DNA of 34,342 nt, from the NCBI GenBank assembly GCA_041586955.1, contig JBFGZE010000023.1, forward strand, positions 1 to 34,342, in the 5' to 3' direction. The translations under genes were made by a program, and so were the position numbers. Of the stretch, positions 1-34,342 are shown in pieces. The notes beneath the pieces are model-generated. The model was not told the DNA's origin and did no database searches. It worked only from the letters and a program-made list of their open reading frames with translations. The DNA comes from Bacteriovoracaceae bacterium (GTDB taxonomy: Bacteria; Bdellovibrionota; Bacteriovoracia; Bacteriovoracales; Bacteriovoracaceae). The stretch's first letter is position 1. The number at the start of each line of letters is the position of its first letter.

Positions 1-2
1 CT

Positions 3-164
3 ACCACTCAAACGGATGAAATTGGTAATTTCAATTTCAAGGAATTAACAAGGCCGTCGTTTTTTTTAGTCGTAGGGGATAAAAAGTATAAGACTTTGGC
101 CGAAGAAATTATTGTAACACCTGGTACGGAGTTAACAATTTATCTTATCCCTTCTTCTGACTAA
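3..164 (+). CDS. 3' end of a CDS running in from the left edge; carboxypeptidase-regulatory-like (transthyretin-like beta-sandwich) domain
   Basis: Hand translation of frame 3 gives TTQTDEIGNFNFKELTRPSFFLVVGDKKYKTLAEEIIVTPGTELTIYLIPSSD, with TAA at 162-164. The TxTDxxGxFxF pattern is typical of CarboxypepD_reg-like domains. Confidence 0.6.
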   Translation, partial: TTQTDEIGNFNFKELTRPSFFLVVGDKKYKTLAEEIIVTPGTELTIYLIPSSD

Positions 165-287
165 AATAAATTTGATATGGCATAGATTTTAATGATCAAA
201 GTAAGATTCCTAATGGCGAGTGGGTGGGATTCCCAATTTGCATTAGCTAGACAGAGCGCGGAACCATTCGCAAAATAGGAGATTTAT

Positions 288-1337
288 ATGACATTCATAT
301 CCGATGCGATCATTGGATTGAAGATATGGGTACCTTTCATACTGACCCTTTTTGGGGGAACTCTCTATCTTTTTCTCTTTTACCAATTTATTCAATATCG
401 TGCTCGCACAAAAATTGGAAGCTCAAAAATATACTTTCAATTGGCATTATTTTTTCAGATTAATTTACTATTGCTTATTCTTATCCTTATCACACCTCTC
501 ACAGATACCCTCAAGGGGCAACTCATTGGTCTCTTAGGTATTAGTTTTACTGCGGCACTGGCGCTCTCCTCAACAACCTTTCTCGGTAATATTATGGCAG
601 GCCTAATGCTTAAAGCATTGGGTAAATACCGGCCAGGAGATTTCCTTAGTATTGAGGGCCATTTTGGAAGAGTTACGGAAATAGGTTTACTTCATACGGA
701 AATACAAACACCGGACCGAGACCTCACGACTCTGCCTAATATATATCTTGTTACAAACGCCACCAAAGTAATTCGTGCATCCGGCACTGTCATTTCAGAA
801 GATATTACTATTGGCTATGATATTCACCATCGCATCATTGAAAAATCACTGCTCAAGGCCGCCAAAGATTGTGGGCTGGAGGAGCCCTTTATGCATATCC
901 AAAAACTAGGGGATTATAGTGTCACTTATAGGATTTCCGGTTTTCTCAAGGAGATAAAAAAAATTCTTTCCACAAAAGCGAAACTGAGAGAGGAAATTCT
1001 CGACTCTCTCCATAATGAAAAAATTGAAATTATGTCTCCAGCATTTATGAATCAACGGGTGTTTTCCCCAGATAAACAATTTATTCCGCTTTACGCCAAA
1101 GATAGTCCTCAAAATATTAAGGACATGCCAGAAGATATTATTTTTGATAAGGCCGAGAAAGCGGAATCAATCGTTCACTTAAAACAAAAAATTGATGTAA
1201 GTATGGAAGAAGTCAAAAATATCGAAACGGATGAGGCCTTGACAAATGAGGTCAAAGAGAAAAAGGTGAAGTCCCTAAAACAAAAGATAGGCAAAATTAA
1301 GACTGTCATAGAAAAGAAAGAAAGCGAGGAGGAATAG
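288..1337 (+). CDS. MscS-family mechanosensitive channel with C-terminal charged coiled coil
   Basis: Three N-terminal TM segments; GNIMAGLML and PGDFLSIEGHFGRVTEIGLLHTEI..LPN match the MscS beta-domain signature; AGGAG RBS upstream; protein ends ESEEE. Confidence 0.9.
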   Translation: MTFISDAIIGLKIWVPFILTLFGGTLYLFLFYQFIQYRARTKIGSSKIYFQLALFFQINLLLLILILITPLTDTLKGQLIGLLGISFTAALALSSTTFLGNIMAGLMLKALGKYRPGDFLSIEGHFGRVTEIGLLHTEIQTPDRDLTTLPNIYLVTNATKVIRASGTVISEDITIGYDIHHRIIEKSLLKAAKDCGLEEPFMHIQKLGDYSVTYRISGFLKEIKKILSTKAKLREEILDSLHNEKIEIMSPAFMNQRVFSPDKQFIPLYAKDSPQNIKDMPEDIIFDKAEKAESIVHLKQKIDVSMEEVKNIETDEALTNEVKEKKVKSLKQKIGKIKTVIEKKESEEE

Positions 1338-1367
1338 TTTTAATTAAGCCGCCCGGAGAGGTGACCC

Positions 1368-2243
1368 TTATTCCTCATCCTGTTTTTGCTCTAGTGCCAC
1401 TTCAGGCCTTACCAGTTTATTCTCTTCACCCCAGAGAATATAGGAACGAATCAGTTGCTGTTCAATATTGCTTATCGATTCATTTTCGACAGGCATTTTG
1501 AGCATCAGGTCGACTTTATTATCCGGCCTTAAAATAACTTTGATTCGCGGCCCAAGACTCGGTGCTTTAATCCCTTCTTTGCGACATGATGCTAGTATTG
1601 AGGCCTCAGCAAGTTTTAAATAAGGGCTTGAGATCTCTGTGGCCAAGTTCAAGAGAAAGTTTTCATTTTGTTCAAGGGATACGCCTTCATAGGGTGTAAA
1701 GGTAAAGGACTTAATAGAAAAGCCATCAAAATAAGATTCATTAATAATGAGCTTACTAAGCATAATGCTATTGGGGAGGGCAACAATCCGTCCTGTTAAT
1801 TGTTGCGAGTTTCTCTCTGTTCCTAATTCTAATAAGCGTGTGACAAAGATGTTTTTATCTAACACAATCCCTCTCACTTTTTCGACATCTAAAAAGTCCC
1901 CGCGTCGATAAAGTTTATTAATTGAAATAAGGATTCCTCCCGTAATACACATGATAATTTCTTTTAAGGCAATAACGATGGCCGCAGCAACCGCCATCAT
2001 AGAGATAAGAATTCCCTGCACATGAGAGAACCATACTAATACAATCAGAAACATCGTGATGAGATTGAGGTAGGATTTAATTTTTTTTCGAGTAAAGGCC
2101 TTTTCTTCCTCGTCGAGCACAGAATTTTTTTTGAGGCCCCTCAATAAAAAAGAGCGGAGAACGAGACCCACAATGATAAAAGTTAAAGTTAAAGCGATAT
2201 TTTTATAAAAAGGGTTGTTGATAAAAATCAAATATTCTTTCAT
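1368..2243 (-). CDS. MscS-family mechanosensitive channel
   Basis: TM helices ending AAAIVIALKEIIMCITGG, then YRRGDFLDVEKVRGIVLD and TGRIVALPNS (MscS pattern); protein ends QDEE. Confidence 0.88.
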   Translation of the reverse strand: MKEYLIFINNPFYKNIALTLTFIIVGLVLRSFLLRGLKKNSVLDEEEKAFTRKKIKSYLNLITMFLIVLVWFSHVQGILISMMAVAAAIVIALKEIIMCITGGILISINKLYRRGDFLDVEKVRGIVLDKNIFVTRLLELGTERNSQQLTGRIVALPNSIMLSKLIINESYFDGFSIKSFTFTPYEGVSLEQNENFLLNLATEISSPYLKLAEASILASCRKEGIKAPSLGPRIKVILRPDNKVDLMLKMPVENESISNIEQQLIRSYILWGEENKLVRPEVALEQKQDEE

Positions 2244-2325
2244 GAGAGGGTCCTTAAATTCACGCCAAAAAGATTAAGTTCCTCAAAACTTTAAAATCTG
2301 TCAAGAATTATGGACCAGGTGGTTT

Positions 2326-3324
2326 TTATATTTCATCCCAATCAAATATTTCCTCCTCAAAAGGTTGATTCTTGCCAATATGGCCTAAATTATAAAGAGA
2401 ATCTCCGGCCATTACTAGTGCGGTGCGCCTCATCCCTAAAATTACACCATTGGCCGGGCATTCTATCTTCCTCAGCAATTCCCCTTTTATATTCCTCAAT
2501 TCTCCAATAACCTGACCCTTTTTCACGACATGGCCGAGGGTGAATTTATTAATAAGAACCCCTCCTTCGCTGGCCCTAATCCAATTTGTTTTTTTGATGA
2601 GAAGATGTTTCTGGTTTTTAGAACGGGTGCCTGGAGTAATCATTTTATAATGGCGCAAGACACTTTTGATAAAATGCATACCACTTTGGGTAACACTTTC
2701 ATCAATTCGCAACCCTTCTCCTCCTTCAAAAACTAAACATATTTTTCCCTTTTCATCAATTGCCTGTCTGAATGATCCATCTCGCAAAGAACTGTTCACA
2801 GCTAATGGGATATCAATATCATTAACTATATTTCGAACCGCCTTATTCTTTAAATCACAGCGGACTTGGGGGATATTGAGTCTTCCTGCTGGCCCGGAAT
2901 GGAGATCAATAAAGCAATCGCCCACCTCGGAAAAATTACGCATGAGAAAGTAAGCAAATCGCGTACCAAAACTGCCCACGTTTTTTCCTGGAAAAAAGCG
3001 ATTCAAATCCTTGCGGTCGGGAAGATATCTCACTTTATTCAAGAAGCCATAGATATTAACTAAGGGAACTATTATCAATGTCCCTTTCTGTAGCTTCAGC
3101 CTTGAAGTCATAAGTTTCTGAGCAATTCTCATACCACTAATTTCATCTCCATGCATACATGAAGTTACAATGATACAAGGGGAAATTTTTTGACTCGCAC
3201 GATGAACAAAAATAGGAGTCTTCACTTCCTGCATACCGTAAAAAGAAGGAAAATCAACTTCCTCGATAATTCTTTGGTTGAGTGGATATTTTTTTAAGTC
3301 TAGCGAAAAAACATTATCTTTCAT
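2326..3324 (-). CDS. Succinylglutamate desuccinylase/aspartoacylase-family (M14) metallopeptidase
   Basis: Zn and catalytic motifs HGDE, DLNRFFPG, IDLHSG and VFEGG, plus a C-terminal barrel-sandwich-like segment. Start set at ATG 3324 (MKDNV), overlapping the rimK stop by 11 nt; the ORF track start of 3393 lies well inside rimK. Confidence 0.9.
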   Translation of the reverse strand: MKDNVFSLDLKKYPLNQRIIEEVDFPSFYGMQEVKTPIFVHRASQKISPCIIVTSCMHGDEISGMRIAQKLMTSRLKLQKGTLIIVPLVNIYGFLNKVRYLPDRKDLNRFFPGKNVGSFGTRFAYFLMRNFSEVGDCFIDLHSGPAGRLNIPQVRCDLKNKAVRNIVNDIDIPLAVNSSLRDGSFRQAIDEKGKICLVFEGGEGLRIDESVTQSGMHFIKSVLRHYKMITPGTRSKNQKHLLIKKTNWIRASEGGVLINKFTLGHVVKKGQVIGELRNIKGELLRKIECPANGVILGMRRTALVMAGDSLYNLGHIGKNQPFEEEIFDWDEI

Positions 3325-4201
3325 TTTTTTGCACCCGTGTTTCGACATACTTAATAATTTCTCCTGCAACATTTTTTGCGGTGGTTCCCTCAATTCCTTC
3401 CAGGCCAGGGGATGAATTAACCTCCAAAATCTTTGGCCCAGAACTTGACCTTATAATATCCACTCCTGCCAAATTAAGCCCCATCGCCCTTGCTGCTTTG
3501 ATGGCAACTTTTCTTTCATCAGGAGTCAGTGTGACCTTTTCTCCATGCCCACCTCGGTGGATATTAGACCGAAATTCTCCTTCCTTCGCCACTCTCATCA
3601 TTGAGGCGACAACCTTTTCACCTACGACAAAACATCTTATATCTCTTCCCATGGCACCTTTAATAAATTCTTGTACCAGAAAGTTTGCCTTCAGTTCTCG
3701 AAAAGCATCAATTAAGCTTTCCGATGCCTTTTGGGTTTCACCTAAGACAACTCCACGTCCTTGAGTTCCCTCTAATAATTTAACAACAGTTGGGGCACCT
3801 CCTACAAGTTCAATGAGCTTTTTTGTCTGTTGAGTAGAGCTTGCAAAACTTGTGCGCGGTAATGGTAAGCCTTTTTTCGAAAGTAATTGCATAGACCTTA
3901 GTTTATCGCGAGATCGACCAATGGCATCGGAGGAATTTAGGCAATAAATACCCATCATTTCAAATTGGCGTACGATTGCCATACCGTAAAAGCTGATTGG
4001 GGAGCCTATTCGAGGGATGATGACATCGACTTTGGCAATCTTTCTCTGTTTATAATGGACCATGGGTGCACCTGTTGAGATATCCATAAAGCATAATAAT
4101 GGATTGAGAACTTCGATAGTATGGCCTCGGGAACGTCCTTCATCGACAATTCTTTTAGTCGAATAAATATTTTTATTTAATGAAAGGATTACTATTTTCA
4201 T
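3314..4201 (-). CDS. rimK: RimK-family alpha-L-glutamate ligase (ATP-grasp)
   Basis: DVIIPRIG, RDKLRSMQLL, EGTQGRGVVL, LVQEFI, FRSNIHRGG and LEVNSSPGLEGIE are hallmark RimK motifs; GAGG RBS upstream. Confidence 0.95.
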   Translation of the reverse strand: MKIVILSLNKNIYSTKRIVDEGRSRGHTIEVLNPLLCFMDISTGAPMVHYKQRKIAKVDVIIPRIGSPISFYGMAIVRQFEMMGIYCLNSSDAIGRSRDKLRSMQLLSKKGLPLPRTSFASSTQQTKKLIELVGGAPTVVKLLEGTQGRGVVLGETQKASESLIDAFRELKANFLVQEFIKGAMGRDIRCFVVGEKVVASMMRVAKEGEFRSNIHRGGHGEKVTLTPDERKVAIKAARAMGLNLAGVDIIRSSSGPKILEVNSSPGLEGIEGTTAKNVAGEIIKYVETRVQKNER

Positions 4202-4515
4202 TATAATTCCTCGTTGAATCTAATTTCATGATTATTTTGTAAAATTTGTATTTACCTAAGAACCGAAGAATAAAGAACATTTCGAGAAATATATAAATTG
4301 GCCATTTCATAGCAGCGTCGACTAATTGCTTAATTTTAATTGAGACCATTGTCATAATCCCAATATCATAAACTTTTTCGGTAATAAATGTGGGGGAGTT
4401 CGTTCTTGCCTTGAGAAGAATAAGGTATGGGTCACTGATCTCAATGTTAGAACTAGCTTGAACCACTTAACCCCCCATTGGCAACCTCGCTAAGCGAGAA
4501 GTTTTTTCAGGATGG

Positions 4516-4539
4516 TTGATGTTTCGGTCGAAACATCAA
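4516..4539. repeat. Perfect 11-bp inverted repeat upstream of rimK
   Basis: TTGATGTTTCG-GT-CGAAACATCAA read directly; there is no adjacent U-tract on either strand. Confidence 0.85.
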
Positions 4540-4679
4540 GGTGCGATTTTTTATATCCAAAATCTTAATCCGGCGCAAGCTATTAAATTCAACTTCCTTT
4601 ATTCGTTGCTACTTTCTTTTTTATTGGACCAGTGTTTCAATTTTTTCTGAAAGATTAAAATGATTTTTCGTCATATCTT

Positions 4680-5285
4680 CTATGTGTCGTTTTCATTTTT
4701 GTCAAAAAGCTTTTTTCTCGCTTCTTTTTCACGATAAATGATTTCAACATTAACGAGAGAGAGGTTTTCGTAAAGATTTTTTGCAGTAATTTGTGGCCAC
4801 CATTCATACAAGAAAATATTAATTGGCTTCCACATTGAGACCCATCCAATTAACAATAGCCCTTCTTTAATGAATGATTTTAATAGACTACTTTTGATAA
4901 GATCGTCTAATAATGAGGTTATGAAAATAACGAGTGATAAAAATGAGAGGCCTATTATTAAGGTTTTAAAACCAAGATAAAATGTCGTGCGAATGTTTTT
5001 TCTTTTTATATCTGCCCGATAGAAAAAATATTCACTAATGGCCTTTTGAATGGTTTTATGAACCTGATTGCTAGTGTTATCATAGGTGAAAATCTTAATT
5101 TTTCCAATGTTTTTGAGACCGATTTCACTTGCTGAAGAAATAATGTATTCGGCAGCATCATCATCTAAATCCTTTTTGCGGTAAGGATTGGGGTCTTTTT
5201 TGTCGAAAAGCTGCTCCAGATTATCAACTTTTAATTCGATAACGTACTTTCCTTCTTCAGTTGAATACCATTTTGCTGTTTTCAT
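4680..5285 (-). CDS. Conserved hypothetical membrane protein (two C-terminal TM helices)
   Basis: 201 aa ORF; EQLFDKKDPNPYRKKDLDDDAAEYI and EGLLLIGWVSMWKPINIFLYEWWP resemble a widespread uncharacterised family (from recall, not searched). Confidence 0.8.
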   Translation of the reverse strand: MKTAKWYSTEEGKYVIELKVDNLEQLFDKKDPNPYRKKDLDDDAAEYIISSASEIGLKNIGKIKIFTYDNTSNQVHKTIQKAISEYFFYRADIKRKNIRTTFYLGFKTLIIGLSFLSLVIFITSLLDDLIKSSLLKSFIKEGLLLIGWVSMWKPINIFLYEWWPQITAKNLYENLSLVNVEIIYREKEARKKLFDKNENDT

Positions 5286-5344
5286 ATTTTATTTTTTTAA
5301 ATAACCTAAGCTTTTACTTTTGTCGTACAAAAGTAAGATTCCTG

Positions 5345-5752
5345 TCATTGCACGCTCTGCTTATCAAAACGATTTTGTGTGCCAAAAAGATTCTTGATTT
5401 CGGCAAACACATTTAGCACTATTTTTTCTGCGGCCTTATCATTGACCAATATGTTTTGAATTAATTTTATTAACTCAGAAGAAGCGACTGCATTAAACTT
5501 AAGTGGTTCAATAAATACAATTGCTCTACAGCGGCCATCTACAAAATTTTCCTTTAATTCGATCAATATGTCGCGATAGGACCTGTTAAAATCTTCTTTT
5601 GTCGTACCTCTTGTAATGGCCAGGTCCTTTATGTATTTATCATACCTATTATCACTATTTTCTGTCGTTTTCTCTCTGGAAAAGTCTATCCAAGCAAGTG
5701 TGGCAGCGGCGGCATTAATAAACTCTATTTTTTCTTCTTTGCCGATGTTCAT
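5345..5752 (-). CDS. Hypothetical protein
   Basis: 135 aa ORF with a GAGGT RBS just upstream of ATG, co-oriented with its neighbours; no recognisable motif. Confidence 0.7.
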   Translation of the reverse strand: MNIGKEEKIEFINAAAATLAWIDFSREKTTENSDNRYDKYIKDLAITRGTTKEDFNRSYRDILIELKENFVDGRCRAIVFIEPLKFNAVASSELIKLIQNILVNDKAAEKIVLNVFAEIKNLFGTQNRFDKQSVQ

Positions 5753-5792
5753 AAAGACCTCGTTTTAATTGTACTATTTTTTTGCTTTAAAT

Positions 5793-5814
5793 AAAAAGGG
5801 GGGCAACGCCCCCC
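5793..5814 (-). terminator. Intrinsic terminator downstream of hsp20
   Basis: Minus strand reads GGGGGGC-GTT-GCCCCCC followed by TTTTT, starting about 15 nt after the hsp20 stop. Confidence 0.8.
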
Positions 5815-5829
5815 CCCAAACGCCTAAAA

Positions 5830-6354
5830 CTAAGCTATTTTTGAGGATTTTATCTTTTGAGATGAATTATCCCCTTCATTTCCATCTAATAGACGACTCC
5901 AAAGGCCACCTGATCTTCGCGAAGCAATTTCAAGTCTTTTAATCTTTGGATCGCCAGTTTTTCGCATAGCGATTGTTAAAACACCATTTTCAAAAACAGC
6001 TTCGGCATCATCTGTACTTACGTTTTCTGGTAAAGAAATTGTTCTCTCGAATTTTCCATACCTTCTTTCTGTGTACTGACCTTCATGATGCTCATCTTTT
6101 CGCTCACCATAGATGCGTAGTTTCCCTTCACTGAGATCAATTTTAATCTCATCTTTTGGAATTCCAGGAAGATCAAAGCTCATCATGTAATGGCCTTTTT
6201 TTTCATTGATCTCACAAGATGGAAGAAGATTGTTTTCTAACCTGACGCCAGGAGACCGCCAAAGGTTATCCATAAATCGCTCCATTTCTCGCTCCATTTC
6301 ATTAATCATTTTAAACGGTGAAAAATCACTTTTTCTTGTCAATTCATTTCTCAT
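5830..6354 (-). CDS. Hsp20/alpha-crystallin small heat shock protein
   Basis: FDLPGIPKDEIKI, ERRYGKFERTISLP, AVFENGVLTI and a C-terminal LEI (IXI-like) motif; AAGGAG RBS. Confidence 0.95.
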   Translation of the reverse strand: MRNELTRKSDFSPFKMINEMEREMERFMDNLWRSPGVRLENNLLPSCEINEKKGHYMMSFDLPGIPKDEIKIDLSEGKLRIYGERKDEHHEGQYTERRYGKFERTISLPENVSTDDAEAVFENGVLTIAMRKTGDPKIKRLEIASRRSGGLWSRLLDGNEGDNSSQKIKSSKIA

Positions 6355-6397
6355 TTCAAAACTCCTTCTTTGTTTAAAAATTATCTATTTTTATTCA

Positions 6398-6757
6398 TTA
6401 CTTTTTTGTGTCTTGCTCAGGTGTCGCGCTACTTTTTGCTCCACTTCTTTTCCAAAATTGCCACCACTTCTTCTTTTCAGCATCTGGCGCGTGGGCCATT
6501 ATGACATCCTGTTTTTTGGCATCGAGCTCGACGACCTCGTCATTTTTTTTTTCATCATCATAAGTGGATTCACTCACTTCAGTTTCATCGTCTTCCATTA
6601 TTAATTCACTATCTGTAGATTTTTCTTCTACGCAATTATCACCGATACATCTTTCAACAGAAGTATTGTCGTCGTATTGGTCCTCATCTTCAGCATGGAT
6701 TTGAGGAATATTTAGTAGCAGCGCAATGGTTATGACCCCTAATAATTTCTTTTTCAT
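6398..6757 (-). CDS. Small secreted acidic protein with KKWWQFWK motif
   Basis: Start at ATG 6757, 7 nt after AAGGAG. Signal peptide MKKKLLGVITIALLLNIPQIHA, an Asp/Glu-rich body, one Cys pair (CIGDNC) and a basic/aromatic C-terminal motif. Confidence 0.75.
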   Translation of the reverse strand: MKKKLLGVITIALLLNIPQIHAEDEDQYDDNTSVERCIGDNCVEEKSTDSELIMEDDETEVSESTYDDEKKNDEVVELDAKKQDVIMAHAPDAEKKKWWQFWKRSGAKSSATPEQDTKK

Positions 6758-6819
6758 CCCATTTCTCCTTTTAGACATTGATCAATTTTGTTTTACAATA
6801 AGTTTTCGATGGGTTTAGC

Positions 6820-6836
6820 AGCAATGCTTGTGCCAA
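6820..6836 (-). promoter_or_regulatory. Sigma-54 -24/-12 promoter for the secreted protein-hsp20 unit
   Basis: Minus strand reads TTGGCACAAGCATTGCT, exact GG-N10-GC matching TGGCAC-N5-TTGC. Confidence 0.85.
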
Positions 6837-6900
6837 AATCTCTAAGTAATACAAGTGTCTAATTTTTAAAGTTTTTTAATTTGAAGGAATCAGAATTGTA

Positions 6901-6913
6901 GAACAAATTGTTC
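6901..6913. promoter_or_regulatory. Palindromic candidate enhancer (UAS), GAAC-N5-GTTC
   Basis: GAACAA-A-TTGTTC palindrome about 67-79 bp upstream of the -24 GG; similar sites occur at 8660-8672 and 12084-12096. Confidence 0.5.
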
Positions 6914-7156
6914 CATAAATGCGGTATTTGTTATTCCTCTGCGACCCAAAAATTCTATAATGCTAAAGCAATTGGCCAATTATTAACGATCCCTTTTTTG
7001 GCGTATTTTTGTTTTAGATAAATGGCCATTGCAGGAGAGAGGTTAGGTCTATTTATTCAGGAAGTTGTTAGGGTCATCCTTCTAATGATTTCTGGATGGA
7101 TAGAGCTTTGGCGATGAGGTGATCAATGGTTAAATGAGTCATTGGCAGGGAATAGA

Positions 7157-7184
7157 TTGACTTTTTAGTAAAAGTCTTCATTAT
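7157..7184 (+). promoter_or_regulatory. Candidate sigma-70 promoter of the activator gene with an overlapping palindrome
   Basis: TTGACT-16 nt-CATTAT; the inverted repeat GACTTTT-TAGT-AAAAGTC (7159-7176) overlaps the -35 and spacer. Confidence 0.4.
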
Positions 7185-7225
7185 TAATATTACTTTTATT
7201 GCATGCTGCATTATAAGGTGACTTT

Positions 7226-8692
7226 ATGAGTAATTTAAAGAAGATATTAGTCATTACTGATTCAGATAGAGTGATCTCCGCTCTTAAAGATTTCCTTGTC
7301 GATAAGTTTCAAATAGTTTCAAGTACAAGCTTGAACCTCGAGTGTTTTGTCGAAAACCAGACTTTGTTTGAATTTATATTTGTTGATTATATTTTACTCA
7401 ATAATTTTAAAACACAAAAACAAGATGATGATTATTATAAAGAGAAGCTTTCTTTTATAAAAAACTCTTTTCCCGAGATCAGGGTTTTTATTTTAGCAGA
7501 TGCCAGAAAGCAAGATGATGCAGGATCACTATTAAAACTTGGGTTTAATAATATTTTACAAATTCCATTCACAAAAGAAGTTTTAGAGCATCGGTTACTT
7601 GTCGAAGAAGAAAGAGTTCAGCTTAAAGAGGTCTCTAAAGCGATTGTAAATGACTTCTTACCGTCGAAGAGCTTTTTTCACACTGAAAATAGTGATTTTT
7701 CACATGACCTTGAAAATTTAGTGCAAATTGCAAAAAGTAGGACAACTATTCTCATTACGGGTGAATCTGGTACAGGAAAAAGTTTGCTTGCGAAATACAT
7801 TCACCAATTAAGTGAAAGAAGTGAACGGCACTTTGTAGAAGTCCATTGCGGGGCCATACCTGAAACACTTGTTGAAAGTGAACTTTTTGGACATGAGAAA
7901 GGATCTTTTACAGGGGCCATCAAAAGAAAAATTGGAAAGTTTGAACTTGCTAACAAGAGTACGATTTTTTTGGATGAAGTGGGAACAATTACCAGGCCTG
8001 TCCAAGTTAGGCTTTTACAAGTTTTACAAGAAAGATTTATTCAAAGGGTAGGAGGAGAAGCGGATATACCACTTGATATAAGAATTATCGCTGCAACCAA
8101 TAATGATTTAAAGTCTATGGTAAAAGAGGGCGACTTTAGGGAAGACCTCTACTTTAGGTTAAATGTTTTTCAAATTGAGATTCCTGCCCTAAGAAATAGG
8201 AAGGAAGATATTCCATTTTTATGCCAAAAGATTTTAGAAAAGCTAAACGCCCTTTATGAAAAAGAGATAAAAGCGGTTTCGCATGAGGCCTTAAGTATTT
8301 TTCATAATTACAATTGGCCTGGAAATGTAAGAGAGTTGGAAAATATTCTTGAGAGGGCCTATGTTTTAGAACGCGGGAAAGAAATATCCGCTATTAATAT
8401 TCCAAGGGAAATGATTCCAGCAAGTAGGGATGTTTTATCAATTTCTCCTCTCGACAGGAGGAGTATTGGCCTCGTGGAAGCGCGAAGAGAGGCAACTGCC
8501 TCCTTTGAAAAAAAGTACCTGACAGAGTTACTTATTGCCCATAGGGGAAAAGTCTCAATCATGGCCAAAGAGGCCCAAGTCTCTGTACGGCAACTACATA
8601 AGTTAATGGCCAAGCATGCAATAAAGTCTACAGATTTTTCAATTAAATTGGATCAGGAAGAACAGGAAGTTCATCTTGACGCCTTGCCTTAG
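7226..8692 (+). CDS. Sigma-54-dependent transcriptional activator (NtrC-type bEBP: degenerate receiver, AAA+, Fis HTH)
   Basis: Walker A GESGTGKS, ESELFGHEKGSFTGA (GAFTGA-loop variant), Walker B IFLDEV, AATN, FREDLYFRLNV, WPGNVRELEN and a C-terminal HTH. Confidence 0.95.
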   Translation: MSNLKKILVITDSDRVISALKDFLVDKFQIVSSTSLNLECFVENQTLFEFIFVDYILLNNFKTQKQDDDYYKEKLSFIKNSFPEIRVFILADARKQDDAGSLLKLGFNNILQIPFTKEVLEHRLLVEEERVQLKEVSKAIVNDFLPSKSFFHTENSDFSHDLENLVQIAKSRTTILITGESGTGKSLLAKYIHQLSERSERHFVEVHCGAIPETLVESELFGHEKGSFTGAIKRKIGKFELANKSTIFLDEVGTITRPVQVRLLQVLQERFIQRVGGEADIPLDIRIIAATNNDLKSMVKEGDFREDLYFRLNVFQIEIPALRNRKEDIPFLCQKILEKLNALYEKEIKAVSHEALSIFHNYNWPGNVRELENILERAYVLERGKEISAINIPREMIPASRDVLSISPLDRRSIGLVEARREATASFEKKYLTELLIAHRGKVSIMAKEAQVSVRQLHKLMAKHAIKSTDFSIKLDQEEQEVHLDALP

Positions 8693-8756
8693 AATCAAAT
8701 ATTCCTTAAAAATCTAACTTAAATACCTAACATGCTGAAAAAACTTATCTAAGTAC

Positions 8757-8773
8757 TTGGCACTTAATTTGCT
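8757..8773 (+). promoter_or_regulatory. Sigma-54 -24/-12 promoter for the dksA-like gene
   Basis: TTGGCACTTAATTTGCT, exact GG-N10-GC. Confidence 0.85.
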
Positions 8774-8818
8774 TATAGTAAATGGAATTATCAAATGGGA
8801 AATTGTAAGGAGTTCTCA

Positions 8819-9349
8819 ATGGGTCAGCGTCGTGTCAAATTAAGACAATATGATTTTCAACTATATAATCAGCTCGTAGACAGCTTTGCCGAAAGCAGCG
8901 ATGAATTATTATTTTTATCTCCTACAGAAGAGGTCATGGCGGGCCCCTGGATAAACGTTTCCCCAAAAAAAAGAAACATAAAAAGCGCAGTCGGTAAAAC
9001 GGATGTTGTGAATATAGACCAGTACGAGAATTTTATTATTCAAAAAAAGGTGAAGTTACTAGCTGATAAATCCAATTATCTGAATCAATTAAAGGCCAAT
9101 GAATCTCATCCTGATATCGCCGATGAAGGGTCTGATCGAGAAATGGAATATAAGCTTGAGGCGATCATTGAAAGTATAGATATTCGAATCTATCAACTAG
9201 AGAAGGCACTCGGAAGACTTAAAAATGGCACTTATGGTTTGTGCGAGGAATGTCGAGAGGAAATTTCTAGCAAAAGATTGAATGCGATTCCAGAGGCCTT
9301 TCTTTGCGTCAGCTGTGCTGATATTAGTTATGAACCCGAATGCCACTAG
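8819..9349 (+). CDS. DksA/TraR-family C4 zinc-finger protein
   Basis: Coiled-coil tip HPDIADEGSD and the zinc finger YGLCEECREEISSKRLNAIPEAFLCVSCA. Start set at ATG 8819 after TAAGGAG (ORF track start 8795). Confidence 0.88.
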   Translation: MGQRRVKLRQYDFQLYNQLVDSFAESSDELLFLSPTEEVMAGPWINVSPKKRNIKSAVGKTDVVNIDQYENFIIQKKVKLLADKSNYLNQLKANESHPDIADEGSDREMEYKLEAIIESIDIRIYQLEKALGRLKNGTYGLCEECREEISSKRLNAIPEAFLCVSCADISYEPECH

Positions 9350-9589
9350 AACAGTGGCACTTCTCGCTATCAGTTAAGGGCCTTGATTAAAGGTGAGGTT
9401 GTCTTCTCTATTCAGTCCTTCCACATCACTCTTTATTATTGTTATAGAATTAATAGTACCAATATCTTCAACATTGGGTTGAAGATAAAAAATGATTGCT
9501 GAAACTACCATAGTCTTTTTTGTTCTCTCATTTCCGTAAATTAAATAGAAAAATAATTTAACTAATTGAAATTAAAAGAAGCCTTTGAG

Positions 9590-9606
9590 TTGGCATCTTA
9601 CTTGCT
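9590..9606 (+). promoter_or_regulatory. Sigma-54 -24/-12 promoter for the orphan-usp unit
   Basis: TTGGCATCTTACTTGCT, exact GG-N10-GC. Confidence 0.8.
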
Positions 9607-9738
9607 CAATGAAAGATGAAAAAGCGGCTTTGGCCAACCAGAAAAACCTGGGAGGGAGGATTTAAGGTCGCTGTCGTTGATTGTAAAAAAGCAGTGAAGG
9701 GAAGAGTAAGACCTTCCCATATTTCTAAGGAGAAAGGA

Positions 9739-10023
9739 ATGAATGTTTTAACTAGACTTTGCTTTTGGAAAAAGGATGGAAAGAAAAGAGACGGTGAGAT
9801 TAGTAGTTCTTCATTTGTCATTGAAGATGATATTTTGTATTGTCCCCTGGATAAAGATTTAGACCTTGATATGGAAGCGAACCGTCCCTATTATAATTAT
9901 CGTAATTTTTCGCCTCATCAAGAGTATATCAATGAAGTAGGTAAAACAAACACCAGTTTGCACCCGAACAACTTTGTTCAAAAAGAAGAGCGTAGAGATT
10001 ATGAAAATTATGGCGGAGAATAG
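9739..10023 (+). CDS. Small hypothetical protein, probably co-transcribed with usp
   Basis: AAGGAGAAAGGA RBS before ATG 9739 (MNVLTRLCFWKK...); stop lies 2 nt before the usp start. The ORF track start of 9616 falls at the predicted transcription start and has no RBS. Confidence 0.6.
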   Translation: MNVLTRLCFWKKDGKKRDGEISSSSFVIEDDILYCPLDKDLDLDMEANRPYYNYRNFSPHQEYINEVGKTNTSLHPNNFVQKEERRDYENYGGE

Positions 10024-10025
10024 TA

Positions 10026-10925
10026 ATGGCACAAACTGAAATAATTATTGGAACAGACTTGTCTGATAATTCAAATCTCGCAATTGAGACAGGTATGCTT
10101 TGGGCGAATATGCTTAAGTGTCACCCGGTCGTCATGCATGTTCATATTTCAAGTGTGAATTCGAATACCAGGCATCTGTTTAATCCTGACCTTGAATCCA
10201 AATTTGATGAATTGGCCAATATGGTGAAAGAAGAATTACTCAAGAAACTAAAAGGACAAGTTCGACCTTGGATCAAAATGCAAAATGATATTGAACCAAT
10301 ACTTGCTTTTGGAGATCGAGCGAAAAAATTTGTCGAAAGAGCTAATGAAAAGAATTCCAAACTGATTATTCTTGGTTGGAATAAAGATTTGAGCGAGGAG
10401 ACATTATGGCTTGCCTCGACCATAGATAGGGTTTTAAGAATTTCTAAAGTACCGGTATTAATTGTTAAAGATAATAAGGCCATGAATCCCAAAAGGATAG
10501 TTGTTCCCTTTGTATTAAATAATGAATTCGTTGATTTATTAGAATGGGCCAGAGTTTTACTGAATACCTTTAGCTCAAAATTTGAATTTATACATGTTTT
10601 AAAAGACAAGGAAATTGTAAGCTCGAAAAGTGATATAGGTGTCCTCAAAGAATTTTATCCTGAGAATGAATATGCCATAGAAAAACTAGAAGAGTTTATA
10701 AAATTTGCATCAAAGAGTAATGGCAGCGCAAGTGTCGAAATTATCCCTGGAGTCAAGTCTATTCAAAAAGAGCTTGAGAATAAAATCAATGGTTCTGCAC
10801 CGGATCTTATATTGATGTCAACGCATGGCCTAAGCGGTATCGAAAAACTATATATGAGTAGTATTACCGAATGGATTTCTAAGGCCTCAAAGTGCTCAGT
10901 GCTTGTCACAAAAGAATTTTCATGA
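10026..10925 (+). CDS. Tandem-domain universal stress protein
   Basis: IIIGTDLSDNS, LIILG...RVLRISKVPVLIVK, and a second domain with DLILMSTHGLSGIEKLYMSSITE..CSVLV. Confidence 0.9.
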   Translation: MAQTEIIIGTDLSDNSNLAIETGMLWANMLKCHPVVMHVHISSVNSNTRHLFNPDLESKFDELANMVKEELLKKLKGQVRPWIKMQNDIEPILAFGDRAKKFVERANEKNSKLIILGWNKDLSEETLWLASTIDRVLRISKVPVLIVKDNKAMNPKRIVVPFVLNNEFVDLLEWARVLLNTFSSKFEFIHVLKDKEIVSSKSDIGVLKEFYPENEYAIEKLEEFIKFASKSNGSASVEIIPGVKSIQKELENKINGSAPDLILMSTHGLSGIEKLYMSSITEWISKASKCSVLVTKEFS

Positions 10926-11065
10926 AAAACCTAATGGCCTTATTCTTCAAATGAAAATCAAGTTTTTGGGGACGGTGGAATTCTCAAATTTCTTAAGACA
11001 TGACTTTATCATGAAAAAATCACTAAGAAATTATAGATGAGTCTAATATCATAATTTTCCACTTC

Positions 11066-11092
11066 TATAAGGGGTATTATTAACCCCTTATA
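11066..11092. terminator. Hairpin between the convergent usp and crp/fnr genes
   Basis: TATAAGGGGT-ATTATTA-ACCCCTTATA, a 10-bp stem 11 nt beyond the crp/fnr stop; U-tract is weak. Confidence 0.55.
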
Positions 11093-11103
11093 AATGATAT
11101 CAA

Positions 11104-11853
11104 TTAGCTGGCAAATCGTAGTAGTTTGGGCATATCTTTAATATATAGAACTTTTCCTTTTTGTATTATAATTTCCTCACTTTTCAATTCACTTAAAAAG
11201 CGACTTAACGTTTCCGTTGCTGTTCCAATTATTGAGGCCATATTCTCTCTACTTAAAAATACATTAAATTTAAAATTGCCATTTTCGTCTACACCACCAT
11301 CTTTTTCCGCCAAGTCTATTAAAAGGTGGGCAAGTCTTTCGCGTACGTTTTTCTGGCATTTTTCTACAAACTTTATTTCTATTTCCCTATATTCCTCTAA
11401 TAAATGACGATAAAAATGAGTCGTGAGTTGTGGGAATCTATCGATTAAGTAAGCGATAGACTTTTTATCTAGAAAATAAATAAGGGAGTCTTCAATTGCT
11501 GTTGCGGTTGAATTGTGTGATTCGTGTTTGAAGATATGATGATGAGCAAGAAATTCATTAGGCCGTGCAATTCGAATAATAGTTTCCTTCCCATCTGCAG
11601 ATGTTTGTGAAATTTTTATTTTTCCCGATAAGATTAAAAAAATTCCGTAGAAGGGGTTTCCTTGAACAAAGAGGGTCTGATTTTTTTTATATCGATTTTT
11701 AATAGCAAATCTATTAATTCCATCTATTAATTCTGGGCCATTCAATTGTGGAATAATAAAGTGAGCACCTTTGAGTTGTTGATCTCTATGATTAACAACA
11801 TTAAAATGATTGTTTTCTGGCAATAGTTCACTTCTTAAGGTCTGGGCATACAT
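11104..11853 (-). CDS. Crp/Fnr-family transcriptional regulator
   Basis: cNMP-like domain (LFVQG, ILSGKIKI, DGKETII, TATAIEDS), VRERLA, and HTH SRENMASIIGTATETLSRFLSEL. There is no N-terminal Cys cluster, so it is not a true Fe-S FNR. Confidence 0.93.
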   Translation of the reverse strand: MYAQTLRSELLPENNHFNVVNHRDQQLKGAHFIIPQLNGPELIDGINRFAIKNRYKKNQTLFVQGNPFYGIFLILSGKIKISQTSADGKETIIRIARPNEFLAHHHIFKHESHNSTATAIEDSLIYFLDKKSIAYLIDRFPQLTTHFYRHLLEEYREIEIKFVEKCQKNVRERLAHLLIDLAEKDGGVDENGNFKFNVFLSRENMASIIGTATETLSRFLSELKSEEIIIQKGKVLYIKDMPKLLRFAS

Positions 11854-11867
11854 AACACTATTCTCCT

Positions 11868-11908
11868 AAAAATGTACCCGTGACTTTAGGAAAAGGTCAC
11901 GGGTACAT
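11868..11908 (-). terminator. Terminator-like hairpin in the crp/fnr 5' leader
   Basis: 13-bp perfect inverted repeat ATGTACCCGTGAC/GTCACGGGTACAT (11872-11884 and 11896-11908), followed on the minus strand by a short T-run and then the AGGAG RBS. Confidence 0.7.
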
Positions 11909-11981
11909 ATATAATAAAAGTGGTTGGGAGTCCTTTTCTCCAGGAGTCGGAACCACTATTGGCCACTTTGATTTAGATTAA

Positions 11982-11998
11982 AGCAATTGGTGTGCCAT
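11982..11998 (-). promoter_or_regulatory. Sigma-54 -24/-12 promoter upstream of crp/fnr
   Basis: Minus strand reads ATGGCACACCAATTGCT, exact GG-N10-GC. Confidence 0.85.
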
Positions 11999-12231
11999 AA
12001 ATAAATTGATGGTAAGTATTCAAGAACACATGGTGTTTTTGCACTTGGCCAGAACTAAAAAGACTAAATTATTGGTAGTCTGCGAATTGCATGTTCTATT
12101 GTTGAACTCTCTGGGCCGTATAGGCTTGTGATTAAGCAAAAATTTAAGCGCAATACTTTAATTTTTTCGAGGCCACGAGCAAGATTATCAATCTGATCGC
12201 TGCCGCGAAGTTAAAAATTGACATCGTGACC

Positions 12232-14436
12232 TTAGATCTCATCATCGAAGGAGTATTGACGGCGTGTATGGATGGAAATCACGGAACAGGCCGCCTTGGC
12301 GATCAGACGGTCATCATCGCTGCCGAGGTACTTTTGAAAGAATGTAAGGTTTTTGCTTTGGCCAAATAAGAGTAGGTCATATTCAACAGTTGAGGCAATC
12401 ATGCTTTCAATAGGATTGTCGGCCATTTCCAGACGGACACTCGCGGGGGATGCACATTGGCCAACGAGATTTAATAATTGTTTTTCAATTTGATGATAAA
12501 CTTCATCCGGTGTATCTGAGGGAAGGATTTTGATGAGAGTGAGGTCCGCTTGATTGACTTTCGCCAAATGATCGGCCGTCTCCAGGGCCAAGGGATCATT
12601 ATTTTCATCTCTTAAGAAAATAACAATCTTTCGAATATAGCGAACACCAGCATCGCGAAAAATACCGAGGTGACATTGGAGGTGATCTTTGAGCCAGCCA
12701 ACAGGGTTGTGAACAGTAAAACCACTGGAGTTTTTACCGGCCCATTCCATAAGAAGCCATTGGCAGTGAAGCCGTTGGCTAATTTCATAAATAGTCTTGG
12801 TAATATCGTGAGAGACGACGGGATCAAAAGTAATAGGTTCTTTTTTCTCCATCGCCATGGCAATGACGCGGCGGCGTAGGGAGCGCAGCTCGGCCGGGTC
12901 ATCACTGATATCAGAGAGGTCGGTTTGCTCGGGAACTTCGGTAATATGAGCGACTTCTAGGTTACCTTGTTGGTTAATACCAGTGCCCATCTCAATTAGC
13001 ATCTCTGGAGAGCGTTCCTTGCCAAAAAGTGCTACCACTACATTGGCATCCATGGAAAGGTCAATATTTTCTAGACGAGAGGGGCGCAAGGGAGTCGCCT
13101 CTTGTAGCGAATTTTCATCGAGAACTAAGTCTTCTCGTTTTCCGCGCATACCGATAACACCCTTGCGAGTGGTGCGTTTACGGCTGTAAAAGAAAAATAA
13201 GAGCAGTCCTGGAATCGTAATCGAGATCATGGCCGGAAGAATGATTGGCAGTCCCATCGCCATCAAAAGGAGCATGATGGATATGATTCCAAAAATTTGT
13301 AGTGCCGGGTAGAGAGGTGATTTGAAAGTTGGTATATACCATTGAACCCGGGATTCTCTTAAGACGATGACTGCGATATTTTCCGCCAGGTAGATCAAAA
13401 GCATAAAAACGGAGGCCATTTTGGCAATTTTCGCAACATCCATAGTGGTAATGGAAATGGCGACGATAAGGCCAGAGCAAATGATCGACCAATAAGGTGT
13501 CATAAACCTGTCATGAAGCCGACCAAGAGGACCGGGCAATAAATTGTCGCGACTCATTGCAAAGGGAAAGCGGGAAGCCGCCAGAATACCGGCATTGGTC
13601 ATGGAGCTCATGGTAATGACGGCGATAACAGCTAAGGCAGAGCCGATGAAGGGGCCGCCGACTTTTAGGGCCAGATGATAAATGGGTTTAATATTTCCCG
13701 CTAATTCCTCGTAGGGAAAATTGCCGACGAGAATAAAAGTGACACTGGAATATACGACTGTGACGATACCCAGTGAAATGAGAATACCTCGTGGTAAATT
13801 CTTTTCAGGATCTTTAATTTCCTCGGCAATTGCTGCGACTTTAGTGACGCCAGCAAATGAGACAAAAACTAAAGCAGTCGCCGCCATAATACCTTTTATT
13901 CCCAAGGGAAACATGGGGAAAAGGTAATCCGAGTTGAAATTAAAAATAGAAAAACCTGAAATCGAGATGAGGGAGGCGATACAGACGGAAACAATGATAA
14001 TTAAGAGGTTTGAGACCTTGCCCACTCCAAGTATGTTGAGAATGGTAATAATTGTCAAAATAGTGAGGGATGTTGGGATAAGTGGAATATCGGCCAAAAC
14101 ACTGAGGTAGGCACCAAAACCAACTAGAGCAAAGGCCGACTTTAAAAGAAGTGAGAGCCAAAGTCCGAGTCCTGCTACTGTTCCGGCGACTGGGCCAAAA
14201 CTACGTTCAAGGTAAACATAGGTCCCCCCTGAGGTAGGCATCGCTGTGGCCAATTCTGATTTACTCATGGCGGCGGGAAGCACTGCGATAGCGGCGAGAG
14301 TATAGGCCAACCAAACAGAAGGGCCGGTGGTGGCGATGGCAATTCCAGGGAGAACAAAAATTCCAGAACCCAACATGGCGCTGACAGATATAGCGACAAC
14401 AGCGCTAAGCCCAAGACTCCTTTCAAGTTTTTTCAA
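12232..14436 (-). CDS. APC-superfamily amino acid permease fused to a C-terminal USP-like domain
   Basis: AMLGSGIF, ELATAMPTSGGTYVYL, FVSFAG..AEEIKDPEKNLPRGI, about 12 TMs, then a soluble alpha/beta tail ending LIAKAACSVISI. Likely TTG start at 14436 after GAGGTAAGGA (ORF track start 14457). Confidence 0.9.
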   Translation of the reverse strand: MKKLERSLGLSAVVAISVSAMLGSGIFVLPGIAIATTGPSVWLAYTLAAIAVLPAAMSKSELATAMPTSGGTYVYLERSFGPVAGTVAGLGLWLSLLLKSAFALVGFGAYLSVLADIPLIPTSLTILTIITILNILGVGKVSNLLIIIVSVCIASLISISGFSIFNFNSDYLFPMFPLGIKGIMAATALVFVSFAGVTKVAAIAEEIKDPEKNLPRGILISLGIVTVVYSSVTFILVGNFPYEELAGNIKPIYHLALKVGGPFIGSALAVIAVITMSSMTNAGILAASRFPFAMSRDNLLPGPLGRLHDRFMTPYWSIICSGLIVAISITTMDVAKIAKMASVFMLLIYLAENIAVIVLRESRVQWYIPTFKSPLYPALQIFGIISIMLLLMAMGLPIILPAMISITIPGLLLFFFYSRKRTTRKGVIGMRGKREDLVLDENSLQEATPLRPSRLENIDLSMDANVVVALFGKERSPEMLIEMGTGINQQGNLEVAHITEVPEQTDLSDISDDPAELRSLRRRVIAMAMEKKEPITFDPVVSHDITKTIYEISQRLHCQWLLMEWAGKNSSGFTVHNPVGWLKDHLQCHLGIFRDAGVRYIRKIVIFLRDENNDPLALETADHLAKVNQADLTLIKILPSDTPDEVYHQIEKQLLNLVGQCASPASVRLEMADNPIESMIASTVEYDLLLFGQSKNLTFFQKYLGSDDDRLIAKAACSVISIHTRRQYSFDDEI

Positions 14437-14471
14437 ATCCTTACCTCGTTGCAACAATGACTTATTGCTTC

Positions 14472-14500
14472 ATGGTAGCTGATTTTTCTTATTTTGACCA
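14472..14500 (-). promoter_or_regulatory. Candidate sigma-70 promoter of the APC-USP gene
   Basis: Minus strand reads TGGTCA-17 nt-TACCAT. Confidence 0.45.
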
Positions 14501-14528
14501 AAAAAAACCGCCTAAAATGGCGGCTTTT
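14500..14528 (-). terminator. Intrinsic terminator after the H1-like gene
   Basis: Minus strand reads GCCGCC-ATTTTA-GGCGG followed by 8 T. Confidence 0.8.
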
Positions 14529-14530
14529 CC

Positions 14531-14544
14531 TTGATATCAATCAA
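14531..14544. promoter_or_regulatory. Perfect FNR-type box
   Basis: TTGAT-ATCA-ATCAA equals the TTGAT-N4-ATCAA consensus and is intergenic. Confidence 0.5.
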
Positions 14545-14561
14545 TAGTATTTTCAAATTAA

Positions 14562-15059
14562 TTATTTTTTACTGGATTTTTTTTGGGTGGCCTTCTTAGT
14601 GGTTTTTTTGCTAGTGGCCTTCTTCGTCGCTTTTTTGGTGGTTTTTTTAGCAACCTTTTTAGCTGCTTTCTTGGCGGTTTTCTTCGCCGTTTTTTTAGTT
14701 ACTTTCTTGGCCACTTTTTTCGTAGACTTTTTCGCAACTTTTTTCTTTGTTTTTTTAACTTGGCCGTTAACTGCCTTTTCAAGATCCTTGATGACCTTAT
14801 CAAGATAGGACGTTGCCTTTTTTAGTTCAGCGTTAATGTTTTTTTCGATTTTGGACTTTTCTTTTTTTAGCGCTTTTAAAACAATTTTAACGTCTTTTTC
14901 GACGATATGTTTGACATCAGTCTCAGCTTTCTTAACGTAATTGGTGGCCTTCGTTTTAAGCTCTTGCCAATTTTTAGTGGTTGTCTTCGTTAATCCTTGA
15001 AAATCTTTTTGAAGATCTGTTACAGATTTTAATAATACATCTAATTCTAATTTGGGCAT
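14562..15059 (-). CDS. Coiled-coil protein with a histone H1-like Lys/Ala/Thr-rich tail (PhaF/AlgP-like architecture)
   Basis: Helical N-terminus, then about 15 KKxx units (KKVA, KKST, KKTA, KKAA, KKAT); AAGGAG RBS. Confidence 0.8.
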   Translation of the reverse strand: MPKLELDVLLKSVTDLQKDFQGLTKTTTKNWQELKTKATNYVKKAETDVKHIVEKDVKIVLKALKKEKSKIEKNINAELKKATSYLDKVIKDLEKAVNGQVKKTKKKVAKKSTKKVAKKVTKKTAKKTAKKAAKKVAKKTTKKATKKATSKKTTKKATQKKSSKK

Positions 15060-15087
15060 GGTGCACTCCTTACAAGTTATTAATTTT

Positions 15088-16848
15088 TTAATTTTTCCAT
15101 TCTTGAGTTAATGGTACGCGATGACCAAATCCCAAACTTTTTGGCTTAACCTTGAGGATGGGACAAAACTGAGTTCTTTTATACTCAGATTTCCTTATAA
15201 GATCATATATTTTTGTAATTTCTTCTCTACTACTTTCTGCAATTTTAAGATCATTTAAATGATAAGCATAGCTGAGAATTCCCTCTAGGATTGCGTCCAA
15301 GCGCTCATATGGAGGAAGGCTTTCACTATCCTGTTGGTTTTCTCGCAATTCCGCCGAGGGGGGCCGGTCAATAATCCCCAGAGGAATTGGATTATTATAC
15401 TGTTTATTAATATAACGGGCCAGAGTAAAAACTTCAGTTTTATAGAGATCTCCTAAGAGACTTAAGGCGCCCACAGAATCTCCATAGAGAGTAGAATAAC
15501 CTACAGCTAATTCTGATTTATTAGAGGTATTGAGAACCAAGGCCCCGGTTTGGTTAGAGCGTGCATACAACAAAGCTCCCCTTAAACGGCTTTGAATATT
15601 TTCATCGGCCAGCCCTTCTAGTGGCATTTGCATTTGATCGGCAAAGGCGTTGCGAATTGAGGAATGGAAAAACTTAATGGGTAATGTTTTAAGAGGAACA
15701 CCTAAATTATGGCATAAGTCATAGGAAAGATCATAGCTTTCGCTGGCCGAAAAAAGGCCGGGCATATAAACCGCTTCTATTTTGGCGTCTTTGGGGAGGG
15801 CCAGCCGTAGAATGGTAAGAACAAGTGCCGAGTCCATGCCACCTGAAAGGGCAACGAGAAAAGAATTAACACCAATTTTTTGGGCGTAATCAACAACACC
15901 TAAGCGTAGCGCCTGTAAAATGGTAAAACATTCGTTATCAGTTAATGAGCATAAGCGTAGACCTTGGGCGTCTTTCACTAGACGAGGTTCCATCAGTGAT
16001 TCCCAGGTATTTTCCACCTTATCTTTGCAAATATTGGCCCCTTGGATTTTACTTGAGTAAGTAGGGCAGGGAAGGATGAGGGTATCACTATGCCATAATT
16101 TGGTACGGCCAACGATCTCTTCGCCATTGGAAACGAAGCTATCACCATCAAAAAGAATTTCATCTTCGCCACCAACGCGATTGACGTAGGCGAAGGGAGT
16201 ACCGAAAAAATGGCTTAATTGTTGAGCTCGCTCTTGGCGCTTGGGCCCTTTTCCAAGGAAAAAGGGACTCGCGGATAAATTCACGACTAGATCAAGAGGA
16301 GTTTGATCATCTTGCGCCTTTTGGGCCAATTTCCCAGTGGGGTCTTCGCTATGGTGGCTGGAGTGCCACATATCTTCGCAAATCAGGACACCTATGTTTT
16401 TACCGGCAAATGAGATGATCGTGGCCTCTTTGCCGGGTGAGAAATATTTTTTTTCATCAAATATATCGTAATTAGGTAATAATTGTTTGCTATAAATGCG
16501 CTTTAGGCCAGTTCCTGGAGTCAGGGCGAAGATGACATTTTCAATGATTAAGGGAAGACCGTTGTCATCAAAAGTATAATCAAGGCCTCCGAGCAGTGCT
16601 AGAAAATGAGGATTTTTGGCCTGATTACTTGAGAACTCATTGATTTGAGAGAGGAGCTTTTGGTAGCGGTCAATAAAGTTGGGGTCAAAGCAGAGATCTT
16701 TTAAGGGGTAGCCAGTGAGAAAGAGCTCCGGGAATAAATGCAGGCCATTAACTTTAGTATCAGCGGACTGCATAATTTCTTGCAATGTGTCTTTTATCGC
16801 TGTAAAGTCGGCGATTTTATGATGGGTTTGGTGCAGAAATAATTGCAT
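15088..16848 (-). CDS. nadE: Glutamine-dependent NAD+ synthetase
   Basis: Nitrilase triad (FPELFLTGY, YSKQLLPNY, ICEDMW) plus synthetase motifs LSGGMDS, ENIQSRLR, GYSTLYGD and PPSAEL. Confidence 0.95.
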   Translation of the reverse strand: MQLFLHQTHHKIADFTAIKDTLQEIMQSADTKVNGLHLFPELFLTGYPLKDLCFDPNFIDRYQKLLSQINEFSSNQAKNPHFLALLGGLDYTFDDNGLPLIIENVIFALTPGTGLKRIYSKQLLPNYDIFDEKKYFSPGKEATIISFAGKNIGVLICEDMWHSSHHSEDPTGKLAQKAQDDQTPLDLVVNLSASPFFLGKGPKRQERAQQLSHFFGTPFAYVNRVGGEDEILFDGDSFVSNGEEIVGRTKLWHSDTLILPCPTYSSKIQGANICKDKVENTWESLMEPRLVKDAQGLRLCSLTDNECFTILQALRLGVVDYAQKIGVNSFLVALSGGMDSALVLTILRLALPKDAKIEAVYMPGLFSASESYDLSYDLCHNLGVPLKTLPIKFFHSSIRNAFADQMQMPLEGLADENIQSRLRGALLYARSNQTGALVLNTSNKSELAVGYSTLYGDSVGALSLLGDLYKTEVFTLARYINKQYNNPIPLGIIDRPPSAELRENQQDSESLPPYERLDAILEGILSYAYHLNDLKIAESSREEITKIYDLIRKSEYKRTQFCPILKVKPKSLGFGHRVPLTQEWKN

Positions 16849-17020
16849 GAATGCGTCCTTCTAGGTAATAAGTTCCTTGATCTTAATTATCGAATTGAAA
16901 ACCTCTTTTCAAGAGTTTAATTGATATAAGCGACGAGTAAAACCTATTGTTGAAGGATTTTTACTGGAAGGTTGGTGAGTGGCAAAATGGATCTTATTTT
17001 GCCAGGGGAAAGGAATATAA

Positions 17021-18403
17021 ATGAGTAATGAGAAGAAGCGAGTTTTGGTCATTGGAGCAGGTTTGGCCGGTTGTGATGCTGCCTTTTTTTTGGCCGAGAG
17101 GGGTGTTGAAGTCATTTTAATGGAATGTAAAACCATTAAATTGGGGCCGGCTCAGAAAATGACCACTTTTGGTGAATTGGTATGCACCAATTCCTTAAAG
17201 TCCAAAGCGGCGGCATCGGCCCATGGCGCTTTAAAAAATGAAATGCGTCTTCTGGGATCTTTAGTTTTAGAAACTGGTGAAGAGTTTGCTGTCCCGGCCG
17301 GGGACGCTTTGGCCGTCGATCGCGAAAAATTCTCTCAAGCGTTGAGCGATAAATTACACCGCCATCCACTCATTAGCGTGGTTGAAAAAGAAGCCGATAA
17401 TCCTATTGCCTTAATGGAAGAGTTTGCCTGCGATTATGTCATTGTGGCGACAGGCCCCTTGACTACTGGGCCTTTGCAACAATGGTTGGTGCAAGAGTTA
17501 TCGAAAGAGGATTGGTATTTTTATGATGCCATCGCACCAGTGGTTGATGCTGATAGCTTAGACTATTCTAAACTTTATTATAAAGACCGCCATAAAACGG
17601 TCTCAGAAGAAGAGGGCGTTGATGCGGATTACCTCAATGCACCTCTCAATAAAGAACAATACGAAAGTTTTATAAAGTCTTTAGTGGAAGCGGAAAAAGT
17701 TCCGGCACAGGACTTTGAAGATTATAAGTTCTTTGAATCTTGTTTACCAGTGGATATTATGGCAGAACGGGGGAAGGATACCGCGCGTTTTTCTTGCATG
17801 AAGCCTATAGGTCTTGAAATGGCCGATGGCACATTACCTTATGCCTGCGTGCAATTGCGCAAAGAAAATCTTTTGGGCTCGGCCTTTAACTTAGTGGGGT
17901 TTCAAACTCGTTTAAAATATCCCGAGCAAGTGCGGGTTTTTCGTCAGATTCCAGGGCTTGAAAATGCCCAGTTTATTCACTTGGGTTCCGTTCACCGCAA
18001 TACCTTTCTCAATGCGCGTAAGCTTCTCAACCGCGATATGTCGTCGAAAAAGTTTCCCAATATCTTTTTTGCTGGTCAAATCACAGGGGTTGAAGGTTAT
18101 ACTGAGAGCGCTTCGATGGGACTCTATGCGGCCGGCCAAATTTGGTCGCAGATTTGCCAACGTGAGGTACCTACCTGGCCTGTGGAAACCGCCATTGGCG
18201 CCCTTGTCAATTACGTTATGACAGTCACGAAACCGTGCCCGTCCAATATTAATTTTGGCCTCCTGCCGACAGTTTTGATGAAAGAAAAAATTAAAAATCG
18301 TGGCGAGCGTAAAAAAATGAAGAAGCTTTTGGCGGCGGAGCGGGCCAAGGCATCGTTTGATCAATTTTATGACACTTATTTACGTCCGGAGATTGGCGCT
18401 TGA
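17021..18403 (+). CDS. trmFO: Methylenetetrahydrofolate-tRNA-(uracil-5-)-methyltransferase TrmFO
   Basis: VIGAGLAG, ELVCTNSL, ATGPLT, YFYDAIAP, FESCLP, NLVGFQTRL, HRNTF and FAGQITGVEGY. Confidence 0.95.
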   Translation: MSNEKKRVLVIGAGLAGCDAAFFLAERGVEVILMECKTIKLGPAQKMTTFGELVCTNSLKSKAAASAHGALKNEMRLLGSLVLETGEEFAVPAGDALAVDREKFSQALSDKLHRHPLISVVEKEADNPIALMEEFACDYVIVATGPLTTGPLQQWLVQELSKEDWYFYDAIAPVVDADSLDYSKLYYKDRHKTVSEEEGVDADYLNAPLNKEQYESFIKSLVEAEKVPAQDFEDYKFFESCLPVDIMAERGKDTARFSCMKPIGLEMADGTLPYACVQLRKENLLGSAFNLVGFQTRLKYPEQVRVFRQIPGLENAQFIHLGSVHRNTFLNARKLLNRDMSSKKFPNIFFAGQITGVEGYTESASMGLYAAGQIWSQICQREVPTWPVETAIGALVNYVMTVTKPCPSNINFGLLPTVLMKEKIKNRGERKKMKKLLAAERAKASFDQFYDTYLRPEIGA

Positions 18404-19299
18404 TAGGTATTGGCCTTATTCTCTGTGCCTGTTTACTATGGGCAATAGACACCCTTATTCGCTACCCTTTGTTAGGTCAGGGAATTGCTCCCATTATTAT
18501 TGTCACGGTGGAGCATCTTATTTTGAGTGTGCTTTACCTGCCAGTTCTAATCAAGCGGCGACGGCAAATATTGGGGATGCCATTAGGAGATTTCTTTTCC
18601 TTTTTAGTGATCGGTGGTGGTGGATCAGCGATGGCGACGCTTTGTTTTACTTGGGCCTTCCAATACCTCAACCCCTCTGTGGTCATTCTTTTGCAAAAAT
18701 GGCAACCGGTTGTGGCCATTAGTTTGGCAGTTGTGATCTTAAAAGAGAGAATTAATAAGCGTTTTTGGGGACTGGCCTTTCTCTGCTTTTTGGGCAGTTT
18801 GTTAATTGGCTACCAGGATGTCCATCAAGTGGTCGCCGGGGGCACAACCATGATCGGTATGAGCCGCGATCATATTCTAGGTTATGGCCTGACCTTTCTG
18901 GCGGTTTTAGGCTGGGGGAGCTCAACGGTCTTTGGCAAGAAATTGCAGAAAAAAGGTGTCCAGACCTCGCTTTTGATTGGTATGCGCTTTTTTCTCGGCC
19001 TTTTAGTATTAATTCCTATTTATTTTTATCAAACACGTTTAGTGCTTCCCTTAAATCTGGATTTTTGGGGCAAAATGCTGGTGATGGTATTGATCTCAGG
19101 TACTTTGGCCATGAGTCTTTATTATTTAGGCCTCAAACGAGTTCATACAAAAGTCGCTGCTTTAGCAGAAATGTCTTTTCCTTTTTGCGCAGTTGTGGTG
19201 AATTGGCTATTCTTAGATAGAACTCTTGATCCTATTCAATTAATTGGGGGCGGTTTGCTTCTTGTGGGATCGAGTATTATACAAATTAAATCGTATTAA
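18400..19299 (+). CDS. DMT/EamA-family transporter
   Basis: About 10 TMs in two repeats, with ILLQKWQPVVAISLAVVILKERI; 4-nt overlap with the trmFO stop. Confidence 0.88.
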   Translation: MIGIGLILCACLLWAIDTLIRYPLLGQGIAPIIIVTVEHLILSVLYLPVLIKRRRQILGMPLGDFFSFLVIGGGGSAMATLCFTWAFQYLNPSVVILLQKWQPVVAISLAVVILKERINKRFWGLAFLCFLGSLLIGYQDVHQVVAGGTTMIGMSRDHILGYGLTFLAVLGWGSSTVFGKKLQKKGVQTSLLIGMRFFLGLLVLIPIYFYQTRLVLPLNLDFWGKMLVMVLISGTLAMSLYYLGLKRVHTKVAALAEMSFPFCAVVVNWLFLDRTLDPIQLIGGGLLLVGSSIIQIKSY

Positions 19300-19314
19300 A
19301 TAAGGAAGTTTGCG

Positions 19315-20307
19315 ATGAGTCAGAGAATTCAATTACCTGGTGATCTTAAAGGAAAAACCGTCCTCGTGGCCGGTTCGGCGGGATTTGTTCCGTCTTATCT
19401 TTCGGAGTTTTATTTAAATTTGGGGGCACGTGTTATAGGCCTTGATAATTTTATTACCGGTTCTCGCTCAAATATTGAATTGTTGTCAAAGTATGAGAAT
19501 TTTGAATTCCATGAATGTAATATTTTTGAATCTATTCCGGATTTTAAAGACCTGCCCATTGATTATATCTTATCGATGGCGTCACCCGCCTCACCAATCG
19601 ATTTTAAAATTATTCCCCTTGAGATTATGCGAGTCAACTCTGAAGGGACACTCAAGTTGTTAGAATTGGCGAAGGAGAAGAAGTCGCGTTTTCTCGAGGC
19701 CTCGACTTCTGAAGTTTATGGCGACCCTGAAATTCACCCCCAGGTCGAAGAGTATGTCGGCTGTGTGAACCCCATAGGACCTCGTTCTTGTTATGATGAG
19801 TCCAAGCGTTTTGCCGAGGCGATGACTATGTCCTATTATCGTCATCATAATGTTGATACTCGTATTATTCGTATCTTCAATACCTATGGGCCACGAATGC
19901 GTCCCAATGATGGCCGGGTGATTCCCAATTTCATTAACCAAGCGCTGAAAGGTGAGGACATTACCATTTATGGTGATGGTAGTCAGACTCGCTCTTTTTG
20001 TTATGTGGAAGATTTAGTTCAGGCGATTCATAATGTTCTATTTTCCGAGGTGCATACGCCGTTTAATTGCGGTAACCCCGACGAATATACGATTAAAGAT
20101 TGTGCGGAATTGATTCTAAAGTATCTCGATTCCAGCTCACAATTAACCTATTTACCCCTACCAGAGGACGATCCTAAAAGACGCCGACCGAATTTGAATA
20201 AATTAAAAAGCATTAGCGATTATACGCCAAAAGTGAGCTTTGAGCAGGGTATTCAGGCGACTGCCGAATATTTTAAGCAAAGGGCACTTAAGCAAGGAGA
20301 GAACTAA
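19315..20307 (+). CDS. UDP-glucuronate decarboxylase-like extended SDR (NAD-dependent epimerase/dehydratase)
   Basis: DNFITG, ASPASP, ASTSEVYGDP, GPRSCYDESKR, RIFNTYGPRM, GDGSQTRSFCYV and DDPKRRRP are UXS-type motifs. Confidence 0.9.
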   Translation: MSQRIQLPGDLKGKTVLVAGSAGFVPSYLSEFYLNLGARVIGLDNFITGSRSNIELLSKYENFEFHECNIFESIPDFKDLPIDYILSMASPASPIDFKIIPLEIMRVNSEGTLKLLELAKEKKSRFLEASTSEVYGDPEIHPQVEEYVGCVNPIGPRSCYDESKRFAEAMTMSYYRHHNVDTRIIRIFNTYGPRMRPNDGRVIPNFINQALKGEDITIYGDGSQTRSFCYVEDLVQAIHNVLFSEVHTPFNCGNPDEYTIKDCAELILKYLDSSSQLTYLPLPEDDPKRRRPNLNKLKSISDYTPKVSFEQGIQATAEYFKQRALKQGEN

Positions 20308-20309
20308 AA

Positions 20310-21377
20310 TTGAAAGTGGCGATTACAGTTGATCATTTATTGGCGCGAGAAAGTGTTCATCCTATTGTCGAAAAATGCTTAGAAGTATTTGAGGATGCAC
20401 CTATTTTTACGATTGCCCATCGACCCAAAGCGATACTGGGCCCTATTGAAATGCGACCGATTCGCTCTTCCTTTTTATCGCGCCTGATGCAATCGCCAAG
20501 TGATTTTTCTCGCTACCAGGCACTTCTTCCAGGCGCAGTGAAGCAGGTGCCTATTTCTTGTTCTTATGATCTCATTATCAATATTAGCTCTGGTCTGAGT
20601 CAGGGCCTACCCAAATGTGAACAGACTAAACAATTAACTTATTTAGTGAATGACCTTTCTCTTCAAGGTAAAGGGCTTCGCTATCACCTTTTTAAGACTT
20701 ATTGTCGCTCTTTTGCCAAAAAGTCATTAGCGCAAGCTGATAAAATTTGGGTTAGCTCTGATGAGTTGGCGAGTCGTTTTGACCTCTTAGAGGGGCAATA
20801 CGAATTGGTGCCTGCACTTCTCAATTTGGCAGAGTTGCCGCTCTTCCCGACAGGCATGCGGCAAGCTTTCGCATTTCGTGATCTCTTTGTGAATGCACCC
20901 AGCTTTGGGGAAAAGTCCGCTCGGGGATTAGTTGATCAGCTGACCTCTTGCCAAGCGCCTTTTGTCTTTATCGGTGAGGATGCTCATCTTGGGCCATTAA
21001 AAAGCGAATTGGGTGATGATAAGTTTCTAGGTAATCGCTGTTTGGGTGAATTTGCTCCTTTGATGGCCCAGGCCAAGGCCTTGGTGCATGGTGTGGAGAG
21101 TTGTGATGCCACGCCAGTTTTTGAAAGCATGGCCTTGGGGCGTCCCGTTATTTCTCTCGGGGATTTTGATGGCCAATCATTAGTCAATAAAGAGGGATTG
21201 ATACGCGTAGCGCTTGATGCAATTGGTAATTGCCTGACTCAGAGCGATTTATTTACCAAAGATGAAGGGGATATCAAATCCATGCGCGCTCAAGTTCAAG
21301 GGATGCACGACCTTAAGTTCAAAGGCAAGATTATGCGTTTAAAATCCAAAGGTCTTAACGATTATTTTGGCCCTTAA
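20310..21377 (+). CDS. Divergent GT-B (family 4-like) glycosyltransferase
   Basis: MKVAITVDHL N-terminus, APIFT, YDLIINISS and PVFESMALGRPVI, a variant of the GT4 EAMAxGxPVI motif. Confidence 0.65.
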   Translation: MKVAITVDHLLARESVHPIVEKCLEVFEDAPIFTIAHRPKAILGPIEMRPIRSSFLSRLMQSPSDFSRYQALLPGAVKQVPISCSYDLIINISSGLSQGLPKCEQTKQLTYLVNDLSLQGKGLRYHLFKTYCRSFAKKSLAQADKIWVSSDELASRFDLLEGQYELVPALLNLAELPLFPTGMRQAFAFRDLFVNAPSFGEKSARGLVDQLTSCQAPFVFIGEDAHLGPLKSELGDDKFLGNRCLGEFAPLMAQAKALVHGVESCDATPVFESMALGRPVISLGDFDGQSLVNKEGLIRVALDAIGNCLTQSDLFTKDEGDIKSMRAQVQGMHDLKFKGKIMRLKSKGLNDYFGP

Positions 21378-21635
21378 GCTGATGTAAGCGGTGCTCCACT
21401 TGTTGGGACAGCCGATTGTTTTTTTGCCATTCTTTAGCAAAAATAAACACTAGGAAGAGCAATAAGCTCACAAGAATCATTTCATTAACACCAAACTTAC
21501 TCTTTTTTTTCATGGCCTAGGTATATGAGAATGAATGGGGAAAAGACAAGTCCTTTTTCTCATTTCTTTGTTTGCAAATAAAGATACTTGAGTCATTATA
21601 TTTTCTACCTTATCTAATTAATCAGGGAGAGGCAT

Positions 21636-22643
21636 ATGCGTCATATTATTTTTATTACAAGTGTATTTTTAAGCACTTCAATATTATCGGTCGGTAAAAC
21701 CCTCGATATTGTCAAAAAACGAGGTCATATTAAATGTGGTGTGAGTCAGGGGTTGGCCGGCTTTTCTGCTCCGGATGCAAAAGGTGTTTGGCGTGGTCTT
21801 GATGTAGAAGTTTGCCAAGCGGTAGCGGTCGCGGTTTTTGGAGATCCAAGTAAAGTAAAATATGTCGGTCTATCGGCGCAATCACGATTTACCGCTTTGC
21901 AATCGGGAGAGGTTGATATTCTCTCACGGAATTCAACTTGGACTCTTTCTCGTGATACTACTCTCGGCCTTAATTTTGGCCCTGTTATTTATTATGATGG
22001 GCAAAGTTTTATGGTCCGTAAAAAAGACAACATTAAAGATGCTAAAAACCTTAATGGGGCCTCGATTTGCACCCAGCAGGGAACCACGACGGAGCTTAAT
22101 ATGGCCGATTATTTTCGTAAGAATCGCATGAAAATGAAGCCTGTCGTTTTTGAATCGAATGATGAAGTGACCGCGGCCTTTTTTAAAGGGCGTTGTGATG
22201 CTTTAACCACTGATGCCTCTGGGCTTGCCAGTGAACGCTCGAAAATCAAAAACCCTAATGATTATATTATCCTGCCAAACATTATTTCTAAGGAGCCGTT
22301 GGCCCCCGTTGTTCGCCATGGTGATGATAATTGGTACGATATTCTCACCTGGTCCACTTATGCTTTATTAGAGGCCGAAGAATTGGGGATGACATCTTCG
22401 AATGTTCACACTTTTTTAAAGTCAAAGGACCCGCGTATCAAACGCTTCCTAGGCGTGACTCCGGGCAATGGTAAGAGTTTGGGCCTTTCTGAAAAATTCG
22501 CTTTTAATATCATTCAAAAGATTGGTAACTATAGTGAAGTTTTTGAACGGAACGTGGGACAGGGGAGTCCTTTAAAATTATCCCGAGGTATTAATGCTTT
22601 ATGGAATAAAGGTGGGCTCATGTATGCTCCACCTTTTCGATAG
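21636..22643 (+). CDS. aapJ: General L-amino acid ABC transporter substrate-binding protein (AapJ/BztA-like)
   Basis: CGVSQGLAGFS, RFTALQSGEVDILSRN, YDGQSF, ISKEPL, IGNYSEVFERN and LWNKGGLMYAPPFR. Confidence 0.92.
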   Translation: MRHIIFITSVFLSTSILSVGKTLDIVKKRGHIKCGVSQGLAGFSAPDAKGVWRGLDVEVCQAVAVAVFGDPSKVKYVGLSAQSRFTALQSGEVDILSRNSTWTLSRDTTLGLNFGPVIYYDGQSFMVRKKDNIKDAKNLNGASICTQQGTTTELNMADYFRKNRMKMKPVVFESNDEVTAAFFKGRCDALTTDASGLASERSKIKNPNDYIILPNIISKEPLAPVVRHGDDNWYDILTWSTYALLEAEELGMTSSNVHTFLKSKDPRIKRFLGVTPGNGKSLGLSEKFAFNIIQKIGNYSEVFERNVGQGSPLKLSRGINALWNKGGLMYAPPFR

Positions 22644-22767
22644 AGTACTCATGCTAACTACTTGAAAACTTACTTTTCTGATAAAAGAGATCAATATTTT
22701 CTTTTGTAATGATGGAGTAAAGTGTTTTTTTAGTAGAGTGAAAAGTATTTTTTGGTACAATTAAAAT

Positions 22768-22825
22768 GAATGAGACGGACACGGGTCCCCTGGAAACAAG
22801 GATGTTTAAAGGGGGCTTTTTTTTT
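22768..22825 (+). ncRNA. Candidate small RNA (or aapJ 3'UTR) with a CsrA-type site and terminator
   Basis: Extended -10 TGGTACAAT at 22753-22761; AAACAAGGATGT with GGA in a hairpin loop; GC-rich stem followed by T9. Confidence 0.35.
22785..22825 (+). terminator. Intrinsic terminator on the + strand
   Basis: GTCCCCT..AAACA-AGGA-TGTTT..AGGGGGC followed by 9 T. Confidence 0.7.
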
Positions 22826-22828
22826 GGT

Positions 22829-25141
22829 CTATTTTCCGTTTTTAATCCCTAAAAAAAGAATTGCCGGTAAGAAAATCAGGTCTGTGATTAAGGCCAATAA
22901 GAGCACGATTGCGCATAGGATTCCAAAGTTTTGGTTGGGGATAAAGTCAGCAAAGATAAAGCTGCCAAAGCCCACAACTAGGATCACTGTCGTTGTCATA
23001 AGGGCCATACCGGTGATGGCAAAAGTCTCTTTGATGGCATCGTAAATGGAGTAACCTCTTTGTCTTAACATTTTAAAATTCACCACAAAGTGAATTGTGT
23101 CATCCACAGCAATACCCAGACAAACAGTGGCCACTAAACTCGTTCCAATATCAATATAGGTGCCTTTGGCATACATAATAGCGCCACCAAATGAGAGGGG
23201 AATAATATTGGGAAAAATGGAGAGGAGAGATATTTTAAAGTCTCGAAAGACGCAAAAAATCAGAAAACAAACCAAGACTAATGCCATGGCCATCGCTTTA
23301 AAAAAAGACGATACAATAGTTTGATTCATTTTAAGATACATCGGAACATTACCCTCTGCTGAGACGATGAGACCTCTCTTTTCTGCCTCATTGATGAGCA
23401 GGGAATTTTTGAGCTCAGCCTCCTTGGAGGTGGTTATTTTCCAAATAATTCGCAAACGCAAATAGCGGTGATCTAAGGAGAATTGATTATTGAGGTCCAT
23501 GCCTTGAGGTAGGCCCATTGTATAGAGGAATAATAATTCTGCGACTGTCGTCTGGAGAGGTGGGATGGAGTAAAACTCCTGCTTACCCTCGTTAAGAGTG
23601 CGGTTCATTTTTTTGATAATGTCTAAAACAGAACGTGCTTGCACGATATCGTCATCACGTAACATCCACTTGAGATAATCATCTAATTTCCTAAGAAATT
23701 GTGGGTCTTTAATTCCATCATTTTTTCCTGAGTCGACTACAAATTCAATCCCGCGCATGGCATCGAGTTTAGTGGAGACAAAGTCCGAGGACTTGCGGAT
23801 GGGGACTGAGGTATCAAAGTATTTAAGAGGGTCAGAATTAACTTGATTGAGAGAAGATAAATACAGACAGACTGTAAAGGTAAGAGAAAAGACAATGATA
23901 ATAGGGAAGCGCCAGCGGTAGATGAAGTTGGCATAAGCTATCGTGCGTTGTTCTTTTGTATTTTTGCAGATTGCTTTTTTACGTGTTTTTCCATGATCGA
24001 GGCGGTTGGCAAAGATCACAATAATGGGACCTAATAACCAATAGGTAAAGAGCCAGGCCAATAACGTACCTATTCCCGCCAAGCAGCCGAGCGCTCTGAC
24101 TGGGGAAATATCGGTCATCATAATAGAAAAAAAGCTAATGGCGGTTGAAATAGAGGTGAGAATCGTGGGACCAAAGTTTTTAATGAGGGACTTTTCAATT
24201 GCCTGACGCGCACTAAAGTCATCGATGCGAAAGAAATGATAATACGACGCCAGGATATGAATACTATCGGCCAGGCAAATGGCCAAGAGAATACCAGGAA
24301 TTGCCGCTAAAAGAGAGGTAAAAGTAAAGTTTAAGGCACCTAAAAGGCCGAAGGTTGTGGCGATAGTAAGGACCGCTAAGAGTAGTGGTAAAATGACTGC
24401 CATTCGTGAGCGAAAAAGTAAGAGGAGCAATATGATAATAAAACCCACCATAAAGGGGACGATCTTTATATTATCACTCGCCGATATTTCTTTAAAGGCC
24501 GTATTTCCCGGAGCATCTCCTAAGAGAAAAAAGCGTAGACCTTCAATATGGCGGAAATTGGTGAGTAGTTCTTCTGTTTTTTGAACGATTAATGGGTAGC
24601 GTGGGTCGCTTTCAATGGATGGCCGTAATTGGCCATAAATCAATGTGGTAGTGGCATCTTTGGAGAGTAGATAATTGGGAATGACCTCGTCTTTGAGTGC
24701 TTCAGCTTGTTTAAGTTTTAAAAAGTTGGTATTGAGAATGGCGTCTTCGGGAATCAACGGAGCAATGAGGATTTCGTCCTCTTGACCCGTAATGGTATTA
24801 TAATTGCTTAAACTTTCAACCCGGATTATATCCGGTACAGACCATAATTGATCGGTAATGGTTTTCATCGCCTCGATAATAGGTTTTTGAAAAATACCTT
24901 TCTCATGATGAAGAACCACGACTATCTTTTGATCATTGCCGAAGCGTTTTTCAAAAGCGTCCAGGCGCTTAATCTCGGGATGGCCATCATCAAACCACAT
25001 ACGGGGGGAGAAGCGCGATTGTATAGTACCGATAAAAGGAGCGATGGCCGCCACAATGAAAAAAACAAAGAGTAGATGAATGCGGGGATGATTAATAATT
25101 AATTGAGCAAAAGCGACAGGTATATGTTTATATCTTTTCAT
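22829..25141 (-). CDS. MMPL/RND-superfamily transporter
   Basis: Two (1 TM + large loop + 5 TM) repeats, with AICLADSIH and LGIAVDDTIHF, PTILTSISTAISF and DLIFLPAIL. Confidence 0.9.
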   Translation of the reverse strand: MKRYKHIPVAFAQLIINHPRIHLLFVFFIVAAIAPFIGTIQSRFSPRMWFDDGHPEIKRLDAFEKRFGNDQKIVVVLHHEKGIFQKPIIEAMKTITDQLWSVPDIIRVESLSNYNTITGQEDEILIAPLIPEDAILNTNFLKLKQAEALKDEVIPNYLLSKDATTTLIYGQLRPSIESDPRYPLIVQKTEELLTNFRHIEGLRFFLLGDAPGNTAFKEISASDNIKIVPFMVGFIIILLLLLFRSRMAVILPLLLAVLTIATTFGLLGALNFTFTSLLAAIPGILLAICLADSIHILASYYHFFRIDDFSARQAIEKSLIKNFGPTILTSISTAISFFSIMMTDISPVRALGCLAGIGTLLAWLFTYWLLGPIIVIFANRLDHGKTRKKAICKNTKEQRTIAYANFIYRWRFPIIIVFSLTFTVCLYLSSLNQVNSDPLKYFDTSVPIRKSSDFVSTKLDAMRGIEFVVDSGKNDGIKDPQFLRKLDDYLKWMLRDDDIVQARSVLDIIKKMNRTLNEGKQEFYSIPPLQTTVAELLFLYTMGLPQGMDLNNQFSLDHRYLRLRIIWKITTSKEAELKNSLLINEAEKRGLIVSAEGNVPMYLKMNQTIVSSFFKAMAMALVLVCFLIFCVFRDFKISLLSIFPNIIPLSFGGAIMYAKGTYIDIGTSLVATVCLGIAVDDTIHFVVNFKMLRQRGYSIYDAIKETFAITGMALMTTTVILVVGFGSFIFADFIPNQNFGILCAIVLLLALITDLIFLPAILFLGIKNGK

Positions 25142-25148
25142 TAGGAGA

Positions 25149-25220
25149 ATTATAGAAAAGAGAATGTCATCTGACTATCTGTAGTTTTTCTTGGACAGGC
25201 CTTCAGGCCTTGGATAAACT
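25149..25220. promoter_or_regulatory. Back-to-back sigma-70-type promoters for the MMPL gene and aapQ
   Basis: Minus strand TAGTCA-17-TATAAT (25177-25149); plus strand TGGACA-17-TAAACT (25192-25220). Confidence 0.5.
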
Positions 25221-25226
25221 GAAAGT

Positions 25227-26357
25227 ATGAAAATTTCAAAACTTTGGTCGGATAATAAATTACGGGCCATTTGTTACCAAATCATCGCCCTTGTAGGAGT
25301 GCTCTTAGCAGTATACTTTTTTTATTTTCAACTGCAATCAAACTTAAAGGGTCAAAATATTTCTTCCGGCTTTGGCTTTCTAGGGCAAGAGGCGGGGTTT
25401 GAGATTGCTGAGTCTTTAATTGAATACTGGAGTGACGATTCCTATTTACGCGCTTTAAGTGTGGGTTTACTTAATACCATTAAAGTCGCGATCATTGGCA
25501 ATATTGGTGCCTTTATCCTGGGGCTTATCTTGGCATTAATGCGCCTAGGGTCCAATCCATTGGCCAATCTTATCTCTTTTCGTATCATTCATACCATTCG
25601 AAATATCCCACTTTTGTTGCAATTATTTTTTTGGTACGGACTCTTTAGTGAGTTTCTACCTGGAGTGAAGGGCGCCTGGTCCCTTTTTGATAGGGTTAAG
25701 TTGTGCAATCGCGGACTTTTTCTACCATGGCCTGAAATGAGCTTCTGGTCCTGGGCATTGGTAGGGATATCTTTCATTGCCTTGGTTACTATTTATCTAA
25801 TACCCTGGAAGTTTTGGGATGAAAGGCCCAAGGTCAAACACAGTATGGGTTTTCTTTTGCTCTTGTTGATCATTATTCCCTTATCAGTAGTAAGTTGGCA
25901 GATCCCAAAACTCGCGGGTTTTAATTTTGAAGGAGGGCTCAGTTTTTCTCCTGAATTGGCCGCCCTTCTTATTGGCCTGATTACTTATACTTCGGCCTTT
26001 ATGGCGGAGATTATTCGCGCCGGTATTAATTATGTTTCTAGGGGGCAATGGGAGGCCGGTCGCGCTTTAGGTTTAAAAGAAGGTCAGATCGTGCGCTTTA
26101 TTATTCTGCCGCAGGCCTTTAAGATTGCCTTTCCTCCTTTAACATCTCAAATTCTTAATCTCACTAAGAACTCTTCACTCGCTGTGGCGATTGCTTATCC
26201 GGACTTTGTTGCCGTCACTAATACCACTCTCAATCAAACAGGTCAGGCGGTTGAGTGCGTCTCTCTGATTATGGCGGTTTATTTATTTTTAAGTCTTACG
26301 GCCTCTGCCATTATGAATTGGTTCAATAACCGCACTAAATGGGGAGAGGCCACATGA
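25227..26357 (+). CDS. aapQ: Amino acid ABC transporter permease (AapQ/BztB-like)
   Basis: SGFGFLGQEAGFEI, VGLLNTIKVA, RNIPLLLQLFFWY, EAA loop AEIIRAGI..GQWEAGRALGL, and NLTKNSSLAVAIAYPD. Confidence 0.9.
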   Translation: MKISKLWSDNKLRAICYQIIALVGVLLAVYFFYFQLQSNLKGQNISSGFGFLGQEAGFEIAESLIEYWSDDSYLRALSVGLLNTIKVAIIGNIGAFILGLILALMRLGSNPLANLISFRIIHTIRNIPLLLQLFFWYGLFSEFLPGVKGAWSLFDRVKLCNRGLFLPWPEMSFWSWALVGISFIALVTIYLIPWKFWDERPKVKHSMGFLLLLLIIIPLSVVSWQIPKLAGFNFEGGLSFSPELAALLIGLITYTSAFMAEIIRAGINYVSRGQWEAGRALGLKEGQIVRFIILPQAFKIAFPPLTSQILNLTKNSSLAVAIAYPDFVAVTNTTLNQTGQAVECVSLIMAVYLFLSLTASAIMNWFNNRTKWGEAT

Positions 26358-27076
26358 AACTAAGCCGCATCTTATTCCTGTTTTGGCAGCATTATAAATT
26401 CTTTGGACCTTTTGTTTTTGGTTTTGCCATTTTTCGCAGTCTATTGCTGTTTTATGCGCCGGAGTTTCATCAAGGATTTTTTATCCTTGATATTATTATG
26501 TATTGGCTCATTTGCGCCTCAACTATTGCCCGTTATCGCGAAGATAAAGATAGAGGGGATCGTATTATTCACATCCTGCGCAGCTCTCTTTTTCCGTTAT
26601 TATTTTTATGGCCCTTAGTCCCGGCAATCGTCGGCACTTTATTGGTTCTTTTCTCGACACCATTTTATTTTGCCCCCATTCATCACTTTGCGAATTTTGA
26701 TGAATGGAGCCGCTTTCTTCTTATTGAGCAACCTTATGCCTCTCATCTCTGGGGCCACTTTACGCTACTTGGCACTTTCTTCGTTCTCGATAAGCATATG
26801 ACTGCCACGCGCGCTATTTGGCAGATGGTTAAATGGGTTAAAGAGTTTCCCCTTGCGGGGATATTACTCTTTCTTTTATTTGTCACATTTGCCACTTTGG
26901 GCACTCATCTTTTGGAATTAGCACATCTGCAAGAATTTTTAGTAAACTCTGTGGGGCTGGATAGTGGCGCCCTTTTTCTCAACCAATTCTTGGCCTATTC
27001 TTCTCTTATTTTTTATGGGGCCACCTATTTTCATTCGCAAGAACTAATAGAAGAAAAAGAGAGTAGCGATGAATAA
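26354..27076 (+). CDS. Hypothetical polytopic membrane protein inside the aap operon
   Basis: About 6 hydrophobic segments; ATG 26354 overlaps the aapQ stop (ATGA) and its own stop overlaps the aapM start by 8 nt. Confidence 0.75.
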   Translation: MKLSRILFLFWQHYKFFGPFVFGFAIFRSLLLFYAPEFHQGFFILDIIMYWLICASTIARYREDKDRGDRIIHILRSSLFPLLFLWPLVPAIVGTLLVLFSTPFYFAPIHHFANFDEWSRFLLIEQPYASHLWGHFTLLGTFFVLDKHMTATRAIWQMVKWVKEFPLAGILLFLLFVTFATLGTHLLELAHLQEFLVNSVGLDSGALFLNQFLAYSSLIFYGATYFHSQELIEEKESSDE

Positions 27077-28106
27077 TTGGCGAATCTTTTTAAAAGGGCT
27101 TTTTAAAGATAAAAAAAATAGTGTTTTATCTTTGGTTCTTATTATTCTTTTGGCGCAATTGGCCTGGGGGCTTTTTCGCTGGTTGATCCTTGATGCCGTT
27201 TGGAGTGGTGATGCTGCCACCTGCCGTCAAGCGGAGGGGGCGTGCCTCATTTATCTTTACGAAAAAGCACGTTTTATTCTATTTGGCTTTTATCCTATTG
27301 CTGAAATTTGGCGAGCAATCCTGGGAGTTATGCTTTTAATGGCAAACCTCAAATTCTTGGCCAAACCTATTCGTTGGACTAAAAAGAATTTTCTTTTTTT
27401 CATTTGTCATATTATCGTCATACTGTTGCTATGGCGTGGGGGCGGAGGGATTTTACCCTATGTACCGATGGATAAGTGGGGTGGTATTTTATTAACCCTT
27501 CTCCTGGCAATTACCGGAGTGATTGTCTCCTATCCCGCAGGTATTCTCTTGGCCTTAGGGCGTCGCTCAGAATTGCCGTTAATTCGCACCCTGTGTACCA
27601 TTTTTATTGAATTGATTCGGGGAGTTCCCATGATCTCCTTGCTCTTTATGAGTTCGGTAATGATGCCCCTCTTTTTACCTAAAAGTTTTCAATTAGGGCA
27701 GATCAGCCGCGCCATTCTTGCCATTATTCTTTTTTCCTCTGCCTATATGGCCGAAGTGATTAGAGGTGGTCTCCAAGGTGTTCCAGTCGGGCAATATGAA
27801 GCGGCTAAGGCCCTCGGGCTGACTTATTGGCAAAGTATGCGCAAGATTATTTTACCTCAGGCCTTGCGATCAGTCGTACCACCTACCGTTAATACTGTGA
27901 TCGGCCTCTTTAAAGATACATCCTTAGTCGTGATTATTTCACTCTTTGATTTGATGATGACCACTAAGATGTCATTGAAAGATCCTGATTGGATGGGCTT
28001 TACCCTCGAAACCTATTTCTTTGCCGCAGTTATTTATTATTTTTGTTGTTCTAAGATGGCCAATTACGCCCATAAATTAGAAACCCGTTGGAGTTTAAAT
28101 GAGTGA
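27069..28106 (+). CDS. aapM: Amino acid ABC transporter permease (AapM/BztC-like)
   Basis: [56 protein letters not shown] and FKDTSLV. Confidence 0.9.
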
Positions 28107-28839
28107 ACCCATTATTAGCGTCAAGGCCCTTGAAAAATATTATGGCAATTTTCAGGCCCTAAAAAATATTGATTTGACTATTGCCAATGGCGAAATTGTG
28201 GTGATCTTAGGTCCTAGTGGCTCGGGAAAGTCGACACTTATTCGCTGCCTGAATGGCCTAGAGGAGCATCAAAAAGGTGAAATAAAAGTCGCCGGTATTC
28301 CCCTCGATAACCACCAAGAAAACTTACATCGGATTCGCAAAATGGCGGGAATGGTCTTTCAGCATTTTAATTTATTTCCTCATTTAACAATTATAGAAAA
28401 CTTAACCCTGGCGCCAGAAATTGTGCATGGGGTGAAAAGTAGTAAAGCGCGAGAATTGGCCTTATCTCTTTTAGAGCGGGTAAAAATTGGCGAGCAAGCG
28501 GATAAATACCCAGCGCAATTATCTGGTGGCCAAAAACAACGAGTGGCCATCGCTCGTGCTCTTTGCAACGAACCTAAAATTATGCTTTTTGATGAACCTA
28601 CATCAGCGCTTGATCCCGAAATGGTGGGAGAGGTTTTAGAAGTCATGAAGGATTTGGCGAAACAGGGGATGACTATGGTTTGCGTCACACATGAGATGGA
28701 CTTTGCGCGGCAAGTGGCCAATCGTATTGTCTTCATGGATGAAGGAGAGATTGTAGAGATGAATGATCCGGCCAGCTTCTTTGATAATCCTAAAGAGGAG
28801 CGCACCCGCCAATTCTTAGGACTTTTACGGCGAACATAA
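28099..28839 (+). CDS. aapP: Amino acid ABC transporter ATP-binding protein (AapP/GlnQ-like)
   Basis: [47 protein letters not shown] and VTHEM. Confidence 0.93.
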
Positions 28840-28924
28840 CTTTTTTCTAAAACCTAGTATTTTTCTCTTCCATTAAGTTTTGGAATGTGTATTATTGGGC
28901 ACGTTGAAAAAAAGGGGTGCACCG

Positions 28925-31900
28925 ATGAAAGTTGTCTTCGTTCTTTTTTCAGTTAGTCTATTTTTTTGCGGCCCCTCCCTCTTTGCTTTAGAAAAGCTTG
29001 ATAAGCGCCATATTCAAACTAAGCAGAGATTTATTCAAAAAAATTTCCAACGTGATAACCAATACGCCGCTGATAAATTGTATGCTTTTGTTGCTCACCT
29101 TGAAAAAGAGAAAATTTCTCTTAAAGAAGACCTTTATGAAACCCGACTCATCCGCGAGTTAGAACAAGATATTTCTGGTCTCAAGGAAGCGAAACGCGAT
29201 GCGCTCAAAGCGATTAAAGAAAAGAAAAATAGATTCCTTCTTGCCTATAATGAATTTATGATTCCGCGGGTTAAACAGGCCGCTGTTCTGGCCGAAGAGG
29301 GATATGGTCCCGAGACGATCCAACCATTGATTGATGAATTCCTTGAGGTTTATGCGGGTTTTTATCTCCCCAATGCTCCCCGTCGGGTCTGGGATTTGGA
29401 CCAAAGTCCGGTTGCCCTTTTTAAATCTTTTTGGGGTTATCATTATCGGCGTGATGATCGAAATGCGGTTGAGGCCTCCAATTTAACTGTTGGAGACCAT
29501 GTCTCTGCGGTTTCGGATTGCCTGGGACAATCTTTTAGTAAAAATGACTTTTTATCTCAGAAAGAGATTAAAGAGCTTAAGCGTTGTCATTTTGACATCT
29601 CGCTTTTATCTCCTCCAAAAAATCCTTTGATGGGTCTAGAGCGGGATGAATTTTTAGCTGAGGCCCGTAATCGCCATATGGATAGGTTTCCCTCCAAAGA
29701 GGATAAGATTACCTTTCGGAAGATCAAACATTCAGGTTCCGGCTCAGCTAAATTAATCGCGACCTATAAGCGTGATGGTAAGAAGGTTAGAATAAAGATT
29801 AAATTTGGGCGCGAAGTACATAGCGAGATTGCCGTGAGCATCCTTGGAAAATTAATCGGCCTGCATCAGGATAATCAAATCCATCGCCATGATATTAAAA
29901 TGTATTTGGGAAAATATGATTTTGACGGATTCGTTCAGCAGTGGCGTCGGAAATATGAAGGCCTTAACGAAGAAGTGGAAACTTTCTTGAAAGACCGTGG
30001 GAAAGATGATGGAGGAGAATATGTTATTTTTAAAAATGGCTCCATCGAAATTAATGACCAAGATGATTTACGTTTAGAGGGGTATAACCCCGCAGGCTGG
30101 GATCTCGAGAATAAGCGAGAACATCGGGCACAGGTGCTCTGGTATTCTTTGGTGAATATGCTCGATACAAAAACGGGGAATCATCGCATCATTCTTAAAA
30201 AGACCAAAAAGGGTTTACAGGCCGCTTATTCTCTCCAGGATGTGGGTATTTCTTTGATTGCCTCACCTAATTTGCGTTACCCCTTGAAAACAATTAAGGG
30301 ATCTCTTGGCTATTCAGTTAATTGGTTTTCAAAAAGTTCAATTGATTGGAATGACCGTCGGATTCATATTTGGTGGAGTGAAGTCTTAATGGACAAGGAG
30401 CGTTTCCGTACCACGACCTACGCCGATCTCAAGTGGATGGCACGGCGAATTGCTGCTATTGATTATGATGATATCGTTTTTGCTTTTAAAGAATCGGGAT
30501 ACCCTGAACCTGTCGCGGACCTCTATGTGCATAAGATCGTTCATCGTCGCAATGATCTGGTCAAGGCCTTTCGCCTAGAAAAAGAATTTGACCTTTACTA
30601 CGTCCCCAATTTTAAAACCTATTCGCCGAATAAACATATTAAAAATGGTAAATTGGTGACGAAATCGTTTAAGGGGTTTTCACAATATCATGGGACTCAA
30701 TTATCCTTCGCGCCGGCGATTATCGATACTTTCACTCGCCTAATTCCCATTCAGTGGATTAGAGAAAATTTTCAATTAAAAGTGAAAAGTAGCATCGATT
30801 TGCATAGTCGTGAGAATATTGTGCTATGGGATGGCCATCGTGGAAAAAATATCATATTTCGTCGTTTGAATGGAGGAGTTGCTCTTGATATTAAACGACG
30901 GGTGGAGCGCAATAATGCTTTTCACGTGCGAGACGATGGTAAAACGGATGCTTTTATTGTACGTGATATTTTGACGATTCAATTTAGTCTCCATTCTGGT
31001 CTCATTACGACGATAGGGGATCATTTACCCCTTCACGTCGGCGCTCATTTGCGGGCCTATCGAAAAGAAATTGAATTTACGCATTTTGCCAGCTCGTGGA
31101 TGGGTGGCTATCTCAAACCATTACAATTAAATAAGATTTTGCGGGCGTTCCGCAAAGACGTTCTCTTTTCCCTGGGGCCTGGGGAGGTCATGCGCCTGCA
31201 AGATTATTATGGCATGAGTCTTAGTTCGCGCTTGTCCTTCCCCCAGGTTTCAGAGCCTTTACGTGTCACCGCCGGTGTTTCATGGCAGCGCTCGAAGCCC
31301 GTTTTTTTTGGCCGCGATTATATGGATGGGGTTTTTATTTATAGAGAAAAAAATGATAATTATCGTTTTTCTTTTGGTCTGGAGTTTGGTCTGGTTGATC
31401 TCTATTTAATCGATTTTCCCATCATTGGGCTTCATTACAAAGTGGTTCAATATAAATATGAAAGCTCTCTTTATCGTTTTCATTTGCGTCGCCAGCATGA
31501 ATTTGAAACCGTGCCTGAACAGGTGAGGCGAAAGAGTGAAGACCAGGTATTGGGGCGTTTTCTCGCGGGAGATGACGAATCTCCTTCTATATTGGGGCGA
31601 CGACAATTCGCCGTCGATGGCCAGGCGCGAGTCCATCATAAGAGATTATCTCTGCTGAACTTTCTGCGTAAGGAAAAGAAAATTGGTCACGCCTCTTTTA
31701 AGATTATCGACAAGAATGGCAAGGTCGATCATTTTTATCGTTCCTGGTATTTTAAAGGCAAACTTTTTGGTGATGATGATGATTTTGTTTATCTCAATTC
31801 TCCTTTGGCAGTGGTCGCTGAGGATCAGACCACCTATTCGGTAGAACTAAAAAATGAAGATTATAAAAAGTCCTTGATTGTGGTGAGACGGGGGATTTTT

Positions 31901-32584
31901 AAAAGGAAAATGAAAAAGAAAAAGCTGCAAAAGCATATTGGGAAAATGAACGAGCTTTATTCACAGGGACGTCATAAGAAATTTTTTAGAAATTATATAC
32001 TTCCTTCATCGAGCGATGTTCCCTTTTATCGCAAAGTTTATACGGATATCCGAATATTTATCGATCCCAATAAAGTGCTTGAAGGCCTGGCCAAGGCCAA
32101 ACGGAAAGGTGAGGATTACTATAAAAAGGTGGTTAAGGATGTCTTCCGTGGCAAGCGGCGCGATAACTACGTGACAATACCTTTAATCGGTTTAAGGCCA
32201 GTAAAAAAACGACTCACTCGATTATTGACTGAAGATTTAGGTCCGAAGAAATATACAGAAACATGGATTAAGGTCTTGCGAAAAATGAAGTGGGATAGAA
32301 ATACTCTGCGCTATATGAAGAGGTATTTTGGCGAGGATAGTTTCTTTATCTATGGGGAGATCCATGGGATTTATCCTAGTTTTACTCCTTTGCAACAAGA
32401 TGATGCGACGACAGCTCGCCGTTTTACGGGGAAGAGTTGGGGGGAATTGGATCATTCTCCACCTTTTTGGAAATTTCTTAAGGCCCATCATCTAGCACCT
32501 CTGCGCGTTTTCGTCACTAACTCCGCTTTTGTTCATTCAATGCTCGGAGATCTTCCTGCTGCTGCGGGGATTGATTATTATTAG
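28925..32584 (+). CDS. Large secreted hypothetical protein with a putative atypical kinase-like domain
   Basis: Likely start ATG 28925 giving signal peptide MKVVFVLFSVSLFFCGPSLFA. Ordered motifs SGSGSAK, KIKFG..E, LDTKTGN and LQDVG; the C-terminal half is beta-rich. Confidence 0.75.
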   Translation: MKVVFVLFSVSLFFCGPSLFALEKLDKRHIQTKQRFIQKNFQRDNQYAADKLYAFVAHLEKEKISLKEDLYETRLIRELEQDISGLKEAKRDALKAIKEKKNRFLLAYNEFMIPRVKQAAVLAEEGYGPETIQPLIDEFLEVYAGFYLPNAPRRVWDLDQSPVALFKSFWGYHYRRDDRNAVEASNLTVGDHVSAVSDCLGQSFSKNDFLSQKEIKELKRCHFDISLLSPPKNPLMGLERDEFLAEARNRHMDRFPSKEDKITFRKIKHSGSGSAKLIATYKRDGKKVRIKIKFGREVHSEIAVSILGKLIGLHQDNQIHRHDIKMYLGKYDFDGFVQQWRRKYEGLNEEVETFLKDRGKDDGGEYVIFKNGSIEINDQDDLRLEGYNPAGWDLENKREHRAQVLWYSLVNMLDTKTGNHRIILKKTKKGLQAAYSLQDVGISLIASPNLRYPLKTIKGSLGYSVNWFSKSSIDWNDRRIHIWWSEVLMDKERFRTTTYADLKWMARRIAAIDYDDIVFAFKESGYPEPVADLYVHKIVHRRNDLVKAFRLEKEFDLYYVPNFKTYSPNKHIKNGKLVTKSFKGFSQYHGTQLSFAPAIIDTFTRLIPIQWIRENFQLKVKSSIDLHSRENIVLWDGHRGKNIIFRRLNGGVALDIKRRVERNNAFHVRDDGKTDAFIVRDILTIQFSLHSGLITTIGDHLPLHVGAHLRAYRKEIEFTHFASSWMGGYLKPLQLNKILRAFRKDVLFSLGPGEVMRLQDYYGMSLSSRLSFPQVSEPLRVTAGVSWQRSKPVFFGRDYMDGVFIYREKNDNYRFSFGLEFGLVDLYLIDFPIIGLHYKVVQYKYESSLYRFHLRRQHEFETVPEQVRRKSEDQVLGRFLAGDDESPSILGRRQFAVDGQARVHHKRLSLLNFLRKEKKIGHASFKIIDKNGKVDHFYRSWYFKGKLFGDDDDFVYLNSPLAVVAEDQTTYSVELKNEDYKKSLIVVRRGIFKRKMKKKKLQKHIGKMNELYSQGRHKKFFRNYILPSSSDVPFYRKVYTDIRIFIDPNKVLEGLAKAKRKGEDYYKKVVKDVFRGKRRDNYVTIPLIGLRPVKKRLTRLLTEDLGPKKYTETWIKVLRKMKWDRNTLRYMKRYFGEDSFFIYGEIHGIYPSFTPLQQDDATTARRFTGKSWGELDHSPPFWKFLKAHHLAPLRVFVTNSAFVHSMLGDLPAAAGIDYY

Positions 32585-32747
32585 AACTGTCATTATTTGG
32601 TCCACCTTTGAGTTTGGCAGGTGGGTAGACGGGCAAATTAGGAATAGTTAAGTTTGAGGGTGAAAAATTGACCCGGATTGCGCGTCGTGCCTGGTCGGTA
32701 GTAGAGGGATCAGATAGCGTTGGGGCAAATTTTTTGGAGTGTTAATT

Positions 32748-33917
32748 ATGTTCTCACAAGTAAAAAAGTATTGTCTCTTGTTAATCCTTCCTCTTTTGAT
32801 TTCGACGCCAACAATCGCAGCAAAGCTTAGAGGTCTTGAACGGTTAATGGATGCAATTAGTGTTGGGACTCCAGAAACATTAAGCGATCGTGAATTTGTC
32901 TTGGAAGTGGATGCTTCCGGTGATTATGAACTATCTCTGATTCCCTCCGAACCTTTTGCCATTGAAAAGTTGGCCAGTAATATTTTTAAAGTAACGATTG
33001 TTGACGCCTTCGGTCTGATTGAGAACGTTGGAAGCTCTACCCATCCTTTTTATGTCCCTCTTCATGATCGTATAGGTCTTGAACTACGCCAGGGCGGAGA
33101 TATTGTTTGGCGTCCTCGTGGTACAGGTGCTGCAGAATGTGAGATTTCATTAACCTTTAAACGAGGGGGTCAGCGAATTCTTTTTGACAAGTTGCAAAAA
33201 CGCTTCCGCTTTGATTTTGAGTATGATGAGGAAGTCCTTCGTTTTGAGCGAATAGAGGGAGAGTATGCCTATTTTAGACGGTTAGAGTCTGGGGTGACTG
33301 AAGTGACTCTTGTCATGACTGATAGAACCACCGGGGGTGAATTAGAAATCACCGTGGAGAGCATACCTGAATGCCGTGATCCAAATATGGATCCAATACC
33401 AACTCCCACTCCCACTCCAATTCCGACCTATTGGAGTGAATGGACTCCTTGGTCCGCTTGTTCGGTAGAATGTGGAGGCGGTTCACAGAAGCGTAGTCGT
33501 TATTGCCTTGCAGATGATGGCCCATCTGCTGGGGAGCACCTTTGTAAAGCGCGTAATGGCGATATGGTAAGTAATGAAGTGGATGAGCGTTCCTGCCATG
33601 ATTTCGACTGCCCAACTCCCTTTGATTTTTTAACCGTTCGCAAATTAAAGCATAATCCTACCGACGGCTGGTGGGGCTGTATTGGTGTAAAGTATATTTA
33701 CCGTGTGAAAAACAATTCCCCTGATCAAGGCATAAAGTGCTCAACCATCGTTTGGGGAAATGGTTCTAATGCCTCCTCACAAGAGCATAGCTTTACACTA
33801 TATCCTGGTGAAAAGAAAAACTTAGAGGGGAAAGTCTGTGGCCGTAGTTGTACTGAGGCCACCGATCTTGATTTTGAATGTTCGTTTTTTGAACCTATTC
33901 AAGGGGAAGGTGAGTAG
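32748..33917 (+). CDS. Secreted protein with Pro/Thr linker and thrombospondin type-1 repeat
   Basis: ATG 32748 after GGAG; signal peptide; beta-rich N-terminal part; PIPTPTPTPIPT linker; WSEWTPWSACSVECGGGSQKRSRYC...ERSC..DCP; Cys-rich C-terminal domain. Confidence 0.85.
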   Translation: MFSQVKKYCLLLILPLLISTPTIAAKLRGLERLMDAISVGTPETLSDREFVLEVDASGDYELSLIPSEPFAIEKLASNIFKVTIVDAFGLIENVGSSTHPFYVPLHDRIGLELRQGGDIVWRPRGTGAAECEISLTFKRGGQRILFDKLQKRFRFDFEYDEEVLRFERIEGEYAYFRRLESGVTEVTLVMTDRTTGGELEITVESIPECRDPNMDPIPTPTPTPIPTYWSEWTPWSACSVECGGGSQKRSRYCLADDGPSAGEHLCKARNGDMVSNEVDERSCHDFDCPTPFDFLTVRKLKHNPTDGWWGCIGVKYIYRVKNNSPDQGIKCSTIVWGNGSNASSQEHSFTLYPGEKKNLEGKVCGRSCTEATDLDFECSFFEPIQGEGE

Positions 33918-33993
33918 GCAATACAAGTTTTGTCATACCTTTTTTTACCTGGTATTTTTCAAAAGAGAAACGGTCTCCCGGTCTAACTACAAA

Positions 33994-34341
33994 TTAACGA
34001 CAAATTTTAGCATTAGGCCGTAACTCACATAAAACTTCCTGCATGAGTTCAACTTGCTTTTTAAGTTCAAGATTGCTTGACTTTATTTTCTTATTCTCAT
34101 CTCTTATTTCTGCATTCTCAGATCTTATTTCTGTATTCTCCGTCTTTAATGAGGCGATCGTCCGCTGTTGCTCTTTTGTCGCCTCTATTAAAGGAGCGAC
34201 AAGTTTTGCGTAGGCGACTGACTTAAATCCATCTTTATCTTCAACCACCGCCTCCGGAAAGACGGCCTCTATATTTTGTGCAATCACCCCAACATCTCGA
34301 GTTTCTACAAAATTCATTTCAGGGAATTCTTCATTTTTCCA
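33994..34341 (-). CDS. 3' end of a fibre/adhesin gene with a peptidase S74 (intramolecular chaperone) domain and coiled coil; truncated by the window edge
   Basis: Frame is open to the edge: WKNEEFPEMNF..DVGVIAQNIEAVFPEAV...KSVAYAKLVAPLIEATKEQ, matching the S74 GxIAQE..P..V.Y..L..LIEA pattern. Confidence 0.88.
   Translation of the reverse strand, partial: WKNEEFPEMNFVETRDVGVIAQNIEAVFPEAVVEDKDGFKSVAYAKLVAPLIEATKEQQRTIASLKTENTEIRSENAEIRDENKKIKSSNLELKKQVELMQEVLCELRPNAKICR
34082..34140 (-). repeat. 21-nt tandem repeat encoding coiled-coil heptads
   Basis: TCTTATTTCTGYATTCTC at 34102-34119 and 34123-34140, plus a degenerate copy at 34082-34098; encodes ENTEIRS/ENAEIRD/ENKKIKS. Confidence 0.75.
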
Positions 34342-34342
34342 G

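Follow-up and report, generated by a model that had tools for sequence, protein, structure and literature searches.

In Escherichia coli and Pseudomonas, the known acceptor of the glutamate ligase RimK is the free C-terminus of ribosomal protein S6. A writer/eraser pair is known for tubulin, which is glutamylated by TTLL ligases of ATP-grasp type and deglutamylated by the M14 CCP enzymes, which are zinc enzymes of the carboxypeptidase fold. RimK acting together with RimB yields chains of free poly-alpha-glutamate as long as 28 residues; the authors of that work state that this would draw down the pool of glutamate and alter osmolality (PMC11957791). A RimB-independent mechanism that also removes poly-glutamate tails has been described (PMC7343187). 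The RloABC system of Pseudomonas aeruginosa is described as comprising secreted RimB-like retropepsins, a membrane pseudo-transglutaminase and a RimK-like ATP-grasp enzyme; its RimB-like RloA proteases cut poly-glutamate and are required for hypo-osmotic tolerance (PMC12239564). In cyanophycin metabolism, where the polymer is also made by an ATP-grasp enzyme, the terminal hydrolase is reported to be CphZ (PMC9974463). Literature searches that included RimK returned no description of a RimK paired with an AstE/AspA-type hydrolase, the arrangement presented below, or of the linkage of such a pair to channel genes, and that linkage was not described in the RimK/RimB papers searched.

The locus lies in a window of 34,342 nucleotides, the whole stretch of DNA that was analysed, from a member of the Bacteriovoracaceae. 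All four genes of a preliminary description are present between positions 288 and 4201. The first gene of the operon is rimK (3314–4201, reverse strand, 295 aa), which encodes an ATP-grasp alpha-L-glutamate ligase and is followed on the same strand by the gene of a zinc hydrolase (2326–3321, 331 aa). The longest open reading frame of the latter spans 2326–3393, and the orthologue-compatible start is the ATG at 3321 (MKDNVF..), with which the N-termini of orthologues (MKESLF.., MKEDGF..) align. As the rimK stop codon (TAA) occupies 3316–3314 and the hydrolase ATG 3321–3319, the two genes overlap by 8 nt (3314–3321), an overlap that the preliminary description had also read and that suggests translational coupling. 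The gene of the MscS-family channel MscS2 (1368–2243, reverse strand, 291 aa, C-terminal end ..KQDEE) lies 82 nt downstream of the hydrolase gene on the same strand, and the spacer (2244–2325) contains one weak promoter-like site and no terminator-like site. The second channel, MscS1 (288–1337, forward strand, 349 aa), has a Lys/Glu-rich C-terminal extension ending in ..KESEEE. Both match PF00924 above its cut-off of 20.2 bits (MscS1 at 47.1, MscS2 at 29.5). As MscS1 runs towards MscS2 from the opposite strand, in convergent orientation and with 30 nt between it and the stop of MscS2, it falls outside the operon and is probably an incidental neighbour of the RimK cluster. Stress-type genes also occur near the locus, encoding Hsp20, a tandem Usp protein, a DksA-like protein and a sigma-54 activator.

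Judged by its sequence, the ligase belongs firmly to the ATP-grasp alpha-L-glutamate ligases. It matches Pfam RimK at 217.5 bits and Rimk_N at 128.5 bits, exceeds the cut-off of the NCBIfam S6--L-glutamate ligase equivalog NF007764 (406.5 bits, cut-off 331), and matches over its full length the solved structures from Pseudomonas (7qyr, 375.6 bits) and E. coli (5zct/4iwx, 361 bits). The small-molecule ligases MptN (179.9 bits, cut-off 350) and CofF (79.3 bits, cut-off 300) were rejected as identities. A second RimK cluster of the source genome, on contig C61, carries a RimB-like PF05618 gene. On C61, as well as in relatives and two further lineages, RimK paralogues carry a fused TrkA_C (RCK_C) domain, and the additional neighbours recorded along with these paralogues are CorA, a Na+/H+ exchanger and ThrE.

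The partner enzyme had been called an M14 metallopeptidase. It matches PF24827 at 94.4 bits, which places it with the AstE/AspA-type zinc amidohydrolases, and Peptidase_M14 (PF00246) is not one of the Pfam families that it hits at E≤0.01. Among the fold matches to the hydrolase model, M14 carboxypeptidase D comes no higher than rank 48, as a remote similarity, so that "M14-like" is the fairer label. The catalytic residues H57, E60, H141 and E199 and seven arginines are invariant in all 80 hydrolases from the RimK-adjacent loci surveyed below. The RimK-linked subfamily has, in addition, invariant residues of its own, D59, R103, R205 and R249; the three arginines are missing from unlinked paralogues, which suggests that the substrate of the RimK-linked enzymes may be more polyanionic than that of the paralogues. 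The structure model (pLDDT 85.7) matches 3cdx (TM 0.81), DoeB (6twm, TM 0.79) and, lower in the ranking, CphZ (8ein, TM 0.72). DoeB is among the best-scoring structural relatives and is the nearest characterised one, with 105 bits by sequence profile. Orthology to DoeB was rejected, as the hydrolase reaches 78 bits with NCBIfam TIGR02994 against a cut-off of 402.7. Enzymes of the AstE/AspA type split acyl-amino-acid bonds and free a C-terminal acidic or amino acid, which would be the ligation by RimK run backwards, and from this family chemistry the hydrolase probably reverses the RimK reaction.

The pairing and its channel neighbours were surveyed at 80 RimK-hydrolase loci from Gammaproteobacteria, Desulfobacterota, Alphaproteobacteria, Bdellovibrionota and one Methanolobus, mostly marine taxa. 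The genes of RimK and the hydrolase are directly adjacent in 15/15 loci from relatives and at most 300 nt apart in 66 of the 80 surveyed loci, of which 52 carry a RimB-like PF05618 protease. MscS genes, 32 in total, lie within 8 kb in 27/80 loci. All 32 match PF00924, one of them at a sub-cut-off 19.8 bits while also matching MS_channel_1st_1. By chance, about 2.7 would be expected at the MscS density of the source genome (Poisson 2e-23, a value that rests on a density estimate and on many loci from related marine taxa) and about 1.9 at that of five surveyed genomes (36 MscS in 21.9 Mb). At 15 loci an MscS gene is within 300 nt of a core gene, and the linked channels span at least four MscS subfamilies. 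Mapped onto the hydrolase tree (77 tips), MscS linkage changes state 21 times, equal to shuffled labels (mean 21.7), so that it is not one inherited block. CorA is found in 13/80 loci, MgtE in 8/80 and any of the three in 34/80, leaving 46/80 without MscS, CorA or MgtE within 8 kb.

Further support came from the relatives of MscS2. Five of its six closest orthologues have a gene of the RimK cluster (RimK or RimB-like) at a distance of 13 nt to 3.8 kb, and MscS2-type homologues occur in 11/17 RimK-positive relatives versus 0/7 in which RimK was not found (Fisher 0.006, uncorrected for phylogeny). MscS2 orthologues are therefore the channel type that stays RimK-linked within the Bacteriovoracaceae. 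That the ligase/hydrolase pair is functionally tied to MscS channels, as had been proposed, is strongly supported by this recurrent linkage. The linkage itself is compatible with joint physiology or with mere co-regulation in a stress island, and cannot separate the two.

The explanation that we favour, and to which we give about an even chance of being correct, is a two-enzyme module that builds and hydrolyses alpha-glutamyl chains and so, together with the channels, buffers the pool of glutamate and cations. RimK would ligate glutamate and the AstE/AspA-type hydrolase would degrade the product, which we infer to be free oligo- or poly-alpha-glutamate, or perhaps tails on an acceptor other than S6. 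Glutamate could in this way be moved between free monomers, which are osmotically active, and a cation-binding polyanion. In turgor and in the homeostasis of K+, Mg2+ and glutamate, the module would have ion channels as its functional partners (MscS at this locus; CorA and MgtE at others) and would not use them as substrates.

One rival explanation is that RimK retains its classical function, the poly-glutamylation of a protein of the small ribosomal subunit. The preliminary description had suggested examining whether RpsF ends in Glu-Glu. In the source genome, RpsF (S6) forms a single protein with S18, which has the end ..NRVTE and not Glu-Glu. The fusion is also present in 21/24 family relatives. 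RimK has thus been retained in the absence of its classical acceptor end. Ribosomal protein S2 (..LLGEEE), one of the 20 Glu-Glu-tailed proteins of the source genome, could be a substitute that RimK poly-glutamylates and the hydrolase trims, with the channels being neighbours through shared stress regulation. RimK is about 60% identical, over the aligned portion, to the S6-modifying enzyme of Pseudomonas. Among the family genomes for which S2 data were obtained, S2 ends in Glu-Glu in 10/16 RimK-positive versus 1/7 RimK-not-found genomes (Fisher 0.069), and in a single or double Glu in 12/16 versus 1/7 (Fisher 0.019), a small, post hoc correlation that is uncorrected for phylogeny. In RimK-negative genomes the Glu run of S2 does not reach the C-terminus but is followed by a different residue (..EEEEEA, ..EEEEV, ..EEKK, ..VEEL). 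Against this, the S2 tails of five RimK-positive Bdellovibrionota outside the family are not Glu-ended, and one of these five has a Glu-ended S6 (..NFEEGE); RimK is thus kept in such genomes without any obvious Glu-tailed ribosomal acceptor. As modification of S2 also leaves the linkage to MscS, CorA and MgtE unexplained, we regard it as possible and rather unlikely.

A small product is less probable still. Here, RimK would ligate glutamate to a small acid to make a compatible solute, which the hydrolase cleaves and the channels release on down-shock. In mammals, N-acetyl-aspartyl-glutamate and beta-citrylglutamate are products of RIMKLA/B, and RimK-like enzymes are reported to co-occur with aspartoacylase; N-acyl amino acids are cleaved by ASPA and by DoeB. 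The proximity of the hydrolase to DoeB, the mostly marine origin of the surveyed taxa and the channel linkage would all fit. However, RimK passes the NF007764 cut-off and falls far below those of MptN and CofF, and the extra arginines R103, R205 and R249 suggest a more polyanionic substrate. In addition, many loci have as their third partner a RimB-like protease, of a type reported to need Glu runs (PMC12239564), which indicates chains and not a dipeptide. The alternative offered in the preliminary description, a glutamyl osmolyte turned over by the pair and released by the channels, thus comes close to the favoured chain-turnover module in tying the turnover of a glutamyl compound to channels, and is improbable in the form of a defined small compound.

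That the pair is an ordinary conserved one and the channels of the source genome are chance neighbours is very doubtful. It would fit with the variable gene order of RimK-hydrolase loci and with the four closest orthologous loci of relatives (52–57% identity), where no MscS was found within about 7 kb with MscS1 and MscS2 as the queries. It does not account for 32 MscS genes where 2–3 would be expected, for channel genes within 300 nt of a core gene at 15 loci, for the involvement of several MscS subfamilies together with CorA and MgtE, or for the scatter of the linkage over the hydrolase tree.

The central claim of the preliminary description was that RimK and the peptidase write and erase glutamates on the tails of the adjacent channels. 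In a lineage-specific innovation, the Glu-Glu ends would prime glutamate addition by RimK, the hydrolase would remove it and gating would be tuned. MscS C-termini are cytoplasmic, S6 is unavailable as an acceptor, and three of the seven intact MscS paralogues of the source genome end in Glu-Glu, the third being on contig C20 (..KKEEE). The probability of such an end from the tail composition of each protein is about 0.028 for MscS1 and for MscS2 and 0.010 for the C20 paralogue; the coincidence is nominally unlikely, but it is post hoc and not conserved. Among ORFs of at least 150 aa in the source genome, 20/2555 (0.78%) end in Glu-Glu, matching the 19.5 predicted from local composition. The same end is seen on a Na+/H+ exchanger and a MotA/ExbB protein, and the chain-turnover module leaves these ends and those of the three MscS paralogues unexplained. 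Outside the window, Glu-Glu ends 1/39 rimK-linked and 1/19 not-linked MscS proteins, so that the enrichment on which the claim depended is absent; 5/32 MscS proteins of the surveyed loci have Glu as their last residue. No homologue of the two channels in relatives has a Glu-Glu end (0/15 for MscS2, 0/3 for MscS1). At the nearest syntenic locus, L105, where the order is MscS-MscS2-RimK-hydrolase, the channels have the non-acidic ends ..QQNLN and ..FKNNK. The last 18 or so residues of MscS2 have no counterpart in its orthologues. MscS1 is convergent, and its orthologues (58% identity, ..NKSNS; 45%, ..KEKVD) are on contigs other than that of the RimK cluster. None of the linked CorA or MgtE proteins ends in Glu-Glu; a single Glu is found on 1/14 CorA tails and no MgtE tail. 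As the Glu-Glu tails are not conserved, the channels are unlikely targets of RimK and the hydrolase, and tail glutamylation is the least probable of the explanations considered.

In comparison with known systems, the locus resembles the Pseudomonas RimK-RimB(-RimA) system and E. coli RimK in having a full-length RimK orthologue (361–376 bits to the solved structures) and in encoding a glutamate ligase together with a candidate glutamate-removing enzyme. It differs in that RimB and RimA are missing, the partner being an AstE/AspA-family zinc amidohydrolase, and in that the free S6 C-terminus does not exist in the source genome. The tubulin TTLL/CCP enzymes are likewise a pair of an ATP-grasp-type glutamate ligase and a carboxypeptidase-fold zinc enzyme; the hydrolase here is of AstE/AspA type and not an M14D CCP, and a protein substrate is unsupported at this locus. 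DoeB/EutE, the N-acetyl-L-2,4-diaminobutyrate deacetylase of ectoine catabolism, shares the architecture of the zinc site and acts in osmolyte metabolism, whereas the RimK-linked subfamily has its own four invariant residues; no ectoine genes were seen near the locus. Cyanophycin metabolism also combines an ATP-grasp polymerase (CphA) and an endo-acting peptidase (cyanophycinase) with a terminal hydrolase of the AstE/AspA family, CphZ, which is a structural relative of the hydrolase (E 5e-17; 31.7 bits by sequence). The polymer here would be alpha-poly-glutamate and not Asp-Arg, and, with a sequence identity of 14%, CphZ offers an analogy of working and not family membership. RloABC is comparable in joining a RimK-like ligase, a poly-glutamate-cleaving protease and a membrane protein, and is described as having a hypo-osmotic stress phenotype (PMC12239564). 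In contrast to RloABC, the hydrolase of the locus is from a different family and has no sign of secretion, the ligase is a true RimK, and the membrane partners are ion channels.

RimK and the zinc hydrolase encoded beside it are best read, with moderate confidence, as a glutamyl ligase/hydrolase module, which would turn over alpha-glutamyl chains and, together with ion channels, keep glutamate, K+, Mg2+ and turgor in balance. The rimK gene (4201–3314, minus strand) is the first of three minus-strand genes in a row. It is followed by the zinc amidohydrolase gene (3321–2326) and, 82 nt past this, by an MscS-family gene, MscS2 (2243–1368). The longest ORF of the hydrolase begins at a TTG (3393), and the ATG at 3321 is the start that agrees with the N-termini of its orthologues. 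Here, the rimK stop codon, TAA (3316–3314), falls within the start region of the hydrolase gene, so that the two genes overlap by 8 nt. The overlap noted in the preliminary description is therefore real, but the partner is of the AstE/AspA type and has no Peptidase_M14 match. Similarly, only one of the two channel genes said to follow the pair lies downstream on the same strand. The other, MscS1 (288–1337, plus strand), is convergent with MscS2, ends 30 nt from the MscS2 stop and consequently lies outside the operon. The window begins at the contig end, on the upstream side of MscS1. No terminator-like site is present in the 82-nt spacer between the hydrolase gene and MscS2, and scans for promoters and terminators gave nothing above shuffled expectation.

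Upstream of the cluster, between 5830 and 11853, the window carries several stress-type genes. These encode an Hsp20 protein (5830–6354), a sigma-54 activator (7226–8692), a DksA/TraR zinc-finger protein (8795–9349), a tandem Usp protein (10026–10925) and a Crp-like regulator (11104–11853). A 1234-aa ORF at 28880–32584 has no Pfam match. The 392-aa protein that follows it (32739–33917) contains a thrombospondin type 1 repeat, an uncommon feature for bacteria (PF00090, 37.6 bits).

As judged from its sequence, the RimK of the window is orthologous over its full length to the RimK enzymes that have been characterised. It belongs over its full length to NCBIfam NF007764 (406.5 bits, cut-off 331) and matches the solved Pseudomonas and E. 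coli RimK structures at 361–376 bits, with the Pseudomonas structure 7qyr scoring 375.6 bits over residues 1–288. The protein is divided into a pre-ATP-grasp domain (Rimk_N, residues 1–94) and an ATP-grasp domain (RimK, residues 98–286). Two ORFs lie upstream of rimK, at 4173–4466 and 4680–5285, and neither has any Pfam match, to RimB (PF05618) or otherwise. Among the 29 window ORFs scanned there is no EAL-domain match that would indicate RimA. The only PF05618 gene of this genome was found in a second, paralogous RimK cluster on contig C61 (L048:5545–8262 and 10790–11497). This cluster combines the RimB-like gene with genes for a RimK of 405 aa that carries a fused TrkA_C (RCK_C) domain and for a paralogue of the hydrolase (37% identity). 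Relatives and two unrelated lineages likewise have RimK fused to TrkA_C. Near the same cluster are a YfdX-family gene and an MscS gene broken by an in-frame stop, the latter 2.5 kb from the RimB-like gene.

The sole Pfam family listed for the hydrolase at E<=0.01 is PF24827 (94.4 bits, cut-off 25). A classical Peptidase_M14 enzyme can be set aside, as no such profile is listed at this threshold and carboxypeptidase D (1qmu) comes no higher than rank 48 of the fold matches, with a TM score of 0.46. The NCBIfam cut-offs exclude the protein as an orthologue of DoeB, AstE or AspA as well, every score being too low: 78 against 402.7 for DoeB (TIGR02994), 20.3 against 180 for the aspartoacylase equivalog and 16–19.6 against 170–306 for AstE. 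The AlphaFold model (pLDDT 85.7, pTM 0.88) matches DoeB first, then two structural-genomics AstE/AspA proteins, CphZ, and finally AstE, aminoacylase 3 and aspartoacylase (TM 0.79 for DoeB 6twm, 0.81 for 3cdx, 0.72 for CphZ 8ein and 0.52–0.56 for human ASPA). CphZ is a cyanophycin dipeptide hydrolase. Across 80 hydrolases from RimK-adjacent loci, residues H57, E60, H141, E199 and D105-L106-N107-R108 are invariant or nearly so. By homology, we take these to be the H-x-x-E...H zinc ligands, the catalytic Glu and the D-L-N-R carboxylate-binding motif. D59 and seven arginines are also invariant in this set, and D59, R103, R205 and R249 differ in the three hydrolase paralogues of this genome that are not linked to RimK. 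To our knowledge, every characterised member of the AstE/AspA family splits the amide bond of an acyl-amino acid, freeing an amino acid with a free alpha-carboxylate. By analogy we infer that the same chemistry, acting on X-Glu, would be the RimK reaction reversed. An acidic-aromatic C-terminal tail is common to the hydrolases of the short-RimK group without RimB (window 2326–2360, and loci L040, L041, L042, L043 and L105), with examples such as ..EEEIFDWDEI, ..EELFDFFDFEM and ..GVFDWDEY. The hydrolases of RimB-containing clusters are without it. This tail may be a docking motif.

The known action of RimK is the glutamylation of ribosomal protein S6; what else it does is a matter of debate. 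In this genome S6 is matched only by a 207-aa protein encoded as one ORF on contig C58 (L001:1153–1776, minus strand), in which Ribosomal_S6 (residues 3–92) is joined to Ribosomal_S18 (residues 147–197). Its C-terminus is ..NRVTE, which answers in the negative the question, raised in the preliminary description, of an EE-ended RpsF, and fusion to S18 rules out S6 as an acceptor here. Of 24 family relatives, 21 carry the fusion over its full length in a single ORF, as does another genome of the same order; the two genes are split in two relatives (G002 and G018), and one relative, 66% complete, gave no match. RimK was found in 17 of the 24 relatives. The family has thus retained RimK without its classical acceptor end. 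The S18 end of the fusion is an unlikely acceptor, because none of 23 fused proteins ends in EE and only five end in a single E. A substitute ribosomal acceptor would be S2, which in this genome (C36:25991–26773, L193) has a conserved acidic tail ending ..LLGEEE. S2 is EE-ended in 10 of 16 RimK-positive family genomes compared with 1 of 7 where RimK was not found, and in those lacking a RimK match an A, V, L, K or N closes off the Glu run. Outside the family, however, five RimK-positive genomes have no E-ended S2 and only one of them has an E-ended S6, and we regard S2 as a rather unlikely explanation for the retention of RimK.

RimK and the hydrolase are encoded directly side by side in all 15 loci extracted from relatives. 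In a survey of 80 loci, found with the hydrolase profile and taken from one genome per species, RimK lies within 300 nt of the hydrolase in 66. The hosts belong to the Gammaproteobacteria, Desulfobacterota, Alphaproteobacteria and Bdellovibrionota, and include as well a Chloroflexota MAG, a spirochaete and a Methanolobus. Of the 80 loci, 52 also have a gene for a RimB-like PF05618 protease. RimB is reported to be a retropepsin-like endopeptidase that strips RpsF of its poly-Glu. It also boosts the synthesis by RimK of free poly-alpha-glutamate, in chains of up to 28 residues, which, the authors remark, would drain the pool of glutamate and upset osmolality (PMC11957791). The RimB-like RloA enzymes are reported to act on stretches of eight or more Glu and to be needed under hypo-osmotic stress, and their authors name RpsF and Legionella SdeA as the sole bacterial proteins for which polyglutamylation is known (PMC12239564). 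Two further papers describe a RimB-independent route that also removes poly-E tails (PMC7343187), and rimK contexts that are with rimB, with rimA and rimB, or solitary (PMC10092738). Literature searches, together with term searches in these RimK/RimB papers apart from supplements, of which Fig. S2 of PMC12239564 and the phylogenetic data of PMC11957791 may hold gene neighbourhoods, gave among the matches listed neither a pairing of RimK with an AstE-type hydrolase nor a link to mechanosensitive channels. The pair could instead handle a defined small glutamyl solute, which seems to us improbable.

The preferred reading, turnover of alpha-glutamyl chains alongside ion channels, draws on the genes that recur around the pair. 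MscS genes are found in 27 of the 80 survey loci (32 genes). All 32 match PF00924, one of them at 19.8 bits, just under the cut-off, and this one also matches MS_channel_1st_1. About 2.7 would be expected at the MscS density of the window's own genome (Poisson 2e-23) and about 1.9 at that of five surveyed genomes (36 MscS genes in 21.9 Mb). At 15 loci a channel gene lies within 300 nt of a core gene of the cluster. Among the relatives, MscS2-type homologues occur in 11 of 17 with RimK and in none of the 7 that gave no RimK match (Fisher 0.006, kinship ignored). Chance adjacency of the channels is very unlikely. The linked channels belong to at least four MscS subfamilies and include mini forms of 165–208 aa, which consist of the transmembrane part and the beta-domain only. 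Those of 165–175 aa come directly after the hydrolase gene (L115:8966–9463, L159:8966–9493 and L163:8963–9487); a RimB-like gene then follows in L115 and L159, and none was found in L163. Those of 203–208 aa stand beside the cluster in marine Gammaproteobacteria (L113, L117 and L123). On a FastTree phylogeny of 77 hydrolases (L108, L140 and L171, of odd length, were left out), presence of a nearby MscS gene changes 21 times, compared with 21.7 +/- 1.7 for shuffled labels. The linkage is therefore scattered and is not one inherited block.

Clustering of the 877 other neighbour ORFs of the survey identified CorA (13 of 80 loci), LysR-type regulators (13 of 80) and MgtE (8 of 80) as recurrent neighbours. 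At least one of MscS, CorA and MgtE is present in 34 of the 80 loci, and several loci have two or three; in L132 and L176 the order is MgtE, CorA, MscS, MscS, RimK, hydrolase and RimB. The Mg2+ channel genes CorA and MgtE recur as immediate neighbours of the RimK/hydrolase/RimB module, often with MscS as well (for example L121:5457–6533, L116:9040–10020, L109:9428–10774 and L165:10364–11719). In relatives, the RimK clusters are also neighboured by CorA, a Na+/H+ exchanger and ThrE. Several of these genomes encode a protein of about 1000 aa next to the cluster (L048:2181–5201, L049:2776–5877, L052:4052–7096 and L105:1236–4271). That of L049 has AAA_22 and NB-ARC-like domains, that of L048 has no Pfam match and that of L105 has only a sub-threshold coiled-coil match.

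A bolder and distinctly tentative version of the same reading is a channel-coupled "polyglutamate capacitor", in which RimK and the AstE-like hydrolase are joined by RimB at the loci that have it. Here, free glutamate and poly-alpha-glutamate would be interconverted, setting turgor and buffering K+ and Mg2+. Such a system would be widespread in bacteria, with an occurrence in one surveyed Methanolobus genome, and its genes would sit amid those for MscS, CorA and MgtE, with possible physical coupling to channels in some lineages. Modification of S6 would then be one specialised use and not the core function.

The preliminary description had instead proposed that RimK glutamylates the tails of the neighbouring channels. 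By their profile scores, both are divergent members of the MscS family and not MscS proper. The PF00924 beta-domain is matched at 47.1 bits by MscS1 and 29.5 bits by MscS2 (cut-off 20.2), and the C-terminal alpha/beta domain (PF21082) reaches 18.7 against a cut-off of 21 in MscS1 and gives no match in MscS2. Their best scores against the E. coli-type MscS equivalog are 57.2 and 29.4 (cut-off 400). The products do end, as claimed, in ..KESEEE (MscS1) and ..KQDEE (MscS2). Across this genome (3.46 Mb, 88% complete), 20 of the 2555 ORFs of at least 150 aa are EE-ended and local tail composition predicts 19.5, so that there is no genome-wide excess. The same composition gives a probability of about 0.028 for each of the two channels, a coincidence that is nominally unlikely within the genome but was selected post hoc. 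EE tails occur in three of its seven intact MscS paralogues, the third being an 808-aa MscK-like protein on contig C20.

Elsewhere the tails are not kept. Neither the 15 MscS2 homologues nor the three MscS1 homologues of family relatives are EE-ended (0 of 18), and the same is true of seven more MscS proteins near the relatives' RimK clusters (one each in L045, L050 and L060, two each in L049 and L052). Of the 32 survey MscS genes, lying within about 8 kb, one encodes an EE end (L183, ..KREE) and five an E end. L105, the nearest syntenic locus, carries MscS, an MscS2 orthologue (46% identity), RimK and the hydrolase on a single strand, and its channels end ..QQNLN and ..FKNNK. The last 18 or so residues of MscS2 form an extension that is absent from its orthologues, and MscS1 has its orthologues on different contigs from the RimK cluster. 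A search of metagenome contigs for closer MscS2 relatives gave 308 pattern matches, none of them confirmed. In total, 1 of 39 rimK-linked MscS proteins outside the window is EE-ended versus 1 of 19 not linked, the latter being on another contig or having no RimK within the 1.5-kb flanks seen. For relatives the linked count is a lower bound, as they were scanned by phmmer with MscS1 and MscS2 as the only queries; it took Pfam to reveal the MscK-like gene of L045. EE enrichment is therefore absent, an outcome named beforehand as one that would count against the proposal, and the MscS tails are unlikely RimK substrates. Glutamylation of channel tails as a novelty of this lineage is highly improbable, and this attractive idea has been removed as unsupported.

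The MscK-like channel (..KKEEE) has as its divergent neighbour a Na+/H+ exchanger that ends ..QQRGEE (C20:243–1484 and 1690–4116; L190 and L188), and a MotA/ExbB protein on C58 ends ..GGGGEEE. The exchanger, the MotA/ExbB protein and the three MscS paralogues all conduct ions and make up 5 of the 20 EE-tailed proteins of the genome. Turnover of alpha-glutamyl chains leaves these EE ends unexplained.

In many bacteria, then, the most constant partner of RimK is an uncharacterised AstE/AspA-type zinc hydrolase, the module is repeatedly placed amid genes for mechanosensitive and Mg2+ channels, and a whole bacterial family keeps RimK although its S6 is without a free C-terminus. Together, these three points shift the question of what RimK does from ribosome modifier towards glutamate and cation homeostasis, and a concrete enzyme pair and its genetic contexts are now available for testing. 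The locus differs from the RimABK system of Pseudomonas, which has RimB and RimA, in being without either. A parallel is cyanophycin metabolism, where an ATP-grasp polymerase is combined with an endopeptidase and a terminal hydrolase of the AstE/AspA family.
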